Made by a program: the position numbers and the translations under genes. The notes under the pieces were generated by a model. The model was given only the letters and a program-made list of their open reading frames with translations, did not search any database and had not been told where the DNA came from. This document shows, piece after piece, positions 1 to 60,995 of a stretch of DNA of 60,995 nucleotides. Origin of the DNA: an uncultured bacterium (GTDB lineage: Bacteria > Methylomirabilota > Methylomirabilia > Methylomirabilales > 2-02-FULL-66-22); assembly GCA_964576535.1 (NCBI GenBank), contig CAZNWB010000008.1, positions 1 through 60,995 on the forward strand, read 5' to 3'. How positions within the stretch are numbered: position 1 is the first letter of the stretch; each line of letters opens with the position of its first letter.

Positions 1-87
1 TTCAGAAAACTCGGGAGACTCGACTGTTCAGAACTTTCCAGCTCCACTCTCGTATTCTCACTTGTGAGGGCCGGAAATACCGGGGGT

Positions 88-118
88 TCCTCTGCGTGCT
101 TTGCGTCCTTTGCGGTTC
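88..118. repeat. Period-9 tandem repeat (CTCTGCGTG/CTTTGCGTC/CTTTGCGGT)
   Basis: Three degenerate 9-mers; CTCTGCGTGCTTTGCG recurs as its reverse complement near 50050. Confidence 0.6.
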
Positions 119-155
119 AAATGCAATGTCAGGGTTCAGTCCTCTTTGTGCCTTG

Positions 156-199
156 AAAAAACGGGCCCTCCCCGGATCGCGCGGTGGGGAGGGCCTGTT
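156..199 (-). terminator. Intrinsic terminator of the cytochrome bc operon
   Basis: GGCCCTCCCC/GGGGAGGGCC stem followed by a T6 run on the minus strand, about 35 bp past the stop at 235. Confidence 0.75.
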
Positions 200-234
200 G
201 TGCTCGGTGAGATTGTATGCCGCTCTCGTGGCCG

Positions 235-930
235 TTACTTCTTGGCGAACTCGGCAGTGAGCTTAGCCTCTTCCTTGGCCTTGACGCTGACCTCCTTCAC
301 CTGCTTGCCCAGCGTCTCGTGCCAGATCTCAACCTTGTAGCTGCCCGGCGGGACGTCCTTGATGGTGAAGTTGCCCTTCTCATCTGTCACCCCCACAAAG
401 GGGTGGTCTGTCGCAACGATCCAGCCCGTCATCCACCCGTGGGCGTCGCATACGGCCTTGATGATCTCGGGCTTGGTGAACTTCTCGGTCAGGACCTTCT
501 TGAACTTGGGCTGGGCCTTGTTGAAAGACGGGTTCGCCGTGCTTTGGGTGTGGATGTTGTGCAGGATCCCATCGCTGTTCAGGATGTCCAACTGCCCCGT
601 CGTGGGCACCACCACCACGCGCGGCGTGTACTTGCAGCCCTTCTGGTCCAGCTCGACTTTCTGGGAAGCGAACTTGCCGCCCTTGGCGCCCACCACGGTC
701 ACCACGACGTTGGCCAAGCCCTTGTCCGATCCCACGACGAGCGACTCATCGTAGTGCTCGACCTTTCCGCAAACTTCCTTGTCCTTGGTGATATCCAGCA
801 TCTTCTTGGCCGGCGGGCTCCCCGCATAGGTGATCCGCCCGCTGAGCGTTCCCCCCTCCTGGGCCAGGGCCACGGTGGCTCCACTCAAGACCAGGCCAAC
901 GATCGCCACTACCACCCATACCACTTTCAT
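235..930 (-). CDS. Exported carboxypeptidase-regulatory-like/cupredoxin-like protein
   Basis: Signal peptide, LHNIH and CDAHGWM (His...Cys-x2-His-x2-Met) motifs, C-terminal beta-sandwich (GNFTIKDVPPGSY). Confidence 0.7.
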   Translation of the reverse strand: MKVVWVVVAIVGLVLSGATVALAQEGGTLSGRITYAGSPPAKKMLDITKDKEVCGKVEHYDESLVVGSDKGLANVVVTVVGAKGGKFASQKVELDQKGCKYTPRVVVVPTTGQLDILNSDGILHNIHTQSTANPSFNKAQPKFKKVLTEKFTKPEIIKAVCDAHGWMTGWIVATDHPFVGVTDEKGNFTIKDVPPGSYKVEIWHETLGKQVKEVSVKAKEEAKLTAEFAKK

Positions 931-996
931 GCTCGTCTTGCCTCCTGCCCTCTGCGCTCCCTGACCGCCGATCGTCAGGCGCGAGGGCGTCTCTTA

Positions 997-3885
997 TTAT
1001 CGTTCTCCCAGGGACATGAGGTAGTCCCGGAGGGCGATGATCTGCTGATCCTCCTTCCCTCCCAGGATGTCGTCAGGTCCGCCGGGATAGAAGCTCGGCA
1101 TCTTCGTCCCCGGCTGGACCTTCTGCGGGTCCGTCAGCCACTTCACGATCCACTCCGGCCTGAGCCGCCGCCGCGCCAGGCTGAGATCGGGGGCCCAGCC
1201 CTCCGGCGGACCCTCGGGAAGCTTACTGCCTTGGACGTGGCAGGAGAAGCAGTCGAAGTAGTCCTTGGAGGCCAGCTTGCGCCCCGCCTCCACCAGCTCC
1301 GGCGAGTACTCCTCCACCCGGACAAACTCGTACGGGAAGCCCTTGCCGGCCAGGGCGCTAAAGTACTTGCTCAGTGTGGTGGCCTCGTCAATGGTGAGGG
1401 GGAAGGTGGGCATCCGCACCTTCAGCCACGGGCGGAGGCCGGCCGGCCGGGCCAGCCACTCGTACAGCCACGTCGCCTGAACCTTCTCCCCCTCCTGGAG
1501 ATTGCCGACCACCAGCGGCGGCGGGGCCGCCTGGGGGGTTTCGTAAAAGGTGGCGACGTCGCCACCCTTCCCCTCGATGACATGGCAGCCGGTACAGTTG
1601 TACTTCTGCAGGATGCGCCGGCCCCCCTGCACGGCCACCTCCATGTCGCTGAGGTGCCGCTCGTAGGCCCGCGGCACCGGGACATCAACCTGGCTCTTCA
1701 GGAAGACCCGGATGGCCTGAATCTCGTCGTCCTTCAGGCCGAAGTTGGGCATGATCTGTGGCGCCAGGGCCGTCGCGTAGATCTGGGGATTCTTCAGCTT
1801 CCAGAAGACGAAATCCTCCCAGATCTGCCGCACCTCCACCGCCTCGCCGAAGAACAGGCGGTCCACCCGCTTCACACCGAAGTCGGTGAGGTCGGGCGCG
1901 ATCTTCTCGGCCGTCTCGAATCCCTTGATCTCGTGACAACCGAAGCAGCCCCGCTTGCGGATCAAGGCCTCGCCGACCTTCGCCCGCTCCTCTTTCGCCA
2001 CCTCCGCGTTGAGACCGGCCTGCGTCTCCCGTCGCCCCAGCGTCATGAGGTAGGTCGCGATGTCCCGAGCCTCCTGATCGGAGAGCCGGAGATTGGGCAT
2101 GTTGGTCTTGGGGCGGTAGCGCTTTGGATCCTTCAGCCAGCGGTACAGCCACTCGGCATTCGCCTTGCTCGCTAGCCGGGACAGGTCCGGGCCGAAGGTA
2201 GGTCCCCCGACGTACACCTCGCCCGCGCCGGGGTAGACCGGGTGAACCTCGTCCTTGACCTCGCTACGCTTCGGCGGCGAGGGCTCTTGCGGCGTAGCAC
2301 TCGCCGGCGTGGCCTCCCCGCCTTCTTTCGGCGCCTCGGCCGCGAGCGCAGCCGGGGGCAGCGCGGTGGTCCCCTTCTTCAGGACCTCCATCTCCTGGAT
2401 CCGGTGACAGCCCAGGCAGCCCACGCGGCTCACCAGTTCCCGCCCCCGCTCGGCCGAGCCGGGCTGGTAGGCCGTCGGATACGACGCCTCCGCCTCGGAG
2501 TTCATCAGCAGGTAGGCCGCGACGGAGATGGCCTCATCCTCCGACAGGTTGAAGTTGGGCATCTTGGTGAGCGGGAGGTATCCTCGTGGATTCTGCATCC
2601 ACCGCACCATCCAAGAGGGATCCGCCTTGCTCCGAAGCTTCAAGAGGCTCGGGCCGACCTTCTCCGCCTTCTCGAAGCCGCGCAGGTTATGGCAGCCGAA
2701 GCAGCCCAACTGGGCCACGAGCTGCTTCCCCTGGCTCAGCACCGGAGCCATGGGAATGAATACCTGGGCGCTGTGGCACGTTTGGCAAGAGGCCTGCACC
2801 ATCTCCCCGTGGAACATGGGACGTTCCCAGTGGACGTGTTTCCGGAAGCCCTCGCGGACGTCGGCCTGCAGCTTGTCCGACAGCTCATGGGACGAGTGCG
2901 CATCCAGGACCGTCAGCGCCGAGCCCTGACCCTGGTGGCAGCCGGTGCAGCCGAACCGGCTGACCGGATGCTTCCCGAAGAACACCTCGCGGTGCGGGTG
3001 GGTGCGGAACGGCTGGGGGGCGTTCTCGAAGCCCGCGCGATCGATCCCCAGGTGGCAGGTCATGCAGCGGTCCACCGTCTGGATCGGCTGCTTGAATTCG
3101 TTGACCGCCAGACCCTCCACGACCACCTGCTGGATCTCGGGGGCGCGACCGCGAATTCCATCCAGCCGCCGCTGCAGAGCCGTGATGGACGCCCGCAATT
3201 CGGCCAGCTGGTCCCGGACCTTGGTGGCAGCCTCGGTGAAGCGTCGGAGGGTGGCCTGCTTATCCTCCACCGCCTTCTCCAGGCGGGCGCTGTCCGGCTC
3301 CTGGGCCTGGATCCGCTTCTCCAATGCCTTCTCCCGATCCACCAGGCCCCTGTAGTCGGCGCTCTTCACCCTGGCGTCCCGGCAGGCCTCGATCGCCTTG
3401 CGCACCTCGGGCGCGCCGGGGTCCTTCCCGGCCACCCGGGCTTTGTGCTCTTCTTGCTCCTGACACAGGAACTGGGCGTGCTCGATCCGGTACCGCTGTT
3501 CGTCCAGCTCGCTCTTGATGAACTGGATCTGCTGGGCCTTGTCCGCCTGCTGCCGTTCCAGGGCAGCCCGCTCTGCCTGCAGACGGGAATACTCCGGGCC
3601 CTGGATGGCCCCTTCCGCCTTGGCCAGGGCCGCCTCCAGGTCGCGCACCTTGGCCTGGGCCTCCGGGCTGCCGTACTTGGCCTCGGCCGCCTGGAGCGCC
3701 TGCTCCACCATCTGCTGTTCTAGACGATTGAACTGCCGCTGGTAATCAACCCACGGGCGGCGGGTCTTCCCCTCGTCCCACAGGGCCCAGCCCGTCACCA
3801 GGACCAGGGCCATGCTGGAGGTGAAGAAGATCATTCGCAGGGAGCGTTTCTCGTCCGGGACGGACGTTCGTCGGCGCCGGAACAT
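997..3885 (-). CDS. Membrane-anchored octaheme cytochrome c with long coiled-coil stalk
   Basis: Eight CxxCH motifs (CMTCH, CTGCH, CQTCH, CFGCH, CLGCH, CFGCH, CTGCH, CFSCH), N-terminal TM helix, repeated GP.L...W...P...MP class I domains. Confidence 0.9.
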   Translation of the reverse strand: MFRRRRTSVPDEKRSLRMIFFTSSMALVLVTGWALWDEGKTRRPWVDYQRQFNRLEQQMVEQALQAAEAKYGSPEAQAKVRDLEAALAKAEGAIQGPEYSRLQAERAALERQQADKAQQIQFIKSELDEQRYRIEHAQFLCQEQEEHKARVAGKDPGAPEVRKAIEACRDARVKSADYRGLVDREKALEKRIQAQEPDSARLEKAVEDKQATLRRFTEAATKVRDQLAELRASITALQRRLDGIRGRAPEIQQVVVEGLAVNEFKQPIQTVDRCMTCHLGIDRAGFENAPQPFRTHPHREVFFGKHPVSRFGCTGCHQGQGSALTVLDAHSSHELSDKLQADVREGFRKHVHWERPMFHGEMVQASCQTCHSAQVFIPMAPVLSQGKQLVAQLGCFGCHNLRGFEKAEKVGPSLLKLRSKADPSWMVRWMQNPRGYLPLTKMPNFNLSEDEAISVAAYLLMNSEAEASYPTAYQPGSAERGRELVSRVGCLGCHRIQEMEVLKKGTTALPPAALAAEAPKEGGEATPASATPQEPSPPKRSEVKDEVHPVYPGAGEVYVGGPTFGPDLSRLASKANAEWLYRWLKDPKRYRPKTNMPNLRLSDQEARDIATYLMTLGRRETQAGLNAEVAKEERAKVGEALIRKRGCFGCHEIKGFETAEKIAPDLTDFGVKRVDRLFFGEAVEVRQIWEDFVFWKLKNPQIYATALAPQIMPNFGLKDDEIQAIRVFLKSQVDVPVPRAYERHLSDMEVAVQGGRRILQKYNCTGCHVIEGKGGDVATFYETPQAAPPPLVVGNLQEGEKVQATWLYEWLARPAGLRPWLKVRMPTFPLTIDEATTLSKYFSALAGKGFPYEFVRVEEYSPELVEAGRKLASKDYFDCFSCHVQGSKLPEGPPEGWAPDLSLARRRLRPEWIVKWLTDPQKVQPGTKMPSFYPGGPDDILGGKEDQQIIALRDYLMSLGER

Positions 3886-4037
3886 CAGACCCTCGACACC
3901 CCTTCCTAAGAAATGTGAACCGCCGGTACCAACGGCCCCGCCGTTGGTGCGCCAAGATCGCCAAGGGCAGAAGGCTCATGGGGGACAAACGGCCAGGCCT
4001 TCTGAATGCTAACTGCCGATGGCTGAATGCTTATGGG

Positions 4038-4877
4038 CTAAATATTGAACCATGGGGTCACCCACACGTACTTGATGTTGAAGGTGATGCGCAGGACCAT
4101 CTTGAGCGGCAGGGACATCATGGTCAGGAACAGGAACGCCACGATCCCGTACCGCACGGGTCCCAGCGTCTGCAGCGTCGGGCTCGTCGCCCTCTTCCAG
4201 AGGTAGTACGCCACGGGCAGCACCAGCATGTAGAGGACCGACAGCACCAGCCCGATCACTTCCACGCCAAAGATCTTGGGATTCCCCATCCACTTGAAGG
4301 GCAGGCCGGTCCCGCCGATGTCCAAGGAGGGCAGGTCCACATTGGTGATGGCCACCACCTTGTGAGGATCCCAGCGGTTCCACGGCCAGAACAGGTTCCA
4401 GCCGGGACCCCGGAAGAAGACCCCTAGCATGATCAGTGTGATCCAGAGGATCAAGAAACCAAAGAGAAACGTCGTGATGGCAAAGGGGCGCTCCCGGAAG
4501 GTGTAGTAGCCGCTCCCCTTGGGATTGATGTCGATGTAGGGAAGCACCATCAGCCCGACGATAATCAGGGTGGGCAGGACCACCCCGGCCATCCAGGGAT
4601 CGAAGTACACCAGCATCTCCTGGAGGCCCAGAAAGTACCAGGGCGCCTTGGAGGGGTTGGGGGTGTTGGCGGGGTTCGCCGGCTCCTCCAGCGGGGCGTT
4701 GATCACGATGGACCACACCGTTACGAGAACCATGACGATGAGAGTACAGATCCACTCGTTCCGCACCAGGAAGGGCCAGACATGAAGGCGGTCCTCGAGC
4801 TGGCCTTTCTTCACCGCGCTGGTCGGCGCCGATTTCGGCTTCGCCGGCGCGCCCGGCGCCTGCTTGATCTCAGCCAT
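4038..4877 (-). CDS. qcrC: Cytochrome b subunit IV-like protein (PetD/QcrC-like)
   Basis: APLEEPANPANTPNPSKAPWYF (PEWY-equivalent Qo motif) and several TM helices. Confidence 0.85.
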   Translation of the reverse strand: MAEIKQAPGAPAKPKSAPTSAVKKGQLEDRLHVWPFLVRNEWICTLIVMVLVTVWSIVINAPLEEPANPANTPNPSKAPWYFLGLQEMLVYFDPWMAGVVLPTLIIVGLMVLPYIDINPKGSGYYTFRERPFAITTFLFGFLILWITLIMLGVFFRGPGWNLFWPWNRWDPHKVVAITNVDLPSLDIGGTGLPFKWMGNPKIFGVEVIGLVLSVLYMLVLPVAYYLWKRATSPTLQTLGPVRYGIVAFLFLTMMSLPLKMVLRITFNIKYVWVTPWFNI

Positions 4878-4898
4878 GTCTACGCTCCATACCCCATG

Positions 4899-4992
4899 CG
4901 AATGTCGAATAACGAATGACGAAGGTCGAAGGTGTCCACGAGCGACGCAGCCAGTTCAGAGTTCGACGTTCGATGTTCGAAATTCGAAATTA
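4899..4992. repeat. Inverted pair of period-7 repeats (CGAATGT-like / TTCGACG-TTCGAAA)
   Basis: cgaatgt cgaataa cgaatga cgaaggt cgaaggt ... ttcgacg ttcgatg ttcgaaa ttcgaaa. Confidence 0.75.
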
Positions 4993-5766
4993 GAGAGGTC
5001 CAGAAATGCCCCCGTCCTTCCGAATGCGCCAGAAGTGCACGATCATGAAGAGGCTGGCCAGGATGGGAAGGAAGATACAGTGCAGCACGTAGAACCGCAA
5101 CAGGGTCGGCGGACCGACGATGCTCCCTCCCAGCAGGAACGCTCGCGCGTCATACCGGGGCGTCACCCCCACCACGTCGGCAAAGGGCCCCTCGTGGCCC
5201 AAAAGCGGCGTGGCGCGGGCCATGTTGGTCCCCACCGTGACGGCCCAGATGGAGAGCTGGTCCCACGGAAGCAGGTAGCCCGTGAAGCTCAGGAGCAGCG
5301 TGAGGGTCAGCAGGATGACCCCCACCACCCAGTTGAACTCGCGCGGGGGTTTATAGGAACCGGTCATGAAGACCCGGAACATGTGCAGCCAGACCGTGAT
5401 CACCATTCCGTGGGCCGCCCAACGGTGCATGTTGCGCATGAGCATGCCGAAGGGGACGTCGAACTCCAGGTACTTCATGTCCGCGTAGGCGTACTCCCCC
5501 ACCGGGCGGTAGTAGAACATCAGGACCACCCCGGTCACCGTCAGGACCAGGAACATCAGGAACGTGATGCCACCCATGCACCAGGTGAACCGCAACCGGA
5601 TGGCGTGGCGCCGGATCTTCGGCGGGTGCAGGTGGAGCCACACGTTCGCCATGATCTGGAGGAACCGGTTCCGCGGCGTGTCCTCGTAGCCGTGGCGGAA
5701 CATCGAGGTCCAGACCTGGGATTCCACGATCTGGCGCTTCAGTGCCTTGAGCTTTTGCGCGAGCAT
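4990..5766 (-). CDS. qcrB: Cytochrome b6-type (short) cytochrome b
   Basis: WCMGG (heme ci Cys), [26 protein letters not shown]; probable start MLAQK at 5766. Confidence 0.92.
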
Positions 5767-5806
5767 GGAGCCTCCGAGAAGCCGAAGTGATTCTCCGGGT
5801 GAGACC

Positions 5807-6430
5807 TCAGACCTTGAGCTTGGCGCCGGGCTTGTCCCACTCGCCCAGCTCATAGCGGAACTTCACGCTCTTGTCCACCACGAGCTGGCCGTCATCGGAG
5901 AGGCCGATCTTGATCCGCTCCAGCGGGCGCGGGGCCGGCCCCTCGAAGTTGATCCCGGATCGCTTGAAGCCGCTCCCGTGGCAGGGGCACTTGAACTTGT
6001 CCTCGGCCTGGAACCAGTTGGGCGTGCAGCCCAGGTGGGTGCAGATGGCCAAGATGGCATAGAATGACCCGTCATCCTGGCGGACAATCCACACCCGCTG
6101 GTCTTTCTTCCATCGCTCCGAGACCGAGCCGGCCGGGTATTCGTCCGGCGTGCCGGCCCGGAAGGTCGGCAATGGCTCAAACAGGACCCGGGGGAACATG
6201 AAACGGGTGAAGGCCAGGGCACTCGCCCCCAGGGCCCCCAAGAAGCCGGCCCATCCCGCCAGGGAGAAAATGTCGCGCCGAGACCATATGGTGGCATCCA
6301 GCCCCGACGCCTGCCCGCCGCTCCCCGCCAGACCGCTGGCGGGCTGGCGCTCCCCGCCTGCCCCTGGCACGCGGGCAGGTGGCAGGCGGGCCTCGCCGCC
6401 GTGCGCACCCTTGGGATCTCGTTCGGCCAC
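5807..6430 (-). CDS. qcrA: Rieske iron-sulfur subunit
   Basis: CTHLGC and CPCHGS boxes, SRRDIF Tat-like motif plus TM helix, GPAPRPL. Confidence 0.93.
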
Positions 6431-6890
6431 CAGAGGCTCCTGTGATTCGACGGGGGAAAGAGGACGGAGTCAGTTTCACAATGCTGACGCTTGTAGAACC
6501 GAGCAGTTGCATGACTTTTAAGGGAGTATCGGCGGAAGGTCAAGGAGAAATTTGGTCGAATCTCGCTCGACGGGTGAGGGAAGGAGCCGAGGCGAACTCC
6601 CCCGTCGATAGTTTGCTGTCCGAGTCATGGCTGCCCGCCAAGTTGGACCGGCCGCCAAGCGGCGGCTGATGCGCGCACGGGAACCAGGGGAAATCGACGG
6701 CGGGGCGTTCTTTCGGGATCACCGGCCCGGGGCGCAGAGGTCGGCCTGGGTCGCCGGTCAAGTGGTCCGGGCTGAGGGGAGCGCCGAGTGGTATCCTCAG
6801 GAGCAGCCTACGACAGCCTCCAGGAGAAGCAAAATCCAGACCCCCCGGAGCATTTCGCCCCATACCTAAGGCAAGGACTCAACAATTCCC

Positions 6891-6918
6891 TTGCGCCCGG
6901 GAGCGGGCCTTATATAAT
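6891..6918 (+). promoter_or_regulatory. Putative sigma70 promoter of the secretion operon
   Basis: TTGCGC-N16-TATAAT, 26 bp before the ATG at 6945. Confidence 0.5.
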
Positions 6919-6944
6919 CGGGTGTCAAGCCTGGCAGGAGGACG

Positions 6945-8159
6945 ATGGCACAGTTTTCTTGCAGGGTGGGGACGTCGTCCGGGTCCCTCCAGACCCTGGA
7001 GGTCGAGGAGGAGAGCCTGGAGGCCGCCCGCCGCAGCCTGGAAGCGAAGGGCTATTTCGTTTTCGACGTGGCGGGAACGGGGAAATCCCGGATGGTGCCA
7101 CGTCTCCAGTCCTTTCGCACTGCGCGGATCGGCGCCCAGGCCCTCCTTGTCTTCAACCAGGAACTCCTGGCGCTGACCAAGGCTGGTCTCCCGATCCTCA
7201 CCGCCCTGGACCTCCTGAGCGAGCGAAGCCAGCAACCCCGCCTGGTCGCCATCCTGGCCGAAGTGCGAGAGGCAGTGAAGGGGGGCATGGCGCTCTCCGC
7301 GGCCTTCGCCCGGCACCCGCGGGTGTTTTCCCCGCTGTATACGGCGACCATCTACGCCGGCGAGCAGAGCGGCAACCTCGTGGACGCACTCACCCGCTAC
7401 GTCGAATATCAACGACGCATCTTGGCCCTGCGGCAGCGATTCCGCGCGGCCCTGACCTATCCGGCCGTCCTCTGCCTGGCCTCGGTCGCGGTGACCTTGT
7501 TCCTGCTGATCTACGTGGTCCCCACCTTCACCCTGATCTACGGCGACATGGAGGCCGAACTCCCCGCGTCCACCCGCCTTCTGGTGGGGGTCACCGGACA
7601 GCTGCGACGTGCCCTGCCCCTTCTCGCCGGAGGGGCTGTCGTGCTGGCGGTCGCGGCCTGGCGCTGGCACGCCACGCCGGACGGCCGCCGAACCATCGAT
7701 CGCCTGACCCTGCGCCTGCCTTGGGTCGGGGATCTGGTGCGAGGGTACCTGTTCTCCCGCGTCGCCCGGACCCTGGCCATGATGCTGGGCGGAGGGATCC
7801 CGATGATCCCCTCCCTCCAGGTGACCCTGACGACCGTGGGCAACGCATTCGTGGGGGACGCGCTCCAGCGATGCGTTCCCCGGGTCGCCGCAGGCAGTTC
7901 GCTGGCGGACGCCCTGGGGGGCACGGGCGTCGTGCCTCCCTTGGTGCTGGAGATGACCGCCGTGGGGGAAAGCAGCGGGTCCCTCGGCGAGATGCTGGGC
8001 TACGTGGCCGATCTGTACGACGCCGAGGTGGATACGCGCCTGACGACCCTGGCAGCGGCGATCGGACCCGTCATCATGGTCGGCATGGGGTTGGTGGTCG
8101 CCGCCATCGTCATAATCATGTACTTGCCCATCTTCCACCTGGCGGCAGTCGTCCGCTAG
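6945..8159 (+). CDS. gspF: Type II secretion/type IV pilus platform protein GspF/PilC
   Basis: Two GspF domains (AGEQSGNL, VGESSGSL), AALTYP, C-terminal MYLPIF. Confidence 0.92.
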   Translation: MAQFSCRVGTSSGSLQTLEVEEESLEAARRSLEAKGYFVFDVAGTGKSRMVPRLQSFRTARIGAQALLVFNQELLALTKAGLPILTALDLLSERSQQPRLVAILAEVREAVKGGMALSAAFARHPRVFSPLYTATIYAGEQSGNLVDALTRYVEYQRRILALRQRFRAALTYPAVLCLASVAVTLFLLIYVVPTFTLIYGDMEAELPASTRLLVGVTGQLRRALPLLAGGAVVLAVAAWRWHATPDGRRTIDRLTLRLPWVGDLVRGYLFSRVARTLAMMLGGGIPMIPSLQVTLTTVGNAFVGDALQRCVPRVAAGSSLADALGGTGVVPPLVLEMTAVGESSGSLGEMLGYVADLYDAEVDTRLTTLAAAIGPVIMVGMGLVVAAIVIIMYLPIFHLAAVVR

Positions 8160-8173
8160 CCGTGAACGCAATT

Positions 8174-8280
8174 TTCAAACTGACAACGGACAATGAACAG
8201 TGAGGGATACCGCTTGACCGGTTGTCAGTTGTCGGTTATCGGTTTTGCATTGGCTAGGTCGGTTGTCGGTTTTACATTGA
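8174..8280. repeat. Inverted period-7 repeat element (ACAACCG/CGGTTGT), copy 1
   Basis: actgacaacggacaatgaaca ... cggttgtcagttgtcggttatcggttt. Confidence 0.75.
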
Positions 8281-8293
8281 GTTGGGAGGTCGA

Positions 8294-9997
8294 GTGACTC
8301 GGTACCGTACGCTGGAAGACGTGCTCATCGCCGAGGGCTATCTCGGCCGCCCGGAGCTGGACCGCGTCCGGACCCAATCGGACGGGACGCCGGGCAGCCT
8401 CGGCTGGCGCCTGGTCGAGGCAGGGGTGCTTTCCGAGGAGGCCCTGGCCAAGGCCCTGGCGCGGCTGCACGAGGTCCCGGTGGTGGATCTGGCGACCGCG
8501 CCCATCGAGCCCGGCGTCCTGGACAGCTTCCCCCTCGAGCGAATGCGCCGCGACCTGTTTCTCCCCCTCCGTCGCGAAGGGGACCGATTGGTCGTGGCCG
8601 TGGCGGACCCCGGCAACATCCTGCTCCGGGACGACCTCACGCGCTGGCACGGGGGGCCGGTAGATCTGGTGCTGGCGACTCGGGCTGCCGTCCTGGAGCG
8701 CCTGAATCACGTGGACGCCTCGCAGCGGGCCCTGAAGGCCATCACCGAGGATTTCAAGCTGTCGGAGGCGGAGGACGACGAGGGGGGCATCTCGCTGGAG
8801 GCGGTCGCCGGCGATCAAAGCCCGACCATCCGCCTGGTGGACACCATCCTCCTCACGGCCATGCAGCAGCGGGCCAGCGATGTCCACGTCGAGGCCAGCG
8901 AGAAGCACGTCCAGGTGAAATTCCGGGTGGACGGCATGCTCCGCCCCGCCATGGAGCCCCTGGACCGGCGTCACCAGGACACCATCGTGTCCCGGATCAA
9001 GATCATGGCCGAGCTGGACATCGCCGAGCACCGCGTCCCCCAGGACGGCCGGTTCAAGCTGAAGGTCCGCGGCCGGTCCATTGACTTCCGGGTCTCCATC
9101 CTGCCCAGCAACTTCGGCGAGGCGGTGGTGATTCGCATTCTGGACAAGGAGGCCATCACCCAGGAGCTGGCCGAGCTGCGCCTGGAGCTCCTGGGCATCG
9201 GCGAGGCCGATCAGCGGCGCCTGCGGCGGCATATCTACCGGCCCCACGGGATGGTCCTGGTGACCGGGCCCACCGGGTCGGGCAAGACCACGACCCTGTA
9301 CGCCGCCATTTCGGAAATCAACACCGGCCTCGACAAGATCATCACCATCGAGGACCCCATTGAATACCAGCTCCGGGGCGTCGTGCAGATCCCGGTGAAC
9401 GAGAAGAAGGGGCTGACCTTCGCCCGGGGCTTGCGCAGCATCCTGCGCCACGATCCGGACAAGATCCTGGTGGGCGAGATTCGCGATCCCGAGACGGCCC
9501 AGATCGCCGTGCAGTCCGCCCTCACCGGGCACCTGGTCTTCACCACGGTGCACGCCAACAACATCATGGACGTCATCGGCCGCTTCCTCAACATGGGACT
9601 GGAGCCGTACCACTTTCTGTCCTCCCTGAACTGCGTGTTGACGCAGCGCCTGGTGCGCGTCCTCTGCCGGTCGTGCCGGCGGCCCGTTCAGTATCCGCGG
9701 CCGGCGCTGGAAGAGCTGGGCCTGGACCCCGACCGGGACGCGGGGCAGAACTTTTTCGAGGCGGTGGGCTGCGAGGCGTGCAAGGGGACCGGATTCCGCG
9801 GGCGAACCGCGGTGGCGGAGCTCGTGGAGATCACCGACATGATCCGCACCTTGATCATGGATCGCCGCCCGGCCGGCGAGATCCTGGGCGCCGCCCGGAC
9901 AGGCGGCACGATGCTCCTGCGCGAGGCCGCCCTGGAGAGGGCCCGGGCCGGGATCACGACCGTGGCGGAGATGAACCGGGTGACGTTTGCGGAGTGA
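8294..9997 (+). CDS. gspE: GspE/PilB secretion ATPase
   Basis: Walker A GPTGSGKTT, EDPIEY, LRHDPDKILVGEIRD, tetracysteine motif; GTG start after GGAGG. Confidence 0.95.
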   Translation: MTRYRTLEDVLIAEGYLGRPELDRVRTQSDGTPGSLGWRLVEAGVLSEEALAKALARLHEVPVVDLATAPIEPGVLDSFPLERMRRDLFLPLRREGDRLVVAVADPGNILLRDDLTRWHGGPVDLVLATRAAVLERLNHVDASQRALKAITEDFKLSEAEDDEGGISLEAVAGDQSPTIRLVDTILLTAMQQRASDVHVEASEKHVQVKFRVDGMLRPAMEPLDRRHQDTIVSRIKIMAELDIAEHRVPQDGRFKLKVRGRSIDFRVSILPSNFGEAVVIRILDKEAITQELAELRLELLGIGEADQRRLRRHIYRPHGMVLVTGPTGSGKTTTLYAAISEINTGLDKIITIEDPIEYQLRGVVQIPVNEKKGLTFARGLRSILRHDPDKILVGEIRDPETAQIAVQSALTGHLVFTTVHANNIMDVIGRFLNMGLEPYHFLSSLNCVLTQRLVRVLCRSCRRPVQYPRPALEELGLDPDRDAGQNFFEAVGCEACKGTGFRGRTAVAELVEITDMIRTLIMDRRPAGEILGAARTGGTMLLREAALERARAGITTVAEMNRVTFAE

Positions 9998-10022
9998 ATC
10001 GCGAAAGTTCGCCTAACGCGAA

Positions 10023-10112
10023 AGCCAATGTAAAACCGACAACGGACAACTGACAACCGACCATTTTACTGAGGGGTTCGAGTTGACCGGTTGTCGGTTG
10101 TCGGTTTGAAAT
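10023..10112. repeat. Inverted period-7 repeat element (ACAACCG/CGGTTGT), copy 2
   Basis: accgacaacggacaactgacaaccgacc ... cggttgtcggttgtcggtttgaaa; inverted relative to the 8174-8280 copy. Confidence 0.75.
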
Positions 10113-10161
10113 TTTCAATTGCCGAAGCAGTAGCAAGGAATTGCCGAAGCGGGAGCGAAGG

Positions 10162-11064
10162 ATGGCCTGGGGACTAGAGATCGACACCGAGATGATCCGG
10201 CTCTGTCGTGCCGAGATGCGGCGGGGACGCCTTCGCCTGAAGCGACGGACAGAGGCCGCGGTCCCGGCCGGGCTCGTCCGGCCCTCGCCCAAGGACGTCA
10301 ACGTGACCGACGGGGCCGCCCTGAGCGGGGTCTTGCGGGAGCTGTGCAAGAATGCCGGCTGCCGGGGGTGGGTCCGGGTCGCCCTGCCGGATCCGATCTT
10401 CACCCTGCGAACACTGGCGACAGACGCGGTGCCGCCCAAGCGCGAGGAAGCGCGGCGATTCCTGCGCTGGCAGGCCCGCGATCTGCTTCCCTTCGCTCCG
10501 GAGGAGGCCCGGCTGGACTTCCTCATGGCGTCGGCCGGCACTGACGGGCGGCCGCGGGCAACCTGCCTGATGGCACGCGGCCGGATCCTGGCGGAATACG
10601 AGGACACCCTGGCTCGTGCGGGGCTGCGGGCGGCCGTCCTGGATGCCCGGAGCATTTGCCTGGCCCAGGCCGCGTCGGCCCCGCTGGCCCATGGCACGAC
10701 GGGACTGCTCGCGGTGGGTGAGAAACGCAGCACCCTGCTCATCCTTCAAGAGGGCCAGCCGCGTTTCTGGCGCCACCTGCCCGAAGGACGGGAGGGGTGG
10801 GCCGCCGGGGACCGCACCCGTCTCCTCCGGGAGGTGACGGACTCGATCACCTACAGCCAGGAATCCGAGGGGTGGGGCGCCCTGCAGAGCATGCACCTGA
10901 CCGGACCGCGCTTCACGGCGGGCGAGGTGGCCTCGGCCCTGGGCGAGTGGCTGTCGGTCCCCGTCACCGCTCTGGACCTCGGTGTGGCCCTGGGGGCCGG
11001 CGGGCACCCGGACGATCTCCTCCGATGGGGACCCGCCATCGGCGCTGCGATCCGCCCATGCTGA
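10162..11064 (+). CDS. pilM: PilM/GspL-like actin-fold assembly protein
   Basis: N-terminal GLEID, RWQARDLLPF, position after the ATPase. Confidence 0.7.
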   Translation: MAWGLEIDTEMIRLCRAEMRRGRLRLKRRTEAAVPAGLVRPSPKDVNVTDGAALSGVLRELCKNAGCRGWVRVALPDPIFTLRTLATDAVPPKREEARRFLRWQARDLLPFAPEEARLDFLMASAGTDGRPRATCLMARGRILAEYEDTLARAGLRAAVLDARSICLAQAASAPLAHGTTGLLAVGEKRSTLLILQEGQPRFWRHLPEGREGWAAGDRTRLLREVTDSITYSQESEGWGALQSMHLTGPRFTAGEVASALGEWLSVPVTALDLGVALGAGGHPDDLLRWGPAIGAAIRPC

Positions 11065-11630
11065 CTGCGGGATTCAACCTGGCGACGGGGGATTACCGGC
11101 GGTCCCAGCGTGAGGTCCTCCTGGCGGCCGGGGTGGTGGCGGTGCTCGCCCTGCTCCTGCTCGGCCAAGTGACCGCCTGGGTTGTGGTTCGCCGCGACGC
11201 CCGGGCCACCGGGTCGCGCCTGGCCCAGATGGAGGCGGACTTCCGCCGGCATCAGGACGGACTTCGCGCCATCCGGGCCGGCGTTCCCGACGAGGCCGTC
11301 AAACGCTACGAGGCGAAGGTCGTCGCCTTCAACACGATCCTGGAGGCCTCGGCCTTTTCCTGGACCGGTCTCCTGAAGGAACTGGAGCGGGCCCAGCCGC
11401 CGGGGATCTCCCTGAGCGAGATCTACCCGGAACTCACGACCGGCCAGGTGGCGCTGCGCGGGACGGCTCACACCTTCGGGGACCTCGGTCGCTTCCTGCA
11501 CGGCCTGCAAGAGCGGACCGCGTTCCGGGATGTCTACCTTATGCGCCAGGCAGAGCGGAAGACCCAAGCGGGCGGGCAGGAGGGGTTGGAGTTCGCGGTG
11601 ACGTTCGTCTACGAGGGGCGCGGCCGATGA
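11058..11630 (+). CDS. pilN: PilN-like assembly protein
   Basis: FNLA motif, TM helix, coiled coil, SWTGLLKELE...P.GISL; start overlaps the pilM stop. Confidence 0.75.
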   Translation: MLTAGFNLATGDYRRSQREVLLAAGVVAVLALLLLGQVTAWVVVRRDARATGSRLAQMEADFRRHQDGLRAIRAGVPDEAVKRYEAKVVAFNTILEASAFSWTGLLKELERAQPPGISLSEIYPELTTGQVALRGTAHTFGDLGRFLHGLQERTAFRDVYLMRQAERKTQAGGQEGLEFAVTFVYEGRGR

Positions 11631-12142
11631 GTGCCGGAACGCGTTGGCTCTGGCGGACGGCCCTGGGCCTCGCCCTGGTGAACGGGCTGGTCCTGGTCCT
11701 GCTGTTGCTGCCGGCCCGCGAGCTGCGCCTGCAGCAGGAGGATCAGCTCCTCGATCTCCAGCGCCGCATCCGGGTTCTCCAGCGCGAGGGCCAAACCAGC
11801 GAAGTGCTTCTCACGGCGCTGCGCGAGGTCGAGCAGTTTACCCAGGGGTATCCCTCCCGGGCAGAGCTTCTCGGGCTGATCGACCGGCTCACCCGCCTGG
11901 CACGGTCACTGGCAGTGACGGTCCCGGCGGTGGACTACCGGCCGGCCGAGGTGAAGGAGACCGGTCTCACCAAGGTCACGGTGGCCATGGTGGCGGAGGG
12001 AACGTACGGGAAGATCCGCCGGTACTTGTACGAGCTGGAGGGCATGCGCCGGCATCTCGTGATCGAGCGGGTGTCACTGAGAGACCCCAAGGGCAGCTCG
12101 GAGCTGCAAGTCCAATTGCAATTGGCGGTGTACCTCCGCTAA
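11627..12142 (+). CDS. pilO: PilO/GspM-like assembly protein
   Basis: TM helix plus coiled coil, GTYGKIRRYLYELE motif, ATGA overlap. Confidence 0.75.
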   Translation: MSAGTRWLWRTALGLALVNGLVLVLLLLPARELRLQQEDQLLDLQRRIRVLQREGQTSEVLLTALREVEQFTQGYPSRAELLGLIDRLTRLARSLAVTVPAVDYRPAEVKETGLTKVTVAMVAEGTYGKIRRYLYELEGMRRHLVIERVSLRDPKGSSELQVQLQLAVYLR

Positions 12143-12171
12143 GATCGGATCGCGGCGGGATTCGGGAACGG

Positions 12172-12747
12172 ATGGACGTTCAGAAGAAACACCTCCTCAT
12201 CCTGATCGCCCTCCTCGGCGCCTGGGGACTGATCTTCGCATTGCGCTCGCCGGGGGGGCCGGCGTCCCGGCGCGAGGTCCGGGCAGCCGCAGAGCGGCCC
12301 ACCCGGACGCCCGCGGCGCAAGGCGGTGGACTCCCCCGGCTGAAGACTGGCCTCATGGAGCTGCCACGGCCAGCCTATCCACCGGAGGTGCAGAATATCT
12401 TCGGAACCCCGCCTCCGCCCCCGCGCCCGCCGCAGGCGGTGGTGACGCCGCCGGCGCCGCCGCCGGACCCCTTCCAGGAAGAGGCGAAGCGTCTCCGCTA
12501 TGTCGGCTTCCTGGATGCCGGCAATACGAAGCTGGCCTTCGTCGTCCAGGGCCAGGAGGTCCATACGGTGGAGGTGGGGGCGACATTCTCAGCGCGCTTC
12601 CGCGTCCAGGCCATCACGGAGGACGCCGTCCTGCTGTCCTCGCTGGACGGAGACAAACAGGTGCGTCTACCCCTGGTGTCAGACGCAGGCTCCCGGCCCC
12701 AGGTGGGACCAATGGCGCCGGGAAGACCGGAGGGCCAACGCCCATGA
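12172..12747 (+). CDS. PilP/GspC-like protein
   Basis: N-terminal TM helix, NIF plus Pro-rich linker, LRYVGF...VGATF...F.VQAI beta domain; lies before the secretin. Confidence 0.65.
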   Translation: MDVQKKHLLILIALLGAWGLIFALRSPGGPASRREVRAAAERPTRTPAAQGGGLPRLKTGLMELPRPAYPPEVQNIFGTPPPPPRPPQAVVTPPAPPPDPFQEEAKRLRYVGFLDAGNTKLAFVVQGQEVHTVEVGATFSARFRVQAITEDAVLLSSLDGDKQVRLPLVSDAGSRPQVGPMAPGRPEGQRP

Positions 12748-14708
12748 GATCTCGGCATACTGCTGTCCTAGGCCCGCTGTCCTTGAGCCTCGCCCTCTGC
12801 GGGGTCCTCTTGGGGTGCGCGGCGCAGGTGTCGCTTGAGCGCGGCGAGGCATTGAGTGCCGCCGGACGGTGGGAGGAGGCGGCCCAGTTTTACCTCCAGG
12901 CGGCGTCCAAGGATCCCAAGAACATTGAGATTCGCCTGGCCCTGGCTCGGGCCATGCATGAGGCCTCGCAATCCGCCGTCACGCAGGGCAATGAGCTTCT
13001 GGCGGCCGGACGGACGGAAGAGGCAGCCGCAGCCTACCGTCGGGCCCTCAGGTACAACCCCGAGAACCGGGCGGCGCTGGAGGGCTTGGAACGGGTCGCG
13101 GTCCACCGCCAGGTCCAGGAACGGCTCGCCCGCGCCCGGGAGCGCATGGACAAGGCCGATTGGCGCGCTGCCCAGACCGAGGTGTTGGTGGCATTGCGTC
13201 TGGACCCGGAGAGCAGGCAGGCCAGGGAACTCCAGCAGCAGATCGCGGCGCAGCTCAGGGCGGAGGCCCCCCTGCCCAAGACCGACGGCGAGAAGGCCGC
13301 CGCCGAGCTGTTCTCCACCCAACCGGTGACCCTCCGGTTCCGCGACACCGATATCAAGGAGGTCTTCGAGGTCTTCTCGCGCACGGCCGGGGTTAACATC
13401 ATCACCGACGAGTCCCTGCCGGCGAAGCGCGTGACCACGTTCTTCAAGGATCTTCCCATGCGGGAGGCCTTCAACCTGATCCTGGTGTCCAATCGGCTCT
13501 TCGCCAAGCGCGTCGCCCCCAATACGGTGATCGCCATTCCCGACAACCCGGCCAAGCGCCAGCAGTATGACGAGCTGATGGTCCAGACATTCTACCTCAA
13601 CGACGCGGATGCCAAGGTGGCGGTGAACCTGCTGCGGACCATCCTCAACACCCGTCAGATCTTCGTGAACGAGAAGCTCAACGCCCTGGTCGTCCGGGAG
13701 ACGCCGGAGAAGATCGAACTGGCGCGAAAGCTCCTGGCCGCGAATGACCGGAGCGCCGCCGAGGTCGAGATCGAGTTGGAAGTGCTGGAGGTGGATTGGG
13801 ACCGCCTCGAGAACTTGGGGATCGACATCCAGCCCCGCACCCTGGCGGTGACGCTGAACTTCCCCACCGGCATCCCCGTCAACGATTTCTGGAACACCAT
13901 CAAGACTGGCAGCACCGTGAACATCACCAACCCGTCCCTGATCCTGCACCTGGCCAAGAACGACGGAAGCACCAAGATCCTGGCCAACCCCACCGTCCGC
14001 ATCCTGGACCGGCAGAAGGCCCGCCTCCTCATCGGCCAGCGGTACCCGTTCCAGATCTCCTCCACCGCCAGCGTGCCCAGCGTGTCCGGGACCACGCCGG
14101 GCACGACGCCGACAGGCGCCATCACCACCACTGAGACCCGGGTGGAGTACCGGGACACGGGTCTCAAGCTCACGCTGACCCCTACCATTCACCTGAATGG
14201 CGAGGTCACAGTGGAGCTGAACTTCGAGATCAGCGCCATCGGCGCCCCCATCCCCGGGTTGGGGCTAAATGCGGCAGCTACCCCGCCGGTGAACACCCGG
14301 AATCTGGATACCTTCATCAAGGTGAAGAACGGGGAAACCCGATTGCTGGGCGGCCTCTTCCAGACCATCGACTCGTCGGCCAACAGCCGGATCCCGTTCT
14401 TGAGCGATATCCCCATCCTGGGTCGCCTCTTCGTCAGCGGGGACCAGCAGCGGACTCGGACCGATGTCCTGATCTCGCTCACGCCCCGTCTCGTGAAGAT
14501 CCTGGATCGCCCGGAGGCCGATGTGGAGCTCTTCCCCTCCGGCACGGCCGACAGCTTCGGCGTTCCGGTGCCCGGTATTCCGGCCATCAGCCCGCCCACG
14601 CCGGCGCCGGCCCCGCGCCCGACGACTCCGCCTTCCGCCGCTCCGCCCGGTGGGCCGCCGGTCATCACGCCGCCCGGTGGGCCGCCCCCCGGCATCCCGA
14701 GACCATGA
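12744..14708 (+). CDS. gspD: Lipoprotein secretin with N-terminal TPRs (GspD/PulQ-like)
   Basis: LLGC lipobox, TPR helices, KILANP, ETRLLGGL, IPFLSDIPILGRLF. Confidence 0.92.
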   Translation: MRSRHTAVLGPLSLSLALCGVLLGCAAQVSLERGEALSAAGRWEEAAQFYLQAASKDPKNIEIRLALARAMHEASQSAVTQGNELLAAGRTEEAAAAYRRALRYNPENRAALEGLERVAVHRQVQERLARARERMDKADWRAAQTEVLVALRLDPESRQARELQQQIAAQLRAEAPLPKTDGEKAAAELFSTQPVTLRFRDTDIKEVFEVFSRTAGVNIITDESLPAKRVTTFFKDLPMREAFNLILVSNRLFAKRVAPNTVIAIPDNPAKRQQYDELMVQTFYLNDADAKVAVNLLRTILNTRQIFVNEKLNALVVRETPEKIELARKLLAANDRSAAEVEIELEVLEVDWDRLENLGIDIQPRTLAVTLNFPTGIPVNDFWNTIKTGSTVNITNPSLILHLAKNDGSTKILANPTVRILDRQKARLLIGQRYPFQISSTASVPSVSGTTPGTTPTGAITTTETRVEYRDTGLKLTLTPTIHLNGEVTVELNFEISAIGAPIPGLGLNAAATPPVNTRNLDTFIKVKNGETRLLGGLFQTIDSSANSRIPFLSDIPILGRLFVSGDQQRTRTDVLISLTPRLVKILDRPEADVELFPSGTADSFGVPVPGIPAISPPTPAPAPRPTTPPSAAPPGGPPVITPPGGPPPGIPRP

Positions 14709-15175
14709 CCCGACGTTCGACGCCGATTCCGCAGGGTCTGACCCTCATCGAGCTGCTGGTCTCGATCACCGTCCTGGGAATCCTGGCCAGCGTGGCCATG
14801 CCCCTGGTTCAGGTCAGCGTGACGCGGACGCGCGAGCTGGAACTCCGCCGCAGCCTGCGAACGGTCCGCGAGGGAATCGACCTCTTCAAGGCGGAGTATG
14901 ATAGGGCCCGGGCCAACGCCCGGGACGCCCGCGCCGAGTTCAAGAAGCGCCTGTCGGTGGATCGCACGGGCTATCCCCGGACCCTGGACGAGCTGGTCGA
15001 GACCAAGATCCTCCGCCGTTTCCCGCGGGACCCCATGACCCCCGAGGGCAAGTGGATCACCCAGTCGTATTCCGACAACCCCGATTCCAGCCTGTCGGAC
15101 GGCAAGGACGTGTGGGACATCCGGAGTGCCAGCAAGGCGATTGCGCTGGATGGGACGAAGTATGAAACTTGGTAG
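14705..15175 (+). CDS. gspG: Pseudopilin (PulG-like)
   Basis: G/LTLIELL prepilin motif, YPRTLDELV, LRRFPRDPMT, C-terminal YETW. Confidence 0.88.
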   Translation: MTRRSTPIPQGLTLIELLVSITVLGILASVAMPLVQVSVTRTRELELRRSLRTVREGIDLFKAEYDRARANARDARAEFKKRLSVDRTGYPRTLDELVETKILRRFPRDPMTPEGKWITQSYSDNPDSSLSDGKDVWDIRSASKAIALDGTKYETW

Positions 15176-15260
15176 GGAGGCACCCATCAGCCGTCCCTGT
15201 GGACCAGAAGCCGGACCCGGGTCCACAGGGTCAGCCGACAGCGGTCAAGGCGCAAAGGGC

Positions 15261-15683
15261 ATGGCACTTGGGGTCAGGCGCTCTGCGCTTGGCGCTTGGC
15301 GCTTGGCGCCCCGCGGCTTCACGCTGATCGAGCTGATGATCGTCATCACGATCATCGGCATCCTGATCACCCTCGCCCAGCCGAGCTACAACCGGGCCGT
15401 CACCGCCGCCAAGGAGGCGGCCCTCAAGGAGAACCTGTTCATCCTCCGCGACGCGATTGACCAATACTATGCCGACAGCGCCAAGTACCCTCCGTCCCTG
15501 ACCGACCTGGTCGAGAAAAAATACATCCGCAGCCGCGTGCCCAAGGACTCCGTGACCGGATCGGCCGAGACATGGAGCCTGGTCTATTTCACCGATGAGC
15601 AGGGCCAGCAGCACGGCATCTTCGATCTCAAGAGTGGCTCCGAGGCGATCGCGCTGGACGGGACCCGGTATAATGAATGGTAA
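15261..15683 (+). CDS. gspG: Pseudopilin (OxpG/GspG-like); alternative start 15162
   Basis: GFTLIELMIV, AIDQYYAD...YPPSL.DLV, C-terminal YNEW. Confidence 0.88.
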   Translation: MALGVRRSALGAWRLAPRGFTLIELMIVITIIGILITLAQPSYNRAVTAAKEAALKENLFILRDAIDQYYADSAKYPPSLTDLVEKKYIRSRVPKDSVTGSAETWSLVYFTDEQGQQHGIFDLKSGSEAIALDGTRYNEW

Positions 15684-16194
15684 CCGCCCTTTGGCCGCAT
15701 GGCGCATAGCGCATAGCGCATGGAGCATAGGGTTAGGCGCTATGCGCTTTGCCCTTAGCCCCTTGCGATTTGCCCGCGGGACTGGGTCACCCCGGGGGAT
15801 GATCTATCCCGTCCTGCTGGTCAGCATCCTGATCATCGGGATCGCCACCGCGGGAGCGGCGCAGCTCTGGAGCACCCAGATCAAGCGCGAGAAGGAGGCG
15901 GAACTACTCTTCCGCCTGGGGGAGTTGCGCCGCGCCATCGCGGGCTACCGCGCCGATCACAATCGGCTGCCCAAGGAATTGAAAGACCTGCTGGACGATC
16001 GGACGCAGCTGCAGGCCCGGCGCTACCTCCGGCGGATCTATACCGACCCCATGACCGGAAAGGCCGACTGGAACTTGGACCTCTTGATGGACCGCGACGG
16101 GACGGTCGCCGGGATTCGGGACGTGCGCAGTCGAGCCGAGGGAACGCCCTTGAAGGTCTTGGCCGAGGGGAAGACGAGCTACAAGGATTGGTAG
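15673..16194 (+). CDS. Minor pseudopilin-like protein
   Basis: RG/MIYPVLL hydrophobic segment, REKEAELLF.L, RYLRRIYTDPMTG, C-terminal YKDW. Confidence 0.8.
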   Translation: MNGNRPLAAWRIAHSAWSIGLGAMRFALSPLRFARGTGSPRGMIYPVLLVSILIIGIATAGAAQLWSTQIKREKEAELLFRLGELRRAIAGYRADHNRLPKELKDLLDDRTQLQARRYLRRIYTDPMTGKADWNLDLLMDRDGTVAGIRDVRSRAEGTPLKVLAEGKTSYKDW

Positions 16195-16201
16195 ACAGGG
16201 G

Positions 16202-16270
16202 AGCAGTCGGCCGTCAGCCCTCAGCACTCCGCCTGCCGGCTGACCGCTGACCGCTGAAAGCTGACCGCTT
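16202..16270. repeat. Inverted period-7 repeat (TCAGCCG / GCTGACC)
   Basis: gtcggccgtcagccctcagc ... gctgaccgctgaccgctgaaagctgaccgct. Confidence 0.7.
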
Positions 16271-16290
16271 CGAGAGAAAGGAGGCCATCC

Positions 16291-16533
16291 GTGCGAGAGA
16301 GGGAACGAGAAGTGCGCCGGCGGCGTCAGCGCCGGGGGCAGCGCCTGAAGGCCCGCAGGAAAGCGGCCATGACGGGAGCCGCCCCGCCCGCGGCGGCGGA
16401 ACGGCCCAGGCCCAAGCGCCGGCCGGAAGCGCCGGCCGCCGAGCCTGCGTCACCCGCCACCCCCTTGGAATCGTCGCCAGTGACGCCCCCGCCCGCGGCG
16501 GCAAGAGAAGGCGACGCCGGCCCAGCCGCCTAG
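16291..16533 (+). CDS. Small basic low-complexity hypothetical protein
   Basis: Strong AAGGAGG RBS before GTG; Arg-rich N-terminus and Pro/Ala tail. Confidence 0.5.
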   Translation: MREREREVRRRRQRRGQRLKARRKAAMTGAAPPAAAERPRPKRRPEAPAAEPASPATPLESSPVTPPPAAAREGDAGPAA

Positions 16534-17078
16534 CCGAGGGCGGCATCTCCCCGCAGCAGATCCAGATACCTGCTCGCCGGCACCGATTCGGCCCAGGCCC
16601 TGGCCTGGGCATCATGCGGGAAGGTGCGGGCCATGAACTCCACCGCCTCCTCCCGGGTGCGGAAGAGTCGCCAGACGTGGTTCGTCCGGCTTCCCATCCG
16701 CATCAGGTAGAAGAAGGCATCTTCCGGGGTGCCAGGCTCCGGGAGGGGCCGGCTGGCCGGTCGCGCCGTCATGCCGTACCAGGTCACGGAGATTCCGTGG
16801 CCCGCCAGGACTCGCACGCGTAGCGATTCCTCCGACGGCAGGGAGGCGGAATCGCGCGGCTCGTCGGGATAGAAGATGGGGATGCGGGCAGCCTCCACGA
16901 CCGCGCTCTGGGGAAGTGGGCCCCCATGCCCCTCCAGCAGCCGTCGCGTGGCCTCACTGATCCAAAACGTTCCCGGGTCGAAGACGTCGGGCCACACCTC
17001 CGCCACGGTACCCTTGGGCAGGGCGCGCTGTCGTTGGCGCAGGCCTGGCCCGTCGTCCACCCGATAGATCCGGCTCAT
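16530..17078 (-). CDS. Hypothetical protein
   Basis: 182-aa globular-looking ORF with genome-typical codon bias; family not recognised. Confidence 0.6.
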   Translation of the reverse strand: MSRIYRVDDGPGLRQRQRALPKGTVAEVWPDVFDPGTFWISEATRRLLEGHGGPLPQSAVVEAARIPIFYPDEPRDSASLPSEESLRVRVLAGHGISVTWYGMTARPASRPLPEPGTPEDAFFYLMRMGSRTNHVWRLFRTREEAVEFMARTFPHDAQARAWAESVPASRYLDLLRGDAALG

Positions 17079-17090
17079 TCGAAAACCAAC

Positions 17091-17310
17091 CGCCAAGGCG
17101 CCAAGAACGCCACGGGACGGCAATCAGGCAACCCGGCAACCTGGCAATCGTCGACGCCAAATTGCCGGGGAATGTCGAATATCGAACACGGAATGTCGAA
17201 TGATGAACGCCGCGACCCGTTGCATACGAAAAACGCAACGGGTACCCCAGCCGCCTCCGGGAACGGCAATCCTTCGAAATTCATCATTCAGCATTCAACA
17301 TTCGATATTT
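17091..17310. repeat. Composite repeat spacer: CGCCAAG units, period-8 GGCAACCC and an inverted period-7 GAATGTC/CATTC pair
   Basis: ggcaatcaggcaacccggcaacctggcaatc; gaatgtcgaatatcgaacacggaatgtcgaatga ... ttcgaaattcatcattcagcattcaacattcgata. Confidence 0.7.
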
Positions 17311-17354
17311 TCTGAAGATGCGTCCCGCTTGATTGCGGCTCGTCCGCGTAAGGG

Positions 17355-18200
17355 TTAGAACGGGACGCCGGTGAAAAGCAACAGGGCGCGCCCTAACACC
17401 TCGCCGAGAAGCACCGTGAGAATGGCGATATAGAAGAACCCGGTGGCGGATTGGACGTTGGGGATCCTCAGGGTGTTCCGGATGACCAAGGCGATGACCA
17501 GCGTGGCCACGCAGCCGATCAGCACGCGGCCGCCCAACAGGATGGGATGTTCCGGGATCACGCGCAGGACCTCTGCGGCGCGGGCCGGATCCCCCGCCGC
17601 GACGGCCACCAGGCCGTGGGCGATCGGGAAGAGCCCCTGCGCGAGGACCGCGACCAGGAACCAGTGCGCCATCCGCCAGACATGCCGGGTAGGAAGTCCC
17701 GCCTCGTTCAGGTACCAGTGACCCAGAAGCATCCCGGTAAAGGTCAGGCCGAGGAGTGCGCTCGATAGCCACGCGTTGGCCAGAAGGGCCAACAGGACCA
17801 GGGCCGATCCGTCACGGCCGATGGCGATGGCGTCCAGTCCCAGGCCTGCGACCCCGGCAAGGCTGGCCGCCCAGAGCAGTCGCCGGCTCCAGACGGGATG
17901 CTTTCCCCAGAGGGACACCAGGAACGCCAGGGTCAGAATGGCCGAGGCCCCGAGAGCCAGCGTCCCGGGGACCGCCGTGGACGAAGCCACCTGCCCCGAC
18001 GCCGCCCCGCCGGAGACCGCGTAGAGGAGAAGCCAGATCCGCACCCAGAGTGCCAGGACGGCTATTCCGAGATAGATTCCGGTCGTGGTCCGGTAGAACC
18101 CCCACCCGATGCCCACCATCGGCACCAAAAGCATGGCGGCCGTTCCGCCAACCCACAACTGCGCCAGCAGCGTCAGGAATGTCCCGGCGATGCCTCCCAA
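17355..18200 (-). CDS. Multi-pass membrane protein with GMLLGHWYL motif
   Basis: About eight hydrophobic segments; function not recognised. Confidence 0.7.
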   Translation of the reverse strand: MGGIAGTFLTLLAQLWVGGTAAMLLVPMVGIGWGFYRTTTGIYLGIAVLALWVRIWLLLYAVSGGAASGQVASSTAVPGTLALGASAILTLAFLVSLWGKHPVWSRRLLWAASLAGVAGLGLDAIAIGRDGSALVLLALLANAWLSSALLGLTFTGMLLGHWYLNEAGLPTRHVWRMAHWFLVAVLAQGLFPIAHGLVAVAAGDPARAAEVLRVIPEHPILLGGRVLIGCVATLVIALVIRNTLRIPNVQSATGFFYIAILTVLLGEVLGRALLLFTGVPF

Positions 18201-18263
18201 TGTCTCCTCCCTCTCCTATTTCAGCGCTGCTTTCTTAACACGTGGTGGGCGAAGAGCTGCAGG

Positions 18264-19076
18264 TCACTGGAGCAGGAGCTTGGCCAGCGTGCGGAGGCTC
18301 GCGGCGATCCGGGGACCGTACCACGAGAGCACCTTGCCATCCAGAAGATGCAGGCGGCCGGCGCGGACCGCCGGGACGTCTCCCAGGGCGTGCAGCTCTG
18401 CGAGATGTTTCTCCTCGAAGGGAAATGGCTCGTCTGGAAGGAGGATCACCTCGGGCCTCCGCGCTGCCACCTCCCCAAGATTCACCGTGGGGTATCTCTT
18501 GGGGTGGTCGAGGAAGATGTTCTCCCCACCGCAGGCACGCAGCATGTCGTTGACAAACGTATCGCGGTTCACCGTCATGTAGGGGGTGCGCCAGATGGGA
18601 CAGAACACCCGGACCGGGGGCCGGCCAAGCGCGGCTCCCTCGACCCCTGCCAGCGCGGTCTCGCACCGGGCAGTTATCACCTCAGCCAGGTCGGTGGTAG
18701 CGGTAAGCACTCCCAGATCCCGGATCAGCCGAATCCCCTCGCGGACGGTCCGGGGATACGTCACCAGCACCTGCAGCCCGGCGGTCCGCATCGCTTCGAC
18801 GTGCTCTTTCCGGTTCTCCTCGACGTTGGCCACGACCAGGTCCGGCTTCAGATCAATGATCGCCTCCACCCGCGGGTTCTTCTGACCGCCCACCTTGGGC
18901 GTGCCGGCCACACCCTCCGGCGGCTCCGTGCAGAACTTCGTGACACCCACGACCCGATCCCCAACTCCCAGCGTGAAGAAGATCTCGGTGATGCTGGGAA
19001 TCAGGCTGATGATCCGCCAGGCCGGCTCCGCCATCTCAAACGACTGCCCGAACGCATCCTGAACTGTAAGCGTCAC
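18264..19076 (-). CDS. BtuF-like cobalamin/helical-backbone metal-binding protein
   Basis: RIISLIPSITE, VVGVTKFC..P, VGGQKNP, E.I..LKPDLV; no signal peptide. Confidence 0.85.
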   Translation of the reverse strand: MTLTVQDAFGQSFEMAEPAWRIISLIPSITEIFFTLGVGDRVVGVTKFCTEPPEGVAGTPKVGGQKNPRVEAIIDLKPDLVVANVEENRKEHVEAMRTAGLQVLVTYPRTVREGIRLIRDLGVLTATTDLAEVITARCETALAGVEGAALGRPPVRVFCPIWRTPYMTVNRDTFVNDMLRACGGENIFLDHPKRYPTVNLGEVAARRPEVILLPDEPFPFEEKHLAELHALGDVPAVRAGRLHLLDGKVLSWYGPRIAASLRTLAKLLLQ

Positions 19077-19091
19077 GGCTCCGCCCTGACG

Positions 19092-19168
19092 CGCTAGGAG
19101 GCTGGGAAGCTGGGACGCTTGGAGGCTTCTAGCGTCCTCGCCTCCTAGCCGTCTAGCGTCCTAGCCTT
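19092..19168. repeat. Inverted period-8 repeat (GCTGGGAG / CTCCTAGC)
   Basis: gctaggag gctgggaa gctgggac gcttggag gct ... agcgtcctcgcctcctagccgtctagcgtcctagc. Confidence 0.75.
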
Positions 19169-20609
19169 TGATACATCCGATGGGCTTGAGCTTCGCCACC
19201 ATCTTGGAGATGCCGGCGTTGTGACACACCGTCACCACGTCCTGGACATTCTTGTACGCCTCGGGCATCTCCTCCTTGAGCGAATCCCGACCCGTGGCCC
19301 GGACGTACACACCGTGCCGGTCCTCCAGCTCGCGCTCGATGGCCCGCCCCCTCGCGGCGCGGATGGCCGCGGTGCGGCTCATCACCCGCCCCGCGCCGTG
19401 GCAGGTGCTGCCGAACGTCTCCAGCATGGCTCCCTGCGTCCCCACGAGGACGAAGGATGCCCGGCCCATGTCGCCGGGAACCAGGACCGGCTGCCCGATG
19501 GTCCGGTAGCGCTCGGGAAGCTCGGGGTGGCCGGGCGGGAAAGCTCGCGTGGCCCCCTTGCGATGGACGACCACCTGCATCTTCTTGCCGTCCACCTCGT
19601 GGTCCTCGAGCTTGGCGATGTTGTGGGCCACATCGTAGACCAGCGACAGCCCGAGGTCCCGGGAAGACTTCTTGAAGACCTTCTGGAAGACCTCGCGCGC
19701 CCAGTGGGTCATGCATTGCCGGTTGGCCCACGCATAGTTGGCGGCGGCGCGCATGGCGCCCAGGTAGGCCGTGGCCTCCTCGGACCTCACGGGGGTGCAG
19801 GCCAGTTGGCGGTCCGGGAGCTGGATCCCGTACTTCTTCAACGCCCGCTCCATCGTGGCCAGGTAATCCGTGCAGACCTGGTGACCGAACCCCCGGGACC
19901 CGCTGTGGATGAGGACCGTCGCCTGATCGGGGAAGAGCCCCAGGACATTGGCCGCCTGCTCGTCGTAGATCTTCTCGACGATCTGGATCTCCAGGAAGTG
20001 ATTGCCCGAGCCCAGGGTTCCGAGCTGGTCGCGCCCGCGCTCGTACGCCTTGTGGCTCACGGCGTCCGGGTCCGCCCCGGCAATGCAGCCGGAGGCTTCG
20101 GCGGCCTCCAGGTCCTCGGGTTCGCCCAGCCCCCGCTCGACGGCCCAACGAGCCCCCTTCACCAGCGGCTGATGGGCATCCTCTCTGGTCAGCCGAACCT
20201 TGCCGTGGGACCCAACCCCCGCGGGAACCGCGGCAAAGAGGGCATTGACCAGATCCTTGAGGCGGGGCATGACCTCGGTCTTGGTGAGATCGGTCCGAAG
20301 CAGGCGGACGCCGCAATTGATGTCGTAGCCCACCCCTCCGGGAGTGATGACGCCGGATTCGGGGTCGGTGGCCACCACCGCCCCGATGGGAAGGCCATAC
20401 CCCTGATGGATGTCGGGCATGGCATACGCAGCCTTGATGATCCCTGGGAGCATGGCCGAGTTGGCCGCCTGCTCCAGGGACTGGTCGTGGCGGATCTGCT
20501 CCATGAGCTTCTCGTCAGCAAAGATGATCGCCGGGACGCGCATCCCGGGCTTGGCGTCCTGGGGAATCCGCCAACGATACTCGTCAATGCGCTCGATGGG
20601 CACCGACAT
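19161..20609 (-). CDS. rtcB: RNA ligase RtcB
   Basis: MPDIHQGYGLPIG, GVGYDINCG, GTLGSGNHFLE, HSGSRG, HRKGAT, STCHGAGR; ATG at 20609 follows GGAGGAGG. Confidence 0.96.
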   Translation of the reverse strand: MSVPIERIDEYRWRIPQDAKPGMRVPAIIFADEKLMEQIRHDQSLEQAANSAMLPGIIKAAYAMPDIHQGYGLPIGAVVATDPESGVITPGGVGYDINCGVRLLRTDLTKTEVMPRLKDLVNALFAAVPAGVGSHGKVRLTREDAHQPLVKGARWAVERGLGEPEDLEAAEASGCIAGADPDAVSHKAYERGRDQLGTLGSGNHFLEIQIVEKIYDEQAANVLGLFPDQATVLIHSGSRGFGHQVCTDYLATMERALKKYGIQLPDRQLACTPVRSEEATAYLGAMRAAANYAWANRQCMTHWAREVFQKVFKKSSRDLGLSLVYDVAHNIAKLEDHEVDGKKMQVVVHRKGATRAFPPGHPELPERYRTIGQPVLVPGDMGRASFVLVGTQGAMLETFGSTCHGAGRVMSRTAAIRAARGRAIERELEDRHGVYVRATGRDSLKEEMPEAYKNVQDVVTVCHNAGISKMVAKLKPIGCIKG

Positions 20610-20861
20610 TCGGGTCACCTCCTCCCATTCTCAGGTGGAGGATAGCACAGCGTACCCATGGGGACAACCGCGGAGCCCCTGGGATGCCCCAGGTCCCGAC
20701 GGGATCGCCGGCGCGCCAGCGCGAGCCTGGAGCCAATGCTATCGCCACTAAGCAATTGACGCGTGTCCGCGGCGATGGTACATACTCCTGCTTTCCCGGA
20801 AGGGAATGCCATTCCCTCATCCTGGTCCACAATGCTTCCCGACGATGAAAGGAGTCATGCC

Positions 20862-21734
20862 ATGAGACGGAGGCTGACTTGGATCCTTGCCGGCACGGTG
20901 GTTCTGCTCCTGATCCCGCTCCAGGCCCGGGCCGCACAGCCTCTCAGCGGGACGTTGAAGAAGATCAAGGACACTGGCAGCATGGTCATCGGCTATCGCG
21001 AGAATTCGCGACCCTTTTCCTTCCTGGGGCCCGACGGCAAGCCCACTGGCTATTCCGTTGATCTGTGTCAGCGGATCGCGACCGCCGTTCAGCAGGAGGT
21101 CGGCCTTCCCAACCTGGAGATCAAGTACGTCCCGGTCACGGTGGACACCCGCGTCCAGGCGGTTGCCAACGGGACCGTGGACCTGGAATGTGGCTCGACC
21201 ACCATCAGCATCTCCCGGCAGGAGCAGGTGGATTTCACCAACCCCACCTTCCTGGACGGCGGTGGTCTTCTCGTCCTGGCGGGTTCGGGTATCAAAGGGA
21301 TCGAAGACCTGGGCGGCAAGCGGGTGACGGTGATCCCTGGAACCACGACGGAACGCGCCCTGAAGGATGCAATCCAGCGGAGCTACCAGCTGGTCTCCAC
21401 CGGGACCGTGAAGGATCACAATGAGGGTCTCTCGGCCCTCGAAACCGGCCTGGCGGATGCCTACGCCTCTGACCGGACTATCCTGATCGGGCTCATCCTC
21501 AGCTCGAAGGACCCCAAGCGGCTGGCATTGGCCGAGAGCATGTTCTCCTACGAGCCGTACGGCTTCATGCTGCGCCGCGGCGATGCACCCTTCCGGCTGG
21601 TGGCGAATCGTACCCTGGCACGCCTGTACCGGACCGAGCAAATCTCGCTGATCTTTCAGAAATGGTTCGGGAGCCTCGGCCGGCCCACCGGCGGCTTGCT
21701 GGCCGTCTACCTGATTCACGGCATCCCGGAATAG
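20862..21734 (+). CDS. Amino acid ABC transporter substrate-binding protein (GltI-like)
   Basis: Signal peptide, IGYRE.SRPFSF, GYSVDLC, VDLECGSTT, EPYG.MLRRGD. Confidence 0.88.
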   Translation: MRRRLTWILAGTVVLLLIPLQARAAQPLSGTLKKIKDTGSMVIGYRENSRPFSFLGPDGKPTGYSVDLCQRIATAVQQEVGLPNLEIKYVPVTVDTRVQAVANGTVDLECGSTTISISRQEQVDFTNPTFLDGGGLLVLAGSGIKGIEDLGGKRVTVIPGTTTERALKDAIQRSYQLVSTGTVKDHNEGLSALETGLADAYASDRTILIGLILSSKDPKRLALAESMFSYEPYGFMLRRGDAPFRLVANRTLARLYRTEQISLIFQKWFGSLGRPTGGLLAVYLIHGIPE

Positions 21735-21817
21735 CCAGATCGTGACGGGAAGAGTGGGAGATCCACAAGTTCTCGGGTGTTGTGCCTCGTGCCCGGGACG
21801 ACGTCCGCCTTAAAGCC

Positions 21818-22900
21818 TCAGCCGATGGCGAGGACTTCGTAGCGGGTGTTGCGGCGGGCGGGGCGGAGGCCGGCGTCGCGGATGAGGCGCTCGATCTCGG
21901 GGAGCGGGAGCATGAAGACCGCCCCCTTGGCCGTCACGACATTCTCCTCGATCACCGTGCTCCCCATGTCGTTGACCCCGTACTGCAGGGCGATCTGGCC
22001 GATCTTGGGCCCCTGGGTGAGCCACGAGGCCTGGATGTTGGGGATGTTGTCCAGCATCAGGCGGGAGACGGCCACCGTCCGGAGGTAGTCGAGGCCGCTC
22101 GCGCGCTTGACGTTCGGCAGGTGCGTTCCCTCGGGCTGGAAGCTCCACGGGATGAAGGCGCGAAAGCCGCCGGTTTCGTCCTGCAGGTCGCGCACCTTGA
22201 TCAGGTGCTCGACCCGCTGCTCCACCGTCTCCACCGACCCGTACATCATGGTCACGGTCGAGGGAATGCCAAGCCGGTGGGCGGTGCGCATGAGGCTGAG
22301 CCAGGCGGCCGCGGAATCCTTGTAGGGGGCGATCCGCTCCCGCACCTCGTCCACCAGCATCTCCGCCCCCGCCCCCGGGATGGAATCCAGCCCGGCGGCC
22401 TTCAACCGCAGCAAGCAATCCCGCTCGCTCAGCTCGGAGATCTTGGCCAGGTAGATGATCTCGGCCGGTGACAGCCCGTGGATGTGGATCGGGAAGCGCG
22501 TCTTGATGGCGCGGAACAGCTCCTCGAAGTAGTCGGTCTTGAGCGCCGGGTTCAGGCCCCCCTGGATCAGGATCTCGGTTCCCCCCAGCGTCAGCAGTTC
22601 TTCGATCTTGCGGAAGATCTCCTCCCGCGGCAGGACGTAGCCTCCCTCAACACCGGGCAGCCGGTAGAAGCTACAGAACTTGCACTGCACCCAGCAGACA
22701 TTGGTGTAGTTGATGTTCCGGCCGATGACGTACGTGACGAGATCGTCCGGGTGCAGGCGCCGCCGGACCAGGTTCGCCCAGCCGGACAACTGGAGCGGGT
22801 TCGCCTCGCGGAACAGGTGCACGCCGTCGGCGAAGCTCAGGCGCTCTCCCCGCAGCACTTTCGCCTCGATTTCCCCGAGCCTGTCGCCGTTGCCACTCAT
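21818..22900 (-). CDS. mqnC: Cyclic dehypoxanthinyl futalosine synthase
   Basis: RNINYTNVCWVQCKFC radical SAM motif, LIQGGLNP, AFIPWSFQPEGT, NIQASW, EENVV. Confidence 0.88.
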   Translation of the reverse strand: MSGNGDRLGEIEAKVLRGERLSFADGVHLFREANPLQLSGWANLVRRRLHPDDLVTYVIGRNINYTNVCWVQCKFCSFYRLPGVEGGYVLPREEIFRKIEELLTLGGTEILIQGGLNPALKTDYFEELFRAIKTRFPIHIHGLSPAEIIYLAKISELSERDCLLRLKAAGLDSIPGAGAEMLVDEVRERIAPYKDSAAAWLSLMRTAHRLGIPSTVTMMYGSVETVEQRVEHLIKVRDLQDETGGFRAFIPWSFQPEGTHLPNVKRASGLDYLRTVAVSRLMLDNIPNIQASWLTQGPKIGQIALQYGVNDMGSTVIEENVVTAKGAVFMLPLPEIERLIRDAGLRPARRNTRYEVLAIG

Positions 22901-22922
22901 GAGCACTCGCTCTCGGGTGATC

Positions 22923-24059
22923 TCAGCCGACGGCTGACGGCTGGAGGCTGGACGCTTCCACGCGGTTGTACAGCGCGTCCCGCTCCACCGGCTCCCGCCC
23001 GGCCCCGGTGATAAGGTCCAGGAGTTCCGAGGTGCCCAGGACCTGGCGGTGCGAACCCGTCCCCAGGGCGTGGGTGATCTCGTAGTGATTCACGGTGCCG
23101 TCAATGTCGTCGGCACCGTACCAGAGGGCCATCTGCGCCACCGGCGGCGTGATCATGATCCAGAAGGCCTTGATGTGGGCGAAGTTGTCCAGGAGCAGCC
23201 GGGCGATGGCGATCTCCCGCAGGTTGGCGTAACCCGTGGTGACGGGCAGGTGGGCCAGCTCCGTCTGGCTGGGGTCGAAGGCCAGCGGGACGAAGCACAT
23301 GAATCCGCCGGTCTCAGCCTGCAGCTCGCGGATGTGCAGCAGGTGCCGGACCTTCTCCTCCTGGGTCTCGATGTGGCCGTAGAGAAGGGTCGCGTTGGAC
23401 GGGAGGCCGGCGGCGTGAACCGCCCGCGCCACTTCGAACCAGCCCTCATTGTCCAGCTTGGCCCGGAACAGCTCCTCGTGGACCCGGTCGCTGAACACCT
23501 CCGCCCCGCCCCCGGGACAGGCGGCCAGGCCGGCCGCCTTCAGCTCCGGCAGGATCTCCCCCAGGGGACGCCGGGCCACCCGGGTGATCTGGGCCAGCTC
23601 GATCATGGTGAAGGCCTTGATCTGGGCGTCGGGCCGGGCAGCCTTCACTGCCCTCACGAGGTCGAGATAATACTGGTAGGGAAGCTTGGGGTTGATGCCC
23701 GCAACCATGTGGATCTCCCGGATCGGCTCCCCGCTGTACTGGGACACCCGCGCGGCGGCCTCCTCGGGACTGAGAACGTAGCCCTTGCCATCGGTGCTGT
23801 TGGGGGGGGTATAGAAGGAGCAGAACTTGCAAAGCTTGTTGCAGATATTGGTGTAGTTGACGTGGAGGTTGCGGACGTAATAGGTGCGGGGACCGCTCTT
23901 GCCCTCCCGCACCAGGTTGGCGAGGTATCCCACCGCCGTTAGGTCGGGCGTTTCGTACAGGCGGATCCCGTCGTCGAAGTCCAGCCGCCGGCCCTCCTGC
24001 AGCTTCTCGTGGATCCTCTCCAGCCCCGCCCGGTGGAGCTGGTCCCGCATGGCCCTCAT
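22923..24059 (-). CDS. mqnE: Aminofutalosine synthase
   Basis: CNKLCKFC, IKAFT.IE, PGGGAEVF, SNATLLYGHIET, HIKAFW, GADDIDGTV. Confidence 0.88.
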   Translation of the reverse strand: MRAMRDQLHRAGLERIHEKLQEGRRLDFDDGIRLYETPDLTAVGYLANLVREGKSGPRTYYVRNLHVNYTNICNKLCKFCSFYTPPNSTDGKGYVLSPEEAAARVSQYSGEPIREIHMVAGINPKLPYQYYLDLVRAVKAARPDAQIKAFTMIELAQITRVARRPLGEILPELKAAGLAACPGGGAEVFSDRVHEELFRAKLDNEGWFEVARAVHAAGLPSNATLLYGHIETQEEKVRHLLHIRELQAETGGFMCFVPLAFDPSQTELAHLPVTTGYANLREIAIARLLLDNFAHIKAFWIMITPPVAQMALWYGADDIDGTVNHYEITHALGTGSHRQVLGTSELLDLITGAGREPVERDALYNRVEASSLQPSAVG

Positions 24060-24376
24060 CCCTTCCGCCTCTCGCAGCCCTGGGACGCCTGCTGCAACTC
24101 GTCAATCCGTTTCAGGACTCCCGCCGCCTGGGCCTCGTGGCGCTGGCGCAGGGCCTGGTGATCTTCCGGCGACAGCTTTCCGGACTTGAGATCGAAGTCC
24201 AGTTCCTGGATGGCAGCGTAGATCGTCTCCTTCTCCGCCAGCAGGTCCCGGAGGGCATCGGGGCCGTCGGGTTCCTTCCCCGTTCCCTCGGACGATCGGC
24301 CGGCCAGGAGAAAGAACGGGGCCGCGACGAACGCGACCACCACCACCGCGATCCCGAGGGAAATCACCACCGCCAT
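24056..24376 (-). CDS. CcmI-like N-terminal domain protein
   Basis: TM helix then KETIYAAIQELDFD..SGKLS.ED; directly after ccmH. Confidence 0.7.
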   Translation of the reverse strand: MAVVISLGIAVVVVAFVAAPFFLLAGRSSEGTGKEPDGPDALRDLLAEKETIYAAIQELDFDLKSGKLSPEDHQALRQRHEAQAAGVLKRIDELQQASQGCERRKG

Positions 24377-24394
24377 TCGCCCTCCACCTCAAAA

Positions 24395-24485
24395 CTGGCA
24401 GCTTTGCAATCCGGCAACTAGGCAATTTGGAGTTCCGGGCTCAGGGTGCCCCAATTGCCAAGTTGCCCGATCGCCTGATTGCCAA
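24395..24485. repeat. Inverted period-8 repeat (GGCAACTA / TTGCCAAG)
   Basis: tgcaatccggcaactaggcaatttgg ... ccaattgccaagttgcccgatcgcctgattgcc. Confidence 0.7.
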
Positions 24486-24490
24486 GGGAC

Positions 24491-25018
24491 TCAGGGGCCC
24501 GCCGAACCCCCCCGTTCCCGCAGGTCCCGGCGGACCCGCTCCGCGTACGCGGGATCCACGGCCGGCACTCCCACCTCCCGCCGCTCGGTCCAGCGCCGGG
24601 CCACGAGGTAGACGCCGCAGGCCCCCACGACTACCGCCAGAAATGGAAGAACCCAGACCAGGAGGTTAAACCCCCGCTTGGTCGGGGACAGCAGGACGAA
24701 CTCCCCGTACCGGCTGACGAAGTAGGCCAGGATCTCCTCCCGGCTCTTTCCCTGCTGGACCAGCTCCCGCACCAGGTTCCGCATTTCCTTGGCCAGGTCC
24801 GAGGGAGAATCCGCCACGGAGAGATTCTGGCAGACCACGCAGCGGAGCTCTGAGGCGATCTCGCGGACCTTGTCCTCCAGGTCCGGAGACGCAGTGGCCC
24901 CACCGGCCTCGCGGGCCGCCGAGACGATCCAGGAATTCAGCAGCACCAGCCCAAGGAGGCCGACGGCACAGCACCGCTTCCAACCGCCCCGGCGGGCTCC
25001 CACCACATGCATCCACAT
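24491..25018 (-). CDS. ccmH: Cytochrome c biogenesis protein CcmH
   Basis: LRCVVCQNLSVADS, RYGEFVLL.P. Confidence 0.93.
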   Translation of the reverse strand: MWMHVVGARRGGWKRCCAVGLLGLVLLNSWIVSAAREAGGATASPDLEDKVREIASELRCVVCQNLSVADSPSDLAKEMRNLVRELVQQGKSREEILAYFVSRYGEFVLLSPTKRGFNLLVWVLPFLAVVVGACGVYLVARRWTERREVGVPAVDPAYAERVRRDLRERGGSAGP

Positions 25019-25019
25019 C

Positions 25020-25544
25020 TCAGCTTCCCTTCAGGAGGGCCTGCACCTGCTCGTCCATGAGCGCAGGGGTCACGGCCCCCACATGCTTGTAGGTGATCCG
25101 CCCCTCGCGGTCAATGAAGAACGTCTCCGGGACGCCGTACACCCCGTAGTCGATGGAGATCTTGCTGCCCGGGTCGGGGCCGTTGGGGAAGGTGAAGTTG
25201 AAGCGACGCATGAACTCGCGGGCGTTGGCCTCCTTGTCCTGGATGTCCACGCCTACGAGCATCAGGCCCTGGGCCTTGTACTTGCGCCAGGTGGATTCCA
25301 GGAGCGGCGCCTCCTCGTAGCATGCGGGATAGCACCACGAGGCCCAGAAGTTCAGCACGACCGGCTTCCCCCGAAGCCCCTCCAAGGAAAGCTCTCCCCC
25401 GTCGAAGACGGTCATCCGGAAGCTGGGAGCGGCTTTCCGGATCAGCGGGGACGGGATCGCCTTGGGGTCGGTCCGAAAGCCATAGGCCAGCAGGAGGATC
25501 ACGGGCACGCTGGCGAGGGGAATCAGCGCCTTCTTCCAGGACAT
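25020..25544 (-). CDS. ccmG: Thiol-disulfide oxidoreductase CcmG/TlpA family
   Basis: GKPVVLNFWASWCYPAC, YGVYGVPETFFID. Confidence 0.9.
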   Translation of the reverse strand: MSWKKALIPLASVPVILLLAYGFRTDPKAIPSPLIRKAAPSFRMTVFDGGELSLEGLRGKPVVLNFWASWCYPACYEEAPLLESTWRKYKAQGLMLVGVDIQDKEANAREFMRRFNFTFPNGPDPGSKISIDYGVYGVPETFFIDREGRITYKHVGAVTPALMDEQVQALLKGS

Positions 25545-25554
25545 GAATGACTCC

Positions 25555-25666
25555 CGTGAGTCTATTGAGTCCCTTGAGTCTGCTCAGTTCCTGAGCGCGC
25601 CGAACTATGCAGCGACCCAAACCGCCGAGTTCCGTCGACGCAAGAACTCAACGGACTCAATGACTA
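25555..25666. repeat. Inverted period-9 repeat (TGAGTCTAT / GACTCAATG)
   Basis: tgagtctattgagtcccttgagtc ... gacgcaagaactcaacggactcaatgact. Confidence 0.65.
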
Positions 25667-25673
25667 TTCCAGC

Positions 25674-27665
25674 TCAGGCCGGCTGCTCCCGAGCCCGCAC
25701 GGTCAGCAGGGCCAGCCGCCGCTCGGGCAGCACCGCCACGATCACCCCCAGCAGGATCACGCCGCCTCCGATCCAGATCCAGGAGATCATGGGATTGATC
25801 ATCACCTTGATGGTGGCGGAGCTGCCGTCGCGCTCGAAGGTCGAGAGGATGACGTAGAGGTCCTCGTTCCAGTGGTAGCGGGCATCCACGCTGGCGAAGG
25901 GAGACTGCTGGTTCGGGTAGAACCGCTGGCCGGGCACGAGTTCGTGAAGGGGCTTGCCGTCCTTGAAGGCCATCAGATTGGCCCAGACCAGGATATGGGT
26001 CGGCCGCTCCCCCGCGGCAAGGCCATCGAAGCGGACGCTGTAGCGCCCGATGGCGAGGCTCTCCCCCGCTTTGAGGGTCTGCTCCCGCTCCACCTTGTAC
26101 ACGGAGGAGATCGCGATGCCGATGATGGCGATGACCACGCCCAGGTGGACGATGAGGCCCCCGTACCGCCGCCGGCTCTTGAGCAGCAGGGTGGCGAAGG
26201 CGGGGAGCAGTCCCTCCTCCATCGTCCGGGCCCGGGTTCGGGTGGCCACCCAGAATTCGAAGATGATGGTGCCGATGACGAAGAAGGCCAACAGGAACGC
26301 CAGCAGCACCTCGGCCTCCCGCACGCCGACGGCGTACAGGATCGCCGTGCCCACAACGGCGCCGACCCCGGGGGCAAGAAAATTCCGCCGGAGGTTGTTC
26401 AGCGAGGCCCGTCCCCAGGCGATGAGGGGGCCGACCCCCATGAGGAGCAGCAGGGCCATCCCCAGGGGGACACTGACCCGGTTGAAGTAGGGGGTGCCCA
26501 CGCTGATCTTGGCGCCCCGGACCGCCTCCGACAACAGCGGGAAGATCGTCCCCAGGAAGACGGTGAAGCAGATCCCCACCAGCACCACGTTGTTCAGCAG
26601 GAAGGCGCTCTCGCGGGAGACGATGGAATCCAGCTCGCCGCGGCCCTTGAGCCGGTCCGACCGGTAGGCGATGAGGCTGAAAGAAAAGAACAGGACCAAG
26701 GACAGAAACGCGAGGAACATGATCCCCACCGGGCCGTCGGCGAAGGCATGCACCGAGCCCAGGATGCCGCTCCGGGTGAGAAATGTCCCGAAGATCACCA
26801 GGGAGAAGGTCAGGGTGATCAGGATCAGGTTCCAGACCCGCAGCATCTGCTTCCGCTCCTGGATCATCACGGAGTGGATGAAGGCCGTGCCGATCAGCCA
26901 CGGCATGAAGGAGGCGTTTTCCACCGGATCCCAGGCCCAGTAGCCGCCCCACCCCAGCGTCCGGTACGACCACCAGCCCCCGTAGAATATCCCCCCGGTG
27001 AGGAAAAGCCAGGCCACCACGGTCCAGCGGCGCGTGATGCTCAGCCATTCCTCGGACAGCCGCCCGGTGATGAGGGCAGCCATGGCGAAGGCGAAGGGGA
27101 CCGTGAAGCCCACGTACCCCAGATACAGGAGCAGCGGGTGGATGAGCATATCGGTCACTTCCAGGAGGGGGTTCAACCCCCGGCCGTCAGGCGGAACCGG
27201 GAAGATGCGGGCGAAGGGGTTCACACCGAAGGCCATCAGGCACAGGAAGAAGACGGAGATCCCCTGCATGACGGCCACCACGTAGGGCATGAGGTGCCGG
27301 TACCCAGAGGGTCCCCGGTTGCTGTAGCGGGCGACCACCAGCGCGGCAAACAGGGACTGGAGCCACTCCCAGAGCAGGATCGAGCCCTCCAGCGATCCCC
27401 AGAGGGCGGCGATCTTGTACCGCGTGAGGCTGCCCCGGGTGCTGGTGTTGGCCACGTAGCGGAGACTGAAGTCGCTGGCGATCAGGGCGTACTCCAGGAG
27501 GAAGATGGCCAGCGTGACCAGGCAGAAATGGGCCAGCACGGCATTGCGCGAGCTGGCCAGCCAGTCCTCCCGCCCCTGGCGGGCGCCGATGACCGATGCC
27601 CCCGCCGCGTACACCGTCACGCCCACGGCCAGGAACAACACGAACCCACCGAGCGTGGATATCAT
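25674..27665 (-). CDS. ccmF: Heme lyase CcmF
   Basis: WGSLEGS, GRGLNPLL, LGWGGYWAWDPVENAS, TRSG..GSVHAFA; start MISTLGG. Confidence 0.96.
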   Translation of the reverse strand: MISTLGGFVLFLAVGVTVYAAGASVIGARQGREDWLASSRNAVLAHFCLVTLAIFLLEYALIASDFSLRYVANTSTRGSLTRYKIAALWGSLEGSILLWEWLQSLFAALVVARYSNRGPSGYRHLMPYVVAVMQGISVFFLCLMAFGVNPFARIFPVPPDGRGLNPLLEVTDMLIHPLLLYLGYVGFTVPFAFAMAALITGRLSEEWLSITRRWTVVAWLFLTGGIFYGGWWSYRTLGWGGYWAWDPVENASFMPWLIGTAFIHSVMIQERKQMLRVWNLILITLTFSLVIFGTFLTRSGILGSVHAFADGPVGIMFLAFLSLVLFFSFSLIAYRSDRLKGRGELDSIVSRESAFLLNNVVLVGICFTVFLGTIFPLLSEAVRGAKISVGTPYFNRVSVPLGMALLLLMGVGPLIAWGRASLNNLRRNFLAPGVGAVVGTAILYAVGVREAEVLLAFLLAFFVIGTIIFEFWVATRTRARTMEEGLLPAFATLLLKSRRRYGGLIVHLGVVIAIIGIAISSVYKVEREQTLKAGESLAIGRYSVRFDGLAAGERPTHILVWANLMAFKDGKPLHELVPGQRFYPNQQSPFASVDARYHWNEDLYVILSTFERDGSSATIKVMINPMISWIWIGGGVILLGVIVAVLPERRLALLTVRAREQPA

Positions 27666-28117
27666 TTCTTGGCCTCTTTCAGGATGGACTTGAACAGCTC
27701 CTTCTTCGCCTCCAGGGTCTCCGGATGCGTCGGCGGCTTGTACTCCTCGGAATGCTTGGCCATGATGTTGCTCGACCGGAAGTAGCCCTCCGGCGACCAC
27801 GAGCCCTCCACCACGGCGCCGGCGCCTTCCTTGAAGAGATCCGGGGCCGTTCCCGTGTGGCGGACGAAGACGGTGCCCTGGCCGTCGGTGAGCTGGAACG
27901 TGAGGAGCAGGTGCTGCGCGTCCCACCGGATGGAGCCATCCACCACCATGCCCCCGACCCGCAGCGCCTTGCCCTGGACCGATTCCCGCTTGGCCATAAT
28001 CTCGCTCGGCGTGTAGAAGTACACCATGGACTCCTTCACGCCGGAATAGATCAAGCCGACCAGGGCACCCAGCACGATCACCCCGGCCACGACGTACTTC
28101 AGCGTCTTTCCCTGCAT
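27662..28117 (-). CDS. ccmE: Heme chaperone CcmE
   Basis: YFYTPSE, RVGGMV..GS, PDLFKEG, AKHSEEY (HxxxY). Confidence 0.95.
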   Translation of the reverse strand: MQGKTLKYVVAGVIVLGALVGLIYSGVKESMVYFYTPSEIMAKRESVQGKALRVGGMVVDGSIRWDAQHLLLTFQLTDGQGTVFVRHTGTAPDLFKEGAGAVVEGSWSPEGYFRSSNIMAKHSEEYKPPTHPETLEAKKELFKSILKEAKK

Positions 28118-28260
28118 CACACCCTCCGGCCCCCGTCCCGCTCCAGCCCGGTCAGCTCTTCCCCGGCGTCCCGCAGTCGGCCCTTCAGGCGCAGGAAATA
28201 CCCGAGCAGCGCGACGAGCCCCACCCCGTAGGCCAAGCCGATGAATCCCCAACTACCCAC
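28117..28260 (-). CDS. ccmD: Heme exporter protein CcmD (47 aa, missing from the ORF track)
   Basis: Manual translation MGSWGFIGLAYGVGLVALLGYFLRLKGRLRDAGEELTGLERDGGRRV; overlaps the ccmC stop and ccmE start. Confidence 0.8.
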   Translation of the reverse strand: MGSWGFIGLAYGVGLVALLGYFLRLKGRLRDAGEELTGLERDGGRRV

Positions 28261-28948
28261 GCCGCCCTCGCTTCAGCCGCAGCTCGGCGCTACGATGGCG
28301 GATGCGTTCCAGCCGCACCCGCTCCAGCAGGAGATAACTGGACAGCAGCACCAGCCCCACAAAGTTTACCGCGAGCGGTACGAGCATGGCGGGGGCCACC
28401 GAGGGGCCGCCCGCCCGCAGGATCGAGGAAGGTTGATGCAGCGTCCGCCACCAGTACACCGCGAAGTGGTTGAGGGGGATGTCCAGGAAGCCGATGATGG
28501 CCAGCACCGCCCCGTAGCGGGCCCCCGCCTGCGGGTCCTCGGCAAAGGAACGGAGCATGAGGTATCCCGCGTAGATGGTGAACAGGATGGCCGTGAGGGT
28601 CAGGCGCGCGTCCCACGTCCACCAGACCCCCCAGGTCGGCTTCCCCCAGATGGTGCCTGTGGCCAGAGTGATCCCCGTGAAGATCACCCCGATCTCGGCT
28701 GAGGCGACCGCGACCGCATCGAAGCGCAGGTCGCGCTTCCACAGGTACAGAATGCTGGTGCAGAAGACCACGCTGAAGGCCAGGTACGCCGTCACGATGG
28801 AGGGCACGTGCAGGTACATGATCCGCTGGACGTCGCCCTGTACGGCATCGGGCGGCACCATCACGAGGCCCAGGTACAGGCCAACCGCCAGCAGCAGACC
28901 GGCCGCGGCCCCGAACGCCCGGGCCGTCAGAGACGGACGGACCATCAC
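28253..28948 (-). CDS. ccmC: Heme exporter CcmC
   Basis: RIMYLHVP, WGKPTWGVWWTWDARLT, WWRTLHQ. Confidence 0.96.
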   Translation of the reverse strand: MMVRPSLTARAFGAAAGLLLAVGLYLGLVMVPPDAVQGDVQRIMYLHVPSIVTAYLAFSVVFCTSILYLWKRDLRFDAVAVASAEIGVIFTGITLATGTIWGKPTWGVWWTWDARLTLTAILFTIYAGYLMLRSFAEDPQAGARYGAVLAIIGFLDIPLNHFAVYWWRTLHQPSSILRAGGPSVAPAMLVPLAVNFVGLVLLSSYLLLERVRLERIRHRSAELRLKRGRRG

Positions 28949-29628
28949 TCCTCCAGCACGAATTCAAAGACCAGGGGACACACCACCAGGAAGATCACGT
29001 CGAAACCGGCCAGGAGCTTGAGCCAGTGGCTCACGCCGGCGAGGCCCTCGCCGGCCAGGATGGCCTCGGTGGCTCGCACCGACCCCAGGATCACCGGCAC
29101 TATCAGCGGAAACAAGAGCAGCGGCAGCATCACCTCGCGCGCCCGGAGGTGCGCCGTCATCGCCGCCAGGAGCGTGCCGATGGTGGAGAACCCCACCGTC
29201 CCCAAAAGCGCCACCAGGGCCAGCGACGGCAGGTGCTCCCAGATGTCCAGGTTGTACAGGACGCCGAAGAGGGGCAGGATCAGCGCCTCGGCCATGGCCA
29301 TGAACAGGACATTGCCCGCCAGCTTGCCGTAGTAGATGGACTCGCGGTCGCCCGGGGTGAGGAGGAGTTCCTCGAAGCACTCGTTCTCCCGCTCGGCCTG
29401 GAAGCTGCGCGCCAGGCCCAGCATCCCGGTGAACAAGAACGCCAGCCACAGCAGGCCGGGGGCCACCTCCCGCAGCTTCTCCCGATCCGGGCCCAGGGCG
29501 AAGTTGAAGATGAAGAGCACCAGGGCCGCGAAGAACAGCATGGCATTGACCCGCTCGCGCGTGCGGAGTTCCACCGTAACGTCTTTCCGTGTCATCGCCC
29601 ACGTGCGCCGGAGGAGGTCCGCTACCAT
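28945..29628 (-). CDS. ccmB: Heme exporter CcmB
   Basis: KD...ELR, APGLLW, REVMLPLLLFPLIVPV. Confidence 0.94.
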   Translation of the reverse strand: MVADLLRRTWAMTRKDVTVELRTRERVNAMLFFAALVLFIFNFALGPDREKLREVAPGLLWLAFLFTGMLGLARSFQAERENECFEELLLTPGDRESIYYGKLAGNVLFMAMAEALILPLFGVLYNLDIWEHLPSLALVALLGTVGFSTIGTLLAAMTAHLRAREVMLPLLLFPLIVPVILGSVRATEAILAGEGLAGVSHWLKLLAGFDVIFLVVCPLVFEFVLEE

Positions 29629-29691
29629 GTTCTTCCTGAATCACCAGCAAGGGCGTTCGGCTGTCCCCGCTCCGCTCCGCGTAACGGGGCG

Positions 29692-29755
29692 GAGTCGGCG
29701 GTTCGGCTGTTCGGTCGGACCCTGATCCAAGAGAACAACCGAACTACCGAACGCT
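29692..29755. repeat. Inverted period-8 repeat (GTTCGGCT / ACCGAACT)
   Basis: gagtcggcggttcggctgttcggt ... aaccgaactaccgaacgc. Confidence 0.6.
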
Positions 29756-29756
29756 G

Positions 29757-30485
29757 TCATGCGGCGACGCTGTCGCCGCTTTCCGCGTACCGCGCGTACA
29801 GGTCCCGCAACTGGTCGGAGGTCAGCCCATCCTTCCCCACCCGGTACGAGACGGCACCATCCCGCATGAGAACGAAGCGGTCCGCCATGGCGTAGGCCCG
29901 GGTGAGATTGTGGGTGGCCACGACCGCCGCACCCGCGCGTGCTGTCACCGAGGCCACGTAGCCGTTGAGCAGGGCGATGGCCGCCTGATCCAGCGTGTTG
30001 TGGGGTTCATCCAGGAACAAGAGATCCGGCTCGAACAGGAGCATCTTGCCGATCACCAGGCGCCGCTTCATGCCTGTGCTGAAGGTCCGGACCTTCTTGC
30101 GGGCCTGGCCGGCCAGGCCCACCTCGGTCAGCGCCTTGGTGACCGCCCCGGTGTCCGCCCGCATTCCGTGCATGACGGCGGCGAACTGCAGGTTCTCCTC
30201 GGCCGTCAGTTCCTCGTACAGGTGGTGGTTGTGGGAGATCATCCCGATCCGCCGCCGGATGCCGTCGCGCCCCTTCACCAGGTCCTGCCCCAGAACGCGC
30301 CCGCCCCCCGCCGTGGGCCTGAGGGCCGTGGCCAGAAGTTTGAGGAGCGTGGTCTTCCCGGCCCCGTTGGGGCCCAGCAGGGCCACGACCTCGCCTCGAT
30401 CCACCCGGAGGTCCACCGCGTCCAGGGCAAGCGTCTGCCCGAACACCTTGGTCAGGCCTTGGACGTCCACCATGGCCTCGGCCAT
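29757..30485 (-). CDS. ccmA: Heme ABC exporter ATP-binding protein CcmA
   Basis: GPNGAGKTT, LTAEENL, FSTGMKRR, LFLDEP; precedes ccmB. Confidence 0.93.
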   Translation of the reverse strand: MAEAMVDVQGLTKVFGQTLALDAVDLRVDRGEVVALLGPNGAGKTTLLKLLATALRPTAGGGRVLGQDLVKGRDGIRRRIGMISHNHHLYEELTAEENLQFAAVMHGMRADTGAVTKALTEVGLAGQARKKVRTFSTGMKRRLVIGKMLLFEPDLLFLDEPHNTLDQAAIALLNGYVASVTARAGAAVVATHNLTRAYAMADRFVLMRDGAVSYRVGKDGLTSDQLRDLYARYAESGDSVAA

Positions 30486-30529
30486 GCTTTTCCCCTCGGC
30501 TTCGATTCTACGGCGCCCCATCCCGCAGC

Positions 30530-30600
30530 CATTTCCGATTTCGGATTTTGGATTGCCGATGGCTCGAAATCGAAAATCCAAAATCAACAATCGAAAATTG
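30530..30600. repeat. Inverted period-7 repeat (GATTTCG / AATCGAA)
   Basis: atttccgatttcggattttggattgccgat ... aatcgaaaatccaaaatcaacaatcgaaaat. Confidence 0.75.
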
Positions 30601-30616
30601 CGCCGGGATCCCCCCC

Positions 30617-31123
30617 CTAGGGCCGGGCCAGCGCCATGCCCAGCCCGCTCAGCACCGCCGCCAGCGCCGCACCCACCAGCGCGCACACCTGGATCCGACT
30701 CACGATGCGGATCTGCCACGCCTGCACCTCGGCCGGCACGGCCGCGCCATCCTCGGGAAGCGACCGGACCAGGCGAAGCCCCAGGCCGAAGAACTGGTAG
30801 CTGCTCAGCATCACCAGGACGAAGGCCAGCAGGAGCTTCGGGCCGAGCAGCGTGAAGAGTTTCGGAAAGTACTGCGCTCCCAGGGCGGCCTTGGCCGAGG
30901 TGAGGGTGAAGGCGCCCGTCATCACCAGTACACCCAGCGCCGCCAGGCAGGTCGGGTGATACCACCGGATAACCGCCGCAACGGTCCGGATCCGCTGCTC
31001 CGGCGTCGTGGTGGTGAGCCCCGGGATCAAGGCCGCCCCGAGAAACCAGGACCCTCCCAGGTACACCATGGACGCCAGGAGGTGCGCGAAGCGCGTGAGC
31101 CACTCAGGGCCTGGCATCCACAT
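30617..31123 (-). CDS. CopD/DUF4149-like four-helix membrane protein
   Basis: FAHLLASMVYLGG, LVMTG, KLLL motifs. Confidence 0.7.
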   Translation of the reverse strand: MWMPGPEWLTRFAHLLASMVYLGGSWFLGAALIPGLTTTTPEQRIRTVAAVIRWYHPTCLAALGVLVMTGAFTLTSAKAALGAQYFPKLFTLLGPKLLLAFVLVMLSSYQFFGLGLRLVRSLPEDGAAVPAEVQAWQIRIVSRIQVCALVGAALAAVLSGLGMALARP

Positions 31124-31133
31124 CTGCTCCCGG

Positions 31134-32213
31134 TCAGGCCCGCTCGCCTACGGGAACGGGGCGATCCGATGGGGTCCCCTCCAAGGGGTGGCGGGCGCGG
31201 GCCTCCCACTCGTCCAAGTCGGCGGTGAAGTACTTCAGGCGGATCTTCTTGTATTCCTTCGTGCTGTACAGGAGGGCGTATTCGGTGATGCCGGTTGCCT
31301 GGGAGATGGCGTTGATGATCTCCTGGCAATCTTTGGCCTCTTGCCCATGCACCATGCTGAAGATGCTGAAAGGCCAGTCCGGATACGTCGGCCGCAGGTA
31401 GCAGTGGCTGACCCCCTTGAAGCTTCCCATGATCTGGCCGACTTCCTCGGTCCGCGTGGGCGGCACGACCCACACGCCCATCGCATTGGCCCGGAACCCC
31501 GCCTCACGATGGTGCAGGACAGCGGCCATCCGCCGGAGGTACCCCTGGGCCGACAGGCGTGCCGCCGCCTCGAAGAGCCCTTGCTCCGAGAGGCCGATGC
31601 GGTCCGCCATGGGCCGGTACGGTTCCGCCACGAGGGGAATGTCCTCCTGCAGCTCTCGGATCACTGCAATGTCCACCGGACGCAGCCCGGCCCGACCGGC
31701 TGCGGGGCGGCGGGTCTCGCTGTATCCTGCTTGGCGGGACTCCACACGCTCCGTCCCGGTGTTGCCCTCCATGTCCAGTTGCATCCCGATCTTGAAAAGA
31801 CGCAGGGTGGGCAGGACGCGGGTCGACTCGGCACCGGTTGTGGCGTGCAGGTGCTCCACCGTCCACTCGAGATCGCTCGTGGCCGGGACCGCCAGCGTGA
31901 ACCACAGGTTGAAGGCGTGGTCCCGCGTGTAATTGTGGCTGACCCCGGGATGCCCGTTGACAATGGCCGCGGCCCCGTCCAACCTTTCGGGCTGCACCCG
32001 CATCGCCACCAGGCTGCTCTTGTAGCCCAAGCTGCGCGTGTCGAAGATCGCGCTGATCTGCCGGATGATCCGCCGTTGCTTGAGAGCCGCCATCCGATTA
32101 ATGACCTCGCCTTCGGCGAGATCCAACCGGCCCCCCAGGGCCTGGAACGGACGAGAGACCAGCGGGAAATCCGCCTGGATGGTATTCAAAAGTCGCTTAT
32201 CCAGATCGTCCAC
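31134..32213 (-). CDS. ahbAB: Fused siroheme decarboxylase AhbA-AhbB (NirDL/GH-like)
   Basis: Two AsnC-like halves: QADFPLVSRPF...VSHNY.R...NLWFT and LQEDIPL..EPY...HREAGF.ANAM.VW...VSHCYLRP; GTG start after GGAGG. Confidence 0.9.
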   Translation of the reverse strand: MDDLDKRLLNTIQADFPLVSRPFQALGGRLDLAEGEVINRMAALKQRRIIRQISAIFDTRSLGYKSSLVAMRVQPERLDGAAAIVNGHPGVSHNYTRDHAFNLWFTLAVPATSDLEWTVEHLHATTGAESTRVLPTLRLFKIGMQLDMEGNTGTERVESRQAGYSETRRPAAGRAGLRPVDIAVIRELQEDIPLVAEPYRPMADRIGLSEQGLFEAAARLSAQGYLRRMAAVLHHREAGFRANAMGVWVVPPTRTEEVGQIMGSFKGVSHCYLRPTYPDWPFSIFSMVHGQEAKDCQEIINAISQATGITEYALLYSTKEYKKIRLKYFTADLDEWEARARHPLEGTPSDRPVPVGERA

Positions 32214-32429
32214 GGGTAACGCCCCCTCCCAGGAACAGCCACTGAACCGGGGCAATCCAGCACCGCCATTTTGCTCGCGTCGGCATCTTACTGGATTTTC
32301 CCCAGCATGACAAGGCACCCACTCCCGCGGGACGTGGGACAGACTGCCCCGGTGGGAAGCCCGCACCTCCCCGATGATCCAGCGGATCTGGTGGGTTCCC
32401 GCAGCAGCGCCGACAGAACGATCTCCGGG

Positions 32430-32981
32430 TCAGGATTCTGGCGGGTCCGGTGCGCCCTGGGCTCTCCCAGCCTCCGGGGAGGTGAGGCAGCAATTCTGGC
32501 AGCCTTCCTGGCGGGAGTGGCCGGTTGCTGTCTCGAAAGCGAGGCAGCACTTCAATCGCCCACACATCCCGGAGGATCGGTCCGGCGTCAGCGGAAACCT
32601 CTGCGCCTTCACCGCTTTGACCGAGACGGGTGGGAACCCTGCCAGGAAGCTCTTGCAGCACAGCGCGCGGCCGCAGGGGCCGCAGGTGCCGGTTTGCCTG
32701 GCCTCGTCGCGCGGGCCGATCCGGTGCAGGATCACCCGCATCCGCAGGTCGCGACAGAGGTCGCGGACCAGGTCCCGGAAATCGACTTTCTCATCCGACG
32801 TAAAGAAGATGGTCGCGGACCGACAGATCTCCCGCACCTCGGCGCGCCGCGTATCGGCCTCCTTCCGCAGGGAGGGCGCAACCCGTGGAAGAAGCGGTCT
32901 GCCCTCCGCCCCGGACAACTCCCGCCGGGGCCCCGGGACGCTCCCCGGATCCGATCCACCATGCTCGATGGACTCGTCCAC
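32430..32981 (-). CDS. PSP1/RicT C-terminal domain protein, apparently shortened
   Basis: VDFRDLVRDL, IGPRDEA, G.CGRALCC, SGMCGRLKCCLAFE. Confidence 0.75.
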   Translation of the reverse strand: MDESIEHGGSDPGSVPGPRRELSGAEGRPLLPRVAPSLRKEADTRRAEVREICRSATIFFTSDEKVDFRDLVRDLCRDLRMRVILHRIGPRDEARQTGTCGPCGRALCCKSFLAGFPPVSVKAVKAQRFPLTPDRSSGMCGRLKCCLAFETATGHSRQEGCQNCCLTSPEAGRAQGAPDPPES

Positions 32982-32991
32982 GCATCCCGCC

Positions 32992-33837
32992 TTAGCCGCG
33001 CATCGCGGCGCGCCGCGCCTCAACCGCCGCCTGCAGCCGGAGAAACTCCCCCTCCGGCAGACAGGGCGTTCCGGGGGCAGGCCCGTGATCGCGGCCCGTA
33101 CCCCCGTGGAAGTCCGATCCGCCCGTCACCAGAAGTCCCCGCCGCTCCGCCAGCCGGCGGTAATGGGCTGTGACCCCGGCCGAGTGGCAGACGTGGTATG
33201 CCTCGACGGCATCCAGGCCCGCAGCAACGAGATCAGGCATTGCGTCATCCCGATTGTGCAGGCCCGGATGAGCCAGCGAGGCCAGCCCGCCCCCCTGCTG
33301 GATCACCCGGATCGCCTCCGAGACCGTCACGTCCGGCCGCGGGACGTAGGCTGGCCTCCCATCGCCGAGAAACCGCTCGAAGGCTTCGTCGGTGGAGGCC
33401 ACGAATCCCCGGTTAACGAGCACACGAGCCAGATGCGGTCGCGCTACGTTCCCGTCCTGGGTCCGGGCCAAGACCTCCTCCGCATCCACCGTTATGCCCA
33501 GGGCCCGCAATCGGTTCAGCATTGCCTGCAGGCGGGTCCGCCGGGCCTCCCGCCGGGCCTGCAGGAAAGCCAGGAGGGCGGCATCCGCAGGGTCCACGAA
33601 GTAGCCCAGGATGTGAAACTCTACCCTGTGCCACATCGCGGACAGCTCGATCCCCGGAATCAGCCGGAGGCCCAAGGCCCGTGCCTGCGCCTCGACCTCT
33701 GGCAACGCATCCACGGTGTCGTGATCGGTGACGCTGAAGATCTGGAGATTGGCGTTCTGTACCGCAGAAACAAGGGCCGCCGGTTCAAGCAGCCCGTCGG
33801 AGGCCGTGGTATGCAGGTGCAGGTCAATACGCATCAT
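32992..33837 (-). CDS. PHP domain phosphoesterase (YciV/TrpH-like)
   Basis: DLHLHTTASDG, TDHD, LAHP, TGGSDFHG. Confidence 0.92.
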   Translation of the reverse strand: MMRIDLHLHTTASDGLLEPAALVSAVQNANLQIFSVTDHDTVDALPEVEAQARALGLRLIPGIELSAMWHRVEFHILGYFVDPADAALLAFLQARREARRTRLQAMLNRLRALGITVDAEEVLARTQDGNVARPHLARVLVNRGFVASTDEAFERFLGDGRPAYVPRPDVTVSEAIRVIQQGGGLASLAHPGLHNRDDAMPDLVAAGLDAVEAYHVCHSAGVTAHYRRLAERRGLLVTGGSDFHGGTGRDHGPAPGTPCLPEGEFLRLQAAVEARRAAMRG

Positions 33838-33988
33838 CCCGTCAGCACTATCCTCCCGTCAGCATTTTCCGGCCGTCAGCGTTTTCCGGACAAAAAAGAG
33901 CAACATTGTGAATTTAGTCGTGCCTCCAGGGGGTGTCAACTGAATTCTCCGTCTTGTTCGGATTACGGAGCCGAGTCCCACCTCTCCC

Positions 33989-34774
33989 TCATCCCTGCGG
34001 GAACGCCTCGCGAAACTTCGCCAGGGCCTCGGCCGAAGCCCTGGAGAGCAGGATCACATCCGACAGGAGCGTGATCAGTTGATAGCCTCGATCGTACAGC
34101 ATCTTCGCCTGTTCCCAGCCGGCCGAGATCGTTCCCAGGGGCATCCCCAGGGCCTTGGCCTTCGCCTCCACCGTGGCGATCGCCGCCTGGACCTCCGGGT
34201 GAGCGGGATTCCCGAGGTGCCCCATGCATGTGGAGAGGTCCATGGGGCCGATGAAGAGGGCATCCACTCCGGGCACCTTGCCAATCGCGTCGAGGTTCTC
34301 GATGGCCTGCGGCGTCTCGACCTGGAGGATCACCAGGAGCTCATCGTTGGCCCGCTTGAGGTAGGCGCTCGTGTCCCGGCCGAATCCCGCCGCCCGCGGG
34401 CTCCCAGCGATCCCGCGAATGCCGGCCGGTGGGTACTTGCAGGCCTGGACCGCCGCTATCGCCTGTTCGCGCGTGTTCACGGAGGGGATCATGACGCCGT
34501 AGGCTCCGGCATCCAGGATCCGCTTGATCCACACCAGATCGTTCCACGGGGCACGCACGAGGGGGGCGACCCCGGATGCACCCATCGCCTGCAGTTGGGC
34601 GACCAGCGTCTGGAGGTCGGCCGGGCTGTGCTCCATGTCGATCAGCACCCAGTCAAAGCCCGCACGGCACAGGATCTCCGCGGAGGTGGGGCTGCACAGT
34701 TGCGCCCACGCCCCGGCAGTCTTTTTTCCGGCCTTGAGCATGCGCTTGAGGCGATTCTCAAACAGTTCAGACAT
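33989..34774 (-). CDS. HpcH/HpaI family aldolase
   Basis: GFDWVLIDMEH, KRILDAGA, QVET, FIGPMDLS; ATG after AAGGAG. Confidence 0.92.
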   Translation of the reverse strand: MSELFENRLKRMLKAGKKTAGAWAQLCSPTSAEILCRAGFDWVLIDMEHSPADLQTLVAQLQAMGASGVAPLVRAPWNDLVWIKRILDAGAYGVMIPSVNTREQAIAAVQACKYPPAGIRGIAGSPRAAGFGRDTSAYLKRANDELLVILQVETPQAIENLDAIGKVPGVDALFIGPMDLSTCMGHLGNPAHPEVQAAIATVEAKAKALGMPLGTISAGWEQAKMLYDRGYQLITLLSDVILLSRASAEALAKFREAFPQG

Positions 34775-35050
34775 GGGCGTCTCCTTTGTGTCCCCTCCCA
34801 TGGGACGGAAGAGCGCCCCCGTGAGAAGGCGCAGGCAGAGCCTACCCCGCTCCGGCGAATTCGTCCAGCCGGAACAGTCCGCGGGACAGACGTCCGAACA
34901 TTCCGCAGGGACCCCCCCGGAACCACGGGCGGGAAGGAATCGGGAACCCAATGGGTCGGGCGAAGCAGGTCAAGACAGGAAAAACGATGGAGCGGATCCA
35001 GCGGACGTCAGGGCAACGGGGTGGGGATAGGCGAGGCGGATGGCCAGGGG

Positions 35051-35500
35051 TTAGAGGCCGCTCCAGGATCCATAGATCGAGGAATACCCGACGGAGCCGC
35101 CGTTGCCCGTATTGACAGTAAAGGGCGAGGGATAGGTTCCCGTATTGCTGGCACCCTTGCTGTAAACATACACGTCTTCAAGCCCTGGTACCTGACCCAA
35201 CAGCAAAGATTGCGACAGTTCGTATGGAATCCCCCACGGATCATTGTCGCTGACGTTGGTCATCGTGGTATCCCGGATCAGCTTGATGCTGGTCGGGTAG
35301 ACATTCTTGTCATTGGCGTACACGACGCACTGGGAGACCGCCAATCGGGTATCCGCCGCGGCGCGCGAATACCTGGTCTTGCGGTGAGCGCTCAACAGGT
35401 TCGGGATAGCGATGGTGGCCAGGACGCCGATGATCGCCACAGTGATGAGTAGCTCGATCAGCGTGAATCCTCTGCCCGCCCTCTGTCGAAAGGCCCTCAT
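35051..35500 (-). CDS. Orphan type IV pilin/pseudopilin
   Basis: GFTLIELLITVAIIGVLATIAIP and DPWG..Y motif; visibly lower GC. Confidence 0.88.
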   Translation of the reverse strand: MRAFRQRAGRGFTLIELLITVAIIGVLATIAIPNLLSAHRKTRYSRAAADTRLAVSQCVVYANDKNVYPTSIKLIRDTTMTNVSDNDPWGIPYELSQSLLLGQVPGLEDVYVYSKGASNTGTYPSPFTVNTGNGGSVGYSSIYGSWSGL

Positions 35501-35595
35501 TCCGATGCCCCTATTGCTCCTGTCTCAGGCTGCCACTCCGGCAGCCGACAGCATGAAATGCCGGGGTTACATGCTTCAGCTATCTCCCATGCGTA

Positions 35596-35612
35596 TGGCA
35601 CCATTCGTGCCA
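35596..35612 (-). promoter_or_regulatory. Putative sigma54 -24/-12 promoter of the pilin
   Basis: TGGCAC-GAATG-GTGC (GG-N10-GC), 95 bp upstream of the pilin ATG; the site is palindromic. Confidence 0.6.
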
Positions 35613-35755
35613 GAATGGATCAGTGAAAGTCTCTCCACGTCCGGTGATTGAAACTTCTCATTGAATTCGGTATGTTATGACGCTATGGCGCGCTCGGATT
35701 CCGGCCACGTGTTCGGCCGAAACGCAAGGTTTTCTATCCGTTCTTATTAATTAAG

Positions 35756-35780
35756 ATCAACGCCTTGACATTTTTTGTCA
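35756..35780. promoter_or_regulatory. Putative IHF-like site and enhancer palindrome
   Basis: ATCAA-N4-TTG after an AT-rich tract, overlapping TGACA-N5-TGTCA. Confidence 0.4.
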
Positions 35781-35853
35781 GCCGAGGTTAGCCCATGCTG
35801 AGGAGAACCGACATGAGGAACCCGTGAAGCCTTCATCATGCCCGGCGTTAAGA

Positions 35854-35899
35854 CGTGGTGGCTCCAGCAGGATACGAACCCCCCTTTTGGCCCTGAGCG
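35854..35899 (-). pseudogene. Degenerate copy of the tRNA-Glu 3' half (att-like remnant)
   Basis: 25/28 identity to 37869-37896, with ungapped similarity continuing to the anticodon. Confidence 0.65.
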
Positions 35900-36106
35900 C
35901 CTGCCTGGCCCGGCTGGGGGGCTTGTAGCACGCGTGATCGGGACGAGTCAAGAAGGCCGAGGGGGCGAGACGGAGACTCTCCTTGACAGCGCCACCCAGG
36001 CTGCGGCATGCTCGAAGTCGTTCGCCCGCGAGAGTGCCCGGGTATCAGGGCCGAGGCCAGAGTGTCCCGTACTCCTTGAAACATTCCAGCGGGAAGAGAC
36101 GTGACG

Positions 36107-37798
36107 ATGACGCAAAGCGACGCGAATCCGCCTGTGGACTTCATCCGGGCCGCGGTGATGGAGGATCTGAAGTCGGGTCGCTCTACCCGTGTGCGCACCC
36201 GCTTCCCTCCCGAGCCGAACGGCTACCTGCACATTGGCCACGCCAAGGCCATCTGCATCGACTTCGGCATTGCGGCCGAATTTGGGGGCAGGTGCAATTT
36301 GCGCTTCGATGACACCAACCCGGTGAAGGAGGAGGTGGAGTACGTCGAGTCCATCCAGCAGGATATCCGCTGGCTGGGTTTCGATTGGGAAGACCGGCTG
36401 TACTATGCCTCCGACTACTTCGAGCGGTTGTACGAGTACGCCGTCACGCTCATCAAAAAAGGGAAAGCCTACGTGTGCGATCTGAGCGCCGACGACATCC
36501 GCGAGTACCGGGGCACCCTCACCGAGCCGGGCAAGGAGAGCCCGTACCGCAATCGGACGGTGGAAGACAACCTGGATCTTTTCGCACGCATGCGGGCCGG
36601 GGAATTTCCGGACGGCTCGCGCACCCTGCGCGCCAAAATCGACATGGCCTCCGGCAACATCAATCTGCGGGACCCGGTGATGTACCGCATCATCCACGCC
36701 CCGCATCACCGCACGGGCGACGCGTGGTGCGTGTATCCGATGTACGACTTCGCCCATGGCCAGTCGGACTCCATCGAGGGCATCACCCACTCGTTGTGCT
36801 CGCTGGAGTACGAAGATCATCGCCCGCTGTACGACTGGTTCCTCGATGCGCTGGAGATTTACCATCCTCGCCAGATCGAGTTCGCTCGCCTCAATCTCTC
36901 CTCCACCGTGCTGAGCAAGCGGAAGCTCCTGCGGCTGGTGCAGGAAAAGCACGTGAAGGGATGGGACGACCCGCGCATGCCTACCCTCTCCGGCTTGCGC
37001 CGCCGGGGCTACAGCCCGGAAGCCATCCGGGACTTTTGCAATCGAATCGGCGTGGCCAAGAAAGACAGCATCGTGGACATTGCCCTGCTGGAACACTGCC
37101 TGCGCGAGGACCTGAACAAGCGCGCGCCGCGCGTGATGGGCGTGCTGAGACCCCTGCGGGTCGTGATCGAGAATTTCCCTGAGGGGCACGCGGAAGAGGT
37201 CACCGCGGTGAACAACCCCGAAGACGCGGCCGCCGGGACGCGCACCCTGCCGTTCTCCCGCGTCCTGTACATCGAGCAGGACGACTTCCGCGAGAACCCG
37301 CCACCCAAGTATTACCGTCTCGCCCCGGGACGCGAGGTGCGCCTGCGCTATGCCTACTTCATCACGTGTGTGGAGGCGGTGAAGGATGCCAGGGGAACCG
37401 TTGTGGAACTGCGGTGTACCTATGACCCGGCCACCCGCGGTGGCGATGCGCCGGACGGCCGCAAGGTGAAGGCCACCATCCACTGGGTGTCGGCGGCGCA
37501 CGCTGTGCCGGCCGAGGTGCGACTGTGCGACCGGCTCTTCCTCAAAGAGGATCCGGAAGACGTGGACGAGGGCCAGGATTTCCTGGCGAGCCTCAACCCC
37601 AATTCGCTGGAGGTATTGACCGGGTGCTGGGTGGAGCCCGGCCTAGCCGAAGCCAAGGCTGGGACCATCCACCAGTTCGAGCGGCAAGGCTATTTCTGCG
37701 TGGATCCTGATACCGCCAACGGGACCCTGCTGTTCAACCGCGCCGTCTCGCTGAAGGACGAATGGGCCAAGATTGAAAAGGCCCAGCAGGCCGGATGA
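36107..37798 (+). CDS. glnS: Glutamine--tRNA ligase
   Basis: [46 protein letters not shown]. Confidence 0.97.
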
Positions 37799-37829
37799 TG
37801 CGTCTCGGTCGCCCGCAGGGACCGGGCAG

Positions 37830-37868
37830 AAAAAAAGAAACGCGGGGTATTCACACCCCGCGTTTTTG
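37830..37868. terminator. Bidirectional intrinsic terminator between glnS and tRNA-Glu
   Basis: AAACGCGGGGT-N6-ACCCCGCGTTT with A-run and T-run flanks. Confidence 0.85.
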
Positions 37869-37870
37869 CG

Positions 37871-37948
37871 TGGTGGCCCCAGCGGGATTCGAACCCGCGT
37901 TTCAGCCTTGAGAGGGCCGCGTCCTAGGCCGGGCTAGACGATGGGGCC
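37871..37948 (-). tRNA. tRNA-Glu(CTC)
   Basis: GGCCCCA acceptor, anticodon loop CTCTCAA, GGTTCGAATCC, encoded CCA. Confidence 0.96.
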
Positions 37949-38008
37949 GGTCCGAAGAATCTCAGCACAACAAAATGAAGCGCCTGCGTCCTCCCGCGCG
38001 CAGGGGAA

Positions 38009-38082
38009 TGGCTGCGGGGTAGGGATTCGAACCCCAATAAGCAGATCCAGAGTCTGCCGTCCTACCGTTGGACGACCCCGCA
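38009..38082 (-). tRNA. tRNA-Gln(CTG)
   Basis: TGCGGGG acceptor, GCAGA-CTCTGGA-TCTGC anticodon arm, GGTTCGAATCC, encoded CCA. Confidence 0.96.
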
Positions 38083-38240
38083 ATCGGACCAGATCCGGGA
38101 GAGAGACCCCGGGAGGATGGCAAGGGAAAAGCAACGTCCAAAGGCGTCGCCTTTGGACGGATGCAGTATCGGGTATCCCTAGCGAAAAGTCAAGGGTCGG
38201 CCCAGGCCCGCGGCGCACCGGGAACCCACGCTGCCTGCCC

Positions 38241-38813
38241 TCAGGAACCGAGTGTGCCACGGAGCCCCAGCTCGTTGGCGATGCCCTGCATTGCCTTGAT
38301 CACGAAGGTGACGTGCTCGGTCAGTTCCACCCCCAGCTCCTCCGCCCCCTTCAGGATATCCTCGCGTTTGACGTTCCGGGCGAAGGCCTTGTCCTTCATA
38401 CGCTTCCGGACGGAGGTCGCCTCCAGATCCAGGATGCTCTTCGTCGGACGGATGAGGGCAGCGGCCGTGATGAAGCCGCACAGCTCGTCACAGGCAAAGA
38501 GCGTCTTCTCCAGGAGCGTCTCGCGCGGCACCCCCGAGTACTCGGCGTGGGAGAGGACCGCCTTGACGACGAACTCCGGGTATCCCCGGGCCCGCAGCAC
38601 CTCGGCCCCCTTGAAGGGGTGCCCGGCCTCGGCGCTGGGGTACCGCTCGTAATCGAAGTCGTGGATCAGGCCCACGATGCCCCACGTGTCGGGATCCTCG
38701 CCGAACTTCGCCGCGTAGGCCCGCAGGGCCGCCTCCACCGCCAGGGCGTGCTTGGTCAGGCTTTCGCTCTGCGTGTATTCCGTCAGCAGCTCCCAGGCCG
38801 CCTGTCTGTTCAT
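38241..38813 (-). CDS. HD-domain (HDIG) hydrolase
   Basis: KHALAVEA, GLIHDFDYE, LFACDELCG, KDKAFA..V.R. Confidence 0.9.
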   Translation of the reverse strand: MNRQAAWELLTEYTQSESLTKHALAVEAALRAYAAKFGEDPDTWGIVGLIHDFDYERYPSAEAGHPFKGAEVLRARGYPEFVVKAVLSHAEYSGVPRETLLEKTLFACDELCGFITAAALIRPTKSILDLEATSVRKRMKDKAFARNVKREDILKGAEELGVELTEHVTFVIKAMQGIANELGLRGTLGS

Positions 38814-39304
38814 GCGCCCTCCGTCTCCGTCGCCAGCTCATCGTGGAGCGTGATTACCCGGCCGATCTCGTAACGCCGGCTGCCGTTCGGCGTCCGGATC
38901 TCCACGGGATCCCCCTCCCTCCGCCCGAGGAGGGCCTGGCCCACCGGCGAACCGGGAGAGATCCAGCCTCGCCCGGCATCCACCTCTTCCGAGGCGACCA
39001 GGCGGTAGGTCTTTTCCTCGCCCGTCTCCGGGTCCGTCAGATGGACGGTACTCCCGAAGGCGACGCGATCCCGCGGGATCCGGGACAGATCAATGCTCGA
39101 AAGCTCGGCGATCCGGCGCCGGAGGAAGGCAATCCGGGCGTGCAGGAAACCCTGGCGGTCCTTGGCCGTCTCATATTCACCGCTCTCCCGGAGGTCTCCC
39201 AGCTCGCGGGCCTCGCGAATCCGCTCCGGGATGTCGACCTTGAGTTCCCGCTCGAGGCTCGCCAGCTTCTCCTTCAACCCGTCCACGATGTGATTCGTCG
39301 GCAC
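38810..39304 (-). CDS. greA: Transcription elongation factor GreA/GreB
   Basis: ARELGDLRESGEY, VAFGSTV, ISPGSPVGQALLG; GTG start after GGGAGG. Confidence 0.92.
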   Translation of the reverse strand: MPTNHIVDGLKEKLASLERELKVDIPERIREARELGDLRESGEYETAKDRQGFLHARIAFLRRRIAELSSIDLSRIPRDRVAFGSTVHLTDPETGEEKTYRLVASEEVDAGRGWISPGSPVGQALLGRREGDPVEIRTPNGSRRYEIGRVITLHDELATETEGA

Positions 39305-39337
39305 CGCTGACCTCCCCGTGCACTTCGCGGATTCAAG

Positions 39338-39556
39338 CGTACGAGAGTACGAATGTACGAGCGTACCAGGCAGACCTCGCAACCGCCCCAGCAGGTTTCC
39401 TCACTTTCGTCGTACCCTCGTACCTTTGTGCGCGTTTCGTATTCCAGCCAATTCCGCACCCCTTTCCCCCTGTCGTGGTCAGTGGTCCGTAGTCAGTAGT
39501 CAGTGGTCCGTGCTCGCGTAGTCTGCGACCGCTTTCGCACCTTCGTACGCCTTTGC
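39338..39556. repeat. Composite spacer: inverted period-8 CGTAC repeats, period-7 CAGTGGT tract, and a dispersed repeat shared with 54973-55100
   Basis: cgtacgagagtacgaatgtacgagcgtac ... cgtaccctcgtacc; 39435-39509 matches 54973-55047 at 70/75. Confidence 0.8.
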
Positions 39557-39568
39557 CCTTCCAGGCTT

Positions 39569-41023
39569 CTAGCTGGAGCGGAGCCCCTGGGCAAGGCGTT
39601 CCAGCACCACCTCCCGCCCCAAGAGCGCCAGGACGGGAAAGAGGGGCGGGCTGATCGTGGTGCCCGTGAGGGCAACCCGGATGGGCTGCGCCACCTCCAC
39701 GAGCTTCTTGCCCCGGGCCTCTGCCAGCCGGCGGATCGCCTGCTCCAGCGCCTCCGCCGAGAAGTCCGGTAGATCCGCCAGCACCCGGCACGCCTCCTCC
39801 AGGAGGACCCGATGCTCCACAGTGAGGAACGTCGCCACAGCCTTGGGGTCCCGCTCCCTTGGTGGGGCGAACAGGAAGGCCATCGAGCGGGCCAGCTCGA
39901 GCAGGGTCTTCGAGCGCTCGACGAAGGGCGGGATGGCTTGTGCCAGCCAGGCCCGCCCCCGCGCCTCCACCGCTTGGCGCTCCACGCCCGCCGGGCCCCA
40001 GAACGGCGCCAGCAAGTCCCCCAGCCGCTCCGGCGGCGTCTGCCGCAGGTAGAGCGCGTTCAACCAGTCCAGCTTGGAACGGTCGAAGATCCCGGGAGCA
40101 GCCCCCACCCGCTCCATCTGAAAGGCCTTGACCAATTCCTCTCGGGTGAAGACCTCTTGGTCCCCGTGAGACCAGCCAAGACGAACAAGGTAGTTGACCA
40201 GGGCCTCCGGAAGGTAGCCTCGATCCCGGTAGGCCTGCAGGGCCACGTCCCCGTGGCGCTTGCTCAACTTCTCCCGGTCGGGGCCGAGCACCAGGGGGAT
40301 GTGCCCGAAGACGGGCAGGGGATATCCCAGGGCCTCGTACACCAGGAGCTGCCTCGGGGTGTTGGGAATGTGATCGGCCCCGCGGATCACGTGGGTGATG
40401 CCCATGAGCGCATCGTCCACGACCGCGGCGAAGTTGTACACCGGCGTCTCGCGCTCATCCGATCGGACGATAATGAAATCCTCGATCTCGCTGGCCGAAA
40501 CCTCGATCCGCCCGTGCACGAGGTCGTCCCAGCCGACCCCGCCCGCAATGGCCACGTGGAAGCGGATGGCCTGCCGTCGCCCCGGGAGAGGCCCGTCGGC
40601 CCGACAAGGGCAGAGGTTCCGGGAGACCTGCTTTGCAGACCGGGCGGCCTCGCGCCGCGCCGCCAGCTCCTCCGGAAGGCAGGTGCACGGATACGCCTTG
40701 CCCTCGCGGACCAGGCGCTCCGCATGCTCACGGTATAGCGCGTACCGCTCCAACTGGCGGTACGGCCCCACGGGCCCGCCCACCTCCGGACCTTCGTCCC
40801 AGTCGAGATTCAACCACCGCAGCCCGTCCAGAATCGCCGCAACCGCCTCCTCCGTCGAACGCTCTACGTCCGTGTCCTCGATACGAAGAAGCAGGACCCC
40901 CTTCTGCCCCCGGGCGAACAGCCAGTTGTACAGGGCGGTCCGAACGCCACCCACGTGGAGAAACCCGGTAGGACTGGGGGCGAACCGCACGCGGACCTTT
41001 CCAGGATCTGCGGCAGACGACAT
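39569..41023 (-). CDS. gltX: Glutamate--tRNA ligase
   Basis: RVRFAPSPTGFLHVGG, LRIEDTD, KLSKRHG, NYLVRLGWS. Confidence 0.96.
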   Translation of the reverse strand: MSSAADPGKVRVRFAPSPTGFLHVGGVRTALYNWLFARGQKGVLLLRIEDTDVERSTEEAVAAILDGLRWLNLDWDEGPEVGGPVGPYRQLERYALYREHAERLVREGKAYPCTCLPEELAARREAARSAKQVSRNLCPCRADGPLPGRRQAIRFHVAIAGGVGWDDLVHGRIEVSASEIEDFIIVRSDERETPVYNFAAVVDDALMGITHVIRGADHIPNTPRQLLVYEALGYPLPVFGHIPLVLGPDREKLSKRHGDVALQAYRDRGYLPEALVNYLVRLGWSHGDQEVFTREELVKAFQMERVGAAPGIFDRSKLDWLNALYLRQTPPERLGDLLAPFWGPAGVERQAVEARGRAWLAQAIPPFVERSKTLLELARSMAFLFAPPRERDPKAVATFLTVEHRVLLEEACRVLADLPDFSAEALEQAIRRLAEARGKKLVEVAQPIRVALTGTTISPPLFPVLALLGREVVLERLAQGLRSS

Positions 41024-41244
41024 CACATGTCCTTGCGGGGCGAATCGTTCGGCCGTCGGACGGTTCGCCATACCTGCCGGGGCCTCGACGGGCTGGTCAT
41101 TCTTGCGCAAGGAGGCGCACGGGTCAAGAAGAACCGGACCGTGTCAGCGGAACCCAGAGATGAGGCTGGGTTCGACGGGGATGACAATCGCGGCCCGGGA
41201 GGGATCGAGGGCCGCCGCGGACCGGGCCAGCGCAGCCTTGTCCA

Positions 41245-41425
41245 CCCCGATCCGAAAAAAGAGGCGAGAGGAGAATCAGCATCTCCCCTCTATGCGAGCT
41301 CCCCTGAAGGGAAATACCAGTAGCCCCCTCTCGGTGTCCTGAGGGCCCCGCTGATCTATGCCTTCTCCACCGCTCTCTCGGCGTCTCCACAGGGAATTCG
41401 GCCTCAGCGGAATTTCGGATCGGAG
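41245..41425. mobile_element. MITE-like element, copy 1
   Basis: CCCCGATCCGAAA ... TTTCGGATCGGAG terminal inverted repeats; colinear with 60650-60829. Confidence 0.7.
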
Positions 41426-41857
41426 TTCATTGGCCGAGGTCTCTGGGCGGCACGACGACTGAGTGCTGGATTTCATACATCCGTATCAGGGTGCCCCCGA
41501 TACGGATCGCCCTTTGCCAAGGGCGTTTCGTGCAGGGTTGGCTGGCGCCTCCCCTAGACGAAATGATGACATCCAGTACTGAGTCCTTGACAGCACCTCC
41601 TGGCAGGGGCTAGAGTTCCGCAGTCGGAAGCCCAGCCACCCCAGGAACCGCGAGGACGGGCGAGCGACTTTTCACTTGCCTTGAAAGCGAGCGCTTGAAT
41701 ACAATCCAACTCATTGAAGCGTCAGCCGACAGTCATGACCCTCCGGCCGAGCGTCTGCCCGCCCCTGAAACGCCGGGAGGGCTGAACGCCGGAGGGAATG
41801 AATCCACGCCGTGAATTCCGGGCCTATTATCATTGCTGGCCAAAGGAGTGCGAAGAC

Positions 41858-42958
<1,101 letters not shown>

Positions 42959-43180
42959 GACCAGGGGTCGGCGCTCCGCCTGGCAAGCCTCTCGTCGCCC
43001 AGCGGGGGGTACCCAACCCACCCGGGGGGCACCCGGTTGGGTCCGGGACGGGCGGCGCCACGGCCTCGATCCGGTGACGAGTCCCGACGCCCTGTGATCC
43101 CGCCACGGCGGGATCCGGTTCGTCGGGATTTGTTTTGGCCATGGGGAGCGCGCATGGGCAGCTGTGGGGATGGCGATTCG

Positions 43181-44977
43181 ATGAGCAGCCCGTCGCCCGG
43201 CGCCTTTGGCCGGCACGGCGAACGCTGGGCCCCCCTGCTGCTGGTCGCCGGAACGGCGATTTTCTACCTCGCCCGCCTGGGACTGGCCGGCTTGTATGAT
43301 CCCAATGAGGGCATGTATGCCGAGATCCCGCGGGAGATGGTCCTCCTCGGGGACTGGCTGACCCCCCGCTTCAATTTCATCCGGTACTTCGAGAAGCCGC
43401 CCCTCCTCTATTGGCTCACCGCCCTCGCCTACCAGCTGTTCGGCATCACGGAGTTCTCGGCCAGGCTGGCGACCGCCCTGGCGGCCACGCTGGGCGTGGG
43501 CGTCGTGTACGGGATCGGCCGGGACCTCTGGGGAAGGCGGGCCGGCCTCGTGAGTGGGCTGATCCTGGCGACCAGTTTCGGCTACTTCATCTTCAGCCGG
43601 ATCATCCTCACCGATATGCTGTTCACCGCGTTGCTTGCCGCGACCTACTGGGGGGTCTTGCGCGGCCTTCTTGGCGAGACGCCCCGCCGGATCCCCATGC
43701 TGCTGGCTTACGCGGCCATGGGCCTGGCCATCCTGACCAAGGGGTTGATCGGGCTGGCCTTCCCCGTGCTTACCCTGGGAAGCTTCCTCCTCTTGACCCG
43801 CGAGTGGCGACTCGTGCGGCGCCTGGAACTCTTGCGCGGGGGCGCCGTGTTCCTGATCGTCACGGCCCCCTGGCACATCCTGGTCGGCCTGAAGAACCCC
43901 GGCTTCTTCTGGTTCTACTTCGTGAACGAGCACCTGCTGCGCTTCGTGGGACGACGGCACCTCCTGGATTACGCCCCCATGCCGCTCTACGCCTTCTTGA
44001 TCATGGTGCTGGTCTGGACCTTCCCGTGGAGCGTGTTCCTCCCGGTGGCGCTGCGGCGCTCCTGGCACCGGTTGCGAGGCACCCGCCCGGGGGAGCGGGG
44101 GCTCCTCTTCATCCTGCTGTGGGCCGCGTCGGTGATCGGCTTCTTCGCCCTGACGCCGTCACGCCTGGAATACTACTCCCTGCCGGCATTCCCGGCCCTG
44201 GCGCTCGTGGTAGGGCACCTGTGGGAGACCGAGATGGCCTGGCGTCGCGGCCGGATCCTCGCCAGCGGCCTCTCGTACAGCTGCTTCGGCCTCCTGACCA
44301 TCGCCGTCGGGCTGCTCCCGACACCCTGGCTCTTCCCGCGCCTGGAGAACGTCTCCCTGTACAACATGTTCACCGCCATGGATGCCTACTCCCGGGACAT
44401 CCAGTACGGAATCCTGTCCAACGCCGAAGTCTACACCGTGCCGTCCTACGAGGAGCTGGTCCCCCTCCTCCGCTGGGCCACGCTGATCCTCCTCCTGGGG
44501 GCGGCCGCGGCCACCCTGTTCTGGCTTCGCCGGAGGCCTGGCTGGACGCTCGCGTGCCTCGTGGCCAGCATGGTCCCCACCCTGACCTTCGTCCAGACCG
44601 GGATCAAGACCTTCGAACCCCACCGCTCCATCATCCGGCTGACCGATGTGATCTCCCACGAATCCCGGCCGGGAGATGAGATCATCATCGAGGGGCCGTA
44701 CGAGAACTTCGCCAGCGCGAACTTCTACACGGGGCGGCGGTCCCGGGTACTCCACGGCCTCTTTGGGGATCTGGAATTCGGATCGCGCTATCCCGAGGCG
44801 CAGGGGACCTTCCTGGAGGAGGAGGAGTTCGTGAGGCTCTGGCGGGGGGCGGGGCGGGTTTTCTTGCTGACCGACTCTCCCGCTCGGCTCAGGAAGCTCG
44901 AGGCCCTGGACCCGGAGCCTGCCGTGCTGGGCCGGAGCGGCAAGAACTGGCTGTTTTCCAACCGCGCGGGCTCATGA
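43181..44977 (+). CDS. arnT: ArnT-like glycosyltransferase family 39 (start uncertain)
   Basis: D.NEG.YAEI.REM, YFEKPPL.YW, LTKGLIG, multi-TM. Confidence 0.85.
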   Translation: MSSPSPGAFGRHGERWAPLLLVAGTAIFYLARLGLAGLYDPNEGMYAEIPREMVLLGDWLTPRFNFIRYFEKPPLLYWLTALAYQLFGITEFSARLATALAATLGVGVVYGIGRDLWGRRAGLVSGLILATSFGYFIFSRIILTDMLFTALLAATYWGVLRGLLGETPRRIPMLLAYAAMGLAILTKGLIGLAFPVLTLGSFLLLTREWRLVRRLELLRGGAVFLIVTAPWHILVGLKNPGFFWFYFVNEHLLRFVGRRHLLDYAPMPLYAFLIMVLVWTFPWSVFLPVALRRSWHRLRGTRPGERGLLFILLWAASVIGFFALTPSRLEYYSLPAFPALALVVGHLWETEMAWRRGRILASGLSYSCFGLLTIAVGLLPTPWLFPRLENVSLYNMFTAMDAYSRDIQYGILSNAEVYTVPSYEELVPLLRWATLILLLGAAAATLFWLRRRPGWTLACLVASMVPTLTFVQTGIKTFEPHRSIIRLTDVISHESRPGDEIIIEGPYENFASANFYTGRRSRVLHGLFGDLEFGSRYPEAQGTFLEEEEFVRLWRGAGRVFLLTDSPARLRKLEALDPEPAVLGRSGKNWLFSNRAGS

Positions 44978-44984
44978 AGAAAAG

Positions 44985-45090
44985 CGTACAATCGTACGAG
45001 AGTACGACTGTACGGGAGGATCGCGAGAGGCGAACCAATGCCGCGGGCCATCCGAACCCGTACATTCGTACCTTCGTACTCTCGTACGCC
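44985..45090. repeat. Inverted period-8 repeat (GTACGAGA / TCGTACCT)
   Basis: gcgtacaatcgtacgagagtacgactgtacggg ... cccgtacattcgtaccttcgtactctcgtacgc. Confidence 0.8.
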
Positions 45091-45128
45091 GTTGTTCACT
45101 CGACGACGAGCTGCACGAGGCTCGTGAG

Positions 45129-46046
45129 TTAGTCGACTTCGAAGCCGGCGGGCATGGCGACCGTCCCGGCACGGCCGCGGACGGGCCGGCGGACAACCTC
45201 GACGACCGGGACGCGCTCCTCCCCCTCGGCACGGACGTGCTCGGCCAGAACCTCCAACGGAAGGCACCGCGCCCCCTCCGCCCGGAGCGCCGTGAGCAAC
45301 CGGTCCGTCACCGCCTGAAACCCTCCGCCTTCCATCTCGGCGTGCAGGGTGAGGACACCCCGGGCTTTCCCCCGAAGTTCCCGGCGCACCAGGGCGATGT
45401 ACCCGTCGCCGTCCAGGCCATCCATCCCCAGGGCCTCATCCAGCGTGGGACACGTCGTCGGGAGCTGCAGCGTTCGGAGGGCGCGCCCGGCCACCCGCGG
45501 AAAGAACGGCTGCGTGCCCCGGGTGTCGCTGGCGTAGGTGAAGCCCGTCTCGTCGAGGGCCCGCAGGCTGGCCACGCTCACCTGCCAGCCCGGCGCTCCG
45601 AAGCCGCGGGGGGGACGGCCCGCCACCTCCTGATAGACCGACACGGCCTGCCCGATCTCTTCCCGGACCGCCCCCTCGTCCATCCGGTGCACGCAATCCT
45701 GCCACCGCCGGTGATCGTAGCCATGCACGGCCAGTTCGTGTCCCGCCACAACCACCTGTCGCAGGAGCGGGGCCAGGCGGCGGCCCGCATGACGCGACGG
45801 CAAAAGCGTCCCGGAGAGAATCGTTCGGAGGCCGTAGGTGCGAACCGCCCGTGTCCTCCGCATCTTGGCCAGGAACCCCGGCCGAAGGAGCCGCAGGACG
45901 GCACGACCGGTTGTATCCGGCCCGAGGGCCACGAAGAAGGTGCCCCGGACCCCATGCCGATCCAGAAGGCCCAGGAGGGCTGGGACCCCGACCCGGAGGC
46001 CGTCGAAGGTGCAGACGTCAATCTTCAGGCCGACCGCGATACTCAT
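45129..46046 (-). CDS. arnD: ArnD-like deformylase (polysaccharide deacetylase family)
   Basis: LKIDV.T..G...GVP, GPDTTGRA, HGYDH..WQ, PTT.PTLDE, TLHAEMEG. Confidence 0.88.
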   Translation of the reverse strand: MSIAVGLKIDVCTFDGLRVGVPALLGLLDRHGVRGTFFVALGPDTTGRAVLRLLRPGFLAKMRRTRAVRTYGLRTILSGTLLPSRHAGRRLAPLLRQVVVAGHELAVHGYDHRRWQDCVHRMDEGAVREEIGQAVSVYQEVAGRPPRGFGAPGWQVSVASLRALDETGFTYASDTRGTQPFFPRVAGRALRTLQLPTTCPTLDEALGMDGLDGDGYIALVRRELRGKARGVLTLHAEMEGGGFQAVTDRLLTALRAEGARCLPLEVLAEHVRAEGEERVPVVEVVRRPVRGRAGTVAMPAGFEVD

Positions 46047-46109
46047 CGGACAAACGGACGGTCCTGATGGAAGAAGAGCGTACGAACGTACGAATGTACG
46101 CCTTTTGCT

Positions 46110-47072
46110 TTATCGTCCATTCCCCGCCTTGAACCAATCGATCGTCTGGCGGAGTCCCTTCTCCAGCGGCGTCTCGGCCTCGACGCCGAAGATCTCCTGC
46201 ATGCGTTTGACGCAGGGGACCCGGCGGGGCACGTCCTCGTAGCTCTCCCCGTACACCGCCACCTGGGGCACGAAGACGATCTTGGACGGGGACCCGGCGA
46301 TCCGAATCATGGTCTCTGCCAGTTCCAGGATGCTGGTCTCGACGTCACTGCCCACGTTGAAGATCTCGCCCACCGCGCGGTCGTTCGTCCCCGCCTCGAT
46401 CGTGGCGCGGATGGCGTCGTCGATGTAGGTGAAACAGCGGGTCTGGGATCCGTCCCCGATCACCGTCACTGGATCACCCCGCAGCACCTGGCCCATGAAG
46501 ATGGTAATGACCCGGCCCACGTCGATCTTGTCCAGGCGGGGACCGTACACGTTAAAATAGCGCAGGACGACCACGGGGAGCCCCAGGCGGTGGTAGGCGA
46601 AGCAGAAGTGCTCCGCCGCCGCCTTGGAGGTGGAATAGCACCACCGGTCAATCCGCGTGGACCCCAACACCCGGTCGTCGTCCTCGTGGAAGGGAACCCT
46701 GGGGTTCCGCCCGTACACCTCCGAGGTGGAGCTGAAGACAACCTTGCGATTGTGCTTGTAGGCCAGCTTCAGCACTGCCTGGGTGCCGTTGATGTTTACG
46801 TTCAACACCTCGTAGGGATCGGCCACGTAGTGCTCGACCCCCACCACGGCCGCCAGGTGGTAGACCAGATCGGACTTCAGGATCAGGCTCTCCAGGATCT
46901 CGGTGTTCAGCACCGTATCCCGGATGTAATGGAAGCGGGGGTTCCCGAGGTGGTGGCGAACCTTGAGGTCACCACCGATATCCAGGATGCTGACGTCATC
47001 CCCGCGCGCAAGCAACGCATCAGACAGGTGCGATCCCAGGAAACCTGCCCCGCCCGTGATCAGGATTTTCAA
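46110..47072 (-). CDS. NAD-dependent nucleotide-sugar epimerase/decarboxylase (ArnA C-terminal-like)
   Basis: ITGGAGFLGSH, STSEVYG, RWCYSTSK, TRCFTYIDD. Confidence 0.88.
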   Translation of the reverse strand: MKILITGGAGFLGSHLSDALLARGDDVSILDIGGDLKVRHHLGNPRFHYIRDTVLNTEILESLILKSDLVYHLAAVVGVEHYVADPYEVLNVNINGTQAVLKLAYKHNRKVVFSSTSEVYGRNPRVPFHEDDDRVLGSTRIDRWCYSTSKAAAEHFCFAYHRLGLPVVVLRYFNVYGPRLDKIDVGRVITIFMGQVLRGDPVTVIGDGSQTRCFTYIDDAIRATIEAGTNDRAVGEIFNVGSDVETSILELAETMIRIAGSPSKIVFVPQVAVYGESYEDVPRRVPCVKRMQEIFGVEAETPLEKGLRQTIDWFKAGNGR

Positions 47073-48049
47073 GTGCCTCTCCTTCTCTCTCCGAGGACTT
47101 CCGGCGTCGATGATTCGAAGTGCATCACACGCCCTTTCGGCAATGCGGCGAAAAAGGCGGCTCCATCGGTCTCCGGTCCACCGTCCGCCTGCAGCCGGAG
47201 CACCTCCAGGATTCCCTGCCCCGTCGCCACGTCGAGCGCCCCATCCTCTCCAACTCCCAGGATGGTTCCGGGGGGCGTCTCACACGCCTGCGCGCCAGGC
47301 GGGAGGGCGGACCACAGAAATACCCACCGGCCATCTTGGAACGTGAATGCCCCCGGGAACGGATGGGTGACCGCGCGGATCAGGTTGTATATCTGCCAAG
47401 CCGAATGCGACCAGTCAATGAGCCCGTCCCCTGGGGTCCTGCGTCTGAACTTGGTCGCCGCGCCGTGGTCCTGGGGCGTCCGCGGCGCCCGACCCTCCGC
47501 GATCAGAGGGTACATCTCCCTCAGGAGGGTCTGGGCGGCCGCCGTGAGCTTCCGCGAGAGCGTCAGGGCCGTGTCCTCGATAGCGATGGGCACGGTCCGC
47601 TGGGCGATGATGTCGCCATGGTCTGCCCGGGCATCCATGTGATGCAGGGTGACGCCGGTTGTCGTCTCGCCTTGCACCAGCACCCAGTTTATGGGGGCCC
47701 GGCCCCGGTACTTCGGCAGCAGCGACCCGTGCAGGTTGATAGCACCCAGGCGGGGGATCGCCAGGAGGGCCGGGGAAAGCAGGTGTCGGTAGTAGAAGGA
47801 AAAGATCAGGTCAGGCCGGATGCCGCGAACCTCTTCCACGAACGCCGGCACGTTCGGATCGTCGGGGGTATGGACGGGGATGTCCCTGGAGGCCGCCAGC
47901 GCCGCCACCGACCCGAACCAGATCGTCTCTCCTGGATCATTGCGATGGGTTACCACGGCCACCACGTTCGCCCCCCGGTCCAGGAGCTCTTGGAGGCACG
48001 CGACACCCAGGTCGCTGTAACCGAAGACAACGATCCGAATGGCGTCCAA
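47069..48049 (-). CDS. arnA: Stand-alone UDP-L-Ara4N formyltransferase (ArnA N-terminal domain)
   Basis: VVFGY..LG, W F.SV, FSFYYR, NLHGSLLPKYRGRAPINW, RAVTHPFPGAF. Confidence 0.85.
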   Translation of the reverse strand: MDAIRIVVFGYSDLGVACLQELLDRGANVVAVVTHRNDPGETIWFGSVAALAASRDIPVHTPDDPNVPAFVEEVRGIRPDLIFSFYYRHLLSPALLAIPRLGAINLHGSLLPKYRGRAPINWVLVQGETTTGVTLHHMDARADHGDIIAQRTVPIAIEDTALTLSRKLTAAAQTLLREMYPLIAEGRAPRTPQDHGAATKFRRRTPGDGLIDWSHSAWQIYNLIRAVTHPFPGAFTFQDGRWVFLWSALPPGAQACETPPGTILGVGEDGALDVATGQGILEVLRLQADGGPETDGAAFFAALPKGRVMHFESSTPEVLGERRRGT

Positions 48050-48064
48050 TCTCTCAGCAAACGG

Positions 48065-48123
48065 CGTACGAGAGTACGAAAGTACCTATACAATGCGGAA
48101 TGCGGAATGGGGAATTCGGAATT
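48065..48123. repeat. Period-8 GTACGAGA tract plus period-7 AATGCGG arm
   Basis: gcgtacgagagtacgaaagtacc; aatgcggaatgcggaatggggaattcggaatt. Confidence 0.8.
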
Positions 48124-48136
48124 GGGAGGGAGGGAT

Positions 48137-48499
48137 TCACGAGCGACCCCGAGCAGTTCGAATGGAAGAGACCGCAATCGCTAGAAGCTCGTTACCCTCG
48201 TTCACCAAGCCGTCCACCTCTATCGGCAAGAAGAAGCCTGCTCCAAGGGAAACCTCAAGCCAGTAGAGCGTCTCGTCCAGCTCCTCTTCCACGATTCCCA
48301 TTTTCGAGACAAAGTCTGCCCTTGATCGCGCTCGGCAGGCAGCTCGGTAATTCGCCCCGGCAGAGGTCCCTGACTTGACCATCTGAGTCCCAATAACCCC
48401 CGCCGTCCTTCCCGGGGGAAGTTTTTCCGCCAATCGGATAATCGCCAGCCCAAACTGCTTCATTCGCTCCTTCAAACCCTCCACATCGCGATCCCGCAT
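48137..48499 (-). CDS. Four-helix-bundle protein (23S rRNA intervening-sequence protein/Avd-like family)
   Basis: Q..KSGTSAGANYRAACRARSRADFVSKMGIVEEELDETLYWLE; start MRDRD. Confidence 0.92.
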   Translation of the reverse strand: MRDRDVEGLKERMKQFGLAIIRLAEKLPPGRTAGVIGTQMVKSGTSAGANYRAACRARSRADFVSKMGIVEEELDETLYWLEVSLGAGFFLPIEVDGLVNEGNELLAIAVSSIRTARGRS

Positions 48500-48522
48500 C
48501 GGCCGTTTAGTCCCCTTTATCA

Positions 48523-48605
48523 CTCCGCATTCCGCAATTGAGTACCCTCTGAGTGCCCCCCATTTGCAGTCATTCCGCATTCCGCATTCCGCATTCCGCA
48601 TTCGA
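48523..48605. repeat. Period-7 CATTCCG arm, inverse of 48092-48123
   Basis: Four perfect CATTCCG units at 48571-48598 plus ctccgcattccgcaatt. Confidence 0.85.
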
Positions 48606-49571
48606 TTCGTAAACCCTCTGGACAACGTACCTCGGCCTCTTCCGGACCTCCATATAGATCCGACCGATATACTCGCCGATGAGCCCCAGAGCCAGCACCT
48701 GGATCCCGACAAAAAAGAAGAGCACGGCAAAGAGCGTGAAGACCCCTTCCAACTCGGGACCCACCAGCAGGCGGCGGAGCAACAGGAATCCTCCAAACCC
48801 CAGGCCCAAGAGGGCGATGCCCATGCCCGCCAGGCTGACGATCTGAATGGGAAGCAGCGAGAACCCGGTCATGAGGTCGAAGTTCAGCCGGATCAGCCGG
48901 AACAAATTGTACTTGGACCGCCCGTTGGTCCGCCGGTCGTGAGCCACGGGGATCTCTGCTGGAGTCGCGGCGAAGGTGTTGGCAAGCGCCGGGATGAAGC
49001 CGGAGACCTCGCTGCAGGTCCGCAGGACGTCCACCACCTCCCGCCGGTAGGCGCGCAGCATGCAGCCGTAGTCCCGCATTTCCACCCCGACGACCTTGGA
49101 GGTGAGCTTGTTCACCACCCAGGAGAGCAGCCGGCGAAACGCGTGGTCCTGGCGATTCTGGCGCCACCCACCCACGACATCGTGGCCCTCACTGATCTTG
49201 TCCAGCAGCCGAGGGATCTCCTCGGGCGGGTTCTGGAGATCCGCATCCAGGGTCACGATGACGTCGCCCCGGGCATGGTCCATTCCGGCGAACACGGCCG
49301 CATGCTGGCCATAGTTCCGGTTAAGCTGGATCACCCGGACCACGTCGTGTTTCTCCTGCAGGCGGCGCAGCAGCTCCAGGGAGCGGTCGCGGCTGCCGTC
49401 ATCCACGAAGATCACCTCGTATGGATGGCCGAGGTCCGCCAGCACCGGCTCCAACCGCTCGTACAGCGGTTCCAGATTCGGCTCCTCGTTGAAAACGGGA
49501 ATGACGACAGAGACGGCGGGGGCGGGAGGTTTCGCCCTCTCCTGGCTTGGTGAAGGGGTATCTGAGGTCAT
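48570..49571 (-). CDS. arnC: Undecaprenyl-phosphate L-Ara4FN transferase ArnC-like (GT2)
   Basis: SVVIPVFNEE, VDDGSRD, RNYGQH.A, TLDADLQNPPEEIP, DYGCMLRAYRR, GEYIGRIY. Confidence 0.9.
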   Translation of the reverse strand: MTSDTPSPSQERAKPPAPAVSVVIPVFNEEPNLEPLYERLEPVLADLGHPYEVIFVDDGSRDRSLELLRRLQEKHDVVRVIQLNRNYGQHAAVFAGMDHARGDVIVTLDADLQNPPEEIPRLLDKISEGHDVVGGWRQNRQDHAFRRLLSWVVNKLTSKVVGVEMRDYGCMLRAYRREVVDVLRTCSEVSGFIPALANTFAATPAEIPVAHDRRTNGRSKYNLFRLIRLNFDLMTGFSLLPIQIVSLAGMGIALLGLGFGGFLLLRRLLVGPELEGVFTLFAVLFFFVGIQVLALGLIGEYIGRIYMEVRKRPRYVVQRVYESNAECGMRNAE

Positions 49572-50045
49572 CTCAGAACTTCCTCGCTAGGAATCCTCTG
49601 CACCCAAACGCTGGTCAACTTCCCGAAAAAGGCCGCCGGATTCTACTTCACACGTTTCGCGGGTGTCAAGCCGACATCCCACGTTGAATCCTCAGCATTT
49701 CCAGGCGGTTATGGAGGGTCCGGCGATCGGGCGGCATTCAGGAGGTCTTTTCGGGAGTCGCCACATGCTGGGGGGGGTCTTGGGGGGCGCTTCGCGCGCC
49801 GTGGGTCCGACGGGTGTCCCTGAGTCTAGTCTCGACAAGCTGTGGGGGGCGGCCACAAGGAGGGCCGTCCCGGTCCTCCGCGAAGGGCGAGCGCTTCTAG
49901 TGAGGTTGGAGCGGGGCTGGATTCAGGGGAGGTGCAACGGGTCAGGCGTGCTTCTCGGTGACGACGTTGCCCAGGACCAACAAATCAAGATCCTGCAGAC
50001 ATAGCTGACCTAGCCAGTTGACTTGAACCCAGACATTGTAGTTGG

Positions 50046-50192
50046 ACCGCAAAGCACGCAGAGAACTCCCTGATATTTCTCGGTGTGCGGATCCGACATC
50101 CCGGAGGGTCCCGGAGATTCTGGACAGTCACATAGCTTGGATTTGCTGAGAAATGTTGGCCCTTTGCGGTCTCTGCGACCTTTGCGGTGAAA
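50046..50192. repeat. Inverted period-9 repeat (CGCAAAGCA / CTTTGCGGT)
   Basis: accgcaaagcacgcagaga ... cctttgcggtctctgcgacctttgcggtg. Confidence 0.65.
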
Positions 50193-50207
50193 AATCTGGG
50201 TTGAATG

Positions 50208-52787
50208 CTACTTGAACGCCGCCGCCGCCGCCAGTATCACAAGACCGAACTGCCCGAAAATCGTGGCGACATCGCGCCACAGCGGAAGCGCGAGGTATTT
50301 GGGCTCGACCGACGGGGGCGCCAGGATGGCATCACCCGGCTCCAGTTCTCGAACCTTCGTGTAGCCGCGGATAACACTGCCGTCAGCCTTAACGATGTAC
50401 ACCTCGTCCTTGTCCGCCTCCTTGCTCAGGCCCCCTGCCTTCTCGATGTAGTACTCCGCCGGCACCCCCGGCGAGTACAACAGCGCCGTTGGGTTCCGAA
50501 CGCTCCCCAGTACTAGGACGGTGGCGGGACGCTCCGGAACGGTCAGCGCATCCCCGTCCTCGAGCGCGATGTCCGACTCGCTTTCTTCGAAGCCCGCAGG
50601 ATCTCCCAACCGGATGACGACCCGCCCTCGAAGGGCGCGCTCTGAAAGCAGGCGCAGGAAGGCCCGGCGTTGCTCGACTGTCTCCCGAATCGCGACGCCT
50701 TGCTGCGCACCGCCGGCCGCTGCCGCAGCCAGCGCGCTGGTTTCGGCGAACAGCCGTCCTTCCTGAACCCGAACGAACTCGTCGAGCTGCTCCTTCTCCT
50801 TCTTCCGGACGGATTCCCGCGTGAATACAGCCGCCTTTGGATACGCCTTATCGGTGAAGCCGCCGGCGCGGCGGATGACCGAGCTCAGCCGTTCTCCCTT
50901 GGTGATGGAATAGGTCCCTGGTCGCTTCACTTCACCACTCAGAGTGAATGTCGCTGGTCCCACCACCTCAGATTGCACGCTGATCTTGTCCATCGGCTGA
51001 AGGACGATGTCCCGGGTTGGATTCGGCGCCGGGTTCGGCACAGGGTTCGAGGCCCACAGATCGTGTGCATCAACGGGGATAATCTCACGAGTGAAGTCGG
51101 GGCGGACCCGGACCACCTCCACGCGATTCAGGTATGCCTCGGGAAGCAGCGTCTCCGGCTTGAGCAGGTCGCTCAGGCGCATGCCCGGCTTCCATTCGTA
51201 TTGGCCCGGCGTTCGGACGAATCCCTCTAAGGTGACGACGTTTTGCAGTCGGTCCTGTGCGGGGAAGACTACGACAACGTCACCGTCTCTGAGCAGCTCC
51301 GATTCTCCCCCTCCCCGCCCCATGCCGAACGGAAGATCCATGATCACCTTCCCTGCGGCACCCTGGACGCGTTCCACCTGAACCCGATCGAGCTGGCCGC
51401 TCGGCAGTGGACCGCCTGCCATAGCAATTAGGGCGCCTACAGACGTGCCGGGACGTAACTCGTATATGGCAGGACGCTTGACCTCACCCGTGATGGCCGC
51501 GACCGGACCGATGGGCGGGACAAAGATCGTATCGCCGGCCTGCAAAGCCGGACCAATGGACCGGTCACCTCGCAGGAGGAAATCATACAGGTCCGCCTCC
51601 TCGAGCATCCGCCCGCTCCGCGTGATCCGAATCGCGCGGAGTGTCCCCATCTTCGTGGGACCGCCGGCCACAAACAGGGCGTCAAGCACGGTGGAGAAGG
51701 GACTGATGGTATAAGCTCCAGGTCGCGCCACTTCACCGACCACGTACACCGCGATGCCGCGGAGTTCGGCCAGGGCCAAGCGCAATTCGAAGCCGGAGTA
51801 ATATCGCGCCAGCCTGGCTTTCAGGACTTCCTCTGCCTGGGTCAATGTGAGGCTCTGCAGCGGCACCGACCCGACTCGAGGGACAAAGGCCGATCCGGTT
51901 CGATCCACCACCAAGGTCACCGAGTCATACAGGGCGGTGCCCGGAATGTTCCACACGTAGAGGATCAGGCTATCCCCCGGCCCAAGTGTGTACTCCGGGC
52001 TCACCGGGAGGTTGCTGGCCGGCATCAGCGTGGGCAGGAGGGTTCGGAAGGCATCATACCCGAATTGAAACAAGTCGCGTGAAATCTGTGGAGCGGTTGG
52101 TGTCCCGCGCCGCACAACCTCGGTGAGCGGTAAGGACGGAGGCTGGAGGAATGCCCGCTCCAGGGGAGAGCGCGGGACTGCCCGCGTGGCCAGGATAGTC
52201 GAGGTATCCAGGACGAAGGAGGCAGAGACCGTGGCCAGGTTCCCAGCCGCATTCTTGATGCTGGCGACGATGGTATTTTGGCCCTCCGTCAGGACCGGCT
52301 GCTGCTCCTGGGCGGTCAACCCGCCAGTCTGGGTCTCCGGGCTGAGGCGCTCCAAGCCAGCGTCGCGACTCGGCTCACCCGCCCGGCGCGGGGCGGGTCG
52401 CCATATAGCCCCGTTCGGTGTCACCTGGAACTGGGAGGTCCGGTCAACGCCATTCACAAACACCCGGAAGGTCCCCGTGTCCAGCTCGCCCCGCGGATCC
52501 TGGTATGTGATGTCGATCCCCTGATCCCTGCGGGTTACGATGGCGCCATTTCGCGGATCCACAATCGTGATGACCGGGAACGCAGACAGCTCCCTGGCCA
52601 CGCGGGGTACCGCCGCTTGTCCGAGCTGGCCCGCCTGCCCCGCCTGCTCCGGAGCCGCCATTCCCGGCGCCTGCGCCGCCACGGGCATCGGGGTCCCCAA
52701 CTGGATCGCCAACACCACCGCCACCCAGCCCCGCACTTGCCTTACTGTGCGACTCACCCTTACATGGCTACGCCACATTTTCGGCAT
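50208..52787 (-). CDS. SLBB-domain polysaccharide export protein (Wza/KpsD family) with an extra N-terminal domain
   Basis: FGYD.F, P...EYTLGPGD, several VVGEV..PG.Y SLBB repeats. Confidence 0.88.
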   Translation of the reverse strand: MPKMWRSHVRVSRTVRQVRGWVAVVLAIQLGTPMPVAAQAPGMAAPEQAGQAGQLGQAAVPRVARELSAFPVITIVDPRNGAIVTRRDQGIDITYQDPRGELDTGTFRVFVNGVDRTSQFQVTPNGAIWRPAPRRAGEPSRDAGLERLSPETQTGGLTAQEQQPVLTEGQNTIVASIKNAAGNLATVSASFVLDTSTILATRAVPRSPLERAFLQPPSLPLTEVVRRGTPTAPQISRDLFQFGYDAFRTLLPTLMPASNLPVSPEYTLGPGDSLILYVWNIPGTALYDSVTLVVDRTGSAFVPRVGSVPLQSLTLTQAEEVLKARLARYYSGFELRLALAELRGIAVYVVGEVARPGAYTISPFSTVLDALFVAGGPTKMGTLRAIRITRSGRMLEEADLYDFLLRGDRSIGPALQAGDTIFVPPIGPVAAITGEVKRPAIYELRPGTSVGALIAMAGGPLPSGQLDRVQVERVQGAAGKVIMDLPFGMGRGGGESELLRDGDVVVVFPAQDRLQNVVTLEGFVRTPGQYEWKPGMRLSDLLKPETLLPEAYLNRVEVVRVRPDFTREIIPVDAHDLWASNPVPNPAPNPTRDIVLQPMDKISVQSEVVGPATFTLSGEVKRPGTYSITKGERLSSVIRRAGGFTDKAYPKAAVFTRESVRKKEKEQLDEFVRVQEGRLFAETSALAAAAAGGAQQGVAIRETVEQRRAFLRLLSERALRGRVVIRLGDPAGFEESESDIALEDGDALTVPERPATVLVLGSVRNPTALLYSPGVPAEYYIEKAGGLSKEADKDEVYIVKADGSVIRGYTKVRELEPGDAILAPPSVEPKYLALPLWRDVATIFGQFGLVILAAAAAFK

Positions 52788-52814
52788 CTCCCACTTGACT
52801 CACCCACTGAAGAA

Positions 52815-52965
52815 CGTACGCCCGTACGCCTGTACGCCTGTACGAAGGTACGCGGCCGGACCTCGCTACTCTTGCATCGCGATCTCGTGTTCTCGATTGG
52901 CACCGTATGTTCGTATCTTCGTACTCCCGTACGCTCTTGTTGGTAATTCCGCATTCCCCATCGCA
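52815..52965 (+). repeat. Composite spacer at the left boundary of the TA array
   Basis: cgtacgcc cgtacgcc tgtacgcc tract, then CGTAC tract + GCTCTTGTTGGTAA + TTCCGCA tract. Confidence 0.75.
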
Positions 52966-52987
52966 GTCGATATCGCTCTGAACCTTG

Positions 52988-53230
52988 TTACTTATACTTC
53001 CGACGAACCTCGGCCAAAGTCTTCACAAGCCCTTGAGCCTTCTGTTTCCGCGCCAATTCTATTGTCCGACGGAATTCGGGATTCTCGACGATCAGATCGT
53101 CCACTACGTCATCGTCCAATACATTCCGCACCACCAGGACCGGGTTTCCCTCAGCGGTGAGAACCAGCGGCTCTCGCTTGGCTTTCAGGATCCTCCTCCG
53201 CAATCTTTCATCCAACGTTTCGATCTTCAT
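52988..53230 (-). CDS. Orphan Phd/YefM-like antitoxin
   Basis: EPLVLT.EGNPVLVV, NPEFRRTIE.AR. Confidence 0.6.
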   Translation of the reverse strand: MKIETLDERLRRRILKAKREPLVLTAEGNPVLVVRNVLDDDVVDDLIVENPEFRRTIELARKQKAQGLVKTLAEVRRKYK

Positions 53231-53280
53231 AGTCTTCAAAGTAATTGCCCAGACAAAACAGATGGAAGTCTAAAGCCGAC

Positions 53281-53496
53281 CTACAAGGAAGAACGCGAGA
53301 CCTCTGGCAATGCAAACTCAATCTTTTTCCCCACCACCTCTGTAGCGTCGATCACCTCAATCCCGATGAGCTTACCCTCCGCGCTAAAATCCGCATGTAC
53401 ACCCGGCATCACGGTAATCGTCTTCGCCGCTTTCACCTCTGGCTCCGCAAAAGCGATATAGAGGAGATCTCGGAGCGGATCGTATTCGACCCTCAT
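53281..53496 (-). CDS. DUF2283 family protein
   Basis: MRVEYD...D.LYI.F, D....GKLIGIEVIDA. Confidence 0.85.
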   Translation of the reverse strand: MRVEYDPLRDLLYIAFAEPEVKAAKTITVMPGVHADFSAEGKLIGIEVIDATEVVGKKIEFALPEVSRSSL

Positions 53497-53741
53497 GACC
53501 TGCCCTCCATCCTGGGAAACCCCGTCCCGTACCTTGCCTTAACGGTCAGTATCATAACAGAATCATCGATCCGTTTGTAGTACACTGTGACTTCCTTCTC
53601 CTCAAAGAACTCTCCTTCCCAGAGGTTATGATATGGAAGCACAAGCACCTTTCCGCTGGTTCCCGGCTTAGAATCGCCGGCCTCCCATCCATCATTGAAC
53701 GCCCTTTCAATTTCATCCTTCGTGACCCCTCGTTGCACCAT
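53493..53741 (-). CDS. DUF4258/BrnT-like putative toxin, possibly N-truncated
   Basis: M.QRGVT.DEI, V.VYY......ILTV; ATGA overlap with DUF2283. Confidence 0.7.
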   Translation of the reverse strand: MVQRGVTKDEIERAFNDGWEAGDSKPGTSGKVLVLPYHNLWEGEFFEEKEVTVYYKRIDDSVMILTVKARYGTGFPRMEGRS

Positions 53742-53949
53742 ACGAACTCGCCTCTCCTTCCTCCACTGCCCGTACTGGCGCTGCGAATCACTTCTGACTC
53801 ACTCCGCGCGACCTCGGCGGAAATGTCCCCCACTTGAATCTAGCACACGTTCGGCCGTCTTGGCATCCCAGTCTTCTAGCTTCCCGGCCTCCCAGCCTCC
53901 AAGCCTCCTGGCATGAGGTACTCCGCAACCCGCATTCCGCATTCCGCAT

Positions 53950-54942
53950 TAGGGCTATTTACTTGACTCAACCTGGCCCCATATATAGTGTCCGGGGCCG
54001 TGATCGAGGATTACCCGCGGAAGCTCATGGAACTCGAACGGCGGTTCGCCACTGAGGACGCCTGCCGACACTACCTCTTCCAGCTCCGCTGGCCGGACGG
54101 GTCGTCTGCCCGCGCTGCGGCGGCACCCAGGCGTGGCCGATGCGCACGGGCCGCTGGCTGTGCGGGGGCTGCCGGCACCAAGCCTCGGTGACCGCCGGCA
54201 CGATCTTCCAGGACAGCCACCTGCCGCTCACCACCTGGTTCCGGGCGCTCTGGTACGTGACGACCCAGAAGCCCGGGGTGAGCGCCCTGGGCCTCCAGCG
54301 GGTCCTGGGGCTCGGGAGCTACAAGACCGCCTGGGCGATGCTCCACAAACTCCGGCGCGCCATGGTCCGCCCGGGGCGAGACCGCCTCCGGGGCACCGTC
54401 GAGGTCGATGAGACCTACTGGGGGGCCGAGGAGGCAGGGGTGATTGGCCGCTGGACCGAGTCCAAGGCCATCCTGATCGTCGCCGCCGAGGCCGACGGAG
54501 CCGGCATCGGCCGGATCCGGATGCGCCACCTCCGGGCGCTGACCCGGGCGCAGGCGCACAAGTTCATCGCCGCCGCCATTGAACCCGGCAGCGTCGTGCG
54601 GACGGACGGCCTGAACATCTACGAGGGCCTGGCGGGCTACGTCCACGATCGCCAGGTCCAACGGCAGCAACCCGAGGGGCAGCACCTGCTGCCGCGGGTG
54701 CACCGCGTGGTCTCGCTCCTGAAGCGCTGGCTCTTGGGCACCCACCAAGGGGCGATCCGCCACGAGCATCTGGACGATTACCTCGATGAGTTCACCTTCC
54801 GGTTCAACCGCCGGAAGTCCGCGTCGCGGGGGAAGCTGTTCTACCGCCTGGCGCAGCAAGCCGTCCAGGTGGAGCCGGTGCCGTTCGTCTCGCTGTCGAA
54901 GCACAAGCTGTAGTACCTGGTTGAGTGAAGTAAATAGCCCTA
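53950..54942 (+). mobile_element. IS1595-family insertion sequence (993 bp)
   Basis: 27-bp TIRs (25/27) TAGGGCTATTTACTT(G/C)ACTCAACC(T/A)GG and 8-bp target duplication TTCCGCAT. Confidence 0.92.
54000..54913 (+). pseudogene. IS1595-family transposase with a 1-bp frameshift near 54101
   Basis: LRWPDG then VCPRC in the -1 frame; Q.SVTAGTIF, VEVDETY, TDG...Y, YLDEF.FRFNRR. Confidence 0.88.
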
Positions 54943-55182
54943 TTCCGCATTGAGCCCGTACCTTGGCACGCTTTTCGTATTCCAGTCAATTCCGCATCCC
55001 TCTCCCCCTGCCGTGGTCAGTGGTCCGTAGCCAGTAGTCAGTGGTCCTTTCTCACGCAGTCTGCGACCACCTTCGTACTCCCGTACCTTCGTACGCCTTT
55101 CCCGTCAAGCGTCCAAGCGTTCCAGCGATTGTGATTCCGGCCTCCTCAGCTTTCCGCGCCCGACCCGCGGTCACGACCATGA

Positions 55183-55211
55183 TTGACATGTAACCCAAGG
55201 TGGGTTATAGA
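55183..55211 (+). promoter_or_regulatory. Sigma70 promoter with palindromic operator
   Basis: TTGACA-N17-TATAGA overlapping TAACCCA-AGG-TGGGTTA. Confidence 0.75.
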
Positions 55212-55232
55212 AGGTGTGAAAGGAGATACCAC

Positions 55233-55508
55233 ATGAAGAGAAAGGCTTTACCCAAAACGGTCCGCCGGAGCGTGGCCTTGTCCCGTCAACTCGTCGAGGA
55301 AGCCAGCGCTCTAGCCCCCCAGGATCTCCGCCAGAACTTCAATCGCCTCGTTACCGTGGCCTTGCAAGAGTTCGCCGCCCGGCAGACGGCACGTACGTTT
55401 GAGGAAGCCATGGCGCAAATGGCGGCCGATCCCGCGATTCGCGCCGAATGTGCCGCGATTTGCCATGACTTCGCCATCGCCGAGGCGGACGGGCTGAAGG
55501 ATGATTAG
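55233..55508 (+). CDS. RHH-type antitoxin
   Basis: RRSVALSR.LVEEA, NFNRLV..ALQE, acidic C-terminus ADGL; AAGGAG RBS; overlaps the toxin. Confidence 0.8.
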   Translation: MKRKALPKTVRRSVALSRQLVEEASALAPQDLRQNFNRLVTVALQEFAARQTARTFEEAMAQMAADPAIRAECAAICHDFAIAEADGLKDD

Positions 55509-55863
55509 CCGCGGCCAGATCTACTTGGTCAACCTCAGTCCCACCCACGGCCGGGAACAAGCTGGGCGACGACCCGTTCTGGTGGTCTCGGCAGACGCCA
55601 TCAATCGCCAGCCGCTCGTGGTCACGGTGGTCGTTGGCACCGACGCAAAGAACGTGCCTCGTGACTATCCGACGAACGTCCGCATGACAGCCAAGGAGAC
55701 CGGTCTTCCGAGAGACAGCGTATTCCTCTGCTTTCAAGTTCGCTCTTTGGATCCAGCCCGTTTCTTCGACCCCAAGACCCACCGTCCAAACCTCGCGGGA
55801 ACCGTTCCATCGGCTCGCATGGCGGAGGTCGAGAGAGCCCTCAGGCTGGTGCTCCATTTGTAA
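55501..55863 (+). CDS. mazF: PemK/MazF toxin
   Basis: RGQIYLVNLSPT.GREQAGRRPVLVVS, TGLP.DS, QVRSLD. Confidence 0.93.
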   Translation: MISRGQIYLVNLSPTHGREQAGRRPVLVVSADAINRQPLVVTVVVGTDAKNVPRDYPTNVRMTAKETGLPRDSVFLCFQVRSLDPARFFDPKTHRPNLAGTVPSARMAEVERALRLVLHL

Positions 55864-56320
55864 GGGGCCCGGGTTCCTTTCCCTCCCCGCTTTCCTCCAC
55901 CTCCCCTCTTCCCTCTTGACCACCGGACACTTATCCCTGAACCTCGCCCCTCAGCATCGGTCTCCAGTCGAATCCGAAATCCACAATCCGAAATCCGAAA
56001 TGGAGAGGCGTCCCAGCCTCCCAGCTTCCTAGCATCCGGGCTTTCCAGCTTTCTTGCCCGCCAACGATCTGATCCCGCATTCAGTCGAGGGATTCGACAT
56101 TCGAAATTCGACATTCGAAATTGAGGTATTTAGCATTCCGCACTTCGCATTCTGCATTTGAGATCGTACCCTCGTACTTTCGTACGTTCGTACGCTTTTG
56201 CTTCTGGTGTTCATTCCGCATTCCCCATTCCGCATTCCGCATTTCGCATTGTGATGATTCCGCAATCCGCATTTGAACCGTACCTCCGTACCCTCGTACT
56301 TTCGTACGCTTTTCGTAGTA
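55864..56320 (+). repeat. Stacked multi-family repeat spacer
   Basis: Successive CTTCCCT, AATCCGA, CCAGCCTC, ATTCGAC, CATTCCG, CGTACCTT tracts. Confidence 0.85.
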
Positions 56321-56350
56321 GGCGTAGGCTTCGCATCCAGCTCTTCATGC

Positions 56351-56399
56351 TTGACAGTCGTGGCAGGCGTAGGTTAAACTTTTCTGAAGTTTGTTTAAC
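56351..56399 (+). promoter_or_regulatory. Sigma70 promoter with inverted-repeat operator
   Basis: TTGACA-N18-TAAACT; GTTAAAC-N13-GTTTAAC. Confidence 0.65.
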
Positions 56400-56420
56400 T
56401 CCAGAGGAAAGGACTTGACT

Positions 56421-56648
56421 ATGCCCACCGTCAAGACACTGGCCAAAGGCCAAATCGTCATCCCGGCAAAGCTCCGCAAGAAGTACCGCATCAGACCTGG
56501 CACCGAGCTTCAGCTCCTCGAATATGGGGGCATCATCTATCTGATCCCACCGGTCGCCGATCCCATCAAGGCTGCCGCCGGTTGTCTCCCCCCGAAGACT
56601 TCTCTCGCCAAGAGGCTGCTAAGAGACCGCACGAAGGGATTTGCGTGA
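56421..56648 (+). CDS. AbrB/MazE/SpoVT family antitoxin
   Basis: KGQIVIPAKLRKKY.I.PG. Confidence 0.9.
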   Translation: MPTVKTLAKGQIVIPAKLRKKYRIRPGTELQLLEYGGIIYLIPPVADPIKAAAGCLPPKTSLAKRLLRDRTKGFA

Positions 56649-57046
56649 CCATGCGATTGGTCTTTGATAGCCATGCGTTGCTCAAATTCTTTCAACAGGG
56701 GCCTGGCGCCGCCAGAGTTGAGCGCTGGCTCCGAATGGCGCAACGCCGCAAGTGGGTCCAATACCTCTGCGCGATCAACCTTGGCGAGATCATCTACATC
56801 ACCAAGGGGCGATTCGGGGATCAGCAAACAATCGCGGTGTTGGCTCACATTCACCGCTTGAAATTCACAATCCTTCCCGTGCCCAACGAGCTCATCTACG
56901 AGGCCGCCGAATTCAAAGCGGAATACGGCATTTCCTATGCAGACTGTTTCGTCCTCGCCTGCGCGATACGGCATGCAGCCAGTATCGTCACGGGTGACCC
57001 CGAGTTCCGCAAGGTCAGTCACCTCGCAAAGATCCACTGGATCTGA
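56645..57046 (+). CDS. vapC: VapC PIN-domain toxin
   Basis: VFDSHALL, INLGEI.Y, ISYADCF, IVTGDPEF. Confidence 0.92.
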   Translation: MTMRLVFDSHALLKFFQQGPGAARVERWLRMAQRRKWVQYLCAINLGEIIYITKGRFGDQQTIAVLAHIHRLKFTILPVPNELIYEAAEFKAEYGISYADCFVLACAIRHAASIVTGDPEFRKVSHLAKIHWI

Positions 57047-57159
57047 AAACTCACTGGCCCATCTCCCCCTTATGTCTCCCGCCTCACCCCTCACGGCCAC
57101 CGGGTTGCCAGCCAGAAGCCTGCTCGCTTTCCAGCCTTCTCGCCGTCCAACCTAAGTGA

Positions 57160-57350
57160 TTTCGCATTCCCCATTTGAAGCGTACCTTCGTACATTCGCA
57201 CCTTCGTACTCTTGTGCGCTCTTGTTGGCAATTCCGCATTCCGAATTCCGTATTTCGCATTCGAGATCGTACCTTCGTACTTTCGTACCTTCGTACGCCT
57301 TTGCCTGTCGAGGCGTCACTGCCTCCTCGCGTCCCAGCGTTCCAGCGATT
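57160..57350 (+). repeat. Composite spacer (CATTCCG / CGTACCTT / GCTCTTGTTGG core / CCAGCGT)
   Basis: Same unit as 52905-52965, 58770-58870 and 59680-59845. Confidence 0.85.
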
Positions 57351-57547
57351 CAGTTCCGCACCTCAAGGGTAAAGAGATTCCGCACCGGGAGCCGCTCGCC
57401 GGCTTCCAAGATTTCCAACGCAACAATCTCGTCCTTGGCGGTTACGTGGAGGATGACCCCCTCTTTGATCTCTACACCCCCGGCAGGACGCTTCGATGAG
57501 AAGCGAATAAACGCGGCATCAACTTTTTTGTCATATCGGACCTTCAT
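57350..57547 (-). CDS. DUF2283 family protein
   Basis: MKVRYD..VDA.FI.F, EI..GVIL, IV.LEILEA. Confidence 0.85.
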   Translation of the reverse strand: MKVRYDKKVDAAFIRFSSKRPAGGVEIKEGVILHVTAKDEIVALEILEAGERLPVRNLFTLEVRN

Positions 57548-57675
57548 CTTTTTTCCCTCCAACGAACTCCCCTCAAAGGATAAGCAGACACTACAACGGG
57601 TTCCTGCTCCACAACGTATACGACTTTCAACGGAAGAGAGCCGAAACGTCCTGGAAATGTTTTATGAGCGATAGA
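57544..57675 (-). pseudogene. C-terminal fragment of a DUF4258-like toxin
   Basis: IAHK......LPLKVVYV.E..PVVVSAYPL with no matching N-terminus; ATGA overlap with DUF2283. Confidence 0.55.
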
Positions 57676-57862
57676 CTGGAGTTTGCTCGACGCGGGATGG
57701 AGCGGTGCCCTGGATGAGTTCGAGAACTCTCCGTGCCACAGGCTCTTCGAGCAGCACCTCATCGGTAAAAGGGTCCGCCAAGACAGGAACCTGCTCCACG
57801 ACGGTTAGCTTTCCCTTGATCCTGAGAGTGATCGCCCGAATTTCTCGCCGAAACTCAGTCAT
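57662..57862 (-). CDS. YgiT-type zinc-finger-like protein lacking cysteines
   Basis: G.LTVVEQVP....PFT.E.L....VA.RV, PSRV.QTPVY. Confidence 0.5.
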   Translation of the reverse strand: MTEFRREIRAITLRIKGKLTVVEQVPVLADPFTDEVLLEEPVARRVLELIQGTAPSRVEQTPVYRS

Positions 57863-57902
57863 TAGAGCGGCACTGGCAGATCGGAAAAAAGCGAGAAACA
57901 GC

Positions 57903-57960
57903 TTGACCCAGAGTCCGGTCGCCCATATACTGTATTTACCGTATCTCCTGGAGATACGGT
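57903..57960 (+). promoter_or_regulatory. Sigma70 promoter with perfect 11-bp inverted operator
   Basis: TTGACC-N17-TATACT; ACCGTATCTCC-T-GGAGATACGGT. Confidence 0.75.
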
Positions 57961-57978
57961 GGAAAGCGAGGTGGCGCC

Positions 57979-58206
57979 ATGTCTCGCGAAAAGATGGTCT
58001 ACATCTCTGAGGAAGCCCACCAGCGACTCAAGTTAATCGCCGCCCGCCGCAACCGCCGAATGGGGCAGCTCGTGGAAGAACTGATCGAACAAGAGCTCGT
58101 TGACCTGGCCAACCCTTGGACAAGCCTGGAAGGCCTGCTCCTTCAGCAGCGCGTCCTGGCCCAAGTCTGGGATGACCCCGCGCTGGATGTGTACGACCAT
58201 GATTGA
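57979..58206 (+). CDS. RHH-type antitoxin
   Basis: VYISEEAHQRLK.IAA....MGQLVEE, C-terminal VWDDP.LDVYD; overlaps the toxin. Confidence 0.8.
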   Translation: MSREKMVYISEEAHQRLKLIAARRNRRMGQLVEELIEQELVDLANPWTSLEGLLLQQRVLAQVWDDPALDVYDHD

Positions 58207-58576
58207 GCTGCGCCGCGGGGATGTCGTGCTCGTCGCCTTTCCCTTTGTTGCCCAGAGCCAACTGCAACGAAAGCGCCGGCCAGCCCTGGTAGTCCAGGCA
58301 GATCGGTATAACCGCCGCCGGGCAGCGGTAATCATCGCGGCCATTACGAGCACCCGAGCTTACGAGCACTTCCCCTGCAAGCTGCCTGTCTCAAAAGACA
58401 GCCCCGAAGGACGCGAAGCCGGGCTCAAAATCGACAGTGTGGTCGACTGTCAAACCCTGGCCACGGTACCGCGGGACGAGATCGTCCGCCGCCTCGGAAG
58501 GTTCCCGCCTGAACTCATGCGCCAGATCGACCACGCCCTGGGGGATGCCCTGGGCCTGATTGCTTCCTCTGCCTAG
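58199..58576 (+). CDS. mazF: PemK/MazF toxin
   Basis: RGDVVLVAFPF, KRRPALVVQ...N, AAITS, GLK.DSVV. Confidence 0.92.
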   Translation: MIELRRGDVVLVAFPFVAQSQLQRKRRPALVVQADRYNRRRAAVIIAAITSTRAYEHFPCKLPVSKDSPEGREAGLKIDSVVDCQTLATVPRDEIVRRLGRFPPELMRQIDHALGDALGLIASSA

Positions 58577-58599
58577 CATGCTGGGACGCGTTTCCAACC

Positions 58600-58900
58600 C
58601 ATCTTTCGTCCCCTCGTACTTTCGTACACCTTTGGTCTCGCGGTTCATTCCGCATTCCGCATTAAACTGCGAAGAGCGTACGACTGTACGAATGTACGAA
58701 TGTACGCGACCGAAACCCGTTATCTTTGCCACCTGATCTCACGTTTGCCATCCGGATCGTATACTCGTACTGGCGTACTTTCGTACTCTCGTACCTTCGT
58801 ACGCTCTTGTTGGTAATTCCGCATTCCGCACTTCGCCGTTCCGCATTCAAGAGGTACCTTCGTACGCGTTTGGCACTTGAACCCTGCCAGCCTACCAGTC
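58600..58900. repeat. Composite spacer including an inverted CGTAC pair and a GCTCTTGTTGG unit
   Basis: cgtacgactgtacgaatgtacgaatgtacg ... cgtactttcgtactctcgtaccttcgtacgctcttgttggtaattccgcattccgc. Confidence 0.85.
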
Positions 58901-58978
58901 CTCTACCGTTTCAGCCCCGTCCAAGCTCAGGTGCTCTCGCCTTTTCGCCACCCGATGAGCTCCAGTCGCACAATCGAG

Positions 58979-59008
58979 TTGACAAATGTGTAGACAGATG
59001 TGTAGACT
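58979..59008 (+). promoter_or_regulatory. Sigma70 promoter with direct-repeat operator
   Basis: TTGACA-N18-TAGACT containing ATGTGTAGAC twice. Confidence 0.7.
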
Positions 59009-59059
59009 TCCTTGTAAACGTAACCGTCCGCTGTTGCATGGTTGAAAAGGAGACGTCCA

Positions 59060-59302
59060 ATGCCGACCACAAGGATCTCAGCGCCGAGCCACCAGGCTCT
59101 CCGGAGGCTTGCAGAACAGTCCGGGGAGTCAATGCAGACCCTCCTTGAAAAGGCCGTTGAGCTTTACCGTCGCCAGCGATTTCTGGAAGAGAGCAACCGG
59201 GCCTTCGAAGCGCTGCGGGCCGATGCCTCGGCTTGGAAGGCCGAACAGGCCGAACGCGAGCTATGGGATATCACCGTGGCCGACGGTCTGGAGAAAGAGT
59301 GA
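59060..59302 (+). CDS. RHH-type antitoxin
   Basis: TTRIS...HQALRRLA.Q.G.SMQ.LLEKAVE.YRR, W D.T.ADGLE. Confidence 0.85.
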   Translation: MPTTRISAPSHQALRRLAEQSGESMQTLLEKAVELYRRQRFLEESNRAFEALRADASAWKAEQAERELWDITVADGLEKE

Positions 59303-59305
59303 GCC

Positions 59306-60995: not shown

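Follow-up and report, generated by a model that had tools for sequence, protein, structure and literature searches.

A four-helix-bundle gene between inverted heptamer arrays forms a cassette within an arn operon

A four-helix-bundle gene and the two inverted arrays around it, both built from the gene's own heptamer GGAATGC (core GGAAT), form a cassette between two arn genes of an uncultured Methylomirabilota bacterium. The cassette lies in the window, that is, the whole stretch of 60,995 nucleotides that was analysed, and it probably represents a discrete, promoterless element of the kind known from 23S rRNA intervening sequences (IVS), located here outside rRNA. On the evidence of the sequence the cassette is real; its mechanism is something that we infer.

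The gene, P0001, occupies positions 48137 to 48499 of the minus strand and encodes 120 amino acids plus a stop codon. Its product belongs to the S23p or '23S rRNA intervening sequence protein' family, as it exceeds the cut-offs of both PF05635 (44.6 bits; cut-off 33.8) and TIGR02436 (69.8 bits; cut-off 24), and a putative ribosome-binding site, AGGGG, was picked out by eye 12 nt 5' of its ATG (48512 to 48516, minus strand). On the same strand, the upstream neighbour is an arnC homologue of the undecaprenyl-phosphate 4-deoxy-4-formamido-L-arabinose transferase type (48570 to 49571), whose profile match of 375 bits is under the 529-bit equivalog cut-off, and the downstream neighbour is a formyltransferase (47069 to 48049), the N-terminal half of arnA as a gene of its own, with 349 bits against NF005414, over the cut-off. 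These profile matches bear out an earlier note on this DNA, which had seen the gene as separating arnC from the formyltransferase.

The tie that the same note drew to 23S intervening sequences and to Avd is borne out not only by the two family profiles but also by structural comparison. Specifically, P0001 finds 2RLD (BT_0352) with E = 4.1e-16 in phmmer, its AlphaFold2 model consists of four helices with a pLDDT of 97, and the top structural matches of this model in Foldseek are 2RLD (TM-score 0.82-0.91), 2GSC (Xcc0516; 0.80-0.85), Avd (4DWL) and a DGR ribonucleoprotein (8UB7). Within the helix 2 motif Q...S...N..E, residues Q39, S46 and N50 are kept, and the near-invariant E column holds Ala, as it likewise does in the relative L140. 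The net charge of P0001, by our own count from the translation, is near zero; Avd, for comparison, is basic. The 2RLD entry comprises five chains of a single sequence, and according to a passage in PMC4990558 the Xanthomonas homologue forms a homopentameric toroid; by analogy, P0001 may form a homopentameric ring. The protein is under strong purifying selection, with a dN of 0.09 and a dS of 2.68 between this genome (G000) and the homologue in genome G020.

The two arms that enclose the gene are assigned to the minus strand. The upstream (mRNA 5') arm at 48571 to 48603 is (CATTCCG)4.7 on the plus strand, CGGAATG in the mRNA sense, and was called by Tandem Repeats Finder with 100% matches. The downstream (mRNA 3') arm at 48092 to 48127 reads AATGCGG AATGCGG AATGGGG AATTCGG AATTGGG on the plus strand, with a constant GGAAT core and two variable spacer bases; the same program called it as (AATGCGG)4.4 at 48092 to 48122 and, as a 14-mer, up to 48127. 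In a repeat search the inverted arms extend over 40 nt with 85% complementarity; within them lie a 24-nt core (96%) and an 18-nt core (100%). Folding of the minus-strand RNA pairs the arms in the minimum-energy as well as the centroid prediction (z = -2.35; an equally good fold in 1 of 100 shuffles), in agreement with the earlier description of a gene between heptamer arms that can pair in the mRNA.

The surroundings of the arms carry further repeats. The upstream arm encodes the final 10 residues of arnC, NAECGMRNAE, and its stop, and the stop codon (48570 to 48572) lies at the downstream edge of the arm; this entry of the arnC frame into the arm had previously been overlooked. Nearer to the gene, an inner partial array (48521 to 48541, minus strand), detected by repeat search, repeats the upstream arm in direct orientation (86% and 76% identity) and offers an alternative partner for the downstream arm (16 nt, 94% complementary). 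A non-repeat centre separates the two upstream arrays (48542 to 48570, minus strand, delimited by eye), and at the equivalent junction position of the relatives G008 and G016 a CACCCAAnGGGTACCC-type centre, also recognized by eye, is flanked by two arrays. On the other side, a (GTACGAAA)2.5 octamer array called by Tandem Repeats Finder (48066 to 48085, no strand assigned) adjoins the start of the formyltransferase; its counterpart in G016 forms the arm nearest the formyltransferase in an outer octamer hairpin surrounding a heptamer hairpin, and its arnC-side partner is absent in this genome. A promoter and terminator scan found neither promoter-like nor minus-strand terminator-like sites within the cassette, which thus appears to lack a promoter of its own.

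These features could suggest a strict mRNA intervening sequence, in which the arms exist for an RNA stem and the main biology is the removal of the ORF RNA from the arn transcript by RNase III. Such excision would agree with arms that close both predicted folds, with an RNase III homologue in the genome (143 bits, below the 166-bit cut-off) and with the homologous ORFs that passages of PMC4990558 report from RNase III-excised 23S IVS with heptamers in their stems. The want of a promoter-like site points in the same direction. The cassette gene is mostly co-oriented with its neighbours (76 vs 10 upstream, 81 vs 15 downstream), which is, however, only slightly over the usual bacterial background. 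The arm mismatches tell against excision as the main biology: on the sense strand of 118 cassettes there are 102 G·U and 123 A·C mismatches, and since G·U is not in excess over A·C, selection for a stem in the sense RNA does not seem to have shaped the arms. Furthermore, gene-less hairpins lie in both orientations to transcription, with no polarity relative to neighbouring genes (31 vs 29), and a cut would sever arnC from the remainder of the operon. A strict mRNA intervening sequence is therefore unlikely, and the arms probably owe their selection to something other than a stem that RNase III can cut.

The RNA data, from X16 and X20 out of five RNA runs (X16-X20), consist of contigs, not reads, in which the four-helix-bundle gene is without cover. 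Contigs of X16 cover arnC and the formyltransferase of a relative about 92% identical and leave the gene uncovered, and those of X20 cover 214 nt of the formyltransferase, again leaving it uncovered. Joints leading from 48113-48119 to 48568-48572 were rejected as excision because their sides are shorter than 30 nt and two of them contain 18-34 inserted letters; they are read as other same-word hairpins of the metagenome. DNA run X11 leaves the cassette uncovered, an absence that carries no weight.

At the junction of arnC and the formyltransferase, the cassette is found in this lineage only. None of the 14 arnC orthologues in the genus (67-85% identical) has the four-helix-bundle gene at its locus; the formyltransferase follows directly downstream in 11 of the 14, across spacers of 58-270 nt, and none of these 11 spacers holds the gene. 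The claim that the site is a filled one is thereby supported, and relatives with an empty repeat pair at the junction were sought as well: G016 has an empty heptamer hairpin nested within an octamer hairpin, G008 has arrays alone and no gene, G018 has neither gene nor arrays, and the remaining genus loci with arnC beside the formyltransferase, other than G016 and G008, have no arrays. The filled site is not an assembly artefact, since a 2205-nt contig from a different study spans the formyltransferase, the four-helix-bundle gene and arnC. In the reciprocal empty-site check, the flanks of the G020 cassette had no clear orthologues in G000.

Comparison between loci indicates that gene and arms are inherited and relocated jointly. 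The nearest homologue, in G020 (82% amino acid identity), lies at an unrelated locus between arms of the same word, AATGCGG, and nucleotide similarity between the two is limited to the coding region and the arms. Across pairs at different loci, the arm word is common to 34 of 48 at protein identities of at least 65%, to 21 of 62 at 55-65%, to 11 of 223 at 45-55% and to about 0.3% of 6151 below 45%, counts that, like those of the arm test below, overstate significance because related cassettes are not independent data points. Every protein subfamily has its own word. Word sharing at identities of at least 65% persists despite saturated synonymous sites. The arm word is also much better conserved than the remaining non-coding DNA within the cassette: in 47 pairs at different loci with 65-95% protein identity, arm similarity is above the 95th percentile of unrelated pairs in 96%, and that of the inner spacers in 40% and 11%. 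The idea of an IVS-like mobile cassette is thus supported in part: gene and arms behave as one unit at different loci, and the RNA contigs, which leave the gene uncovered, gave no sign of RNA excision or circularisation.

This organization extends across the protein family. In this genome, five of six paralogs have inverted 7/8-mer arms, every one with a distinct word; the C22 paralog has no arms, and the C32 paralog is truncated (72 of 109 profile positions matched). In a broader arm test, a locus was counted when its inverted-arm score exceeded 11.5, the 95th percentile of a mismatched-locus null. By this measure, 121 of 138 family loci from 61 related genomes (88%) have inverted arms and 36 of 138 have arms in direct orientation. 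Among 195 small ORFs of this genome taken as controls, 12 (6%) have inverted arms, which excludes chance for those of the family. Plasmid-borne homologues from three other phyla pass in five cases in a sample of six. The upstream arm, furthermore, is purine-rich on the gene strand in 92 cassettes as opposed to 23.

The same figures bear on a passive association, in which hairpins fill spacers independently and a small horizontally acquired gene tends to land there. The genome is certainly rich in potential landing sites, with 758 period-7 and 680 period-8 arrays, and about 132-136 short-loop hairpins (136 when counted as inverted same-word pairs with gaps below 80 nt), and ordinary genes as well as tRNA-like stretches (identified by eye in six-frame translations) also occur between same-word arrays of neighbouring spacers. 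Such an origin is nonetheless highly improbable in view of the gap between family genes and control ORFs in the arm test, the constancy of a subfamily's word across loci and genomes, and the fixed polarity of the arms relative to the gene. An apparent enclosure of rpmJ by inverted AATGCGG arrays, which would have fitted it, was rejected as a cassette and is in fact two separate, complete hairpins in successive spacers. Other long-gap inverted pairs were likewise rejected, as they hold ordinary genes or tRNA-like stretches and their arrays come from neighbouring spacers.

A further question is whether the protein might instead serve its host, binding the genome's AATGCGG arrays (roughly 70-85) in trans and tuning their operons, with its own arms for autoregulation and nothing selfish about it. 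Several properties would suit a host regulator: the words have a periodic conserved core, with fixed and freely varying positions; arrays seldom exceed five copies (95th percentile 5.4; more than 5.5 in 59 of 1395 arrays); homologues are pentameric; the protein is under strong purifying selection; and a Geobacter genome paper reads comparable paired arrays as global-regulator sites (PMC2700814). Regulation of this kind is nevertheless very unlikely. Both G018 (36 AATGCGG arrays, 17 of them exact; 93% completeness) and G002 (36 arrays; 94% completeness) are rich in arrays, and no cognate gene was found in either. Three word families, AACCGAC, AACCACCG and AGAGCCG, are the most frequent in this genome and have no cassette in the assembly, from which it follows that hairpins persist without the protein. 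In addition, the gene is non-syntenic, moves between loci and decays in place, as the truncated C32 copy illustrates.

In REP/REPIN systems, a single-copy RAYT gene is flanked by inverted short repeats that are also dispersed as gene-less hairpins, the repeat is specific to the gene subfamily, and the dispersed copies are moved by these REP-associated Y1 tyrosine transposases. The cassette resembles them in its single-copy gene between inverted copies of a dispersed repeat, one repeat per gene subfamily, and the 13 Y1_Tnp (PF01797) matches in the genome, mostly ORFs of 323-338 aa, would make it conceivable that such enzymes move the hairpins and carry the four-helix-bundle gene as cargo. However, a 7/8-mer array lies within 400 nt of only four of these 13 matches, and in no case do inverted arrays of one word stand on both sides, for which reason this reading was rejected as scarcely credible. 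The cassette also departs from REP/RAYT in that no catalytic fold is known for its protein, its repeat consists of words in tandem and not of a single palindrome, and the Y1 transposase homologues are not flanked by arrays. A DGR was rejected, too, because the whole 96.5%-complete assembly contains no PF00078 reverse transcriptase; among the 10 ORFs scanned around the arm-less C22 paralog, none is a reverse transcriptase neighbour. Avd (4DWL; also the 8UB7 series, which includes reverse transcriptase and RNA) shares the four-helix bundle with P0001 (TM-score 0.76-0.84), and its presence in a ribonucleoprotein with reverse transcriptase, as given in the entry titles, shows this fold to be capable of acting on nucleic acid. 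It differs in its association with a reverse transcriptase, in the template and variable repeats, of which none were seen here, and in sequence (identity about 20%).

For the cassette as an IVS-type element outside rRNA, a mechanism can be outlined. The arms would act as cis sites that let the element enter or replace gene-less same-word hairpins, and the simplest routes of entry would be recombination or gene conversion among arrays with a common word, or insertion at an extruded hairpin loop; arms and route together come close to an even call. Somewhat less assured is the step in which the protein, presumably a ring of five four-helix bundles like its homologues, would read its own word array with one core per subunit, which would explain both the 7-8-nt pitch and the rarity of arrays of more than five copies. 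Circumstantially, the earlier proposal that the protein acts on the heptamers gains from words that track subfamilies, from the periodic core and from the short arrays; the gene-less arrays of G018 and G002 count against it. The near-zero net charge of P0001 and its Ala in the E column tell against the outlined mechanism as well. The correlation between word and protein could also stem, with no binding at all, from shared descent and homogenisation against the genome-wide pool of the same word. More doubtful is the third step, in which the arms of an arnC read-through transcript would pair into a stem, roughly 35 bp long, open to cleavage by RNase III as in 23S IVS, thereby uncoupling arnC from the downstream arn genes.

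The closest published parallel is the ORF-bearing 23S rRNA IVS, which passages of PMC4990558 report from Coxiella burnetii (helix 45, S23p), Leptospira, Brucella and Xanthomonas, with two to three tandem copies of the heptamer GACAGAT where RNase III cuts, within the 5' portion of the Coxiella stem. By that account, these elements encode the same protein family as P0001, with an ORF of about 120 aa in a stem loop, terminal inverted repeats (about 28-35 bp), heptamers in tandem within the stem and a total length of about 430-530 nt; here, too, terminal inverted repeats pair into a predicted stem around the ORF. Unlike the rRNA elements, the cassette sits between arnC and the formyltransferase and not in an rRNA helix, its arms are entire arrays of one word, and this word also forms dozens of gene-less hairpins genome-wide. 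RNase III excision has been shown for the rRNA elements and is a hypothetical step for the present cassette, and the Coxiella ORF is described there as decaying whereas the ORF here is under purifying selection.

Paired arrays as such have also been described. In Geobacter metallireducens, PMC2700814 presents paired tandem hepta- and octanucleotides as 'global regulator binding sites' with unidentified regulators, and PMC4679880 reports dispersed TAACTGA heptamer arrays in Beggiatoaceae and cyanobacteria. The Geobacter layout of 4-5 tandem 7-8-nt words on opposite strands, at variable distance and mostly intergenic, is matched by arms of 4.7 and 4.4 copies on opposite strands. In contrast to both of these array types, as far as they are described there, a gene sits within the pair here and the word tracks the protein subfamily. 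A term search of the main texts of PMC2700814 (with 12 of its 19 supplementary files) and of PMC4679880 found no four-helix-bundle gene, and a full-text literature search found no published description of such a gene inside inverted tandem arrays outside rRNA.

A wider proposal takes these strands as one. Family proteins would be ring-shaped, sequence-specific readers of tandem word arrays with a 5-nt core per subunit, protein and inverted arrays would make up a selfish element with no enzyme, the heptamer and octamer hairpins of many phyla would be its gene-less derivatives, and the 23S rRNA IVS would be copies that landed in rRNA. As a joint claim, this remains speculative and is rather less likely to be right than wrong.

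The findings carry a warning for annotation, as such cassettes interrupt operons and recode the 3' termini of the genes beside them, here the tail of arnC. They also concern a very large protein family that is present in rRNA intervening sequences, CRISPR-cas loci and plasmids. If gene and arms are one element, they provide a concrete pairing of protein and word, in this case P0001 and GGAATGC, which would join a family of unknown function (S23p/'four helix bundle protein') to the unexplained excess of 7-8-nt arrays and hairpins in intergenic DNA.

The arn operon of this Methylomirabilota genome (G000; 3.72 Mb in 204 contigs, 65% G+C, the window being the complete contig C8) carries a cassette between arnC and the formyltransferase gene that consists of one small gene and two inverted tandem-word arrays, its arms. 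On the minus strand, an arnC homologue (48570-49571) is followed by a 120-aa ORF (P0001; 48137-48499), a formyltransferase (47069-48049), an arnA C-terminal-type decarboxylase (46110-47072) and an arnD homologue (45129-46046); the plus strand carries an arnT homologue (43037-44977). As also in relatives, arnA is split in two genes here (46110-48049), the coding sequences of which share 4 nt (47069-47072). The earlier note had placed P0001 in the four-helix-bundle family known from 23S rRNA intervening sequences (IVSs) and related to Avd, the accessory protein of diversity-generating retroelements (DGRs), and database comparison bears this out. Specifically, the protein exceeds the profile cut-offs of both PF05635 (44.6 bits) and TIGR02436 (69.8 bits), matches the solved protein 2RLD in a sequence search (E = 4e-16), and has an AlphaFold2 model (pLDDT 97) that is a four-helix bundle, with 2RLD, 2GSC, Avd itself (4DWL) and a DGR ribonucleoprotein (8UB7) as top structural matches.

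The upstream arm, (CATTCCG)4.7, comprises perfect copies (48571-48603) and is repeated in an inner short array (48521-48541), and the downstream arm, (AATGCGG)4.4, occupies 48092-48122, reaching 48127. In the mRNA sense the arm word is GGAATGC, of which the downstream arm retains the GGAAT core with two variable spacer bases. The arnC frame enters the upstream arm, its final ten residues being translated heptamers and its stop codon lying at the arm edge. The two arms are mutually inverted over 40 nt with 85% complementarity and an exact core of 18 nt and, as had been proposed, are predicted to pair in the minus-strand mRNA, enclosing the ORF completely in the minimum-energy as well as the centroid structure (-209 kcal/mol; z = -2.35; 1 of 100 shuffles equally stable). 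A scan of the cassette revealed neither promoter-like sites nor, on the minus strand, terminator-like sites.

Comparison with arnC orthologues (67-85% identical) from 14 same-genus genomes indicates that the junction is a filled site, in agreement with the earlier note. The formyltransferase directly follows arnC in 11 of these genomes, with spacers of 58-270 nt in which the four-helix-bundle gene cannot fit; arnC is followed by a different gene in the other three, and none of the 14 has a TIGR02436 match near arnC among the matches listed. The filled junction is no assembly artefact: a 2205-nt contig of another study spans 47000-49051 with five differing letters. The junction is free of repeats in G018, one of the three closest relatives, and in G008 it holds AATGCGG-type arrays in direct orientation flanking a CACCCAATGGGTACCC centre, which the arnC frame, in a by-eye reading, traverses to overlap the formyltransferase start by ATGA. 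An empty repeat pair, as the filled-site reading anticipates, occurs in G016, where a 270-nt nest contains an empty heptamer hairpin (CGAATTCGGAATGCGGAATGA, loop CACTC, TCATTTCGAATTTCGGATTGCGG) enclosed by an outer pair of octamer arrays (GTACGAAG-type and CGTACNTT-type); the window keeps the formyltransferase-side octamer array only (48066-48085).

Bracketing by inverted tandem arrays is the norm in this family, in keeping with the proposal that such arms accompany the gene. Five of the six TIGR02436 genes of G000 are so bracketed, each by a different word (AATGCGG, GGGTCGAA-type, GTGTAAC, GGCAAT-type and GATTTGG-type), and the sixth, on contig C22, has no bracketing inverted arrays. The copy at G000:C32:13486-13701 is shortened (it matches 72 of 109 profile positions) and immediately adjoined by the right arm, and G012 and G016 have full-length orthologous cassettes; this paralog looks like in-place decay and may be a cassette on its way to a gene-less hairpin. 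A family search in 61 related genomes gave matches in 46. Among the matches listed, 140 of 150 places were retrieved (the others being six of the unpublished genome G055, three of G000 and one at a contig end), with 38 further matches beyond those listed; once the complete set of six G000 copies had been added, 138 loci had at least 300 nt on each side. The best inverted local alignment of the two 300-nt flanks scored above the 95th percentile (11.5) of a mismatched-locus null at 121 of these 138 loci among the matches listed, compared with 36 of 138 for the direct orientation and 12 of 195 control small ORFs (G000, 90-180 aa, strong coding signal). Among the matches listed, 87 cassettes have an arm period of 7, 24 of 8, seven of 6, two of 9 and one of 5. 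G055 enters the tallies of arnC orthologues, P0001 homologues (one locus, L040, of the 29 displayed), AATGCGG arrays and family matches, and is absent from the arm-test, word-sharing, dN/dS, neighbour-orientation, wobble, polarity and arm-versus-spacer counts. Outside the phylum, five of six plasmid homologues (four cyanobacteria, Gemmatirosa and Azospirillum) pass the arm test; the arrays closest to the Pseudanabaena gene are in direct orientation, and an ISL3 transposase adjoins the Nostoc gene. On the Pseudanabaena galeata plasmid (NZ_CP112875.1, 46268-46627; L208) the gene lies between cas6 and cas4 with long AAAAGCT/AAAAGCC arrays, a position that may account for the presence of the family in cas-neighbour gene catalogues.

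The cassette is a discrete unit of gene and arms that is gained, lost and present at different loci. The closest homologue of P0001 (82% aa), in G020, lies at an unrelated locus between the same AATGCGG arms, and the 75% nucleotide similarity of the two cassettes does not extend beyond coding region and arrays. Among 115 intact cassettes, with same-locus pairs recognised by flank similarity and excluded, the arm word was common to 34 of 48 different-locus pairs at a protein identity of at least 65%, to 21 of 62 at 55-65%, to 11 of 223 at 45-55% and to about 0.3% of 6151 below 45%; the arms bear a conserved word specific to the protein subfamily. Synonymous sites are largely saturated among these pairs, and the values for G000 and G020 (dN 0.09, dS 2.68) demonstrate that the cassette encodes a protein under strong purifying selection. 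In 47 different-locus pairs of 65-95% protein identity, arm similarity exceeded the 95th percentile of unrelated pairs in 96%, whereas for the internal non-coding spacers of these cassettes the figure was 40% (left) and 11% (right); the word is therefore constrained or homogenised and not merely young.

Arrays of 7- and 8-nt words are abundant in G000 (758 with period 7 and 680 with period 8, versus 240 with period 6 and 175 with period 10), with 136 inverted same-word pairs less than 80 nt apart, and AATGCGG is the second commonest word (68 arrays). Counted as three-copy arrays with at most one mismatch, AATGCGG occurs 44 times in G000, 40 in G020, 85 in G022, 36 each in G018 and G002, 20 each in G008 and G016, 16 in G001 and at most four times in each of the other 53 genomes. 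G000 and G020 have a P0001-type gene between AATGCGG-like arms; the G001 copy is truncated, the G022 copy is split and has the word ATTGCGG, and no gene of this type with such arms occurs in G018, G002, G008 or G016 among the matches listed. The G008 and G016 homologues are more distant (38% and 54% aa), with other words in the arms of G008 L050 and of G016 L036 and L058. The purest AATGCGG arrays are in G018 (17 of 36 exact). The top G000 words AACCGAC, AGAGCCG and GTTCGG-type have cassettes in other same-genus genomes and none in the G000 assembly. Same-word hairpins without a resident cognate gene indicate that hairpins outlive that gene or spread independently.

Further arrays crowd the window. 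GTACG-type octamer arrays (CGTACATT, CGTACGAA, GTACGAAA) occupy the successive arnT/arnD (45059-45087), arnD/decarboxylase (46079-46100) and formyltransferase/cassette (48066-48085) spacers and recur at 52815-52844 and 56164-59842, among many other 7/8-mer families (for instance AACCGAC, GTGGTCA and TCCCAGCN); 59682-59844 comprises 2.3 tandem copies, 90% identical, of a 71-nt unit that itself consists of one octamer and one heptamer array. At G000:C17:13179-13460 (L202), the infA-rpmJ and rpmJ-rpsM spacers each hold one complete AATGCGG hairpin, the infA stop TGA overlapping the first word and a GGGGACCCCTTGGGTG-type small palindrome following the second hairpin. A small CACCCAAnGGGTACCC-type element adjoins or separates AATGCGG arrays at L002 (G016), L004 (G008), L032 (G020) and G000:C17 and, being present at unrelated loci in several genomes, looks like a second nested repeat family.

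The anatomy of the cassettes bears on how they might work. At 76 loci with an upstream flank called coding on the same strand, the stop codon of that flank is found at a median distance of 3 nt from the arm (5th-95th percentile -13 to +15 nt); by a GC3-based call that makes errors (C29 was miscalled) and left 34 upstream and 23 downstream neighbours uncallable, co-oriented outnumber opposed neighbours 76 to 10 upstream and 81 to 15 downstream. Read on the gene's strand, the upstream arm is rich in purines in 92 cassettes versus 23, a polarity absent from 60 gene-less hairpins between co-oriented G000 genes (31 versus 29). Sense-strand arm pairs comprise 3014 Watson-Crick, 102 G·U, 123 A·C and 266 others; this lack of a wobble signature suggests that RNA pairing is not what maintains arm likeness. 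Word families have near-invariant and free positions, a pattern that is partly circular because arrays were chosen by consensus unit: positions 2, 3 and 5 of the GGAATGC family are 95-98% conserved and position 4 73%, and GTTCG octamers combine a 96-100% conserved core with three loose positions. The median array comprises 3.6 copies (95th percentile 5.4), and 59 of 1395 arrays have more than 5.5.

The available data are compatible with a model in which the arms would be the cis-acting part of the cassette. P0001 would probably read its word array as a ring, as suggested by the 7-8-nt pitch, the conserved core, the scarcity of arrays above about five copies and homopentameric homologues (2RLD has five chains, and a Xanthomonas homologue is described as homopentameric in PMC4990558). 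Movement may proceed by recombination or gene conversion between same-word arrays or by hairpin-loop entry, with which the nested hairpin in G016 is compatible and which would be the simplest route without a dedicated enzyme. RNase III could plausibly act on the transcript stem; G000 encodes an RNase III homologue, and for the Coxiella IVS in vitro cleavage by that enzyme at the first tandem heptamer is reported (PMC4990558).

Three known identities are ruled out: an rRNA IVS by the location of the cassette, a DGR Avd by the absence of PF00078 matches from the assembly, and an association with REP-associated Y1 tyrosine transposases (RAYTs) because the 13 Y1 transposase homologues of G000 are not bracketed by arrays. 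These PF01797 matches, mostly 323-338-aa ORFs starting MPRxARLDAPG, form a multi-copy family (C1, C20, C22, C33, C40, C51, C53, C79, C110, C122, C128 and C199) that is without association to word arrays.

In the full-text literature searched, no description was found of four-helix-bundle genes inside inverted tandem arrays outside rRNA. The Coxiella IVS report, in the passages covered, notes direct heptamers without generalisation (PMC4990558), and a Geobacter paper reads paired arrays as sites for unknown regulators, with four-helix-bundle gene terms absent from its main text (PMC2700814). In type, the cassette matches a 23S rRNA IVS, from which it differs in residing in operon spacers.
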